DNA from: Octopus sinensis
Lineage: Eukaryota
Direction: 5' to 3'
Length of the DNA: 64,000 bases
NCBI RefSeq assembly: GCF_006345805.1
Contig: NC_043009.1
Location: 39,742,001-39,806,000, forward strand
Shown: in pieces, positions 1-64,000 of the stretch
Layout: the number at the start of each line of letters is the position of its first letter
Position numbering within the stretch: the first letter of the stretch is position 1
Program-made: the position numbers and the translations under genes
The notes under the pieces: model-generated
What the model saw: only the letters and a program-made list of their open reading frames with translations
Told to the model about the DNA's origin: nothing
Database searches by the model: none

Positions 1-222
1 GTCGTCATAGTCGTCACCATTATCATAATTGCAATTACCATTATCATCATCGTCTTCCTATTCCCCCTCCTCCTCCTCCTCCTTTTCGTTCTCATCATCA
101 TTATCATCATCGTCGTTGTTGTCGTCATCATTATCGTTATTGTCTTGTCAATATCATCATCAACATCATCATCATCATCATCATCAACATCACCATCATC
201 ATCATCATCATCATCATCATCG
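1..222. repeat. (CAT/TCA)n trinucleotide microsatellite, degenerate
   Basis: Seen directly; explains the poly-S/poly-H ORF 29..226. Confidence 0.95.
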
Positions 223-654
223 CTAGCAGTGAGGGCAACAGCAGCAATCGTCGTAGACCCCACCCCACCCTACTTTATATCAATGCGTTAACTATAAGAA
301 TATCCACATCGATTACGTAAACTACCAATAATATTAGAGGCAGCAACTTCAACATCACCACCACACATTTACTTTTATCGATAATTTTCTTTAACAGATG
401 ATTCAGATATGAGTTTGATCTGGAATTATAATTTTATTATCAAAATCATGATGAAGGATCCTGAAATAGAGTGTTGAAGTCAATATACAGAATTTAACGA
501 TTATGAGAAAACAGCGGGAAGGCACTCCACCGGATGAATCACAAAGGCGGTAGATAAAACTGCATGGTACAAAGAGGAAATATTCTATATATATATATGT
601 GTGCGTGTGTGTGTGTAGTGTGTGCGTGTATTGTATGTATTATGCTTGTATGTA

Positions 655-819
655 TTCCAAAAAGGAAATTATCAATTTTGATAGTGCCACTCAAAGAAGG
701 CTTGCTCGGTGGCTTTTCCCCCAAGTAAAATCTATACTTACCAAGTTTTGGTGGGAAAAACCAACGAGCAAGCTTCTTTTGAGTGGCACCATTAAAAATA
801 ATAATTTCCTTATTGGAAT
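655..819. repeat. Imperfect fold-back palindrome (~70-bp arms) between microsatellites
   Basis: Left arm ttccaaaaaggaaattatcaattttgatagtgccactcaaagaaggcttgctcg matches the reverse complement of cgagcaagcttcttttgagtggcaccattaaaaataataatttccttattggaa. The ORFs on opposite strands read near-identical peptides (ATQRRLARW vs ATQKKLARW). Confidence 0.9.
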
Positions 820-905
820 GTATATAGAACATATTAAGTATCTTCTGAAAAACAGATTCTAGTTTGGAAGACAAACTTTGATTTATATATATATATATAT
901 ATATT

Positions 906-936
<31 letters not shown>

Positions 937-971
937 AGGTGTGTGTGTATGTATGTATATGCGTATATATA

Positions 972-1021
<50 letters not shown>

Positions 1022-1023
<2 letters not shown>

Positions 1024-1220
1024 ACCGTTAGCTCCTACGCACATTTTTTTCTCTCCTTGTTTCTCTCCTTGTTTCTTTTCTGTGTATCTTTCTGTCGAAG
1101 AGAGTAGGTTCGAAACGTAAAAGACTTGTTCTATTTCTATTCCTGAGGGCATACTAATACATTTGTTTGTTTGTACTCCACCTGCCTTTGTCTTTTGATT
1201 ATTTTCGTAAACCTTCCCGT

Positions 1221-1221
<1 letters not shown>
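1022..1221 (+). mobile_element. Short (TA)n-flanked element with hammerhead-like motif (probable Penelope-like derivative), family copy 1
   Basis: Bounded by TA tracts; homologous to the reverse complement of 57506-57712 (shared aaacaaggagagaaaaaaatgtg block; ORFs KQGEKQGEKKMCV and KQGDKQGEKKMCV). Confidence 0.75.
1087..1124 (+). ncRNA. Minimal type I hammerhead-like motif with U at core position 6
   Basis: TCTTT-CTGTCGA-AGAGAGTAGGTTC-GAAAC-GTA-AAAGA: stem I TCTTT/AAAGA, GUA cleavage triplet. Confidence 0.6.
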
Positions 1222-1271
<50 letters not shown>

Positions 1272-1985
1272 CAAACTAAACAACAGGATAAATACATAGA
1301 ATTAAATTAAATATTTCCCATGTATTATCATCATTGGTTTTACATGAGTCTTATCCCTTTTATTGGTAACAAACATCTTGATTTAAAATTTTCCTTTACC
1401 AAATCTCTTTACATTACTTCAAATTAACCTTGATAGTTTTATGACTATACCCACTATGATTTCTGTCGACTCTTTCAACCCCTTTCGTAACAGACACTGC
1501 TCCTTGTTCATTGGCCTTAGATTTTGATATACAGAGATTTGATAAACAAGACTATAAAAATACAGTGACACGCTAGATCTCTAACAATTCTTTTTTCCTG
1601 ATACCTTAGTGGCTTCTAAGCTGAAGTGAAGACAGCATGATCTTTGTCAATCTCATTACCTTCTAGCAGGTTTTAGGTAAAATTATACTAATGTGTCCAT
1701 CTGTTTTAATTTAATATAATTCCATGCATTTATGCAGCTGAGGATTGCCTTGCATTTAAATTGATGTAATGGTTGCATTGTTCAATTAAATGGAGTCGCT
1801 TGAAACAATGGTACTGTATTACCTCTGGATATCCTGTTGCTTATTTTGATTTTAATCACCTTACTTTGAAACTGTATGGATAATACCGTACTAAATTCTG
1901 GTGCCTGAACTTGAGTACCTAATTCATCTGAATTTATATATATATTTGTATGTATATATACATACATATGTATATGTGTATATAT

Positions 1986-2122
1986 GTTTCTTTATTACCC
2001 AAAAGGGGCTAAACATAGAGGGGACAAACAAACGAATTAAGTCGAGAACATCGACCCCAGTGCGTAACTGGCACTTAATTTATCGACCCCGAAAGGATGA
2101 AAGGCAAATTCGACCTCGGCGG
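1986..2122 (-). mobile_element. Nin/Deu-domain SINE, 5'-truncated (family B)
   Basis: Matches 34250-34480 and 45064-45292 (aggggctaaacatagaggggacaaac...cgaccccgaaaggatgaaaggcaaa). Confidence 0.85.
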
Positions 2123-2138
2123 TTGTATATATATATGA

Positions 2139-2186
<48 letters not shown>

Positions 2187-2279
2187 TGTATGTATGTATG
2201 TATGTGTATATATAATATATATATAATATATTATAATATATATATATATAATATTATATAATCTATATATATATATATA

Positions 2280-2615
2280 GGCGAAGGCGTGGCACTGTGG
2301 TAACAAGCTTGCTTCCCAACTACATTCCGGGTTCAGTCCAACTGAGCAACTCCATAGGCTAGTGTGTTCGTCTATAACCTCAAGACGACCGGAGCAGATA
2401 TAAATGTGTGTGTGTTTATTCCCTAACACTGCTTAACAACTAGTGTTGGTGCGTTTACGTCCAGTAACATAGCGGCTCAGCAAAAGAAACTGATAGAATA
2501 AGTACCAGGCTTAAAAAGAAAATAATTAGTGGTGTCGATTTGTTCGACTAATATCCATCAGGGCAGTGCCCCAGTATGGCCACAATCTAACGACTTAAAC
2601 AGTTCAAGTATAAAG
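2280..2615 (+). mobile_element. tRNA-derived SINE with internal microsatellite (family A)
   Basis: A-box-like tggcactgtgg and B-box-like gggttcagtcc; tail gatagaataagtacc...tggccacaatc shared with 58855-59312. Confidence 0.8.
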
Positions 2616-2626
2616 GACACAGAGAA

Positions 2627-2657
<31 letters not shown>

Positions 2658-3275
2658 GAGGGGGGAGATCAAAACAGGGGTAGGTTTGGTTATGCTGTTA
2701 ATAAGTTCGTTGTGTAATCACGTGGACCCAAACCCCGGGGTAATGTCTTCTACCATAACTTTAGTCCGACTAATGCCTTATCAGTGAATTTGATACAGAG
2801 AAACTGTATGGAGGTCCGTTGCTCATTCGTGTATGCGTGTCCGTGTATGCGTGTGCGTGTGTATGTGTATGTGTGCGTGGTGTGTGTTACTGCATGTGTA
2901 CGAGTGTTTGTATGAGTGCGTGTATGTGTGTGTGCTTCTTGTGGTGCAGATGTCTCGTCACATGACGAGATTGCCTTGATAAGTATACGCATTGTCACGT
3001 AAACACATGCATATGTAGCCAGGCTTGTATGTATTCATGGCTACACATGTATGTGTTGACTTTAAAATGCGTATAATTATCAACATAACCTTTCTCTTAT
3101 TCGTTTACTTTTCGTCATTTACTTACGAGACCCATTAACTGTGTACACTAAAGATAAACTGTCATTTGAAATCACGAAGCCGAAAGGCAACCACTCACAG
3201 GCAAATAATGATATACTGTATAATCGAACCAGGCGATACGGACTTTATTTAACGAGATAACTTTTGAAAAGACAC

Positions 3276-3371
3276 CTGACGAGACACATCAACACCGAAT
3301 GATGTACCATAACCTGTTGTATACTATTTCAGCTACGATTGATCAATGTGATATGGGTCGAAACGATCGTC
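3276..3371 (+). ncRNA. Hammerhead-like motif with long loop II
   Basis: CTGACGA-GACACAT...ATGGGTC-GAAAC-GATC-GTC; stem I only ~2 bp. An alternative 5' half, CTTACGA-GACCCAT, lies at 3122. Confidence 0.55.
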
Positions 3372-3706
3372 GTTAATTCCATTTTCTTTTTCGTTCATTT
3401 GTCCTATATATTTATCTTTCTACCTATATATATATATATATATACATATACAGATAGATAGATAGATAGATAGATAGATACATACATAGATAGATAAAAC
3501 TTACTTGGAAGAGGATGCGTGGAGTTCAATCGTATAATATATGTTTTCCATTCGTGTCTTTCGTTGTTCGAAAAAATAGTTCATGTTCCATGTAATCTCG
3601 TGACGCCCTGTGTCCACATATACGTATAGCTGTATGTACATATACGTATGTATATATGATCATATTTATGTATTATGTATATATATATATATATAATATA
3701 TATATA

Positions 3707-3741
<35 letters not shown>

Positions 3742-4011
3742 GTATTTAAAAATAGAAAATTACACTTTAACAGGTAATTTTTACATGCTAGAAATAGCAG
3801 CCAACACGGCCAAAACCACAATTTTATAGCAAATTTGGAAGTAAATGAAAAATAAAAATCTTTACCTTGTTATATAACGGTTATACCATGGTTTCGAATT
3901 TCTTTAGGAAATAATATCGCTTGCCATCTTTTAATAGATAATTTAGCAAGACTGACTTTTTATACATGCTAGGCCACTGGTGGTGATATTTATAACGAAT
4001 CTTCGCCACCC

Positions 4012-4107
<96 letters not shown>

Positions 4108-4974
4108 GTTAAAAATAATGGTCATTAATTATATAATTCCTTTACTACAGCAACTTTTCTCTAATTCTGAAACGTTTGGGTTCATATTAATAACGGTACA
4201 CATCAGAATTAAAAGTCTTCGAACAGATCATTCCTCTACAGCATCATCACTATAAACTTTACAAAGGTCTTTGCAAGTCCTCGCAACATTTTCTCCTTTT
4301 TTTTAAAAAAAAAAGGAAAAGCATTACAACGCGAATAAAAATTATTTATATTCCGGCAACCTAATATACATACATATATGTAAATATACAAAGAAGAGAT
4401 GCACTACTACTTCAAGCAACGCCAAAATTTTATCTGGTACGTTTCAGGTGTGTTCAATGAAGCGTTAAAATATTTAGATTCAAAACGCACAGAACTTTCC
4501 GGATAACCTAATGTATATACAATTAGAAAAATTAAAATACTAATTATAAATTTATTTTTAAGATCAACATGCATGTTTAACAATATATATCTTTATATTC
4601 ACGTGTACATTGAGGATTCAACACCCTGAGAGGTGAATCATGAACACTTACATCATGATCCGATATAAAGGATTAAATGGATTAGTTTTCTCTACTTTAC
4701 ATCTCTATGTGAATATACAGTTGTATTATATATCAAATATGCATATCGATGCTACATGTACGTATATATATTGGGATGTTAAGATTTATAATGCTACATG
4801 GAGAAGGTTACGAACCGGCTGTAATTATATGGACATCATATGGAAATAACGAATGTACATTCAACTCTCATACCTTCCAATAGGCATAAATATGTATGCT
4901 TTAAGATATTCCAATGAAGTATTATTTCACGGTCTCTCGAATATTTACAAAATTCTTATGACGTCAATAGATTA

Positions 4975-4989
4975 TATCTATCTATCTAT

Positions 4990-5046
<57 letters not shown>

Positions 5047-5240
5047 ACTATACTATACTATACTATACTATACTATACTACACATCACAAACACACACAC
5101 AAACATATATATATATATGTATATACGCATGTCATTGTGTGTGTCTGTATGTGTGTGGTGGTGGTGGTGGTGGTGGTGGTGTGGTGGTGGTGGTGGTGGT
5201 GTGGTGGTGTGTGTGTGTGTGTGTGTGTGTGTTTGTGTGC
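4975..5240. repeat. Compound microsatellite (CTAT)n/(CTATA)n/(TGG)n/(TG)n
   Basis: Seen directly. Confidence 0.95.
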
Positions 5241-7731
5241 AACATTCCAATAAAATGGAAAACAAGCTGTCAGACAATTCATTAGGTTGGTAGAAAGAAT
5301 CACGTGTGGACAAACTGGATAACTCATTAGTCTTTTGGCCAAAATGTCTCAATTTTGAAACTCGTTACCAAAATTTCACTGTGGTCTCTGTGGAATATAT
5401 TCAACTTGCAGTTTCGAAGTTCGTTGAGTTATAAATTAGTTAAATAATAATACAGAGTTTCGCGAGGTAGTGAGATGGGTTATCGTCTTTTGCATGAAAA
5501 TAAATGCGCCAAAGAAGAAAGAAGAGATGTAGATGGAAGTGGAGGAGGAGGAGGAGGAAAGGAAGGAGAAAGAGGAGTGATCATCATGCTTGCCTGTACT
5601 CCCGGATGCATAAGTTTAACGTGTATCTACAGATTGACATCATCAGAAACCATTGGCGGGGAGAGACATTTTGGAGTTTGCGATTCTCGAGTGGAGGCTG
5701 GAGAAGCAGTTTAAATTGCATGATGTGAAAAGCAGTAAATCTGGGAAATAACACACAACAAATGGAAGAAGTCATATAGACCCAATAAAGGTGATCTGAG
5801 AGTTATTAGTTCAGACAAGCAGCGGCGGATATAGTGCAGATATAAGGAGAGAGTACTGTGCCAGTGTGACATAACGATTAGTAAATTGCAGGAGTGCTAT
5901 GTGTATCAGGAGGAGGAATGCTATTCCTCTGATTGGCAATTCGCGGACATACTTCAACTGCATCTGAGCTACTATTCTCACAGATCTGCGCTTGAAGTAT
6001 GTTGGATATCGCAAATTGATATAAATTATTGTTGCTGTTGCTGTTTGTTTTTTAATTTTTTTATGTTGTTTAAAGCCCGATCAGCCCTGATTGTGTAGCC
6101 CCATGGAATGTATGTAGTTGGAGTGATCGTTACCCAAGAATGTATTCCCTTTTTTCAACCATCGATCGGCCATTGTTCTAGACATAACTATCACATATAG
6201 GAATATATTATCCAACCTGTCCTCTCTATTTCTCTCTGTCTTCCATATTTGTTAATGGTCAAATATGTGTGCGAATAATTCTGTTGCTATTTGTTTCCGG
6301 TTAATCGACTATGGAAGCGTTCTCATGTTGCTACTTCTATTCTACACAATCGTAACATCCCGATATACTGGCAGATATCATCTCCGTTCTTCACATAACT
6401 GCACTTGCTTTTACATTAAAATGCTTCTATTCCGTTAAAATTCATACGCTACAAATCTCTTTCCATAAGTGAAACCGGCCGTCGTCTGCACGATTGCTCC
6501 CAGAAGCACGTTTTCGACATTCGCAACACTAGCAACAAGACCTAAACACGCTTCAAACCTGTAGGTAAACTTTTTAAACAGCATGCCGCTTCTTAATCCT
6601 CTTCTCAGTTCGTGACGTCTATATTTCATGGCATATTCACAGAGAAAACCCCTAAATCTTTATACTAGAATCTTCCTTTCCAGTAGGGATACATCACACT
6701 TCTTATTTCTCTAAACTGGCATCCATTCAATAAATTTAACATTTGGCAACACCTATACTGTTTCTCCTTTCTCTTTACCAACAACCTCAGAGAAAAAACA
6801 CCTCATCTTTACAATCTTCCACGTGAACAAGCATTAATCAACGCTTTTCATTCTCAGTTGACAACCATTTTATAATTTGACGTTTGGTGTCCTCAATTAT
6901 ATTTTTCTTCCTTCTCTTGATTTTAACACCCTCTTTTCATCGCTATTTGGATGTTTCAGCTTCCTTTCATACGATACAAGATTGCCAGTGTTCTTGATTA
7001 TTCGATAGTTGTATGAATTCATGTCTTTTACAACGACTAAACTAAAGAGCTCATGTTGATAACGAAGCCTGTGTCTCTACATTGTTTACCTACTTCATTA
7101 ACATTAGAAATTCTTTACTGGTGATGTTATAATTACTTTGATTACCAACATGTTAACATTGTAACTTCTATTGTAACCATCTTCTACTTTTTCAAAGTAT
7201 TAATATGTATATGGGATTGGATAGAGGGTAACAGACGGAGTTTTTACTTATCACCTTTTCTCTAATCAAATATTTTCCTTTGAAATATTTTTCTTAGGTT
7301 AAAGACTTTCGAAGAATCTTTAAACCAAATAATCAGGTAGAAATATTTCAAAAGAAACATTACTTTGAATATCGTCAAACTAATATTCGCAATATATTAG
7401 AGAAATTTCATTTTCGTATATCATTTGATTACAGATCAGAGAATCATAATATCAGATGCGTGATACAGAGTAACTATTTATATTTTTCATTTGATTCGAT
7501 CCAAGGTATCAATAGTTTATGTGATGGAGGTCAAACAGACGTTATTGAATATTCAAGAAATTTTCTCTCACATCAGAAATCTCCAACGCGTTTCTAATAT
7601 TTAGGACAATATAGCTGGGACACTTTCTAAAGGCCTTTTGCCACTATTTCAGAGGTAACACAATGTTTCTTTTATAAAATTCCACTTTCATATCTATTTG
7701 GATATAAAACTAATATGTGTGTATATATACA

Positions 7732-8112
7732 TTAGGTTGGAAGGAAGGTTGTGTCGTATTTTAGGTGTGATAGCTTTGAGGAGACCTTTTCAATACTTAC
7801 GGTAAAATAAGCATTAATGTTTGCATTCGTATTACAGTTCTTTGAAGATTACTTCCTACCATAGTGATATACAGCAATGTATCGATGCGTTCAACACTGT
7901 GTTGGCCAGAATCATGCCAACACCGGTGTTTGATGATCTACCAATGGAGATGTGTGTTCAAACCACACAAAATCTCTTATGAGAAATTTCTCTGAGACAA
8001 AATATTACAGCTAATAGCATTCTACTAATGTATATACATTATAGATTCATTTTTAAAAGTTATTTTTAAGTCTATTCTATGAAAATTAGAGACATCACTT
8101 TGTTACCAAATT
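7732..8112. mobile_element. Possible mariner-type MITE relic
   Basis: Starts ttaggttgg (mariner-like terminus); a weak inverted match is gacatcactttgttaccaaattt near 8090-8112. Confidence 0.35.
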
Positions 8113-8666
8113 TCGTATACGGATGAGTTTGTGTAAATGATATGACCGAAGGTAGAAAAAAATTGATAGGTATATATATGCGCATTTCATGAGTTATTGC
8201 TCCTTCTTTAGAACGATATCCAACAAATTAACCATCCACGAAAACATTGCCTTAATAACTACCAATGATATATTGCTGCATCCAGTTATATTACACCGCT
8301 ATCTTTCGTGGCGATTTAAGTGAGGTGTTCGTGGATGATAAATAGGTAAGACGTGGTACTGAAGGAGGGGCAAGAACTCCTGAGATATACATACACAGCC
8401 ATTATCTCTTTTTCCTTCTTCGATCGCAACGTTTACAAAGACGTATTAGTATGTGAAACATCGTCACAAATCAGTGCTGGCTCCAATTTATATAGAATAT
8501 TTATAGAGGTAACTTTAAAAATTGAATTAACAGCACCGGTGATGCAAGTGAGACGCAGTAATGACATATATATATACTTGGTAAAATATCTGTTTTTTTA
8601 TAATGAAATATGGTGTCGCTACCAGCAAATGTTTGTATGTGTGTATATATATGTGTGTGTATCTGT

Positions 8667-8703
<37 letters not shown>

Positions 8704-8796
8704 CTACATACATATAATTATACATACTTATATATATATACATATGCATACATACATAGATACATACATACATACATATATATATATATGTATGTG

Positions 8797-8866
<70 letters not shown>

Positions 8867-8889
8867 TGTGTGTATATATGCAGGCATGA

Positions 8890-10022
8890 CAGGGGAAAAT
8901 AGTCATCCCATAAAACATCGTTTTATGTTTATTCTAACTTGTAACGTTATATATTTTTTATTAATTGGTATTTTTATGTCTAGTTCTATATGAGATTGTT
9001 TAATCATGCCATGTAAAAAAGAAGCCTTGGAACTGTCTGAATTTCAAAGAGGCTGTATAATGGGTCATTCTGAAGGTGGACATGGTCAGTTAATAGAGTG
9101 GTTGTGCAATTCACCAGGGAGGGGAAGGAGACCACATGACCTCGCCCAGGTCAACCATGGCCCTCTGATAGGAGCCTTCTCTTTACTAAGAGAAGTGGAG
9201 AGTATAATCCTCGTTGTAAGGTTTCTAACATAACAGAACAAGTTGATGTCAGTCCCAGAGCAGCTGTCAGATATGTCCTCAAACTTGGTTACTATGGCAG
9301 AGCAGCAAGAAGGAAGCCACTTCTTCGACCAGCCAACATCAAGCGGATAAAATATTGGGCCAGTGAGATGGTGGAGAGGCCACTATCATTTTTGGACACT
9401 GTCATATTCTCCGATGAGACCGGATTTGCTGTATTTCCTGACAGTGGTTGACTGTGAGTTTGGAGACTCTGTGATAAAGAATTTGATGTCAAAATATTGC
9501 AGCCAACAATGAAACACGGCAGCTTCTCTGTGATGGTCTGGGGAGCAATTTGAAGCAATGCTTGATCAGATTTGGTGGAGCATGAGGGAAACAAACTCAG
9601 ATAAATGTGTGTCCATATTGTAAAAAGGACTCCCTCCAATATTCTGTAGTGGTGAAATGATTAAAGACTCCTTGTCACATGGTTAAAATTACATAACATT
9701 TGTTGGATAAGAATAGTATTAAAAAGTTTCCATGGTAAAGCTAGTTACCAGATATGAACCCTATTGAACGCACCTAGGACATAATGGACAGGACACTTCA
9801 TAAAAGAACAAGAAAGCATCTTCAAAGCCAAATCTTTTGAGATTACTGCATGAAACTTGGCAAAAAATTCCGCAAGAGAATATTCGTCATTTGATCAGTA
9901 ACAAGCCAAATAATGTCCTTCCATTGAAAAATGCAAAGGGCATGTCTACTAAATATTACATATTCACATTATAACAATTAATAAATAATTTGAATGTGTC
10001 TGTTTACTTTTAACTTCCGTGT
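8890..10022 (+). mobile_element. Degenerate Tc1-family DNA transposon
   Basis: Transposase remnants: ELSEFQRGCIMG (HTH start), [33 protein letters not shown]; stops, frameshifts and deletions present; boundaries approximate. Confidence 0.85.
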
Positions 10023-10025
10023 GTT

Positions 10026-10095
<70 letters not shown>

Positions 10096-10101
<6 letters not shown>

Positions 10102-10441
10102 GTATAGAAGCCATCTTAACATGGTTAACCACATAGGGGAGGGTGTGTTACTGTAGCTTTATAACCCCAGGAGATCGTCGTCTCCAACTGACAAGGGACA
10201 AAAATCCCGAAACTAGTCCGAGCGTATCACTCAGGCTTGCGAGTAAGGGATGGCCTCCCTTTGCAAATACTTCAAGGGCACTGAAATGGTGTCTAAAGCC
10301 AGCTGGAGACGACGATCTCCTGGGGCTACAAAGCTACAGTAACACCCCCTCCCCTATGTGGTTAGCCATGTTAAGATGGCTTCTATACTTTACATTATCG
10401 AGCGATTACTGTTTCAATATCATTCTGAGATTTAATAATGC
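10096..10441. mobile_element. Fold-back element: ~95-bp inverted arms plus ~45-bp one-sided tail, between (TG)n and (TA)n
   Basis: Left arm tgtaaagtatagaagccatcttaacatgg...gtctccaactg (10096-10190) mirrored by cagctggagac...ctatactttaca (~10300-10394). Confidence 0.85.
10188..10218 (+). ncRNA. Minimal hammerhead-like motif (G8 to A)
   Basis: CTGACAA-GGGA-caaaaa-TCCC-GAAAC-TA-GTC: perfect stem II, palindromic ACTAGT helix III, GUC triplet; stem I poor. Confidence 0.65.
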
Positions 10442-10727
10442 TATATATATATATATATATATATATAAACAGTCCTTCATTATTTAAAATTTACAGATGT
10501 TATATGTATGTATTTAACACTATGTGAGTTGAATTTGAACCTATTTAGGTAGATGTTTGCATTTGTAGCAAGAATATATCTGGAGACATCATGTGATACA
10601 GATTTAGGTCATATAATAAAATATTCCGAACATCATTGGACGTCTATTTTACACACATGCTTGAAATGATGTGATTATGACTTGTATTCTGAGATTACTT
10701 TTTGGTTAATGTAGTTCTTCTAAGCCT

Positions 10728-10762
10728 CTGATGACAGTGATTTATAGCAGCTACTTGAAACC
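10728..10762 (+). ncRNA. Degenerate hammerhead-like motif
   Basis: CTGATGA-cAGTG...TACTt-GAAAC; helix III and stem I decayed. Confidence 0.35.
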
Positions 10763-10899
10763 AACTAAAAAGACTGGAATCATAAAACCCAAATAAGAAT
10801 TCATCAGTATTCCCATAAATAATATTATATTCATCTTGGGTGACCATAAAAATCAAGGTTATAGCTGTACGTATCTGTTTTTCTTTCTGAAAGTTAGAA

Positions 10900-11820
10900 T
10901 ATATACTCGTATGCGTATGAAAAACGGCTGCTTCAAAATAGCTGCAAGTTATTGTGTTAAGAGTAATAAAGGAGATAATGTGGTTGACGAAGAGATTAGA
11001 CTCGCATTTTTATACAATCATCATATATTATTAAAGATTATGCTTCCAACACAATACCCTATATAAAAATTGTTCTATTTTTAAATATGATCGCTAACCA
11101 TAATCTCTGATTTAACACACATTATAAGGCCTTGAAGAAATAATGGGGCTATCTTTCCGTACAAATGGAAACAAAACGAACTTGATCCTGATGATAGTAT
11201 CAAAATGTCAGATATAGTGATATCTGCTCTAAAATAAGCCAATGAACCAGGAGAAGCAATCTTTGCATCTAATAATCTTATTATATTTATTCTCCTAATG
11301 GGAAGCAAACATGAAGTTATTGTCAGAGAGAATTATCAACAGATACCTAATACAGTTGATTTTAATGGATACCTAAACATTATATACTGAATAAACAAGC
11401 CGATACTCGATGCATATCAATATTCACTGCATAGAATTATCAAATATAAATGAAACTTCAGTGTGCTGTTCTTACTTTCACTTGCTTCCGTTGTAAGTGC
11501 TCGCAAAATCTCTAAGCATTTATGGAAACAAGTCTTTATCGTTAAACTTCATTCTGTTAGACAAGAAAGAAATGCCAGCAATGGGAATTAACCAATACTC
11601 TAAATTGCACTTATGTATCTCTTACTCAAACCATGGCAGCCATAACATGTTTGCTCGAATCTATTAGAAATGCATTATTTCCACCATCTCCATGGAATCC
11701 ATTCTGTCACAACCATTCAGTGTGGTCTGTTTGTGAAACAGGAATGGTCTATTTCAATTCAAGGATTCTTTACTGATGTAGAAATATTTTCTTCCAGGTT
11801 TATTGGTAAACATTTCTAAT
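10900..11820 (-). pseudogene. Heavily decayed reverse-transcriptase relic, possibly Penelope-like
   Basis: Minus-strand fragments in the expected order, across frameshifts: FLID, IG-IP, RY-VDN(S)L..NN (cf. RYIDD.L.NN), AYFRADITI, FHLYGK (cf. LYDK). Motif matches are weak. Confidence 0.4.
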
Positions 11821-11879
11821 TTCGCTTGTGATTACATACATACATAAACACATACTTATGCTCACATTCGCGCGCGCGC

Positions 11880-12041
11880 ACATATATATAAGTACATATA
11901 TATACACACATACATATATATACATATATATAATATATACACACATATATATACATATATAATATATATTATATATATATATACATATATATGCAATAGA
12001 CACAAACACACACACAGCACCCATATATGTATATATGTATA

Positions 12042-12078
<37 letters not shown>

Positions 12079-12245
12079 GTATATATATATGCATATATAT
12101 GCATACATACACACACACACATATATATATAATATATATATACACATATATATATACATATATATATATACTATATATATATATATATATAGATATATAT
12201 ATATATATATATAAATATATATATATATAGATATATATATATACA
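11880..12245. repeat. (TA)n/(CA)n microsatellite
   Basis: Seen directly. Confidence 0.95.
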
Positions 12246-12454
12246 TGCATTAACATACATACCGAGATAGAGATAAAGAGAGAGAAAAGAGAGAAGGAGA
12301 GAGAGAAAAAAAACTGTCACACGCAAGCCTGCTTGACATAGAAAGTATTCTGCTTTCTATAATTATTTTAGATACCTGTGGAGTCGTGAGCATACATTCA
12401 AACGGCCAATGAGTGAGCCAGTAGAACATCGAACTTTTGAAAGTTGGCAGGAGA

Positions 12455-12605
12455 CTGGACTGCACCAACAGTCAGCTGGTACTCATTTACGAGGAATATA
12501 CTGGAATAATGTCAAATGAAAGGTCTTGTGCAAAATAGCAATGAGCTTCCCGGTAGAGGAGTCAAACCTATGGATTTATTTGCGTGAGGTCAACACACAA
12601 CTTCA
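12455..12605 (-). mobile_element. Old SINE fragment (CORE-like)
   Basis: gctggtactcattt...actgga...atgaaaggtcttgtgcaa...gagtcaaacct; resembles 48510-48660. Confidence 0.45.
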
Positions 12606-12727
12606 CACACAGACACGCATAATATATTTGGCAAACTGTAATATATATATAGATATATGTATGAATTTATGTATACGTACGTATATGTATGTGTGCATGT
12701 ATATATGTATGTATATATGTATATATG

Positions 12728-12762
<35 letters not shown>

Positions 12763-13921
12763 ATATGTATGTATGTAAGGTCGTTCTCGGGCGCAACTGG
12801 TAAAATGTAACCGACTACAACCTGCTGCATCTTCGGACAAGCTCATGAGCAGTCAACGGCCATCGAACAATATATGAGCATGTATATGTATACATGTGTG
12901 TATGCGTGAGGACGTGGGAAGTCTGGGTTGGTGTTGAGGCGGGAGGTTGGCTCTCTGGGAGCGGGAGGCCCCTCTGTTGTTGTCACATCTCTTAGGAGAA
13001 GGAAACTCTGAGAGAAAACCTGCAACATTGACAATATTCGATTACGTAGACTGTCTCCTTTTTGAGTTTATGTTATCCATATTCAGAAAGTGTGATTGGA
13101 TCTGTGCAAATCCTTCCCCACTAAAAAAAAATCATCATGCACAGGCATCGCTTGGAAAAATGTAAGACCTATCACAAAAATGACTGGTCGTAACCTTCGA
13201 ATGTGTGGGGCTTTCGATCGGGCAATGGTTATGCTCGAACGCGATTTTCCAACCATCATGTGTGTGTGTGTATGTATGTATGTAACGCACCTACGTACCT
13301 ATCTCTCTCTCTCACCTTATGCACACACACCACGCACACAGCACACACACACACACACACCACACACACACACACACACACATGTATATGTATATGTACG
13401 TGCATATCTTCATTGAAACTTTTATATAATTGGGTGTGTTCTTTAACACCACCTACCATCTAATGTAAACGGAAATTATAGAAAGACATTTTTTTTATGT
13501 TAGGCAATCTTTGCTCGTTTTAAAAACACACCCAAGTAGTTAATTAGTTTTCTAACAACATATGCTAATGAGGTTTATCAAGTCATTGGTTAAATAGTAG
13601 TATTAGTCCAAAACATTGAAATGATTGTGGTTTAAAATGCGCTTTGTTGTATCATAGAACATACATTTTAAAGCAGATTATATCTAGTACCATTACAATT
13701 AAAAAGAAACATATTTTAAAAGTATAGCAATTAAATGAGGTTACTAAATGATGTGCAACATTTATGCCTTTCTTAAACGTAGAAATATAATTAAAAGATG
13801 GGTTTCAAAGGGAGGCAGAAAATCAAATTTGAAGCTTACTTATTTGGGCGGAATACTGGCTAACACTACCTAAATATATCATGTTAATATTTACATATAT
13901 AATATAAATACATGCCGATAT

Positions 13922-13965
<44 letters not shown>

Positions 13966-13971
13966 TATATA

Positions 13972-14002
<31 letters not shown>

Positions 14003-14055
14003 TTATGTATGTATATATATGTATATGTATTTATGTATATATATATATATATATA

Positions 14056-15345
14056 TGAAAAAGGTTTGAAAATGCAATGTAAAAGATGTTTATTACTTAA
14101 CCGGTTTCACTCTTTGGTAAAAGATTGTCAAAAGTAACATTGAATATTAGGGTTCAAAAAGTTTTTTACATATTGTCACATTGAATATTATGAATTCAAA
14201 AATGTTTTTTTATACATAATTGTCACATTACATGTATAAATATAGTGTTTGGTAACAGAGATATGTTAAGGGCATAAAAAAGTTCAATAGTGTGATGAGA
14301 ATATTTGGAAAAATTGGCAGAAAAGAATAAACAAATATATTTATGGAAATTGGTTGCGTTAATTATTGGTTGTCGCAAATTGTCCACATACATGTATATA
14401 TATACAGTCTTGGTAGAAAGGACATGTTAAAGACATAAGGAAGTGTAATAGTTGGGTGAGAAAGTTTGTAATATTGACAGAGAAAATTAAAATGGATATT
14501 CTATACATCTCAGAATATTCGAAATGAAGGCGAGAATTGTTTTTACTGACCTGTTTGTTTTAGCAGAAAGTTGAATTGAGAGAAAAAGATGTGTACCCAG
14601 TTTTGTGTATGGTTCCCCTTCAAGCATCAATGATTTTGGAGTTATCGGGAGGTGAGTATGCTGGTGTATGCGGACACATCTATTCACACCGCATACTCAC
14701 CTCCCGATAACCCAAAATCATTGATGCTTGAAGGGGAACCATACACAAAACTGGGTAAACATCTTTTTCTCTCAATTCAACTTTTCTGCTAAACAAACAG
14801 GTCAGTAAAAAACAAATTCTCGCCTTCATTTCGAAATATTCTGAGATGTATAGAATATCCATTTTAATTTTCTCTGTCAATATTACAAACTTTCTCACCA
14901 AACTATTACACTTCCTTATGTCTTAACATGTCCTTTCTACCAAAGACTGTATATATACATGTAATGTGACAATTTGCGACAACCAATAATTAACGCAACC
15001 AAATTTCCAATAATATATTTGTTTTATTCTTTTCTGCCAATTTTTCCAAATATTCTCATCACCTATTGAACTTTTTTATGCCCTAACATATCTCTGTTAC
15101 CAAACACTATATTTATACATGTAATGTGACAATTATGTATTAAAAAACATTTTTGAATTCATAATATTCAATGTGACAATTATGTAAAAAACTTTTTTGA
15201 ACCCATAATATTCAATGTTACTTTTGACAATCTTTTACCAAAGAGTGAAACCGGTTAAGTAAATAAACATCTTTTAAATTGCATTTTCAAACCTTCTTTC
15301 ATATATAATTCCACTCGTGCGATACCCCACAACTCAACTTTTTTA
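14056..15345. mobile_element. Large fold-back element: ~615-bp near-identical inverted arms, ~20-nt loop, ~40-bp one-sided tail, in (TA)n
   Basis: Left arm ~14056-14668 is the reverse complement of ~14688-15302; each arm has internal tgtcacatt repeats; tail aattccactcgtgcgataccccacaactcaac. Confidence 0.9.
15218..15262 (+). ncRNA. Minimal hammerhead-like motif with U3:A8 core (mirror copy 14093-14137, minus)
   Basis: TTACTT-TTGACAA-TCTTT-tacc-AAAGA-gt-GAAAC-CG-GTT-AAGTAA: 6-bp perfect stem I, palindromic ACCGGT; base of stem II atypical. Confidence 0.65.
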
Positions 15346-15365
15346 TATATATATATATATATATG

Positions 15366-15733
15366 TATAAAGATCCTGTATTTGTGTAATAAATATACCA
15401 TGGTTTCATGTTAAGGAAAACTTCAACAATTGTTCAAGCTAATCCCATAGAAAAATCGGTGTTCGTTTCCATTTGGGATTAAAATACGAGAAGTCACTGA
15501 AAGCCACAACAAATTCACGGGAGAATTTCGGTCAAGAAAAACAAGATGTCAAAGGGAGCGACTCTTGGAAGATTATTTCTCTTGGGTTCAACTTTTGTTT
15601 TTGCACACACAAACATTCCTGGTGTAACGTTTAAACTGCAAAGTGTTTAAATTGCAAAATTTAGTGCCGCTCCTTAACATGAAACAATGGTAGACTTAAT
15701 ACACGAATAAGGTGTAATGTATATTGTATATAT

Positions 15734-15777
<44 letters not shown>

Positions 15778-16157
15778 CCGTAAATTAGAGAGCCCAACTT
15801 TGAATATGTTAACTCTAGTGCTAGAAATAGCTCCAACCGGTATATTCGCCAACGATATTCCAAATAGAAATAGCACTACAATCAACGCTATGAAATTGAA
15901 ATACAACTAAAATAATGGATTAATGTGGTACAATTGTTTCCTCATTAACAAAATACGCAGATTATACTTACATAGTGTCTATGATTCGTCAGCAACATTT
16001 GTCAATATAATTAATCAGACAGAGCCCTAGAGTTAACATATTCAAAGTTGGCTCTCTAATATTTACGGATAAATATGAATTTGTATCCCGGTTTATTGTG
16101 CTAGGTCGCTTGGTGTTAAAATAAGGGTATTATTGATTAATATCTATAATTTTATTC
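15366..16157. repeat. Block duplicated at ~16277-17090 across the gap
   Basis: Near-identical direct repeat differing mainly by small indels. Confidence 0.9.
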
Positions 16158-16257
16158 NNNNNNNNNNNNNNNNNNNNNNNNNNNNNNNNNNNNNNNNNNN
16201 NNNNNNNNNNNNNNNNNNNNNNNNNNNNNNNNNNNNNNNNNNNNNNNNNNNNNNNNN
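16158..16257. other. Assembly gap (100 N)
   Basis: Seen directly. Confidence 1.
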
Positions 16258-16284
16258 ATATATATATATATATATGTATAAAGA

Positions 16285-16636
16285 TCCTGTATTTGTGTAA
16301 TAAATATACCATCGGTTTCATGTTAAGGAAAACTTCAACAATTGTTCAAGCTAATCCCATAGAAAAATCGGTGTTCGTTTCCATTTGGGATTTAAATACG
16401 ACAAGTCACTGAAAGCCACAACAACATAATTCACGGGAGAAATTTCGGTCAGAAAAACAAGATGTCAAAGGGAGCGACTCTTGGAAGATTATTTCTCTTG
16501 GGTTCAACTTTTGGTTTTTTGCACACACAAACATTCCTGGTGTACACGTTTAAACTGCAAGTGTTTAAAATTGCCAAAATTTAGTGTCAGCTCCTTAACA
16601 TGAAACAATGGTAGACTTAATACACGAATAAGGTGT
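16285..16636. repeat. Element with ~40-bp imperfect inverted ends in TA tracts (copy at ~15375-15716; further inverted fragment at ~17320-17355)
   Basis: gtatttgtgtaataaatataccatcggtttcatgttaagga vs reverse complement of tccttaacatgaaacaatggtagacttaatacacgaata. Confidence 0.7.
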
Positions 16637-16702
16637 ATATGTATATCTGTATATATATATATAATTATATATTTATATATATATATATATAATATATATA
16701 TA

Positions 16703-17107
16703 ATCCGTAAATATTAGAGAGCCAACTTTGAATATGTTAACTCTAGTGCTAGAAATAGCTCCAACCGGTATATTCGCCACACGATAATTCCACATAGAAA
16801 TAGCACTACAATCAACGCTATAAATTTGAATACAACTAAATAATGGATTAATGTTGTACAATTGTTTCCTCATTAACAAAATACGCAGATTATACTTACA
16901 TAGTTGTCTATGATTCGTCAGCAACATTTGTCAATATAATTAATCAGACTAGAGCACTAGAGTTAACATATTCAAAGTTGGCTCTCTAATATTTACGGAT
17001 AAATATGAATTTGTATTCCCGGTTTATTGTGCTAGGTCGCTTGGTGTTAAAATAAGGGTATTATTGAATTAATATCTATAATTTTATTCACCCTCATTAT
17101 TGAATGT
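16703..17107. mobile_element. Fold-back element: ~48-bp arms, ~200-bp loop containing a hammerhead, ~105-bp one-sided tail
   Basis: atccgtaaatattagagagccaactttgaatatgttaactctagtgct mirrored at ~16953-17000; flanked by TA tracts. Confidence 0.85.
16850..16928 (-). ncRNA. Type I hammerhead motif with intact core (duplicate at 15922-15999)
   Basis: Minus strand: AATGTTG-CTGACGA-aTCATaGAC...GTTaATGAg-GAAAC-AATT-GTA-CAACATT; 7-bp perfect stem I, palindromic ACAATTGT. Confidence 0.8.
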
Positions 17108-17126
17108 ATATATATATATATATATG

Positions 17127-17259
17127 TAAGAAATTAAAAAAGAAAAATACGCACACTTACATAGTTTTAAAATAATTTTTAGTATATCGACCGGTTTCGT
17201 TATTCGGTTTGTTATATTAAAACTATGTAAGTGTGCGTATTTTCTTTTTTAATTTCTTA
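17127..17259. repeat. Fold-back palindrome (~43-bp arms); loop holds the 3' half of a hammerhead
   Basis: aagaaattaaaaaagaaaaatacgcacacttacatagttttaa mirrored; loop on minus strand reads GAAAC-CG-GTC-GATATA; same family as 17881-18031. Confidence 0.85.
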
Positions 17260-17355
17260 TATATATATATGTATATATGTATATACAGACATAGATATAC
17301 ACCTTATTCGTGTATTAAGGCTAACCATTGTTTCAGTTAGGAGCTGCACTAAATT

Positions 17356-17433
17356 ATATTCTATATTATATATATATATTATATATATATTATATATATA
17401 GATATATATATATATATTATATATATATATATA

Positions 17434-17474
<41 letters not shown>

Positions 17475-17599
17475 TATATATCATAATATATATATATAAA
17501 TATATATATAGTATCTATATATATATATATATAATATATATAATATATATATTATATATATATATATAATCTATATATATATATAATATATATATAATC

Positions 17600-17675
<76 letters not shown>

Positions 17676-17678
17676 TAT

Positions 17679-17710
<32 letters not shown>

Positions 17711-17790
17711 CTATATAAATATATATATATTATATTATATATATATAATATATGATATATATATATTCTATATAATATATATATTATATA

Positions 17791-17830
<40 letters not shown>

Positions 17831-17880
17831 TTATATATATATATATATTTAACTTATATGTATTTTACTTATTTGAATAT
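17356..17880. repeat. Long imperfect (TA)n tract
   Basis: Seen directly. Confidence 0.95.
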
Positions 17881-17920
17881 ATATATCATGAATAGCGATA
17901 GCGAAACCGTGTCGATATAT
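17881..17920 (+). ncRNA. Minimal hammerhead-like motif with A3:U8 core
   Basis: ATATATC-ATGAATA-GC-gata-GC-GAAAC-cgt-GTC-GATATAT; followed by the 17127 arm sequence and a unique tail to ~18031. Confidence 0.55.
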
Positions 17921-18043
17921 TAAAAATTATATTAAAACTATGTAAGTGTGCGTATTTTCCTTTTTTAATTTCTTATATACATTACAACTCACCACGTGGG
18001 GATAATCGAACTTCCTCTTTTCTGTTAATACTATATATATATA

Positions 18044-18115
<72 letters not shown>

Positions 18116-18346
18116 CATTCCGAATTTGAGGAAGCAATATCACCGTAAAGGATTGTTAAAAACAATCCTGATGCCGACTGGGTTTAACCAAATTTATTGA
18201 TTGGAAGATCATCAATATACATGTGTATAAATAGTTTCAGAAAATTAAAATGTCAATAATAGAAAATAGAGAAGAAAAATGCTTCGTTCATTTTATTTGT
18301 ATAACAATGGGAAAAGTGATGCAAATTAAAGGATGAAAAGAATATA

Positions 18347-19967
18347 CAGTTGCGGCAAAAATGTTCAGAACAGCATTGTTTTCGTCAGAAAAGTAGATGT
18401 AGGTTTTTATTAAAGTTGTTTTATTTTCTATAATTTTCACAGACAATAAATACGATATTAATTGGTATTGTCTGAGATTTTGGTGTAATTTGAGTGGAAA
18501 ATACAAAAGTTATGGATGATATAGTGATTTACTGCAAAACCCATGGTGGCCAAAATGATCAGAACGGTTGAAAAAATAACAAAATAATCATAAAGTGACA
18601 GAGAATGCTGGAATTATTTCATATCTAGTGTGAATCCCTTTAGCTTCAATCAAAGTTTGACATTTTTGACTGCATGGGGAAATTAATTTTCAATTTCTTG
18701 CTGGGTGATCTTATTCCATTCTTCGTGAAGGGCATTCCATAATTGCTCGGTTGTTTTAGGATTTCTGACTTTCAAAACGTTCTCCTAGAATATTCCACAC
18801 ATTTTTCAATAGAATTGAGGTCTGGGCTTGAGCAGGCCACTCCATAACAATAACCTTTTCAGCCTTGAGGAAGTTCATGACCACCTTAGCCTTGTAACAT
18901 GGGCTTGTCCTGCATGAATATGGGTGGTCGCTTAGTTGAATTTCTCAGCACAAAGCAAGACATGATCTTTTACAAGTTGTTATAAACTCCTGCATTTACC
19001 TTTCCATGTAATCGCGCAAAGGGCCCACAACATCTCCAGATATCATCCCCCAACCATGACACCTCTCTCCACCGAATTAACAGTAGTCTTAAGGCATTTA
19101 GGTGACAATTTTTCACCTGCTTTTCGACGAACGTACCTTTTTCCATCTGAGCCAAATAACATAGACTTATATTATCACTGAAATGCACCGTTTGCCCATT
19201 TTTCTTGAGACCACAACACATGTTCGGTTGCAAAGGTAAGACGACACACTTTTTATTCTTTGAGCTGTCAGAGGCTTCACTGCAGGTGCTCTTGCTTGTA
19301 GGTCATGTTCAACTAAAGGACGAGACACAGTTTTTCGAGTTTTCTTCAGTACAATGCTCATTTCCCGAAAAACAGCAGCAGCAGTTTTAAATCTGTCCTT
19401 TTTAACCAACTTTACCATAGCACGATCTTCTCTCTTGGTAATTTTTCTTGGCCTACCTGTAGACTTTCTTGCTTGACACGAACCACAATCATCGTAGAAC
19501 ATAAGAATACCGTGAACAACACTTTTTGATTTGTTAACAATCTTTGCAATAAACCTAATACTTAAATTATCCTTCTTTCGAAGCTTAATAATCTGCTGAC
19601 GAATTGGTAACGGAGTAAGTGGCATTATATTAACAAAGTACACTGCAGATATTCTTATTAATGTTTAGTAAACGAAGTGTCACGTAAACAAATTCAAAAC
19701 ATTATAGTTCGGCGGTTAAATATACTAAAACATGGAGTAAAAGCAACCGTTCTGATCATTTGGGCCGCCATGGGTTTTGCAGTAAATCTCTAAATCATCC
19801 ATAACTTTTGTATTATCCTCTCAAATTACACCAAAATCTCAGACAATAACAAATAATATCGTATTTATTGTCTGTGAAAATTATAGAATATAAAACAACT
19901 TTGATAAAAACTTATACCTACTTTTCTGACGAAAACAGTGCCGTTCTGAACATTTTGGCCGCAACTG
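18347..19967 (-). mobile_element. Tc1-family transposon, IR/DR type, complete with ~224-bp TIRs and TA TSD; transposase disrupted
   Basis: TA-CAGTTGCGG...CCGCAACTG-TA; TIRs 18347-18570 and 19744-19967; ORF fragments LSIRFIAKIVNKSKSVVH, TGRPRKIT, VHFSD, MQD, WPAQ-PDLNSIE. Confidence 0.95.
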
Positions 19968-20309
19968 TAGTTATAAGAGTATAAAAGGAATTCCCTCAAC
20001 CAACAAAATATCCCAAAATCCTTTTTAAAATATTCTACACACATATATATGCTTCGATATAACAATATTTAAGAATCATCAAAAATTATAACTTTAAAGG
20101 ATGCACTAATCTGCATATTGTCTTATCTCTTCCGTAAAGCTAAGTGTATTTTAGTCTTGAGTGTAAGTGTGATGGTGATGATGGTGGATCTCCGTCGGTC
20201 GGTTATGAATATTGAGCTCTTTGGTCCTGTAACTAAACTTAATAATCATGCTGGATTATTACACAGTCAGGTGTACACTTAACGTTTGTGTGCGCGTGTT
20301 TACATGCCC

Positions 20310-20403
<94 letters not shown>

Positions 20404-22059
20404 CCTCTGTGTGCGTAAACAGAGCTGAACTAAGAGATATAACTCAGAGTGAACAGTGGCGTGTATTTGAACGACATAGCTAATTAAAGGTTTATCAAAT
20501 ACTATACACCACGTATTGTCTGCTGCGCGACCACATCTTTAGGACTGAAACGCATAAAATAATGAAAGAATAAATAGCAGCTAAGAGCATCTACGATTGC
20601 GGACGGTGATAATGATGAGATTCAAGAACGTTTCCATGTAGAGCTGGTCTAAATATACTACAAAATATATGTATTCTAACAAAATAGCTACTTTATATGT
20701 ATCTATATACATACATATATATATATATACACGCACATACATACATATATGTACATATACGCGTGTGTGTTTATATATATATAGCTATAGATATATTTAT
20801 ATATGTATGTATTATTACATGCATATAAGAAGCATGATCACTAAGTAGACATGCATATGCTAGAAGTCGATCCCCTATGATCTTACCACTAAGAAAGGAA
20901 TATTCTCAAGATTGTTGTGAATCTTCAGATTTTTCTACATGCTAGACCACTGGTTTTAAATTGATATTAATCAAATTTATATTCAATGTTTCACCCTTGT
21001 TATCTTAAATTTATATATATATGTATACATATGTTCCTTTTATATATATCTATATATATGCATATATATATATATATATATTATATAGATATATGATATG
21101 TTTATACTATAGCTGTATATTTTCTATCAATGCATCTTTATGGGTTCGAGAGATGCAATTCAACAGTAAGTTTAAATTTTGCCCCTTTTACTGTTAAGAA
21201 GCGAACTCTCTTGATATAGGGTGACTAAAATTATCAAAATATTTGAACGTGCTGGCTATCGGAGCAAGGAACAATTTGATTTATCGAATGATCGAAAATA
21301 AAAGGCATGTGATTTCTCTTACAGTTATTGGAAGACGAAAAACTTTGATCTATCGAAATATTTGAAGAACATGGATTACAAGAGAAGGAAAACCTTCGAT
21401 TTATCGAATAATGAGGCATAAAGAATTTTTCATCTAAGGTTGTTTAAAAGCCTTGTGGAGTTTGGAAAGAAATAAATAAAGAAAGAAAGAAATTGGAGTG
21501 AAGAGTAAAGACAAATTATAAGACTCTAGTGGAGGGTGAAAAGTTTTCTTTGAATTTTAGCTGGTTGGGCATATTCACTCAGTCAAATTTGTGTTAACTT
21601 CTGGCAAACAGAAATCCGTTTACGTTTTTGCTGTGGAGTTTTTAAATGCGTGCTTGTTGAAATATTTATAAAACAGACACTGTTATATGGTTTAGAGACG
21701 TGGTAAGCAACCTTCCATTTCTAGTATCTTCTTCCATTGACCTCGAGTTTGCCAATAATCAATTTAGCGGGTGGTAATTGGATAGAACTATATATATTGT
21801 TTTTCAACTTCATAGAAATTTACTTCTAGTTTGCTAAGACTTGTGTGTGGGCGTATGTGTGTGTGTGAGTGTGTGTGTGCGCGCGCGTGTATCTGCGTGT
21901 GTGTACCACCGTTCGAAGGTCTCGAGCCTTGAGTTACTCCTGAGAAATATTTAAAAAAATATACCTATACTCATATTTTGTGCATCATCTTCAACATCAT
22001 CTCTCTATCTCTCTTTCTCTTTCTATATATATTTATATATATACACGTACGCACACACA

Positions 22060-22094
<35 letters not shown>

Positions 22095-22096
22095 AT

Positions 22097-22430
22097 TCTT
22101 TTCCGTGTTTCAGTCATTAGACACCGGCTAAGCTGGAAAACCGCCTTCAAGAATTTTAGTCAAATCACTCGACCCTTGTACATATTTGCATTTTATAAGC
22201 TCGTGGGATAAACACAGATACAAATACAAGTACACACACGCACGCACACACACACACACATATGCACGACAATCCTCTTCCAGTTTTCGTCTAGCAAATC
22301 CACTCAGAAGCCGTTGGTCAGCCTGGGGTTTTAGAAGATGAAACTTAGCTAATGTGTTACGCAGTGGGAATAAACCCAGAACCATGTGGTTAGGAGACAC
22401 ACTACTTACCACTCGGTCACACCTGCACCT
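22097..22430 (-). mobile_element. Family A SINE with internal (CA)n
   Basis: cagtttt...aaatccactc...gaaccatgtggtt...cttaccac, homologous to 37017-37412. Confidence 0.8.
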
Positions 22431-22769
22431 ATGTATATACGTATGATATTTTGAGGTTTAAATATTCTTCATCGATGTCTATGTAAGGGACCGGGAGATA
22501 ATTTTCAAAATTAAATTTAAATTGTTTAGGAAAATTTTCCCATTTAACTATTCAGAACGAAGGAATCTGTTATAAGGTGAATAATGATATACAGAGCAGT
22601 AGATTGGTGGAACTGTGACAGGATTAGCATAGCTGTTATGCAGTACCAGTTCTAGCTCATCAGATTTTGGCCAGCATAGGTGCAACATAACAGATGCGAA
22701 ATCGAACATGCTCATCTGTAATCTTTTTGTTGCATAAACATCGGTAGCGTGACGCGTAGTGACTTCAGT

Positions 22770-23113
22770 GCGTGATAATGCACCAATTCACACAGCTACA
22801 GTTGTTACTGAATGGCACAAGGAACTTTCTCGTGAAGTTAAACATCTTATCTGGCCACTTTAGTCCCAAGATGTGAATATTATTGAACATTTATGGTGCA
22901 TTTTAGAAAAACAAGTAAGGAGTCGATATACTCCACCATCATCACTACAAGAACTGGAGACTTTTTAGCTGAAGAACGAACAAAAATTCCTTTCGAAACA
23001 ATCCACACGTCGTAGAATTCAAGCTGTAATTACTGCCAATGGCGGTCCTATCCCATATTAAAATAAATTTGTTTGAAACTTTAAGGTGTTTCCATTATTT
23101 TGTCCAACTCCTC
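22770..23113 (+). mobile_element. Tc1 3' fragment
   Basis: Reads DNAPIHTA...WPL*SQDVNIIEHLW; ends with a TIR-like ttattttgtccaactcctcta. Confidence 0.8.
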
Positions 23114-23149
23114 TATGTGTGTGTGTGTGTTTGTGTGTGTAGTCGCACA

Positions 23150-23312
23150 CAATATATATATATATATATTATATATATATACATACAATATATATATATA
23201 TACATACATACAATATATATATATACACAATATATATATATTTATATATATACACATATATATAAATAGAGAGAGACAGACAGATAAATAGATAGATAGA
23301 TAGATAAATAGT

Positions 23313-23345
<33 letters not shown>

Positions 23346-23369
23346 GGATAGATAGATAGATGGATATAC

Positions 23370-23463
<94 letters not shown>

Positions 23464-23465
23464 AT
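23150..23465. repeat. (TA)n plus (GATA)n microsatellite
   Basis: Seen directly. Confidence 0.95.
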
Positions 23466-23984
23466 GTGCGTGCATGTGCTTCGATGAATAATACTCTGAT
23501 CAAGAAATATAGTTAGCAGTCTTCCAAATTTTAATGATGCTGCATAAAGCTTTATATATATTTTCTTTCACACAGGAACTATAAAATATGGATCCTCTAA
23601 AATACCGTTGAAGTATTTTAAAACATTTCATGCAATTTCTATGGGCGTGTTTGAATATTTTCTTTTTAATATTCAGCATCGTGTTTTTGACGTGTATGAT
23701 ATATTGCAATACATACTTCGTCATATATTCCGGAAAATGTAAAAGGAAACTAAAAGCAATAGGTTTTTAATCTTTATTATCACAGCAACCACCAGACTTC
23801 TACAGTTCTATAACTCCAGCTCCCTTACGTATGTGATAAATCAACAAAACATTGTTGTTGTTTTTTTGTTTTTTTTTAACTTCTTCCACACTAACAATAA
23901 TATAACGTTAAAAATTTACAAAATAATGTGAGATTTATGATACAAGAAATATCAGAAATTTATTGATGCAGGATACACCACACA

Positions 23985-24015
<31 letters not shown>

Positions 24016-24485
24016 TAATATATATATATATATATATTATATTATATTATATTATATTATATATTATATATTATATATTCATATATATAATATATATAAT
24101 ATATATGTATATAAAATAAATATATATACATATATCAATATATATATATTATATAACTATGTATATATATACATATATATTATGTAAGTATTTATTTATA
24201 TATATGTATTTATATGTGCGTGTATGTGTGTCGTAATGTGTATGTACGTTAGCAAGTGTGTTTTTGTGTGTCACTCCAGACGACTTGCGGCATGTGTTTT
24301 GGCTCTTTGCTTTCTAGGTTCAAATCTTCTCATCGATATTTTTCTCTTCCCCCAATTTTTTTTTTTTGAACCCAATATTTTACATGCTGTTATTTGTAGA
24401 TAAATGTGTACTCCGAGATGCACCCTTCTAAAACAGAATTATTTCACGTTCACTCAAAATTTGCATGGCGTCAGCAATAGTTGTA

Positions 24486-24870
24486 TGGAAGCACTCCGTC
24501 AGTTACGACGACGAGGGTTCCGGTTGATCCGAATCAACGGAACAGCCTGCTCGTGAAATTAACGTGTAAGTGGCTGAGCACTCCACAGACACGTGTCCCC
24601 TTAACGTAGTTCTCGGGGATATTCAGTGTGACACAGAGAGTGACAAGGCCGGCCCTTTGAAATACAGGTACAACAGAAACAGGAAGTAAGAGTGAGAGAA
24701 AGTTGTGGTGAAAGAGTACAGCAGGGATCACTACCATCCCCTGCCGGAGCCTCGTGGAGCTTTAGGTGTTTTCGCTCAATAAACACTCACAACACCCGGT
24801 CTGGGAATCGAAACCGCGATCCTATGACCGCGAGTCCGCTGCCCTAACCACTGGGCCATTGCGCCTCCAC
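24486..24870 (-). mobile_element. Young tRNA-derived SINE (family C)
   Basis: Near-identical to 32212-32598; TSD aatagttgta/aataattgta. Confidence 0.92.
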
Positions 24871-25359
24871 AATAATTGTATATGTATGTGTGCGTGTGTA
24901 TACTTGTGATTGTGTGTGGGTGGGGGGTGCAACTCTGTGTGTGTGTGTGTGTGTGTGTAAGATTATCTGTTTGTAAGAATGAAGCATGGTCACATGCATT
25001 AGATATCCGCTTTGCAATCAAGAAGCCCTATTATTTGATTTTGCAGCAGGACATTACGGAATGGCATCTTTTTTTCCATAGCCTCGCTTCGAAACGTGAC
25101 TTGTTAGTGAAATTCGGTCGAGGAGAACAGAGTGGAAGCACATCATATTTAGATCTTCTCTTACACACCGTGACAAGTACATTTTTAGCTAAGCTTTATG
25201 TTACGGCAACACAACCTCACTTCTATATCAAATCACTTTCACACTAGTTCAAAGGGCACGTTGGTTGAACAACTAAATCCACATCGCTGACACCCACGAA
25301 GATCCATATCTATAGGTGTCCACACGCACGCACACACGCACACAACACACACACACACA

Positions 25360-25640
25360 TCTTTTACCCCTTTACTTGTTTCAGTTGCTTGGCTGTAACA
25401 AACTTAGGACACCGCTCTGAAAGGTTATTAGGACGTAAACACACCAACACTGGTTGTCATGCGGTGCTGGGAACACACACACATATATGTATGATGGGCT
25501 TCTTTCAGTTTCCGTCTACCCAATCCATTCACTAGGCTCGAAGCTTTAGTAGAAAACACCTGCCCAATGTTTCACGCAGTGAACTGAACCCGGAACCATG
25601 TTGTTGAGAGGTAAGCTTCTTACCACACGGCCACGCTCAC
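25360..25640 (-). mobile_element. Family A SINE
   Basis: cttctttcagtttccgtctacc...gaacccggaaccatg...cttaccacacggccacgc. Confidence 0.8.
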
Positions 25641-25869
25641 ACCTTTTAGCACGCATCCACCCCTGCACCTGTATATATGTCAGTAAAATTCGGTTGAGGA
25701 GAACAGTTTCGAAGCCCGTCATATTTAGATCTCACGTTAATTTTCGCCTGGGAATTATACTATGGTAACACAAGTTACCATATTTATTACAGGTTTTGGA
25801 AGAGCACCTATGTATTTGTATGTGTGTGTGTGTGTGAGAGAGAGAGAGAGGGGGAGGAGAGTGTGTGTG

Positions 25870-26205
25870 TACGTGTTCAGTGGTCAGAGCTTTGTGTTCA
25901 CAATCATCTGATAGTGAATTCGAATCTCGGACCAGTGTGTGTGTGTGTTCTGTTCTTAAGGGTGACACTTTGTCCCACGTTGCTCGAGTTCACTCACCTG
26001 TAGAAATGAGTTGCGACGTCCCAGGTGCCAAACAGTATCGACTTTTTCCTTGGATAACATCGGTGCCGTGAAGATTATTGGGGATGGGGGTGGAATGCAT
26101 GGGTGTCTGCTGGTCTTCCATAAAGAACCTTACCCGGGATTGTGCCTCGGATGAGGAGCTTTCTAGGTGCAATCCCATAGTCTTTCATGACCAAAGGGGA
26201 TCTTT
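25870..26205 (+). mobile_element. tRNA/CORE-like SINE (another family)
   Basis: A-box-like cagtggtcagagc, B-box-like attcgaatctc, CORE-like gacacttt...gttgctc...gtagaaatgagt. Confidence 0.6.
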
Positions 26206-26659
26206 ATCCTTATGCATCAAACCGGATGCCTTGCATATGGCGAGGAACTGCTGTGCTTGTGTAAGACGCAACTCGGTTCAACACCTGGACCTGGCATCGT
26301 GAGCATCCATACCAGACTCTGTTCTAAGCAGAATGAGGATCCTTTAACTCAGTTTCCCATTCCAATAACCACTCGTTGCTCTCTCTCTCTCTCTACTTCT
26401 TTCTCCACGTTCGGAAGACTAGTAGAGAGTCATAAATACAGCTTTCATAATCACTAAAGGTTGAACACTTACAGACGCATGCGCACACTATATCACCCAC
26501 ACACGCGTGTATGAGTGTGCGTGTGTATATGTGTGTGTGTGTTTGTGACGAAACAGGATGGAAAATGTTTTGTTAATATTTATTCACCATTATACGTTTC
26601 ATTTGCAGATGTGATTCAAGAGGACATGGCTTGGATTTTACCATAGTTACATAAAAAAA

Positions 26660-26670
26660 CGTATATATAC

Positions 26671-26719
<49 letters not shown>

Positions 26720-26854
26720 TATACATATAATATATATATATAGATATATATACATATATATAATATATATTATATACATATATATATATATATATATAAT
26801 ATACATTTATATTATATATATATATACATCTATATATATATATATATATATTAC

Positions 26855-26886
<32 letters not shown>

Positions 26887-26950
26887 TATATATATATATA
26901 CATATCTATATATATATACTATATATATATATATATACATATAAATATCA

Positions 26951-27000
<50 letters not shown>
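26660..27000. repeat. (TA)n microsatellite
   Basis: Seen directly. Confidence 0.95.
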
Positions 27001-27001
<1 letters not shown>

Positions 27002-27119
27002 TACACATATATAGATGTATTTATGCAGATGTATGCTTGTGTATATAATTACGCTGTATGTCTGATTAACTAATATAACCATATGGATGTAAATCTATAA
27101 TTGGATATATACATATATA

Positions 27120-27151
<32 letters not shown>

Positions 27152-27224
27152 GCTTATGTATATTTATATATATATATAAACATACATAAATCTCTCTCTC
27201 TCCTCTCTCTCTCTCTTTCTCTCC

Positions 27225-27263
<39 letters not shown>

Positions 27264-27628
27264 CTAGCAGTATCGCCCGGCGTTGCTCGGGTTAGTAAGG
27301 GAAATAACTATAAAGCATTTTAGAGAGTTATAGCCAAAAAATGGAAAAAAATTATGGTAAATTTTTTTTTAGTTGAAAAGGTCAAGTTGCGTCCCCTAGA
27401 CAGTCTGTGGTTTGTGTTTCTGATTCTCGACCCCGACCCCTGTCGAATTTATCGATTTTTTTCAGAACTGGGGGAACTTTTCAAAATTTTCGCTGCGTTA
27501 GTTTTGAATTGGGCTATGTGTGTGTCAAGTTCATCAGAATCGGTTGAAAGCCGTGGTCAGGGTGAGGGTACAACCAAACAGACACACAGAAACACACACA
27601 GACAAACTGCCGTTTATATATAGAGAGA
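27264..27628 (-). mobile_element. Non-autonomous Helitron
   Basis: Minus strand: A|TCTCTCTATATATAAA...CCCGagcaacgcCGGG-cgatactg-CTAG|T; 5' TC, subterminal hairpin, 3' CTAG, inserted between A and T. Confidence 0.88.
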
Positions 27629-27644
27629 TAAACACACACGTATG

Positions 27645-27762
27645 TAATTGACGGTAAGCTCAAAATTTCTGCGTGTCTGCGGTTTATTCAAACTGGTTAA
27701 TTCAACACTTTTGAATAAACCGCAGGCCGACGCGATAAAACTTTTGAAGTAACTGTCAATTA
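27645..27762. repeat. Imperfect fold-back palindrome
   Basis: Perfect inner arms ctgcggtttattcaaa/tttgaataaaccgcag; outer arms taattgacggta/taactgtcaatta. Confidence 0.8.
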
Positions 27763-28418
27763 TTGTTATAATAAATATTAAATTCGACAAATGTTTGGAG
27801 TCCTTTATTCACTCAATTTTCTCTGCTTTTTTCTCATATAAAATCACTTTTATATGCACACACACTCACACATATTCACACACAGAAACACACATACACG
27901 TACGCAAATGCATACTCACACACACATACTTCCACGCATATGTATGTGTTTACAATCACATATACGTACATACATAGATAGTATATACATATGTGATATG
28001 TGTCTGCTTGTATGTTGAAAAATAAATGTTTGTATAAGCGTAAAAGCAACGTACCTATATATGGTCCCGTTCTATAGTACACATGCACAAATTCCTATGT
28101 AAACATATATATTCATATCAGGATGCATGTAAGAATAACTAAACAAAATACATAATGTCAGATATTACTCCGCTTGTTAGAATTCAAAAGCTTATTGAAT
28201 GTAGCAGGCCTGAATATTCATACATTTGTGCAAATATAATCACGTATATATTTATGGACAGACTGACAGACTAACAGACAGACAGACAGACAGAAAGACA
28301 GACAGATAAACATTCTCACTCACAGACGCTGATGAACTCGTATAAACATACACACATGTGTCTTTATTCACACAATTAGACAAATTCGCACATTTGCAGA
28401 TTCGCAACAATATCTCCA

Positions 28419-28464
<46 letters not shown>

Positions 28465-28743
28465 TATACATATATATACATTACATACACTCAGCATATG
28501 TTTGTCCGTCTGTCTATTTATACATATGAGTGTCTATGCATTAAGTAAATGTATGTACATATAAACATAAATGTTTATAAATATGCATATATTCATACAT
28601 ACATTATTACACACACACGCGCGCACGTGTGTATATATATATATATATAAATGTATACACATATATACATGAATATATATGTTTATATATACGTATGTAT
28701 ATATATGTATACGCACACACATGCACACGTTTGTATATATACT

Positions 28744-28774
<31 letters not shown>

Positions 28775-30404
28775 ATGCACACACACACATACATACATAC
28801 ATACATACATACATACATACATACATACATACATACATACATACATACATACATACATACATGCATATATATACACACACACATGTAGTATATGAATTCA
28901 TTTTCATTTCTGTATGACGTTTATGTGTGCACAGTTCATGCAATTATATAAGTTGTCATTTTCTTTTTTATGTATGTGTGAGAGCGAGTATGCAATGAGA
29001 AGTATCATTTTATCATTGGACGTTACATATTCTGTGGCATTTGCGAAACAATTTCAGCTAAAACCTACACAAAAGCCGAGGTATTCATTAAAAATGTAAT
29101 GGAAATATTTCGAATGTCAGTTTAAATTAGCCGTTCTGATGCTACAAAGAATGTCATTGTTAGACAAAGCTAAAGTCAGTAATAGCGAATGAATAGTCAT
29201 TAAAACTTAATGCAATGAAAGCTGTACACTTTTACAGCATGTCGTAATTCAAAGTGACAATTCCCCTTACGATTTGTCTCGCAAATAGGCTCAGTAAAAT
29301 ATCCATAGGCTCGATATTTCCCCATGAGATATCTGAATATATAATATTATCAAGGTGCAGTACTAATATGAATGACTGTTATAATAAATATTACCATGTA
29401 TATTATTGTTGAAATATCATAAGTGAAATATGTGCAGGATTTTCGACATATAAGTCAACATAGCATATAGAGTAAATATCATTACTGTCTTTTCAAATTC
29501 TACTGCATTTCACATTACGCTACTGTTGATCTCGTCAGTATTACTGTTATTTTATTTTTCATTTATTTAAATTCAGTTTCTTTCCATTTAGTTTAGGTAT
29601 TGGTATGAGAGGGTATGAGGTATTTCTCATCCTCCAAAGTCGTCATGGTGTATAAGTCGACCTATATTCTTCCCCGTAAGTGATCTAAAATTGGTAAATG
29701 TATGCCGGAAGGTACATTATTGGCTGGTTTCTTCCTTTCCGTTTTCACACTTACACTTTCTGTTATAAAGCTAAAGTAGTGACAAAACAATAGTGTAGTG
29801 ACCGAAATGTGATCCAGTTTTGCTGTAAAATAGTTCTGTCTTCCTTTTTTTTTTTCAGATGTATTTCTAGAAATTTGTCATCAAATGCACCCGTAAATTT
29901 TCATGTGTAATTTGCTACTTCTTCCAGACAAGACGAACATCGTACTGTCTACCAGAAGTTGCGGATAAATTTCACCTTAGTCAGCTGGTTTGGGAATAGC
30001 AATCAAAAACGGAGCTAAAATAAGTAGCAGCCAAAAGCCTTCTTTGCTGACATGTCATGACACTGATTCATTATGTATATCGAGGCAAGCTGACCTAGGA
30101 TTTTGAGTATGGGTCTTGTTTTCCTCGATAGGATACGTAACTCGGAGATCAATGAGTTGCTTCAAGGTGAGTCATTACTTCTCCGCATTGAGCAGTCATA
30201 GCTCCGGTCCGAAATTGCGGACATATAACCAATGTGCCTCTGGACAGTGTTTACAGACAAGGCCAATAAAAAGGTGACCTAGGAGAAGACTACAAGGGAG
30301 ATGGTTGGATAATATACTTAGCCTCTGTTGGTATTGTTTGCGAATCCAGGTAGAGCATTTGCTGATTGATAACTGCGTTTGACAAGGAACGATAGAGCGG
30401 CTGT

Positions 30405-30725
30405 GAAGGCGCGTGGATTAGTGGTTAGGGCCTTCGGCTCACGATTGTAAGGTCATGAGTTCGATTCCCGGCGACGCTTTGTGTCATTTAGCAAGACACT
30501 TTATTTCACATTGCTCCAGTCCACTCAGCTGGCAAAAATGTTTATTACCTGTATTTCAAAGGGCCGGTTTTGTCACACTTTGTGTCACGTTGAATCACCC
30601 TGAGAACTACGTTAGGGGTATGCGTGTCTGTGGATTGCTCAGTCACTTGCACGTTAATTTCATGAGCAGGCTGTTCCGTTGATCGTATCAGCTGGGACCC
30701 TCGTCGTAACCGACGGAGTGCTCCT
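30405..30725 (+). mobile_element. tRNA-derived SINE with family-C 3' half but a different head and CORE-like middle
   Basis: Head gaaggcgcgtggattagtggttagg...gagttcgattcc; tail aggctgttccgttgatc...gacggagtgct as in 32212-32598; flanking repeat gcggctgt. Confidence 0.85.
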
Positions 30726-31535
30726 ACAGTGCGGCTGTCCAAGTATTCTTCTCTCAGAACTCCCACATGAATAAGTGGGTGATGAATATATATATATAGA
30801 TGCATGAATGATTTCAAAATAAATAATAGAATAATCAATAGAAACCTGTCAGCTTTAAATGACGTTTTATAGATTAATTTATTATGTGTTTATTTAAATG
30901 ACTGACTAAATATAAATTGATTAATATATTATAAATATAAACGTATATATGATTATACTATTTGCATTTGGTGTTGAAGATTATCATACAAGTTTATTCT
31001 TGTTTTGTGATTTTTGTGTATGAAAGGAATATTTTCAATTTTTAGTGGTAAGTTTTAAATTATCAAAATTAAAATATTTTTTGAAATAGTAGATCTCGAA
31101 GCACATATAGCTATAAATAATAAAAAGGTTAAGAAAAATCCTTTGCATAGAAAAAACAAATTCGAAGACTGATGTGCATATCATAATTTAATCTTTCTAA
31201 TATAAGTATGGTTGTTTTCCAAATAAATATTTAAATGGAGCTAAATCAAATGAATCGTGTAAAGCAGGATTAAATCTGAAATTCCCTCGTATTTGCATTT
31301 ATTCACTTTTTTCAAAACATTAACGTGCTTGTGATGGAATAGGAAAAATATTCTTAAAATTCAAGGGTTATTATTATTTATCTTCAGTTTACCACTGATC
31401 GATTTTCTAAGAACAATTCTTGTTAAAGTGATAGAATTTATTCCAACTAGCAAGAAAGAGAGAAGGCTAACATTTCGGACAAAGATCTTTTAAGACTAGA
31501 AAGACCACGAAATATGTGTTTCTACTTGATAAAAT

Positions 31536-31854
31536 GTGGAGGCGGATTGGCCCAGTGATTAGGGCAGCAGTCTTGCGGTTGGAGGATCGTGGTTTCGATT
31601 CCCAGACCGGGGGTTGTGTGCGTTTATTGAGCGGAAACACCTAAAGCTCCACGAGGCTTCAGCAGGGGGTGGTGGCAACCCCAGTTGTACTCTTTCGTCC
31701 CAACTTTCTCTCACTCTTTCTTACTGTTTCTTGAGTAACGCTGCGATGGACTGGCGACCTGTCCAGCTGGAGGGGGGGACACATACGCCACAGAAACTGG
31801 GAAACCGGGCCCATGAGCCTGGCTAGGCTTGATAAAGGGTGCAAAAGAAAAAAG
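31536..31854 (+). mobile_element. tRNA-derived SINE with family-C 5' half but a different 3' half (Meta/V-domain-like)
   Basis: Perfect 12-bp TSD acttgataaaat; central ctgcgatggactggcgacctgtccag; A-rich end. Confidence 0.85.
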
Positions 31855-32211
31855 ACTTGATAAAATATGATCAGATAAAAAAATTTTTAGATGTTATCAG
31901 ATTAGCATTGCAAGAAGATATTCTTCTCGAGAATTTTCCGTCGGTTTAATATCCTGAACCAAATTATACAACTTTGGTAAATTTGAGAAATTCAAACACT
32001 TCACGATAACGTTTACAGTGAATTAACCTGTCTTCATGCTAAATATCCTGCTTAACCGAGATTGATTTCCTTGATATTCCTTAAATCCTTAAAAATGTTT
32101 TAGCTCGAAGGCCGCGGCCATGCTGGGGCACCACCGCATTAATAACAAACAACCTTACTAACAAACACTTAAGAACGGGTTTAACTCTGACATCCGATTA
32201 CATCTCCATTT

Positions 32212-32598
32212 GTGGAGGCGCAATGGCCCAGTGGTTAGAGCAGCGGACTCGCGGTCATAGGATCGCGGTTTCGATTCCCAGACCGGGCGTTGTGAGTGTT
32301 TATTGAGCGAAAACACCTAAAAGTTCCACGAGGCTCCGGCAGGGGATGGTGGTGATCCCTGCTGTACTCTTTCACCACAACTTTCTCTCACTCTTACTTC
32401 CTGTTTCTGTTGTACCTGTATTTCCAAGGGCCGGCCTTGTCACTCTCTGTGTCACGCTGAATATCCCCGAGAACTACGTTAAGGGTACACGTGTCTGTGG
32501 AGTGCTCAGCCACTTACACGTTAATTTCACGAGCAGGCTGTTCCGTTGATTCGGATCAACCGGAACCCTCGTCGTCGTAACCGACGGAGTGCTTCCAC
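32212..32598 (+). mobile_element. Young tRNA-derived SINE (family C)
   Basis: A box tggcccagtgg, B box ggtttcgattcc; perfect 12-bp TSD acatctccattt. Confidence 0.93.
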
Positions 32599-32659
32599 AC
32601 ATCTCCATTTATGGAAGACATAAAAAAATAAGGGTGTTTACTCGCATGAAACTTTAAAG

Positions 32660-32949
32660 CAGTGGTTCCTACACCTTTTCAGACTGCCGCTCCCTTGGCA
32701 CCCAGGCCACTTTCCTAGCGCCCCCACCCCCACTAACTTTCCACCACAAACATAGACATGTTTCTGAAACAAATTCAAAATCACTGCATTTCACAAATAA
32801 AACCTAACATAATTAACTTATTATTTTGTTGTTTTTATATTAATTGCTCCCTTTTGGCTATCTCATTATCACCCCTCTTTTCTTCAACGCCCCCTTGGAA
32901 CTTTCCACCGCCTCCAGTGGGGCGTTACCACCCACTTTGGGAACCACTA
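32660..32949. mobile_element. hAT (Charlie-like) MITE
   Basis: Termini cagtggttcc...ggaaccacta; degenerate 8-bp flanks ctttaaag/catcgaag. Confidence 0.65.
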
Positions 32950-33074
32950 CATCGAAGTATTTGTGGAACATTAAATCTCTATCAAAAATGGTGAAATATG
33001 TACCCTATACAGTATAAGTATTCTTTTATTTCGACTGTACGCATAAACACGTTTCTATATGTATGTGCATCTCT

Positions 33075-33220
33075 TTTACATTTTTACTTCTTTCAGTTAT
33101 TTGACTGCGGCTATCCTGGAGCACAGCTTTAAAGGGCCCATTCTTTGTAAGCCTCGAATGCACTCTATCGGTCGCTTTTTGCCGAACTGCTAGAATACGG
33201 AGACCAGCATCGATTGTCAG
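33075..33220 (-). mobile_element. Family A SINE 3' fragment
   Basis: tttcagttatttgactgcggc...ctatcggtcgctttttgccgaactgct. Confidence 0.7.
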
Positions 33221-33399
33221 GAAAGAGAGAGAGGGGGGAGAGTGAAACAGATAAATATATGTATGTGTATATATATATATTTCTACATATATATGCATAT
33301 ATACACACACGCATGCACATACATATGCATACACATGCGCACACACAGGCGTGCGCGTATATTGTAATAATGTAATATATTTTATGTTCATTATTTACA

Positions 33400-33505
33400 T
33401 TATTTACATTTGACGGATATTTGTTGTTCACACAAACAAGATGAGGACAAATATCCGTCAAATGTAAATAAAGTACGTAATTCTTCATCTCTTAAATATA
33501 GAACG
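33400..33505. repeat. Short fold-back palindrome (25-bp perfect arms) with one-sided tail
   Basis: ttatttacatttgacggatatttgt / acaaatatccgtcaaatgtaaataa, then agtacgtaattcttcatctcttaaatatagaac. Confidence 0.85.
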
Positions 33506-33581
33506 ATATTTTATGTTCTTCAAATATTATGTGATGTAAAACTAATATAAAAGTGAAGTTTATTGAGAAAGGGTGTGTATA

Positions 33582-34093
33582 TCTATATATATAAAACTGT
33601 AGTTGTGTGAGTGTCTGTCCCCTTCGATTTAGATTCCTAACTACTGCCACATTTTGCGGTGCAATTTAACCAAATTCGGGTATCTTATAGTCGTGATTCA
33701 TATCGAGCCCGTCTGAGTATTAGCGCGCGTTTACGATGAGTCTACGATTTTAAAAATAATTTAACATCATTTTTTAGTCCATTTTAATGCATGATTTTTC
33801 GTGTGTCGATGGCGGCGGAGTTGGCGTCCATGGTCACACCTGCACCTGTTTGCTTCTCCCCCTTCTTCCCTCCCACGTGAAGTTGTGGGGAAGGGAGTGT
33901 AAGGAAATCAACGTCGTAAAGCATTGTGAAGGAGACCAGCGTCCTTTTAGAACAACGACTTCATGGCTTGAAGACACCAAAACAGAAATGGCTAAGAAAG
34001 CCCGAATTGGCATCTATAAGGGAAGTAACTCTCTAAAATGCTTATATAGTTATTTCCCTTACAAACCCGAGCAACGCCGGGCGATACTGCTAG
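33582..34093 (+). mobile_element. Non-autonomous Helitron
   Basis: A|TCTATATATATAAAA...CCCGagcaacgcCGGG-cgatactg-CTAG|T; last ~68 bp shared with 27264-27628. Confidence 0.88.
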
Positions 34094-34249
34094 TATTATA
34101 TATTCCTTTCTACGATAGACACAAAGGCCTGGAAATTCGATTACATGGACCTCAGCGTTCAACTGATACTTATTTTATTTGAACTCAGAACATAAAGATA
34201 GACGAAATATATGTCGTAAAGCATTCTGCTCAGGGTGCTGATAATTCTT

Positions 34250-34480
34250 ATTTCTTTATTGCCCACAAGGGGCTAAACATAGAGGGGACAAACAAGGACA
34301 GACAAACGGATTAAGTCGATTACATCGACCCCAGTGCGTAACTGGTACTTATTTAATCGACCCCGAAAGGATGAAAGGCAAAGTCGACCTCGGCGGAATT
34401 TGAACTCAGAACGTACCGGCAGTCGAAATACCGCAAAGCATTTCGCCCGGCGTGCTAACGTTTCTGCCAGCTCACCGCCT
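34250..34480 (-). mobile_element. Family B (Nin/Deu-domain) SINE, full length, abutting an older degenerate copy (~34105-34248)
   Basis: Near-identical to 45064-45292. Confidence 0.9.
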
Positions 34481-35684
34481 TAGAGCGTGTATATATTGTT
34501 GTATATTTTTGAGCAGTATATAAAAGCGATGCACAGTGTTCTCTGGTTGTTATGTTCTCGACTCGTTCTCAGCATTAGCAGCTTGCATGAGTATGTCAAT
34601 CTCTATTTCTCTTAGAGAAGCACACCTATTTATCAAGCTGTGTACAGAGGAAATGCGTGCTCTGCAGTGAAAACTATTGTATATTTTAAATAATTATGGA
34701 TCGTTCTTGCCACGTTCGGGAAGAGAGCTAAAGAATCATAAATTGACCAATCAGAAAACAGCATTTTCTGGCAGTCAGGATCTATGAAACCTACAATGCC
34801 TTATTGTCAGCTAATTGTTTGGCATTGTTCTCTTTTCAGCTAGGCGATTCTCTATAGTGCTTGCACGCTCCTTGACACCGACTAACATATAAAATAACTA
34901 TAGGCGTTTTAACGTTAAACAAGTGTTCTTGAATACCTCTGCGCTCTATAGATGTCATATCTGAATAAAACTTATGCAAAAGATTGGCGATTTAAAGAAT
35001 TGCATTTATAACAACGAGTGGATACATAGAAGAACTTAGAGAAGGTGGAAGGTGGGTGACCTCCTAAAGATCAGAATCTAAGAACGTCAGAAGACTTTGA
35101 TATGAGGTCAACAACACAAGCAACAGCAGAATATATCTGCTAGGGAGGCGGAAATTACATGCAACTATAGAAATATTTTTCCCATTATAATCGAAGAACT
35201 ATATTGTAGACAAAGAATGACACTGCAAAAAGTAAATCAATGAGATAAAAGATAGAGTGTTGATAACTTAATTAGAAAATGCAGTAGGAGCCTACATATC
35301 GCAGTTTTCATTATTGAATTAAGCTTAAATTTCATCATAATTGACATTTAATTATTTCGATTGCGTCGTATGAGGAAAAACGAGCCTTGAACAGCTAGAT
35401 CAGAAATAGAATACTTTGGAACAATCCCAAGGATATGTAAGATAATTGTTTCCAAAGATGTGCAAAGAATCGACTGAAGAAATAAACTGGGACAGAGATA
35501 TAGAAATAACAATCAACGAAAACTACATTAGTTTATAAATCATCATAAAACAAATGCACATGTAATTGGATGGCTGTATTTTACAAGATTTTGTAAACAG
35601 ATTTTTATTAGTTTAAATATATATAGTGTTTCCAGCAAGTATGTGTACGTGTGCTAATGCATGTAAATATGCTTGTGTGCCTGC

Positions 35685-35726
<42 letters not shown>

Positions 35727-35817
35727 CTCTGCCTGTCTGTCTATCTATCTGTCTATCTATTTGTCTATTCCCCCTCACCCACGTTATATATATATATATG
35801 TATGTACGCATATATAT

Positions 35818-35857
<40 letters not shown>

Positions 35858-37016
35858 GTAGATATATATATATATATATATATACAAACATATATACATA
35901 TATACATACATAGATACTTATATGAATAGCTATATATATATGTATATATATACTTATACTCATATATATAGTTACTTGTACATATGTGTATATATGTGAG
36001 TGTGTGTGTGTGTGTGTGTCTGTGTGAGTGTGCGTGTGTTTGCGTTTGTGTGTGTGTAAACATCATGTAGAGTGTAGAAGAAAATATTGTTTCTATGAAT
36101 ACTACTGCACATTTACTAAATTAAGAAAACAAGTCTTTATTTTTTTTCTTTTAAGTTTTACGTTCTTTCCTATTTGCCCAAACCTATCTGTTACTCTTCC
36201 TTTTCTTTTTCTTTTTACCTAAATCACTCCTTTTCGTCCTATTATTTCCTGTACTTCCCTAAACCCCTACCATTATAAACTAGTTCACTTCCTTCTATTT
36301 TCTTTTTCTTTTTTCTTTTTTATCTCTCTGTTTTTACCTCCTTTATTTTTTCCATATTACCGATCGAGAGAATTGTTTGAAATGCAAACATTTTGCAGCT
36401 TGCCAATCTTTCAAAGTAGATGAAGAAACCTGATTGTCCGGAATAGAACAGGGCGTTCTTTGTTTGAGTGAATTAATCAATAACACGGTGAATATTTTTT
36501 TTTTTTATGTCTTTGAGCGAAAATGTTACATTTTGGAATGAATCCATAGTGTTATCTTTTATCATCAGTAATCTGGCAACTTTATCATATTATTCTAAAC
36601 GAAGACCTATTCAGTGAATGGTCTGATCAGCTTAATTTAAGCATGTCACTAACACAATAATATATTTTGGTATCTTTGTTCTAATAATTTGATATCCTCA
36701 AAAACAAGTCTGTAATAAGATTGTGTTTGTTTATTTTCTTTCCTTCATAGTTCCGGGAGATATTGATGTTAGACTTACATAATAAGTATTGCAGAGAATC
36801 ATGTCTTGTACATCTCTCTAGCTGTCATATTAATCTTCAGAGTCTACCACCATTCTTATGCTGATTACCAATGTATTCTGTAATCGTAAACATCAATGCT
36901 GAACTCAGAAGCCTTTACAGCGAGATTATTGTTTGTATTAAACACTTCTGTGATAAAATTACCATTGTAGCAATTTTAAGGGAAAATGAACATGCATCGA
37001 TATCCTTCACAAATTC

Positions 37017-37227
37017 CTTTATTTACTCTTTTACTTGTTTCAGTCATTTGAACTGCGGCCATGCTGGAGCACCGCCTTTATTCGAGAAAATCGACCCAGG
37101 ACTTATTCTTTGTAATCCTAGTACTTATTCTATCGGTCTCTATTGCGGAACAGCCAAGTTACGAGGATGTAAATACACCAGCATCGATTGTCAAGCGATG
37201 TTGGGGGGGACAAACACAGACACACAA

Positions 37228-37260
<33 letters not shown>

Positions 37261-37412
37261 CATATGCATGTATACGACGGGCTTCTTTCAGTTTCTGTCT
37301 ACTAAATCCACCCACAAGGCTTTGGTCAGCCCGAGGCTATAGTAGAAAACACTTGCCCAAGGTGCCACGCAGTGGGACTGAACCCGGAACCATGTGGTTG
37401 ATAAGCAAGCTA
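37017..37412 (-). mobile_element. Family A SINE with internal (CA)n/(TA)n
   Basis: Homologous to the reverse complement of 58855-59312. Confidence 0.9.
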
Positions 37413-37859
37413 AGGCCTTGGACATGCATATGGCCGTGTGTTTAAGAAGTTTGCATGGTAGTTGTACGACTTCGGATCGACTCTACAATGCGGTACATTG
37501 AGCAAGTGCTTTCCCTCACTTTCGAGTTGCCTCAAGCCATGTGAGGGATATTATGCAGTTGGTAAGTGTTCAAAGCTTGTCAAATGTACTCTACCAGTTC
37601 TGAAGCGGTGCATTTAAATCGTTACGACGTTCAATACCGTTATGTGATCTTTCGCAGTTTGACTCTGTTGTCAGTATTTGGACCATACCTGGTCTAAAAG
37701 TAAATAGATAAGAGGCTAGTGTTTGCAACAGGAACCCATGGATTCTTTTTTGTTTCTCTTTGTTTCCTACTAATCTTGAAGATTCAACAAAAAGATCCAT
37801 AGATGTTAATTTTGTTCCGCTGACCTGGCCGTCAGACTTGTTCCCATGAATCACTGCAT

Positions 37860-38070
37860 CTAATTTAGGCACAAATTAGCAATTGTGAGTGGGAGAGTTG
37901 AGCCGATACCATCGATTCAGTAATGTGACTGTAACTTTATTTTATCAACTCCCAGAAAGATGAGAGCTGAAGGCCATCCTGCCTGATAGGATTTGAACAC
38001 AGACCGTAAAAGGTCGAAAGAAGCACCGCCAAGCATTTATTCGGAAGCTCTAATGACTCTGCCAGCTCAG
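37860..38070 (-). mobile_element. Old family B-related SINE
   Basis: ttttatcaactccc...gaaagatga...gatttgaacacaga...aagcatt...tctgccagctc. Confidence 0.65.
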
Positions 38071-39165
38071 TACACATCTTATTTGTGCTGAAAATGTATG
38101 ACTAAACCCAGATCTATAAATAATAAAGTCTTCTACGTTTTGCATATGACACTACTTATAGACATTCATATCACGATAAACACCAGTCATTGTTAATTAT
38201 TTTAGTTGTTAATAATGTGCTTATAAGGAGCAGTTTCGATATGTACATCATCATTGGATTGTCAAAGTAATTTGAATAATATTATGCCAATTATTGTAAC
38301 GTTTGAATTCTTCAATATTTGCAGTAACGGAGAAGGAAAATGGGAGACATGGAGTTTCAGAAGATTCTACATTTAGAGAAGATAGATATTGCACTAAAGT
38401 CTTTAAAGCGAAGGACAGAAGATGCAATGTAGCAGAGATGAGGTCAGATTTTCCAGCTTGCGAGAAGCACACTTCTTCTGGCCTCCAAGGCGGTTGCTAC
38501 AGTATGGGAGAAAGAACTGCGTATGATATAAATAGACTAGCAAGACAATTTTGGCCATATATTCTAACTGGATACTGAAAATCCTGGCTATTAGTACAAT
38601 AGCATCAACAACAAGTATATATACTCAACGTATCTTGAATAACATGGAAACGAATTCGGCAGATGCACACAAAGAAATGGAAATATTGACACCAGCCTCC
38701 TCCTCAGACGCTTTACGCTTTTTCTGATGCTAACAAATTTAATTGATATTTTAAACATTTGGGTTCGTTTATAAATGCTATGGTAGAACAATCAACCACC
38801 TTTTGTTTTGGGACTGCTTCAAGTTATAAACTGAAAAAGATAAACAACTGGAAACATATCTGTAGATATTTCACAGATTTACGAAAGAAATTAATAGGGA
38901 AAATGCATCAAGGCAATCTTGAGGGTAGAAAAATTACCAAAGAAGGCTAATAACATAAAGATTAAGAAACAAATATGAGATAATTAAATACACCTAATCC
39001 TAATATTGAAATTCTTTGAAATCAATGCATCAGATAATGTTCAACTCACACTTGAAAAAATAGTTAAGAGAAATAAAAACTGAACTAAATGTACGAATTA
39101 AAGTAATAAGTATTAATATCTCAGCTACCCGGGGAATAATTTATAGTTGTAATATTTTAATTTAA

Positions 39166-39388
39166 TATAAAGCAAAGAGCTGGCAGAATGATTAACACGC
39201 CGGGTAAAATACTTAGCGGAATTCCGTCCGTCTTTCTATTCTGATTTCAAATTCCACTGTGGTCAATTTTGCTTCTTTTCCTTTCTGCGTCGATAAGATA
39301 AGAACCTGTTGGATACTGTGTTTGATGTAATCGACTTACCTTCTTAACCACGATCGTCAGCGTTATACCAAAATTGGAAACCAATATA
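39166..39388 (+). mobile_element. Old family B-related SINE (tandem partner of 44976-45449)
   Basis: Shares diagnostic strings with 44976-45449 (aatataaagcaa, gattaacacgccgggtaaaat, cttcttaaccac, gaaaccaatat). Confidence 0.8.
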
Positions 39389-39920
39389 TAATTCTTTACT
39401 ACCCACAAGGGGCTAAACATAGAGGGGACAAACAAGGACAGACAAACGGATTAAATCGATTTCATAGACCCCAGTGCGAAACTGGTACTTTATTTATCGA
39501 CCCAGAAAGGATGAAAGGCAAAGTCGACCTCGGCGGAATTTGAACTCAGAATGTAACGGCAGACGAAATACGAATTTCTTTATTGCCCACCGGGGGCCAA
39601 ACATAGATATGGACAGTACAACTGATGGGATCAGTGAATCGATATGATTTTACATAAATGTGACATCAAAAATAAAATACAATACATAAAAATCGAATGG
39701 AATACACAGTACAAAAACAATACAAATGAAGCGATGATCAAGTTACGCTCCGATCCCACAAGCCCCGATCTACCGCTGATACCTTTTTATTTTTCCTTTT
39801 TTTTTTTTTCCTCGTCTATTCACACGGTTCCTTGCACGCACAACACTCGTGCAACATACTTCCATCTCTTTTGGAACGTACACTCTGACAGACACCTCTT
39901 CTCCAGCCACAGTTTCCTTT

Positions 39921-42900
39921 TCAAATGAAAAGAAAAAAAGGATCGTAAATTGTCCCAGAGATAAAGTTGCCTGTCTTAATTCCTTTTATCCTAGTATTCC
40001 ATACAGCCTCTTTTGCTATTGCTACAACCGTGAGAAAACAATTCTTACCTTCGTTCGTTAGAACTCCCGGTGGGTCAATTTTTATAATTGACTCAGTCGA
40101 CAGCCGTACTCTTCCTTCGCCGGACAACAGATGTTCAGCATAAGCCCACATTTCAGTTATCTCCGGACACTGAACAATAGCGTGAGGGACGGTTTCCCTG
40201 TCCCCCCGCATCTTGGACAGGTCGGCGACTGACGTTTACCATGTCTTGCGAGCTTATCCCAAACGGGCAAGGCACCTCTGTAGCATTGCCAGGTTAAGGA
40301 CTTTTGGAAGTTGTCCAACGTTCTCAACCCGAATGTACGATGAAACAAGCTGTCCAGTTGAATAAATCCGAGACCTAGAGTCGACCCCAGGCCATCGTCG
40401 CATTCAGACTCTACCAACCCACTATATAAAATCCGTGTGGAACCCCCACCGCTGGCGTTGCCCGAGCGCCGGAACAGCAAGAGGGCCTTACGGCACTCTT
40501 TATGCCACTCACTCGACCTCGGTCTACGAGAACACCAGGCTTCCTGTTCGCAAAAACTCTTGAGCTCAGGGAACATTTGTCTGGCCAGCAGCGGAGACCA
40601 CACCCGTTCACTATCCAGGAGAATCCAGAGGTGCCTCAACCTCAACGCATGTCTGCGCATCATTAACCAAGGCATCCCTAAACCTCCATTTAAAGGCTTT
40701 TGACAGCAGACAGAGCGTTTCACAAGTGGCGACCTGCCCTTCCACAAAAAGCGAAAGAGCTGTCTCTCCAACCTGATCAACCACGAATCCGGACAGGGCA
40801 CGACAGTCAGGCGGTAGGTAATGACCGATGCGATAAACACATTGGCCACTTCCGCCCTCCCTTTCAGGGATAGCCACCGCCAAGACCAGGTCTTGACTAC
40901 TGCAGCCACCCTGCTCAATACCTCCGTCCAGTTCTTCTCTATCTGGAGGCCTGGTCCAAACCAGACTCCAGCAACTTAACCGGTCCCTCCGTCCAGCGCC
41001 TAACAACACTGTCTGAAGGCATCGACTTGCCAACCCAGGTGCCGAGCTGCAAGCCGACCGACTTTTCCCGGTTAATCTTTGCTCCTGCTACCTCCTCGTA
41101 AGCCTCAATAGTCTTACCTACTTCACGTAGGCGTGCCACTGTGGTTACACTGATAGTGATATCATCCGCGAAAGCCGTAACAAACTCCTCTAGTCCTGGT
41201 TCTCTCGGGATGCCACTCAACCTTTGCAGTAATGGCTCGAGAGCCATCACATACAAAAGTGGTGAAAGCGGACATCCTTGACGAACCGAGCGTCTGATGC
41301 AGAACGGCTTCGAAAGGAAACCGTTCACCCGAACTATCGAGTCAATGTTGTGGTACAAAGCGATAAACCACCTGAGGAAGCCAAGGCCCAGGCCAAACCG
41401 CGCAAGTACAGTCGCTAGGTATCGATGGTCAACCCTATCAAAAGCTTTAGACTGGTCCAATGCACCAATGCCCCACCTTTGCCAGATTTATTACCAACCT
41501 CTCTATGGTATAGCGAATAAGATGGAGGGTATCCTGAATGGTTCTGCCTGGGATGGCACATGTCTGTGCCTCCCCGACTATACCATTCGCGACACGCGCC
41601 AACCTTTTTGCTAGAACCTTGGCCAAAATCTTCACTTCTGCGTTTAACAGAGTGATGGGCCTGAAATTCTCTAGAACGTCCCCCTTGTCCGGGTCCTTTC
41701 TGACCAACGTCACTACTCCCCGGCGCACAGATCTGGGGATAAACCCATTCTGTTTCCAGTTCGCGTACACGTCAGTCAGTAGTTGCCCGAACAAGTCTGG
41801 CATACATTTATACAGCTCGTACGGAAGACCATCAAGTCCCGGTGACTTACCCGCTTTACAATCGGCCAAAGCCTCCATCACCTCCTCAAGTGTGATTGGC
41901 CCTTCGCAAGACTCCGCATCCGACCCCGAGAGGCACGGCAGCCCGGTAAGAAAGTCCTCGAGGGCTCTCCCACCACCAGGACCGCCGTCACCCCCGAACA
42001 GCTGGGCGAAGTACTCCCGAAAGACCTCACACATTTTCTCGGGTTCGTTTATCAAGACACCATTTTGATTCGTCAAAGACCGAATAGAGGAACTATTTCC
42101 TTGCCGAGCTTCCACCACTCGGGCCCATCCAGCGGCTTTGATTCCTTCACTTCCCATTGCACGTAACTTAGCGCTGGTAATACTTCCCATGTGGTGGGCT
42201 TCAAGATGCTGGTTTAACTCCAGTCTTTTCACCCTCGCTTGGTCTGTATTACCAGTCCTCCAGGCTTCTTCTAGTTCCTTAACTAGACCATCTCCTATTT
42301 TACGTCCCTTCTTAGCTAAACTTATGCTAAACCTAATAGACTCATATTTGATGGCTCTTTTTAGGGCGTACCACCATTTGTTATTAATGATGGTACCTGT
42401 TAATGCCCTCTGTATTAACATCTTGATCCGCTTTCTGTACTCCTCAATCGCCAAAAGGGACGTATTGAGTTTCCAGTAGCCAGATCCCTGTCTATGCAAC
42501 TTATCTACCGTCAGTTACAGGTAACCATCTTGTGGTCACTGTAGCTGACTAGAAAAAACTGTGGACACTCAACTATGGACTTATCTTTTTCTCTAATTAA
42601 AATCCTATCTAGATATGTTCTGGTAGACCCGTCACTATTTGACCACGTCCACTGTGGAGTGTTCGGGTGCTCCAACCTATATGGATCTGCTAGCTGAAAT
42701 TGACTTAGCAGATCCCGAAAGCCTGTGTTACATTTTCTGTTCATGTTCGAGTTGAGCCAACACAATCTGTGTGTGCTGCACATATTGTATTAGAGTCTCC
42801 TAACACTACTAGTGAATGCGACGTGGCTAGGAACTTTCCTAGGCCACGAAAATATTCAGTTTGCGGGCCAATAATGTTTGGTGCATAAATAGCGACCAGC

Positions 42901-43219
42901 CTGATTGTCTTGCCACAACTGAATGTCAAGTCGAGAACGACCAGCCTGCCTTCTGGGTCAGAAAAAACCAACTTTTTCTCGGCTACCCGGTTTCTTTTTA
43001 GTAGGACCAACACCCCACCCCCACCTCCCGCCCGACTCGGAGAAACGTTTTCTCGTAGCCGTTCAGGAGGGGGAGCAGATCTCTTGGCCCCTTCACCCGG
43101 GTTTCCGTTGCAACAATTACATCCAAATTTCTCGACCTGATGTCATTCAGAAAGCGTCCTTGCTTCCAGCTTGACAACAGGCCATGAACATTTAAACAAC
43201 CAATGTGAATAGCCATCAC
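39921..43219 (-). pseudogene. LINE ORF2: AP endonuclease plus reverse transcriptase, frameshifted
   Basis: IGCLNVHGL, AIYAPN, LGDSN, YLDRIL, SDH (APE); KSPGLDGL, FRPITLLN, DQSKAFDRV, RQGCPLSP, FADD (RT); CPRC..ETVPHAIVQC. Confidence 0.95.
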
Positions 43220-43310
43220 TTACCTGTTAATTAGGCTTGTCCGGTGGAGGGGGACCCTCCACCTTTTTTTATCCAGGGTCGGAGGTGGACGGTCTTGGGA
43301 AATAGATTTG

Positions 43311-44775
43311 TCAAAATCCCGTCTCACACCGACACAGAATTATCAGGTGGAGGGGAATCTCCACCTTTTCCTTTTCTCGCGGGATCGGAGCTGGTAATCC
43401 ATGAAATATCGACTTGTTAAAATCTAATCTCAATGAAGATACAGTCTTTCTGTACTTATTTTGTAGAATTCTATAAGTCTTATTTGAGACTTCATATATG
43501 TCGTAATTGATAAATTCCTCTGAAAGGTTATCAATTTTTTTTACAGTCTTTATGAGTTGAATGTCTCTCATGAGCTCAGTATCTTTAGTGTATACGGCTA
43601 TTATGCCTTTTTCTTCTTTTTTCTTCTGGCAGTCTTTTTTGGTCGTTGTTCTGTAGTAGTCGCCGCTCTCGGCTGGGTTGCTGGTTGTATTTTTCTTTTG
43701 TTTGTTGTTTTTTTCTTCTGTTTCTTCTTCTTTATCTTCTTCCTCTTTGTCTTTTTTCTCCTCTTCCTCCTCTTCTTCATTTTCCTTGCAGTTCCTTCGA
43801 ATGTGGCCTAATTGACCACATAAAAAACATCGAGGTTTTCGGCCCTCAACAAACACCACGAGGTTCTCCTCCCCTACCTCAATTGTCTCAGGAATTGTTT
43901 GAATTATTTTAGGGTCCGCTTGAATGAGAAGATTATTGTTTTACCATCCCAGCGTGGTTTTCCGTAGCGGTAGCCTGGAGGAGAGTAATTTTTTCTACCT
44001 CTTTGATTAGGACTGCCGCCAACAACCACATAGGTTCGACCTCTGGCGGGACCCTTGTAATTTTTATTCGCGACGTCCTCATCCCCATATAATAGGGTAT
44101 TAACTCCACGTCGTTCGTTTTCAACGTTTCAACTGAGTTCTTGTGTGCTATTTCTTTATTGGTGAACCTTACTTCCACCGTTCCGAATTTTTTTCCTCTT
44201 CTCAGAAATACTACGTCGCCCAATATTGGCTTTAAGCACTTTTCTATTTTCTCTTCTGACATTCTTTCAATTTTTCTATTTTGTAGACAATATGTTTTGA
44301 AATTATTGTTTTTTGCTTTTCTTCCTGTAATAACTTTAGCGGAGGTTCAATTTTCACACTGTTGTCAGTTATTTCCATCATTTTGCTGTATTTCATAATT
44401 TCGCTTTTATCGTCGACAGTATCTGGGTTCCACCCCCAGCAGCCAACGCAAAACTTTTTTTCCATTTTTTGGTTCTATCTGGATGCTAGGCACATCAATT
44501 ATTCTCTTCGACACAATGCCTTTGTTCTCTGGCAAAGTCGGAAACTCTTCTGGTGAAAGTTCTGACGAGCTCTCAGACACATCTCCAAAAATATCAAATA
44601 TATTATCCTCTCTGCTATTCCTTCTTGTAGCGGGGAAAACCCCTATTTTCTTGTCTGTAGTTGGCTCCTCGCCGGACATGTATTTCCTCCTCTCAACAGG
44701 AGAAACAAGTATTTCTGCTCCAACGGTAGGCTCCATGCTAGACGACATTCTTCCCCCCAAAGGGGGAATGAACAA
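43311..44775 (-). pseudogene. LINE ORF1 (gag-like, RRM-like region plus CCHC zinc knuckle), frameshifted
   Basis: Fragments 44775-44407, 44465-44244, 44262-43933, 43859-43311; CFLCGQLGHIRRNC = CX2CX4HX4C. Confidence 0.85.
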
Positions 44776-44975
44776 CGCGTGCTACCACAAGCACTAAGTG
44801 TTTTCAATTGAAAACTCCAACAGTTAAGTTATTCAACAGTTTAACAAGAAACAACAGTTGTTAACAATATTAACACCACGAAACAGCAATTCTTACTTCA
44901 CGAACACATGTGCGGCAGACGAAATACGGCTACGCATTTCGCCCGGCGTGCTAACATTTCTGCCAGCTCGCCGCC

Positions 44976-45449
44976 AATATAAAGCAACGAGCTAGCAGAA
45001 AGATTAACACGCCGGGTAAAATGCTTAACGGAATTTTGTCCGTCTTTGTATTCTGATTTCAGAGGCGGCGAGCTGGCAGAATCGTTAGCACGCCGGGCGA
45101 AATGCATAGCCGTATTTCGTCTGCCGTTACGTTCTGAGTTCAAATTCCGCCGAGGTCGACTTTGCCTTTCATCCTTTCGGGGTCGATAAATTAAGTACTA
45201 GTTACGCACTGGGGTCGATGTAATTGACTTAATCCGTTTGTCTGTCCTTGTTTGTCCCCTCTATGTTTATCCCCTTGTGGGTAATAAAGAAACATATATT
45301 CTGATTTCAAATTCCACTGTGGCCAACTTTTCTTCTTATCCTTTATGCGTCGATAAAATAAGAACCAGTTGCATACTGTGTTTAATGGAATCGACTTACC
45401 TTCTTAACCACAATCGTCGGCCTTGTGCCAAAATTTGAAACCAATATTT
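44976..45449 (+). mobile_element. Old family B-related SINE interrupted by a young family B SINE
   Basis: Continuous with the 39166-39388 sequence once 45062-45309 is removed. Confidence 0.8.
45062..45296 (+). mobile_element. Young family B (Nin/Deu-domain) SINE
   Basis: 13-bp TSD tattctgatttca (45049-45061, 45297-45309); B-box-like gagttcaaattcc; Deu/Nin-like gtcgactttgcctttcatcctttcggggtcgataaa. Confidence 0.92.
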
Positions 45450-46089
45450 TAACTGAATATTAAACGAATTAGCATCACTCGACAGAAGAAAAAGAAAAGA
45501 AAAATAACGACTGAATTTAGAATATTCCATCTAAAGAATCTAACGTAGAACGATAATATTTATTTCGAATACATGAATGAAAGGACCTTCTCTAATTAGA
45601 AAAACTATTACAAAATATTCACTGTAGCAATACAAAATATCTGCTGAAGAATAATGGAAAACCAATGCAATTAGCGACTCAAAATGAACAAAGTAAAGCA
45701 AATTTCTTTTTCTTCAAGCCAGCCAACAAATAAATTCAAAGTAGATGCTAAAATGACAATCATTAGGAAAATGTGAAAAACCGAAAAGCTAAGCCAAAAT
45801 TAGGGCTACAGAATGCCATACTAAAGTGATAACATGAAAAGCTTCTGCTTGGTTAAATAATGAAACAAAAAAAATACAGAACAGGTTGGAAGTAGACAAA
45901 AATAAATTCGCAACACTTGTTTGAGAGCGCAGGTTTCAAAGCTGTCACTTAACTATTCGTCATGGCGGCACAGAATTAAAGGCATTCCTACCGGAAGTCA
46001 CTAAAAGCATGTGATAAAAGAGATTACGTTAAGTGATTGATGAATATATGGAGGTGGCTAAGAAGCTATGAGTCATAGTGCATTTGGCA

Positions 46090-46470
46090 GCGCAGTCTTA
46101 GCCAAATAAGAATACAACTACACGCCCGGCAGAATTGGTGCAGTGATATAGTGCACGTTATAGCAGCATTGTGAAATACAAGCAGGAAAGTGAGTGGTGT
46201 GTACATACACCATAACACTTGCTACAGAATGAGAAAGCAGCAATGGCGTCGGATATACCAGTTCACACAAACGGGGAAATCAAGGCTAATGGACCAGATA
46301 TTGCTGTCAAAATCTACTGTAAAAAGAAGTGTCTTGTATTCGAAGTCTTAGTATATAATCCATCTTAGTATATGATATCTCTAAATGGAATGCTTAAGTA
46401 ATCCTTATGCAATGAACTGAAGATTAAGATTATCAGAATGAAGCGGGGTGAAAACGGAAGCAGCCGCTAC
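46090..46470 (+). pseudogene. Old RLE-type (R4/Dong-like) LINE 3' fragment
   Basis: TNGEIKANGPDIAV is homologous to TNREIKANRPDIVA of 49887-50312; followed by (ACA)n. Confidence 0.65.
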
Positions 46471-46514
46471 AACAACAACAACAACAATAACAACAACCAA
46501 AAAGGAATTTTATT

Positions 46515-46720
46515 TGTTCAAAGCACGAAGCTTGAAATTTGGTGATAGAAGTTTAGTTGGTTACATCGATCCCAGAGTTCAACAGGTAGTTATTGTACCG
46601 TATCCAAAAATATGAAAGGAAAAGTCGACCGCGGGGAAATTTAAGCTCAAGACGTAAACATCTGAAAGAAATGTCTTTAAGCATTTTTTTTCCAGCGCAG
46701 TAATGATTCTGCCTGCTCGC
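46515..46720 (-). mobile_element. Old family B-related SINE
   Basis: atgaaaggaaaagtcgaccgcggggaaatttaagctca...aagcatt...gattctgcc. Confidence 0.65.
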
Positions 46721-46929
46721 AAGATGCATTGAAAAATGTCAAAATTTAAGGCAAACGAATAACCAAACGAGGATTTTGAAATATTCACGTCATATAGAAA
46801 TAGAATACTTTCTATAACCAAAACAATATTCTGAACATATCAAAGGCTCACAGACACGTTTTGTAGTGCAGAATAAAACAAGCAACACGACAACAGAAAG
46901 AATAACAGCAGCTGCAACTGCATCAGTAG

Positions 46930-46940
46930 CATCATCATCA

Positions 46941-46985
<45 letters not shown>

Positions 46986-46989
46986 GTAT

Positions 46990-47036
<47 letters not shown>

Positions 47037-47075
47037 TTGATGGTGGTCATCAACCTGATGTCGGTGGTGGTGGTG
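46930..47075. repeat. (TCA)/(TTA)/(TAG)/(TGG) trinucleotide microsatellite
   Basis: Seen directly. Confidence 0.95.
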
Positions 47076-47904
47076 ATAAATTTGTTTCTTGTTGCAAACA
47101 GAAAGTTGTATTTCTTGTAGAATGAAGCTGTGTACTTGAGAAATTTCTTTTCCAAAGGCGAGAAAATAACTCAATTAAAATGAACGACAAATTCACCCAG
47201 AATAAATACAGGTCTTCATAAAACGAGGATAACAAACTTCACACACGTGATTAATACACACTAACACACACACACACACACATACATAGATGCAGACGTT
47301 GCACGTAGACTCGTACAGACGCTGAACTAGAAACATACGCAATTACTTAGTTTATGTTGTAGAATCATGACCAAGAGAGAAAACTGACAATAATAATCCT
47401 ACATTGCAAGGAAGAAAAAAGATAATAAAATACAATAAAATAACGCAGGCGAACTGAAATACAAGATAATAATAATTCTTTAGAATTATTATTTTACTTT
47501 TTATTCTTCTTTATATGAAGAAAGAATTATTATAATTATCTTGTCTTTCAACAAAATAACAATGAAGTTCTTTTTTAATATACGGAGAAGGCCAAGTATT
47601 GTAGGTGAAATTATGGTCGATTAAAATAGCTCACAGTGCTTATTTTATCGAACTCAGAAAAAATAATAGACAAAAGAATTTGAATTAAAAACAAAGGAAC
47701 ATATGGGAATTGTCCCTTATCGTTCACCAGTATGCTATAGAATGGAACCGTCACTTGTAAATAAGAACGAATCCGTAGCTTGTACCACACATTCGCTAGT
47801 TTTACATGTCTAAAAGGTAGTTGTGAGCCAACATTGATGCTGCGGCAATCCTCTCACTCTTGACCAGCAGCTGACAAGGGTGTACTTACATTAGTGTGCC
47901 CACA

Positions 47905-48320
47905 TTCCCGATTTGTTTCGTCCCAACTTCCAGGAAAATGGATATGTTTCAATGTAATTTTCTACAAAGAAAAAACCTTTCTGATTGTGAAGAATCCAGT
48001 TATATCGGAATTGTCGTGAAAAATTTTTTCGAAGGTCGGGATAACTCAGACGAGCCGACCTTGTTTCCCCCTAACTTCCGGAAAAATAGGTATGTTTAAA
48101 TGAAATTTTCTACAAATACCTTTCTGGTAATGTGGATTCCAATTTTATCGGAATTTGTCGTGAGAATCTTTTCAAGGGTGAAGAGGAAAATTTCGGATAA
48201 TTCAAACGGGTCGATTTTGTTTTCTCATAACTATTAGAAAATGGGTATTTTAATGAAAATTCCAAGAAATGCCTTTTAGATAGTATAGAAGACGATTCTA
48301 TCCGAATTTAAAGGGAAAAT
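47905..48320. repeat. About 3 degenerate tandem units of ~150 bp
   Basis: Recurring ttgtttc...aacttcc.ggaaaa.t.g.tatgttt.aatg.aattttctacaaa...cctttctg...atcggaatt. Confidence 0.75.
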
Positions 48321-49170
48321 AAAATAGGAGGGAGCGCATAGATACATATTGTCACCCCTCACCTTATATTGTTTCAAAATTTTAAGTTTAATTTTGTAGA
48401 TATCATCGTAATTGACATCCACTGAAGGACATTTGAAATGAATTTAATTTGAAAAATAAGCAACGAGGAAACTAAGTCGACAGATACGCTTGTGCAAGTG
48501 TACCTTCGGATGGGACTCATTTTCTACTGAATAGACTGGAGAGACAGAAAATGCAGTTATTTGCTCAATGACAAAATGCTCCGTCCAGATCAGCGATAGG
48601 ACCTGCAATCTTGCAATGGTCATACCATCGCAACGCCAACAACCTAGCGACTAGGATACAGCTCCTGATGGAAATAACAGCCATGTCGCTTCTGAAAGAT
48701 GTGTGAGTAAATTATTTATGTTTATACGTCTTAATGTTTTGAATACATTTTTTTAAAAATGTGTTTAGAAACAAGACTTCGCTAGGTAGGATTAATTTCT
48801 TAATATATTCTTGGGGGTTAGTTTGTAGTCCTACACAGCTTGTTTTATAAATCGTGTCCCGTAATACAAGGCCTTTTCCTTCGTTTTCCCACGTAATATG
48901 CGGCAGGTGATACATATCGTTTTGGGGGAAACTAATCTTCTTTTATTTTCCTTTGCTTTTGGTGTAGTTAACCTGTTTACCTCTAACACATTACAATTTG
49001 TCCCATCACAACCACCGAAAGTATACTACTAGCGTTTCCATCGGTTCTATACCATTATTCAGGATCGGCTGAATTGTTCCCTATCTTTGATTCTCGATTA
49101 TATGTACATCTCATCTTATATGTAGATCTCATCTTTCACAATCCATTTAATGAATGGCTATTATTATTAT

Positions 49171-49702
49171 TGAGTGAGAGAGCAGTGGATACCATCAAAG
49201 TGACACTAGGGTAAAATATACGAAGCCCAGTATATCCATCATGACTACCCGTCTGATAAGAGTACACTAGGCACACGCATCACAACCATATGTGCACGAC
49301 ATGGTGATCTCATATCAAGATAAACAGCACATGACCTTGCAGGTGGGGCCCAGTTAGAATTTCATTCTGGTCGAGTAACCTATCCCGCTCAAAAGGTCCC
49401 TGAATAAGGGTTGTATAAGGTTGTTGAACGAAACACCCATGTTTCCAGAGGTGAATTATTCAAACCCCAAAGAATCCCGCTCAACACATGGCTACTTCTG
49501 CTTGTGATCAGAGATGCACAAATCGTCAGCCACTAAGGGACATGCTCAACTGGTTATGGTCAAACAATTAACAAGCAAATCTGTGGTATTGAGCAGAATA
49601 TTTGCTGTAGCCCATCTTTCATACCAAGACAAAACAATGAACATGATAACACTTCCAATCAGTTAAGCCACGAGAGCCACTGCCTGGTACTGCATCAGGG
49701 CA
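49171..49702 (-). mobile_element. Non-coding ~530-bp element bounded by (TTA)/(TTG) tracts
   Basis: GC-richer unique sequence with sharp microsatellite borders; minus-strand end ...ctctctcactc-aataataat. Confidence 0.55.
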
Positions 49703-49761
49703 CATTATTGTTGTTGTTGTTGTTGTTGTCGTCGTCGTTGTTGTTGTTGTTGTTGTTGTTG

Positions 49762-49798
<37 letters not shown>

Positions 49799-49821
49799 CA
49801 TTATTATTATCATTATTATTA

Positions 49822-50431
49822 TTCAGTTGTTTTATCTTTATAACGTGCTTTCATTTCACTATCGTGCGCAGCTCTGTGTGCCTTGGTTATGTGCTGTGGT
49901 TTGCTGTGATGCTCTTATGGTTACTGTATTGAAAGTGTTTTGCGTATAATGTGTGCTGTACCCAATAGTGCAATTTTCTGTATGTTGTATATATTTGTAA
50001 GTCCTGGTGCTTTTTGTTATATATTTGTCTGAATAGTTTTTTCATCATAACTAATGCGCCCACTATGATAGGAATTGCTTCTGTTTTTAGATTCCACATT
50101 CGAATTACCTCTATTTCCAGGTCTTTGTATTTTGAAAGTTTCTCCATTTCTTTTAGAGAAACGCTGTCATCTGCTGGTACTGATACATCAATTAAAAAGC
50201 ATTTTTCTTCATGATCTCTGGCAACTATATCTGGCCTATTGGCCTTAATTTCTCTATTTGTGTGTGTTGACATATCAAAGATTATAGTTGCTTTCTCGTG
50301 TTCTGTGACCATTTCTGGCGTGTGCCTATACCATCTTTTTCTATTGTTATTCTATTGTGTTGGCATAGCTTCCAGTGTATGTAGGTCCCAACTCTGTCGT
50401 GTCTGTGAATATATTCCTTCTTAGCCAGGCC
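49822..50431 (-). pseudogene. R4/Dong-like LINE 3' fragment with restriction-like endonuclease
   Basis: YIHRHDRVG, NRPDIV...LIDVSVP...EKLSKY (RH..., PD..D, K..KY signature); ends in (AAT)n and is flanked by TAA-type repeats on both sides. Confidence 0.9.
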
Positions 50432-50539
50432 ATTATTATCATTATTATTATTATTAGTAGTAGTAGTAGTAGTAGTATAGTAGTAGTAGTAATAGTAGTG
50501 GTGGTGGTGGTGGTGGTGGTGGTGGTGGTGGTGGTGGTG

Positions 50540-50594
<55 letters not shown>

Positions 50595-50879
50595 TAGAAG
50601 TAGGAAATGAGGTAAAATAATATTTGCTGTCCATTTATCCGTCGATACATTCGGAGTTTAAATCCCCTCCAGGATCGTTTTACTTCTTATCATTATGAAG
50701 TCGCTAAAGTAAATAAGAGCGGCCATGTTTGAGTAACCACGGTAGGCCAAAACAAACTCACAATTATAAAGAGAACACACAAAAATAATTTGAAAGTGTA
50801 CAAACATTTCAGAAATTCTTCAAGCGATTATAATATAAACCAGACAAGAGATACCTGATGATGGTCTTGCTGTTGTTGC

Positions 50880-50924
<45 letters not shown>

Positions 50925-51103
50925 CGTCGTCGTCGTCGTCGCTGCGTTTGTTGTGGCCGTGGTCATGATTGTTCGAGCTACTGTTATTCTGCTACACGGC
51001 CGGTGATGGTTGCCTCTCATTGTTGCCTGTTTGATAATGTTACTAATAATGACGTCGGCGGCGGTGACGACGAAAGACGACGACGACGATGACGGCGACG
51101 ACG

Positions 51104-51135
<32 letters not shown>

Positions 51136-51395
51136 GATGATGAAGATGATGATGATGATGACGATGATGATGAAGATGATGATGATGATGACGATGATGA
51201 TGATGATGATGATGATGACGACGACGACGATGACGATGATGGCAGCAGCGATCATGATGGTGATGATGATCGTGACAGTGAGAAAACAAGAACGCTTTAC
51301 AACCCTATCCTTTTGTTAAAAAACCCTCATTCGATTCCGAACTAAAATACTTCAGTCGTGCTTAATTCGTAACAAATGTGCACAGACAACAAGAA

Positions 51396-51484
<89 letters not shown>

Positions 51485-51485
51485 C

Positions 51486-51541
<56 letters not shown>

Positions 51542-51570
51542 TAATAATAATAACAACAACAACAGCAACA
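50432..51570. repeat. Cluster of trinucleotide microsatellites (TAG, TGG, TTG, GAT/GAC, AAT)
   Basis: Seen directly; explains the poly-D/T/N/I ORFs. Confidence 0.95.
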
Positions 51571-53507
51571 ACTTTCTTTTCTCATTTTCCGAAATGTAAT
51601 TGATAAACAGTGATTTCCTAACCAACTGAAACTGAAGCACGCTAAGGTAACATAATTGCAAATAGAAAGAAGAAAATAACAAAATGCAGAAATTATTTCT
51701 GTAATTCAATACTCGTATCATCCTCGTCTTGTTGCCAACATCTACCAAGGGAGATAATAGTGTTTAATTTACGAAGCTATCTAACTTATTTCCGGTTTGA
51801 TTTAATTACTTTAAAAAACAAAATTTAGTTTTAGTCAATAAAATATATGGACGAAATTAGTGATCTCTGGATAAACATTTAATCAAGCAAATATCAACGG
51901 TGGCTAAAAAAACAAAACGAAATAAAAAAAAAACACCTGTGATGCTCTCTGCGTCAGAAAGAAAAATAGTTAAGCTGGGGCTAACATAGTTAACGTTGTG
52001 ATGCAAAACTTTCTTTTATTAATTAAAATTACACTTCTAATCAAAAAATGAGAATTTATTAGTGTAAATTAGAAAGACTTGTTCTGAGAAGCAAGGGAGA
52101 TAACTTCGAAATCTAAATAACAAAAGATGAGTGCTGTGGTGAATACGTTCAATCTTTGCTAAGGTGATAAAATTTACGTGGTTTTCGCTCTTATTACAAC
52201 TTATAAGCGTATTCCATTCAATCTTTAATTTAGAGACTACATTTGCCTTCCTTTGTTTCCTTTTCTCTCACAACATTAAGCATGTTAAATGTACATGGTA
52301 TGTACATTAGGTTTCCCACGAAGGCTCAGAGAGATTTTATAGACATACGCCACACATCTCTTCAATTATTGCACGGTGTAGGGTAGGATTTGCGGGATAT
52401 TGCTATCGGGATGCACACCAGGCAGTATCAAAGTCATAATTTGTAGATTAACACACTCTAACAGAGGACAAAGCCCACACAATTACTTTTATATTAAGAC
52501 AGACAGGGGAAAATTGAAGCCCTGTCAAATTTCTGGCATGGCGTCCTGTAACTCATCTTGGAAAATAAGGATAATGAAAATATTGTCTCCATTTCCTTCC
52601 GCACTTAACTATGCGTACTTTTTGCAGTCGTACATCCCGGAGTAATTTCAAGGTAACAAGTCAATGAATATCTTTCATACATGATTCTCAAAGTTTTCTT
52701 AACTATATGATAAATTTCTTCATCAAAGTGATATAATAATATCGTACCTTTGGGAAAATATATACTTGTACATTTATTCATTTACTCTTTAATTTGTGTC
52801 AGTAATAGGGCTCTGGCCATTCTGTGGCCGGTCTGGAAAGGTCTAGTCAATCAAATTCACATCAGTACTAACGTTTAAAGCTTGATACTTATTTTATCAC
52901 TCAGTCTTTTTGCCAAACTGCTATGCTATGTGCGGGAACGCAAACATATTACACCAGTGTTGAAAGACAAATACATAAACATACTCCTACAGTACCAATT
53001 GAAATACGAATACATAAATATGTACGCAGTAAAATGTGTAGAAAAAAAGTGTACAGGGAACATGCCATTGATTTTGGCAAATCTAACGTTTCGGAGAGAG
53101 TCTTCTTGCAGAAAAAGTTGCCAAGAGAGATACCAATGAGAGACAGTAGAATTTACCTTCTAAGTTAAAATCCTGGCTGCAACTAATAAGAAACATAGGA
53201 CCACGTGCGCATAATACTTGAACAGAAAAATGGAAGAAGAAAGAGTGTGAGAAGGTAAGAAGAGAGAAGAATTGAATGAAGAGAGAAAGCAGGCACAGTT
53301 GAAAGGGAGGTGAAGGGAAAAGAGAAGGTGAGAGAGTGTTTTAAGTATGAAAAGCTGCTTAATGAATCAAGTGGAGTTTTGAGAGTAGAAGGAAAAAACT
53401 TTCATTGAAGTCTCTCCAATCTTTGATCAATAATGTGCAGCGATGTCACAGAGATCAATGAGTGATGGAATGGTCTGTAGTCTTCAGGTGGTTGGCGACA
53501 GTCTGAG

Positions 53508-53571
<64 letters not shown>

Positions 53572-54919
53572 GTATGTATGTGTGTGTGTAGAGAGAGAGA
53601 GAGTGAGTGAGAGGGAGACACGACAGGTTTCCGCACAGTTTCTCCTTACTAAACTCTCTCACAAGGTATTGTCGGCTTGAAGCTATAGTAAAAGACACTT
53701 TACCAGAAGTACTACTGCCAGTAAAAGTGAACCCAAACCCATGTGACTCCAGAACAAACTTTCTAGTTACACATCTATTTGATATATTTTATATTTTTTC
53801 AAATTTGTAACTGTAATATCTACATAGTTTCTATAAACACAGATTAATGGATATTTGACAATTATAAACAGCAAGAAAATTTCAATAACAAATTAAAACC
53901 CAGATATAACTAGTTTCGGGAAATTTATTCATCTTATTGTATCTTACTTTTAATTAATTATTTTTTAATTGTCTTCTAAAAAAAACTCCGTTTATATGTA
54001 TTTCTGTACATATAAAACATTTTGATGTTAAAATTTTTATGACATAATTATGTGAAGCAATTTGTATAGTCATTCGTATGCTATTCATTCTCATTTAATT
54101 ATTCAATGAACCTAACGTTTCATTTTTAAAAATTTCCTTGTATCAAGGTTAAATGTCATTTATATGATCAAACAGCTACAAACATAATTTTTATTAGATG
54201 TTTTAGGCCACCATGGTAATTCGTGTGAAAAGTATTTTGTAAATTGCTTTCACTATATATTTGTAGTTTGTAGCCGCGCTAAAAAGCATCGATTTCTAGC
54301 AACTTGGTACTGTTATATAATTTCATCTTGAGACATCGGTTCACTTCGTTTTCATAAGTTACTTGCAAAGCAAAAATGTATGAATGTCACAACTTCTAAT
54401 TTTCTCCTATTTATGATGACCTTTCAGAAGAGAGAAATGTAAACGAATATTACAATATAAGATTCACAATATAGATAGTGGGCTGGCTGAGAATATAGAA
54501 AATCATATTAAATATTTAGTTACGGCCTTCTGCATTCGGAATACAAATGGCACCAAGGTAGCCATTTCTTTTATATCTTCTGGATCGATAAACTAAATAA
54601 CATTAATATTTTTGATCGATTGAATCAACCATACCAATTCCTTAGAAATAAATGCCCGAATGTCTAAACAGGAACAAAATATTTGTCCAAAACTAGAGGT
54701 TGCTGACGAAAGCAGAGTTTAAAATCTCCTGAGTTTACTTTGTCAGGTTCAAAGACAGCTCAGACAATAGATACCAGTTACATACTGTTCAAGTCAATGG
54801 AAAGAAAACTTTGTTCTATAAAATATTTCTTAAATTACGGGTGTGGTGACACACTTTCCTTTAATTGCTATGATTAAATATACAAATAGTTTATCTAGTT
54901 TACTTCAAGTTATAACTGA

Positions 54920-55316
54920 TTTCGAATTTTGGCACAAGGACTGCAATTTTAGGGGAGGTGCAAGTCGATTCCATCGACTCCAATTTTCAAAGGATACTTA
55001 TTTTATCGACCCCAGAAGTATGAAAGGCAAAGTCGACCACGGTAGAATGCGGCTCACCGTTTTTCTTGACGTCCTAATTATTCTGCCAGCTCGCCACCCT
55101 ATGTTAAGCTGTAATATTGATTTCAAATTTTGGCACGAGGTCAGGAATATTTCAAGAGAGTTCAGAACGATCCCAGAACTTAATATGTACTTGTTCTATC
55201 GACTATGAAAGGGTGAAAGTTATAGTCGACCTCGGTAGAATTTGGACTCAGAACATAAATACGGACGAAATGCCGCTCAGCATTTTATCGGAAGTGCTAA
55301 TGAGCCTGCCAGCTCA
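54920..55316 (-). mobile_element. Two tandem old family B-related SINEs
   Basis: Repeated ttttggcac.agg...atcgac...atgaaagg...agtcgac..cggtagaat...ctgccagctc. Confidence 0.7.
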
Positions 55317-55527
55317 TGTGTGTGTGTGTATCAATACCTATCTATATGTATTAATATACAAACACATATATAAACAAACATAAGTGTATGTACATACATC
55401 CACACACATATATATATGTACATATATGTATATATGTACATATATATATGTATATATATGCATATATATCTACATATATATATATGTATATACATATATA
55501 CATATATACATGCATTCATATATACGC

Positions 55528-55559
<32 letters not shown>

Positions 55560-56104
55560 GCGCACCTTTCCATAAACCAGAGTTGATAATTATAAAGCTA
55601 TTGTTTCAAACTTATAACAACGCTTGATCATGTTATCTCTAAGTAATTCACAGTAAATGTGGCCTGGGTTTGTCACAACCTACTTTCTCAACTACCAGCC
55701 GTTTCTAATACCATTGTTTCTAATTCTAATTTACTTTACTAAACAGATATTTCAACATAGATTGTGGCATTGCAATTCAAGGCTGCTATATCACATGATT
55801 AGTTTAGCGTCTTCAGTTTTATCTGTTGCAATTTAGATGGATTCGTGACTAAGATTCGATATCCAAGCTACATTTTATTGTTATATCACTAATAATCCCA
55901 ATGAATTGTTTCTTTATGGTAATAGATTACTCGCTGCTGGTCTGTGTATGTCTAATTTGTTACGATATGGATTTGAGATTAAATTTTAAAATTCTTATAA
56001 GATATGAACAAAGGAAGACCACTTATTTCTATTTCTTTTATCGATTTACATTATTTCTTTCTAAAACTTCGTATAACTCATTAATCGGTTGTGTAGTTTT
56101 ATTT

Positions 56105-56482
56105 CTTCTCTTTTACTTCTAAGAGACATTGGACAGCAGCCATGCTAAGGCAACGTTTTGAATACTTTTGCTGAATAACCGTAATTCTTATCGGACATTT
56201 TTTGCCGAACCGCCAAGTTATGGGTATGTCAACAAACCAATACCGGATATCTAGCGTTTGTTGAGGACAAAGATAAACACAAGGGTGTACACATATATAC
56301 AAACACACACACACACACAAACTCACACACTAACACAGGCATACACACACACGTTCTCGGGCTTTCACTATATTTCTGTCTACCACATGTACACATAAAT
56401 CATTAGTCGGCTGGTGCCAAAGTAGAAGACACCAGTGGGACTGAACTTTAAATCTCAGGGTGGCATAACGAGTTTCTTAACT
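56105..56482 (-). mobile_element. Family A SINE, degenerate, with internal (CA)n
   Basis: cagccatgct...tttgccgaaccgccaagttatgg...agtagaagacac...gggactgaac. Confidence 0.7.
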
Positions 56483-56995
56483 ATATATCCATGCCTGCAC
56501 CTATGTTAATTATTCTGGTTCATTTTCTTTTTCTTTTCTTTTTTTTTTTTTTGATAAGGATGAAAATGGTCGAATAGATATAATTATTATTGGCAAATGA
56601 TATGAAATTTCAAAACATTCCAGAAGATTCTAAAGCTACATCGATTTCTTTTTAATGTTTTCTTTTCACTTATTACGTACTGAACGTATTGCTACCCAAA
56701 CGTAGCGGCTGATGGTGTTTATAGACCGACAAACGCGCTGTCGCGGCAAACACCATAGGTCTATCAGCCGCAACTAAATTCAAACCACGACGAAGAGAGA
56801 TGGCCTTGAAGTCAACGATTTTAAACTAACGGAGACAACACTCGTATATCGCCTGGCGAAATAGATCTAGATCTCATTATGCAAACAGACAGTTGCATAA
56901 CCAAATACCTATATTCTCGGAGAACTACGTTGCGTCGAAAGAATTGCACTCCATCTTCAATTGTATATATGTATGTATGTATTATGAATGTATGC

Positions 56996-57030
<35 letters not shown>

Positions 57031-57167
57031 ATATAATATTAAATTAGAGATAAAACCACTATTAGGCAAATCATACAATGAAAAACTCAAGCCAATACAT
57101 AAGATTAATTAATTTATATTATTTTAAATATATATCAAACTAATTAAAAAAAAGATAATTAGTATAA

Positions 57168-57230
57168 CACTACGATCGTTTCATGGCTGTCCAATTCTTA
57201 AAATTTCGGGTTACAGTCATTCTTCAGGTG
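57168..57230 (-). ncRNA. Type I hammerhead motif with intact core, within a TA-flanked element (~57040-57260)
   Basis: Minus strand: CAC-CTGAAGA-ATGACTGT-(22 nt)-ACAGCCAT-GAAAC-GATC-GTA-GTG; stem II 7 of 8 pairs, palindromic ACGATCGT. Confidence 0.8.
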
Positions 57231-57346
57231 ATTTAAATATTTAACTTAGCGAGGTTTAATATATATATATATAGGTATGTTGGTGCAAACAAGAAAAGTA
57301 GAACTAAAAATATGAGTATATGTATGTTTTTATTAATATTTAGCAC

Positions 57347-57437
57347 AAATAACAGAGTGACTCAAGTTCCGAGAGTTCCGTGCGTTGGCACTTATGAAAC
57401 GCACGAAACTCTCAGGATTTGTGTCACTTTGTTATTT
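57347..57437. repeat. Fold-back palindrome (~40-bp arms)
   Basis: aaataacagagtgactcaagttccgagagttccgtgcgtt vs reverse complement of aacgcacgaaactctcaggatttgtgtcactttgttattt. Confidence 0.85.
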
Positions 57438-57505
57438 CTACTACATAAACACACACACACACTTGTACTCATATTATTGTATGTGTATATATTTATATAT
57501 CTATA

Positions 57506-57712
57506 GGGAGAATTCACAAAAAAAACAAAAGACGAAGACAGGTGGTGTAGAAAATAAACAGATGTATTAATATAACGCTCGGGGATTGAAAATGTCTTTA
57601 ACGTTTCGAGCCCACGCTCTTCCACAGAAAGGAACACAGAAAGAACACAGAAAGAAACAAGGAGACAAACAAGGAGAGAAAAAAATGTGTGTAGTGGCTA
57701 GCGATCTATCAT
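57506..57712 (-). mobile_element. Family copy 2 of the 1022-1221 element; hammerhead-like motif at 57596-57631
   Basis: Minus strand: CTTT-CTGTGGA-A-GAGC-gtgg-GCTC-GAAAC-GTT-AAAG. Confidence 0.75.
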
Positions 57713-58148
57713 GTTATATAAAATCTATTCTTCAAATAGATTATAGAAGTGTTCAAGAATTATTTTTAAGAGTACACCTTTCTGTGGAATGTTCAAGCAC
57801 TTACATGGAATTTTAGGAGCAGATCGGACACCTTAATCCTCGCTCTAGATCGAAGGTGCATCATCTCCACCACCACCACCACCAACACTACCACTATCAC
57901 CACTACTGCTATCACCTGCAGCGTCACGTGATGCAGTAAGCCTAACCACCTCTGAATCCAATAATAAAACTGGTGGTTCCAACATGCCGAGAATTTAAAA
58001 GACTCGGTTAATTACTAGTCTAACTGAACTGTATAAATATTTTATTACATTCCTTTCCTTCAATTACCACTGGGAATATCTCGAAGATCTTAAGGTAAAG
58101 TGTTGTTTATATTTATATAACGATATATAAATGTACGTATATATACAC

Positions 58149-58199
<51 letters not shown>

Positions 58200-58854
58200 C
58201 ACACACACTCACATGCACTCACATATGTAAACATATACACGTATATAAATACATATATATATATGTATGTATATGTATGAATGTGTGGGTGTTTGTGTGT
58301 GTCTGTACGTGTGTGTGTACGCGTGTGTGTGTGTGTATTTGTGTGTGTGTGTATTTGTGTGTGTGTGTGTGATTAATAAACCGGATACCTGATAATGTCC
58401 CCTAATTTGTTTTGCAGCACTTTCAACTTTTGCTGATAAAGCATTTTAACTGTGTAACAGGATATAAGAGCGAGAATTGCCATGTTAAATTTCTATGTAA
58501 ATCTGCTAACAGAAATATATTACTTCCTCAATTATACAAACGGACATTTTCTTTCATCTTTTCAGGTTTATTCCCTCAGTGCTTCATCACTAAAACGATG
58601 TTACAAACGTCTTCAAAGTAATCAAATTCTTGCCGTAGGATTCCGAAATATCAGGAACCGTGGCAAATTATTTAAGTGGCATAAAAGAAACAATAACGAA
58701 AACCAGGGTTTACAGGGCTAAATGCTTCTGTTTCAATCAAATGCTTCTCATTCAGTTAAAATTTTTGTATACACACATGGAGGTTGAAATACGTAATTAC
58801 ACAACCATAACTATATAAACGCACACAGATGAATTCACACACACACACACACAT

Positions 58855-59040
58855 TGGTGCAGCAGTGGCTGTGTGGTGAGAAGTTTACTTCGCAACCACA
58901 TGGTTCAGGTTTCAGTCCCAATGAGGAGTACCTTGGGCGGGTGTCGTCTACTATAGCCTCGAGCCGACAAAAGACTTGTGAGTGGATTTGGTTGAGGGAA
59001 ACTGAAAAAAGCCTGTCGTATATATATATATATATATATA

Positions 59041-59086
<46 letters not shown>

Positions 59087-59312
59087 GCGTGTCTGTGTGT
59101 ATGTGTTTTTGTGTCTGTATTTGTCACCACTGGCATCGCCTGACAAACGGTGTCGGTGTGTTTACGCCCATGTAAATTAGCAGTTCGGCAAAAGAAAACG
59201 ATAGAATAAGTACTAGCCTTACAAAGAATAAGTCCTGAATTCGATTTATTCGACTAAAGGCGGTGTTCAAGAATGGCCGCAGCCAAATGACTGAAACAAT
59301 TGAAAGAGTAAA
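58855..59312 (+). mobile_element. Family A SINE, full length, with internal (TA)n(TG)n
   Basis: gtggctgtgtggt A box, ggttc...agtccc B-box-like, CORE-like ccttgggc; tail ...tggccgcagccaaatgactgaaac. Confidence 0.9.
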
Positions 59313-59457
59313 AGGATATGTTTATATGTATGTGTGTATGAATGCCTGTGTGTATGAATGCGCGCGTGTATATATGAATATATGTACGTATATATATATA
59401 TATATATACATATATACATATATACACGCGCGCATTCATATATATATATATAACAAG

Positions 59458-59553
<96 letters not shown>

Positions 59554-59714
59554 TCATACATATACATACATACACACATATACATATATGTATGTATTCA
59601 TACATAGAAATATATATGCAGATATATGGAATCATAATATCACAAACTGTAAGACTGATATTTAAACTATATGCATAGACACATATACATAAACGTATAT
59701 ATTTACCTACCAGA

Positions 59715-59750
<36 letters not shown>

Positions 59751-60909
59751 ACACACACGTACACATTCACCTATAGTCACGCCCACGCTATTGTGTCGTT
59801 TGACGGCGGTATTTAAGAATTTCGACGTGAAATAAAAACCGATGTCGGAAGAACGTCACTTGATGCGAAACTTTATCAATGCTTTGCTCTGAAAGATGAT
59901 AGCAAGATATTCAGTCGGTGCCAGCGCGTCAAAATTAGTCTGACGTGTCTATTAACGGTGATTCGGGATATATTTTGCAGTGAAATGCTTATTGTCCACG
60001 AAACGTTTTGTACATGAAGAGACTCACCATTGTCATTTTCTTTCCTTATTTTTTAACCTATGTGCGTTGTGATGGAGGTGGTGTTACTTTCTAGCAGTGT
60101 TTGAAACAGTTCGTATGTTTCCATAATCTAATGGAATTTCATAGGCATTCGGAAATGCTGAAAAAAATGGAAATAAACGACCTGGTATGTGTTTATATCG
60201 GGTGCAGGCAACCTTTTAAAAGAAGCGTACAACATGAGACATGGCTTCTTATGAGGCGGACCGTTTGTTTCTCATGACTGGTACATACATACATACAAAC
60301 ATACTTACAAACATACATACATACATACATACATACATACATACATACAACATACATACATACATACATACATATACATATACATACATGTGTATATATG
60401 TCGAACGATGAAAATGAATGCTCAATAGCGCATTGGTGGATAGAATTTATTTGTGTCTTATGACTACCATTGGTTTCAGATATTAAGCTATTTTTCTGAA
60501 GATAAAACCAATGATAGCTTTAATGCACACACATATACACACACACACACACATGCACACACACACACATGCACACACACACACATGCACACACATGCAC
60601 CACACACACACACATGCACACACACACACATGCACACACACACAACAGATTTCCACGCATTCCCAACAACCAGATTCTACTCACGATGTATCAATCATCT
60701 TATATGTGTGTGCGCGCGCGAATCTGTTAACGGCTTTCGAATTATTCTAAAAGGATTACTTATAGATTTATATGCACTGTGAAAACCAATTCCAAACAAA
60801 GAGCAAAAACAAATAATAATTATTCCACGGTTTATCTGAAATTTAGAAATATATAATGACTTCAACAATTTATATACATACATATACATACATAAACACA
60901 CACGCACGC

Positions 60910-60941
<32 letters not shown>

Positions 60942-61035
60942 ATGCTCAATTTTGCATTTGATTTGAAATTGTAGGTTTAATATTAGCATAATGACCTAAT
61001 GACCTCCTGATAAGTATATATATATATATATATTT

Positions 61036-61453
61036 ATAAATTGAGATAGGGGTTGTGAGTGCAACCCACCATGGGATAACATATATCCAATATACTGCCA
61101 GTTAAGTACCCAACAAAATTAATACATAAATGTTAAGAATTGCGATGCAATTAATTCATTTGTTGTATTATATGGGCGAAGGTAAAATGTTTTACCACAA
61201 ATTCATAATACAAAATAAGAAAATGGAGAAATACACCTTAATCAATAATCAACTATCAGATAATACCCATTCACATAATTCATTAACCAGCTACATATGA
61301 ACATCAAGGTCAAACATAATAGTACAGAACAAAACAGTGCACATCAATGAGTAATATGATACAATAAGTACAATATGTATAAATAAATATAAAGGGTATT
61401 ATCTGATAGTTGATTATTGATTAAGGTATATTTCTCCATTTTCTTATTTTGTA
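61036..61453. mobile_element. Fold-back element: 60-bp arms (61209-61268, 61394-61453) plus ~170-bp one-sided tail, in (TA)n
   Basis: tacaaaataagaaaatggagaaatacaccttaatcaataatcaactatcagataataccc mirrored with one mismatch. Confidence 0.85.
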
Positions 61454-61463
61454 ATATATATAC

Positions 61464-61498
<35 letters not shown>

Positions 61499-63244
61499 TG
61501 TATTTATGAATGTATGCATTAATTTATGAATGTATGCATGTATTAATTGCTGGTAGGGACACCTTATTTCCTCCTGCAGTCATAATATACTACCAAGTAT
61601 GTTTAAGGTCTATAAATCAATCCTGTGTCCTGTTTCATGTGTTAGCAGTGCGATACACACGCGCACACATACATATATGTATATCTAAACGTATATTTGT
61701 ATGCATACAATTTCACTCACGCTTATGCGTACATGAATACAGAGAGAAAAAATGGATATTCTCTGATGATTACTAATGAGTTATACACTCGACAGTACCT
61801 TTACAAATCAGGTACTCATCTGTGGAAGCGGTTTGTAATAAAGAACAAGCACTTATGTTCGTTGATCAATTCATTGATAATCCTCTGTATGATAATACGC
61901 ACAAATCTTTGTGCTTTGCCGACTAGAGTCTTTTAAACTCGACATTATTTTTCATTTAAGCGGTTCTAATGTTATTTAGCCTCCCCGATGTTTCAGTCAC
62001 GCGTAAGGAAAGTTAGAAAGAGAATCCTTGATGAAAAGGTCTTGCAGGTAAAATTGAAGTAGAAATTGGAAAACCTGTAGCAAGTTTTTGAGCTTATTGA
62101 GCTTCGAGTTTAACACTGGTTCCTTTGCGTTTTCAACGTCACTTCTACCTTATTCATTTATTCAAGAAAGATCGCAGATCGCGGGATTAAACACTTTTCT
62201 GAAGTGTTAAACTATGAGTTTGTTGAGGTTGATGTCGGAATTAACACCATTGAACAAAGTCTTCTCGTCACCTTCTTGTACACGTCACCATTATGCATAC
62301 ATATAAACATTCATACATACACGCATACATGCATACATACGTACACACACACATACATACATACATACATACATACATACATACATACATACATACATAC
62401 ATACATACATAACATAATAGAGTTAAAGAGACCTTCTGAATCTTACACCGAAATACAACGAAATTATAGGTTCAGAAATTATAGGTTTCTGCAAATATTG
62501 AAAGATTTTCTGAAAGTATTCTACAATCAATAGCAAAAATATTACTAGGAAGCGTACAATTTCTATTCAGAGTTGGTTTCCTAAAGATTAGAGTCTTTCC
62601 ATCTCTGTCTCTCTTTCTTGCTAAATCATACAATGCCATTATTTTAGAGTAGAACTTCATTGTTAAGGGAGATAAAATATAAGAGAATAAAAAAATACCC
62701 ATAAAAACTAGTATTACGAAACTGCCATATTTTCCTGAAACTGCCATCACTTTCAAAATTAGTTTAGGTTTAAAATTCAAAACGAATCTGGTAGCAGAAA
62801 CTTAATTTCTTCTCTCCATTATATTTCTCTATTTTGATTATATTCCGATATTTATATTACATACATCTATTTTACTTTATTTCTGTATTATGCCATACAT
62901 TTCTATATAATCCCTTGTTTTTCGATTCTTTTTTTCTTTTGTCATATATCATATGAATAGCTTAAAATATTATCCATTAAACTCTCTAACCAGAATAATT
63001 GTACCTGAAGGGTAATCCAGCTTCAGAATATTTTTCTGGTGCTGCATTGACCACAAATTTGAAATTTATTTTCGACATTCGTCTAAAGTATGGCAGACAC
63101 ATCATGCCAGTTTTCATTACAATTCTTCACACTTACATTGCAGGATTTGGAAGATGACGCAAAGTGTTTAGGGTGCTTTTTGTTTTAGCCTGATGGGGGT
63201 CTTTCTAATTGCAATCTTCTCTTGGCGTTGCCGGTTGCAGATCA

Positions 63245-63755
63245 TACCTTATTTCACACTGTATAGACAATGCATGGACGTTGACGAAAACTCTTTCAGA
63301 AAAATTAAAACTTTTTGAAATAAAAGTGGTGTTCTAGGATGATCACAACACCATGACCACAACCACGTGGTTCAAACGTATAAAAGAATGAAAGAATATA
63401 GACGAATGTTAAAAATATCTTGGATATAACATAAAACTAATAAAGAAGTGCTACAACTAGCAAATACAAAAAGATCATTACTCTCAACTGTTAAAAAAAA
63501 AAGGGAAGTTAAAGTACTTTGGTCATTAGTAAAAGCACAACATATAAAAAAGATTATTATTAGGAAGCAAGATAAATAGCAAACTATTGAGAAGAAGAAC
63601 CAGAACAAAATCTTTTTGTATAACCAAGGACGGAATAAATTTACAAATGGTGAATGTGTAAGAATGGCAGAGAAAAAAAGTTGAATAAATATCCTTAATA
63701 TTCAACATGCTGAAAACAGATGACATCTATAGATGATGATGATGATGATGACAAC
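63245..63755 (+). pseudogene. RTE-group LINE 3' fragment
   Basis: AWTLTK, YRRMLKISWI*HKTNKEVL, KLKYFGH; ends in (GAT)n. Confidence 0.8.
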
Positions 63756-64000
63756 AACAACGACGGCGAAGAGGAGGAGGAGGAGGAGGAGGAGGAGGAG
63801 GAGGAGGAGAATTAGGAGACAGTATGGCTCGGCATTGACGTATTGTCAGGTGAATACAGGTTTGCTATAAATGGATGGCAAAAATTCACAAGTTAAGTTT
63901 AAACTCCTAATATGAAACAACCAATTACCCTGCAATACGATGGCATAGTGAATATGAGCTCTAATTAAGTATTAGATGTGCCAGTTCTCTGGTGATAGGG

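Follow-up and report, generated by a model that had tools for sequence, protein, structure and literature searches.

A LINE of Octopus sinensis targets a single nucleotide within the head of a SINE family that shares its 3′ tail

In a 64-kb stretch of the Octopus sinensis genome (contig NC_043009.1; hereafter the window), a LINE lies inside a SINE of a family, here called family B, that ends in the same 3′ tail, raising the question of whether the LINE targets an element that it may itself copy. The initial annotation had placed the LINE within a family B SINE in the same orientation, and both SINE halves could indeed be located on the strand that carries the LINE (Table 1). The element is bracketed by the 16-mer cggcagacgaaatacg, and its insertion point lies at the border of the loop and the 3′ arm of the target inverted repeat, as judged from the sequence and from the fold of the copy at 34380-34480. 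Its ORFs are broken; relative to copy L072 it has 11 substitutions as well as 22 indels, 14 of which lie in homopolymers; ORF2 is open at 1,133 aa in 6 of the 38 other copies. A general repeat search of the window was dominated by microsatellites.

Table 1. Positions of the nested LINE, its host SINE and other family B copies in the window.
Feature	Position	Strand	Remarks
Full-length LINE body, young subfamily	39573..44912	-	5,340 bp; 97.6-99.3% identity to 38 other copies
ORF1	43227..44748	-	frameshifted in window copy; open copies have 509 aa with a CCHC knuckle
ORF2 (APE endonuclease, RT, zf-RVT)	39820..43216	-	frameshifted in window copy
LINE 3′ tail, common to SINE family B (31/34 nt)	39573..39607	-	GCCC-5nt-GGGC; ends in AAAGAAATT
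Target 16-mer, downstream copy	39557..39572	-	target-derived
Target 16-mer, upstream copy	44913..44928	-	base 1 from target; later bases mostly LINE 5′ end
Host SINE head, A-box-like motif (by eye)	44929..44975	-	
Target inverted repeat, 9-bp arms, 4-nt loop	44920..44941	-	rebuilt at 5′ junction
Host SINE 3′ part: B-box-like motif, body, tail	39391..39572	-	
Uninterrupted family B SINE, reference copy	34250..34480	-	
Second uninterrupted family B SINE	45063..45293	+	15-bp duplication; nested in older SINE relative
Family B SINE, 3′ fragment	1985..2122	-	

Pfam searches with the open copy L072 returned zf-CCHC as well as Exo_endo_phos, RVT_1 and zf-RVT, and gave no match to RNase H. Against solved structures, ORF2 matched human L1 ORF2p with E = 2e-64 (residues 5-867) and R2 with 2e-20 at best, a contrast of limited reach in that the full-length structure matches include no other LINE clades. 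Homologue searches and cluster look-ups yielded no named Tx1 protein, the nearest named match being a cuttlefish RT protein at 49%. The element also shows sequence-specific insertion into repeats, which is typical of the Tx1 clade without defining it. On these comparisons, it is an L1-group LINE with an APE endonuclease, and likely Tx1-like.

Genome-wide, 124 of 139 exact LINE tails are followed by the same single position of the SINE, and 10 of the 12 exceptions inspected (out of 15) proved to be the same site, mutated or stacked. The site is occupied by 39 of the top 40 LINE copies, the 40th sitting at a stacked relative within it, and by an older LINE subfamily in 30/30 cases (29 classed by script, the 30th having a deletion directly after the site). 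For the young and older subfamilies alike the target is TAGC^[C/G]GTATTT in one orientation. The lineage thus has a single-nucleotide target in the heads of family B SINEs and related SINEs; the targeting suggested by the initial annotation extends across the genome, and insertion is not random with respect to family B SINEs. Because the LINE separates the A-box-like and B-box-like halves of the SINE (motifs called by eye from the box consensus), each copy used is likely silenced.

The flanking repeat, initially described as a perfect 16-bp target site duplication, is perfect in the window copy but is no plain target duplication across the family. The 16-mer departs downstream in 18 of 38 copies and the departure is shared upstream in 2 (L047, where the downstream sequence is another LINE, was left out), while the C/G subfamily base agrees across the insertion in 38/38. 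In the upstream 16-mer, the base at position 14 follows SNPs within the LINE (permutation p = 0.004) and that at position 1 does not (p = 0.87; L065, with an internal deletion, was left out of this test). The pattern indicates that as many as 15 nt of target are present at the LINE's own 5′ end, which largely supplies the 16-bp repeat, likely as in R2. This 5′ end is kept in 39/40 copies, and an Rfam search of it gave no credible match to a ribozyme family. A search for truncated copies, aimed at the true duplication length, gave one short relative only; the only truncated young copy seen, L020, is 5′-truncated and lies at the same site, flanked by a separate duplication of 14 bp.

At the other end of the element, the LINE tail matches that of the SINE at 34250 in 31 of 34 nt, with a looser match reaching ~48 nt, and the local score of 53 (SINE against whole LINE) compares with a maximum of 36 in 1,000 shuffles. 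Poly(A) is absent from both ends, and the shared, poly(A)-free tail that had been proposed for the two elements is thereby borne out. The proposed GCCC-5nt-GGGC hairpin can be recognised, but in the most frequent SINE tails the second arm is GGGT (a G.U wobble), and folding of the tail is not favoured over that of shuffled sequences (z 0.30 and -0.89). SINE variants retain stem pairing via G.U, and in a second LINE family the stem is shifted (AGCC/GGCT, by eye). Recombinant tails occur both ways, L127 being a SINE with the exact LINE tail and L269 a 3′ piece of the LINE whose tail is of the SINE type. The tail is present in all LINE subfamilies and in distant LINE families, and is therefore not peculiar to the window copy. 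Contigs of four runs at the 3′ junction cover the LINE and the SINE; none spans the junction with 31 letters a side. A look-up of sequencing runs listed none of RNA origin.

Family B has the hallmarks of a SINE, being short (~231 bp), dispersed and of high copy number, with target duplications and a LINE-like 3′ end. ARAGORN found no tRNA gene in the 64-kb window and Rfam no tRNA match on the 34250 copy. Genome-wide we counted 97,783 exact SINE tails and, with a slightly different pattern, 28,431 exact occurrences of the tail joined to the LINE's site. In a position-ordered sample, 11/30 SINE tails lay at the site and 18/30 (~60%) off it; in a pool of 153 junctions enriched for nested loci, 53 fell at this site (position 49) and a further 23 started with GGTA. 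Duplications of 12-20 bp (median 15 bp) were detected at 39 of 109 dispersed junctions and none was found at the others. They begin with a relaxed form of the LINE target, with TA at positions 3-4 in 28/39 (background 9.1%) and GGTA in 11/39 (background 0.26%), counts in which one misaligned duplication, L220, was kept. For comparison, SINEs make up 11.6% of one octopus genome in the account given in PMC13282606.

The common register and similar duplication length of the SINE insertions lend partial support to the initial proposal that the LINE mobilises family B, but this does not extend to the window's own subfamily for most copies. Taking identity as age (young LINE subfamily 99.4%, SINE 89.8%, older LINE subfamily 90.5%), the young subfamily is far younger than the SINE burst, which the older subfamily matches, and is too young to account for most family B copies. 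The enzymes of the lineage as a whole likely also copy the SINE via the shared 3′ tail.

We therefore favour, with a probability of roughly 75%, a reading in which a young full-length L1-group LINE, likely Tx1-like, targets one nucleotide of the SINE head and likely copies the SINE through the shared 3′ tail. The APE endonuclease would nick at TAGC^[C/G]GTATTT, and the RT would start priming at the tail that lacks poly(A). Through the target sequence carried at the LINE's 5′ end, the cDNA would then pair with the target overhang, in the way suggested for R2. Such pairing would account for the uniform 5′ junctions, the high retention of 5′ ends and the rebuilt target; the latter would let later elements stack. 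SINE RNA would use the same or sister enzymes less strictly, with ~30% of SINE tails arriving at the same site in other SINEs and the others landing at NRTA-like sites between duplications of ~15 bp, and each dispersed copy would be a new LINE target. Judging by the ages, most SINE copies would date from the older LINE subfamily. Several observations count against this reading: two other LINE groups have homologous tails, ~60% of SINE tails lie off the site, the tail hairpin is not favoured over shuffles, and a duplication was found at no more than 39 of 109 dispersed junctions. Moreover, SINEs end in ATA and LINEs in ATT, and SINE-in-SINE junctions are G-type in 28,431 cases versus at most 333 of C-type, while about half of empty targets are C-type (by eye, in the first 100 rows) and both types are used by the young LINE.

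The G-type bias would fit an origin of the SINE arrays by local duplication or from multimeric transcripts, with the GGTA and TATA starts arising from short 3′ tags of SINE RNA that anneal to chance sites, no endonuclease preference being involved. Private changes common to some arrays point the same way, as do the 6 of 29 array units whose closest match is the adjacent unit and, by eye, 4/39 dispersed copies whose downstream duplicate reads TATA or GGTA while the upstream one deviates. However, 23/29 units are not closest to their neighbour, and neighbouring units are 0.910 alike versus 0.895 for unrelated ones (the duplicate array L104 and 8 LINE tails left out). Moreover, 8/29 downstream units lack a B tail, 4 of the 6 inspected run into a different SINE tail, and the motif is found in the upstream, pre-existing copy as well. 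We consider this origin rather unlikely; it touches the SINE step alone and is compatible with the favoured reading.

A single helper LINE for family B, as initially envisaged, does not hold, because at least two other LINE groups with the same tail and other targets are also candidates. Family 2 (ORF2 56% identical) targets (TATC)n and family 3 (ORF2 62-74% identical) targets SINE position ~35 or elsewhere, and both end in homologous tails. Against the SINE, family-3 tails score up to 58.9, the young subfamily 48.1 and one favourably chosen older-subfamily copy 60.5. The window's LINE might accordingly be a lodger only, with family B copied mainly by family 2, family 3 or a LINE not found, and the tail ancestral to the clade. 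In keeping with this, family-3 tails have GTCCCCTCT and CCCCTTGTGGG in common with the SINE, the SINE junction classes TATA and AGAAAC differ from the window LINE's site, and the young subfamily is later than the burst. Yet the largest SINE junction class in both samples is exactly the lineage's site, families 2 and 3 have the other targets given above, and none of the 153 pooled junctions was classed at position 35, leaving this alternative unlikely. Spread of LINE and SINE as one unit, or capture of a SINE tail by template switch in the window copy, is effectively refuted despite the chimeric tails of L127 and L269, given unique flanks beyond the SINE, host SINEs of both subfamilies that are 91.5% alike pairwise (LINEs 99.4%) and often have their own duplications, the separately duplicated L020, and a tail found across subfamilies and distant families.

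Among known systems, Tx1L of Xenopus reportedly has a target-specific endonuclease (work attributed to Christensen et al. in 2000) and is said to insert into Tx1D, a DNA transposon not known to be mobilised by it. Like the octopus element, it is an APE-type LINE nested at a fixed site of another repeat, but the octopus target is the likely partner SINE. Crocodilian Tx1-Mar LINEs insert into another transposon and SINEU-1, -2 and -3 share their target preference; 313 of 347 SINEU-3 copies adjoin Mariner-N4_AMi, tandem insertions occur, and the partnership was inferred from shared targets (Kojima 2015, PMC4494074). The octopus pair is alike in all three respects, a LINE entering a transposon, SINEs of the same target preference and tandem insertions. 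In contrast, the Tx1-Mar/SINEU target is an unrelated DNA transposon and not the partner SINE's own head, and SINEU has poly(A) and, as far as that account extends, no LINE with the SINEU-1 3′ end, whereas the octopus pair shares a tail without poly(A). Stringent L1-clade pairs, LINE1-1_ZM with maize and sorghum SINEs and L1-1_CR with SINEX-3_CR, represent only 3 of 58 surveyed LINE/SINE pairs (PMC3472496, Ohshima 2012; PMC3747384). They likewise have a 3′ end common to LINE and SINE, in their case with a small stem-loop, but come from plants and algae, the algal elements terminate in poly(A), and the passages concerned describe no SINE targeting. R2 RNA with 28S sequence at its 5′ end gives uniform 5′ junctions, for which cDNA-target annealing was postulated (Eickbush et al. 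2013, PMC3774820); the octopus LINE likewise has target sequence at its 5′ end and uniform 5′ junctions. R2 differs in its restriction-like endonuclease, its rRNA target and its HDV-like ribozyme, whereas the octopus LINE has an APE, a SINE target and no ribozyme match. The available portions of PMC4758252, PMC11481361 and PMC8869645 contain no Tx1 partner and no SINE-targeting LINE; "TX1" in PMC4176376 is a mutant name. A LINE that targets its likely own passenger SINE is a variant of Tx1-type targeting, and none was found in the literature searched.

For their landing sites, LINEs with a specific target normally need either host repeats such as rDNA, snRNA genes and microsatellites, or transposons to which they are unrelated. 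For the octopus elements we tentatively suggest, at somewhat less than even odds, a closed LINE-SINE loop in which a site-specific lineage made its own target, being strict with its own RNA and loose with SINE RNA. With a target that is probably its own passenger, the LINE would gain more safe sites the more active it is, and since the SINE likely borrows the lineage's enzymes, the passenger would also furnish landing sites. If the loop is real, each of ~100,000 scattered SINE copies would give the LINE a new place to land without harm, the RNA would determine part of the target choice (LINE RNA having target sequence at its 5′ end), and sister LINEs with one tail and different targets would divide the SINE among themselves. 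The shares of endonuclease and RNA in LINE target choice are an open question addressable in this system, where the test is compact because the same tail leads LINE RNA to a fixed site but SINE RNA mostly to other sites. The LINE groups described here are candidate drivers of a highly abundant SINE in a SINE-rich lineage, and the pair may join, as an example from animals, the small number of L1-group pairs that share a tail without poly(A).

The LINE in the window lies nested in a family B SINE on the same strand, between two copies of a 16-mer, as the initial annotation had described (table below); three long inverted pairs are probably additional repeat families.

Features of the window (forward-strand coordinates)
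Feature	Coordinates	Strand	Remarks
LINE body	44912-39573	-	5,340 bp
16-mer, two copies	39557-39572; 44913-44928		one either side of LINE
Host SINE head	44975-44929	-	family B, same strand as LINE
Host SINE remainder	39572-39391	-	family B, same strand as LINE
Older SINE relative, two tandem copies	39165-39388; 44976-45449		flank host SINE, opposite orientation to it
Family B copy	45063-45293		interrupts second tandem copy
Long inverted pair	24479-24763 / 32320-32604		81-97% alike (range over three pairs)
Long inverted pair	18345-18570 / 19744-19969		81-97% alike (range over three pairs)
Long inverted pair	37097-37411 / 58882-59237		81-97% alike (range over three pairs)

The claim that this LINE targets a site within family B was borne out genome-wide. 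Using the last 227 bp of the LINE as a flank-free query, we scored the best 40 of 356 candidates, all 100% identical and including the window copy. The tail was directly followed by the [C/G]GTATTT.. of the SINE in 39 of the 40; in the remaining copy CGTATT came next, and then an older relative's 5′ end. Among 139 exact LINE tails genome-wide, 124 were followed by T[C/G]GTATTT, so insertions are not random with respect to family B. Twelve of the 15 exceptions were inspected: seven occupy this site in altered form, three continue into an older relative's 5′ end whose first bases resemble the target, a SINE carrying the LINE's tail accounts for one, and the last is off target, at GATATT. An older subfamily, ~85% identical to the young subfamily at the 3′ end, was found at the same SINE site in 30/30 loci viewed (best 40 of 350 candidates scored). 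The LINE lineage targets this SINE site. Spread of LINE and SINE as one unit is excluded, because the sequence beyond the host SINEs is unique, likeness among the host SINEs is 91.5% whereas the LINEs differ by 0.59%, and the C/G base marking two SINE subfamilies agrees between the two flanking SINE parts in 38/38 copies. With 29,680 exact intact targets for a few hundred LINEs, occupancy is about 1% or fewer.

By folding, the insertion point lies at the border of the loop and 3′ arm of a 9-bp inverted repeat, whose stem is topped by a T.G pair in one SINE subfamily and a G-C pair in the other. By eye, it also falls between A-box-like and B-box-like motifs; since the LINE separates these promoter-like boxes, its insertion likely silences the host SINE copy. 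At the 3′ junction, GAAAT in the LINE tail (39573-39581) can pair with ATTTC in the target (39557-39572), giving a small hairpin like the target stem.

The 5′ end is retained in 39/40 young copies, which is unusual for L1-group elements. The 16-mer flanks the LINE but, contrary to the initial reading of a perfect target-site duplication, does not behave as a plain duplication. Downstream, it deviates from its commonest form in 18/38 copies, with the deviation also present upstream in just two; as the LINE copies have diverged by only 0.6%, most of these deviations must predate insertion. The upstream 16-mer has alleles of its own: its position 14 (24 C and 14 T) is associated with SNPs inside the LINE (p = 0.004), whereas its position 1 is not (p = 0.87). 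It is also complete at locus L047, although another LINE stands downstream. Together, the unshared deviations, the LINE-linked alleles and L047 indicate that the LINE bears target sequence at its own 5′ end. Such an end fits the model outlined for R2, whereby second-strand synthesis is primed through annealing of target sequence that the RNA retains (PMC3774820). No ribozyme family was found at the LINE 5′ end. The cut is nonetheless likely to be staggered by about 14-16 bp, given the 14-bp duplication at one truncated copy and the private change at 16-mer position 13 on both sides of copy L074.

The ORFs of the window LINE carry frameshifts. Relative to the open-ORF copy L072, we counted 11 substitutions and 22 indels (20 deletions; 14 in homopolymers), which we take to reflect assembly error more than decay. 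The products of L072 are an ORF1 of 509 aa, including a CCHC knuckle, and an ORF2 of 1,133 aa with APE, RT and zf-RVT domains, whose closest solved structure is human L1 ORF2p. The nearest named protein match is from cuttlefish; 'Tx1' is a likely label, with no named Tx1 sequence among the homologues returned. The endonuclease motif, usually GDFN, is GDSN in 36/36 copies where read (reference L072:2852-6253). Older copies (L277, L278) are ~87% identical to young ones in ORF2 and 64-67% in ORF1 (window 43227-44748), a contrast suggesting that the 5′ part was swapped. The SINE site also harbours short relatives with internal deletions, in which the ORF1 region and the 3′ end remain, and stacks made up of several LINE 5′ portions (L246, L274, L275, L139).

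The LINE tail matches that of the SINE at 34250 over 31/34 nt (score 53, versus a maximum of 36 in 1,000 shuffles). The proposed shared tail is confirmed; folding energy gave no preference for its hairpin. Rather than being confined to the window copy, homologous tails extend clade-wide, beyond this lineage. The young sister family 2 (L118:2483-2728; L283-L307; 100% identity across 246 bp in the best 40 of 1,270 candidates), whose ORF2 is 56% identical, sits in (TATC)n; its homologous tail, terminating in AAAGAAACA, was visible in 24/25 loci, with exact ATATCTATC next in 18. Tails of the older family 3 (62-74%; 1,972 candidates; L308-L327, e.g. L309, L310, L311, L320) match the SINE about as well as this lineage's; one subgroup inserts at SINE position ~35 (four of 12 visible tails), which precedes the studied site by 14 nt, and the others lie elsewhere, in unrelated flanks. 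Pairwise likeness was 89.8% for SINE units (208 units), 90.5% for the older LINE subfamily and 99.4% for the young one, indicating that the window's subfamily did not drive the SINE burst. We consider a partnership of this LINE lineage with the SINE to be probable (about 0.75), but sister families would share in it and most of it would predate the window copy.

Exact family B tails number 97,783 genome-wide, 28,431 with GGTATTTCG next (5,283 by a narrower pattern). Thirty consecutive tails, several in the same arrays, comprised 11 at the studied site, 18 elsewhere and one at position 17. This second kind of SINE-in-SINE junction (AGAAACGTTAG; head position ~17) was seen at L001, L024, L026, L040 and L231; no LINE family targeting that site was found. 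Neighbouring array units are 0.910 alike (unrelated units, 0.895), a unit's own neighbour is its best match in 6/29 cases, and 8/29 downstream units have no B tail; the very slight excess of likeness between neighbours and these tail-less units make most arrays look like separate insertions, and some look like local copies. At dispersed copies, duplications were detected for 39/109 junctions and measure 12-20 bp (median 15). Positions 1-4 played no part in this detection; the upstream, pre-existing duplicate has TA at positions 3-4 in 28/39 (background 9.1%) and GGTA in 11/39 (0.26%), in the same register as the LINE. These targets fit the LINE's own or a sister endonuclease acting less strictly. 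SINE-in-SINE junctions are almost all G-type (C-type at most 333, LINE tails included), resembling the older subfamily and differing from the young one. This bias could also arise from a 3′ tag borne on the SINE RNA; 4/39 dispersed copies have TATA or GGTA downstream where the target deviates.

Tx1-type LINEs targeting other transposons, and SINEs with the same targets, have been described as Tx1-Mar and SINEU (PMC4494074), and shared-tail L1-group pairs are described as rare, being known from plants and algae (PMC3472496). The accessible text of an octopus repeat annotation reports recently active L1-Tx1 families without mentioning targets (PMC13282606). Our search found no report of a LINE targeting the head of a tail-sharing SINE, although Repbase/Dfam entries, subscription papers or supplements may contain one. 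The system is real, genome-wide and internally consistent. Of the feedback loop first envisaged, the targeting stands and the partnership is likely, but the SINE burst was not the work of the window's subfamily, and sister families share the tail. The loop would benefit the helper, at small cost to the SINE.
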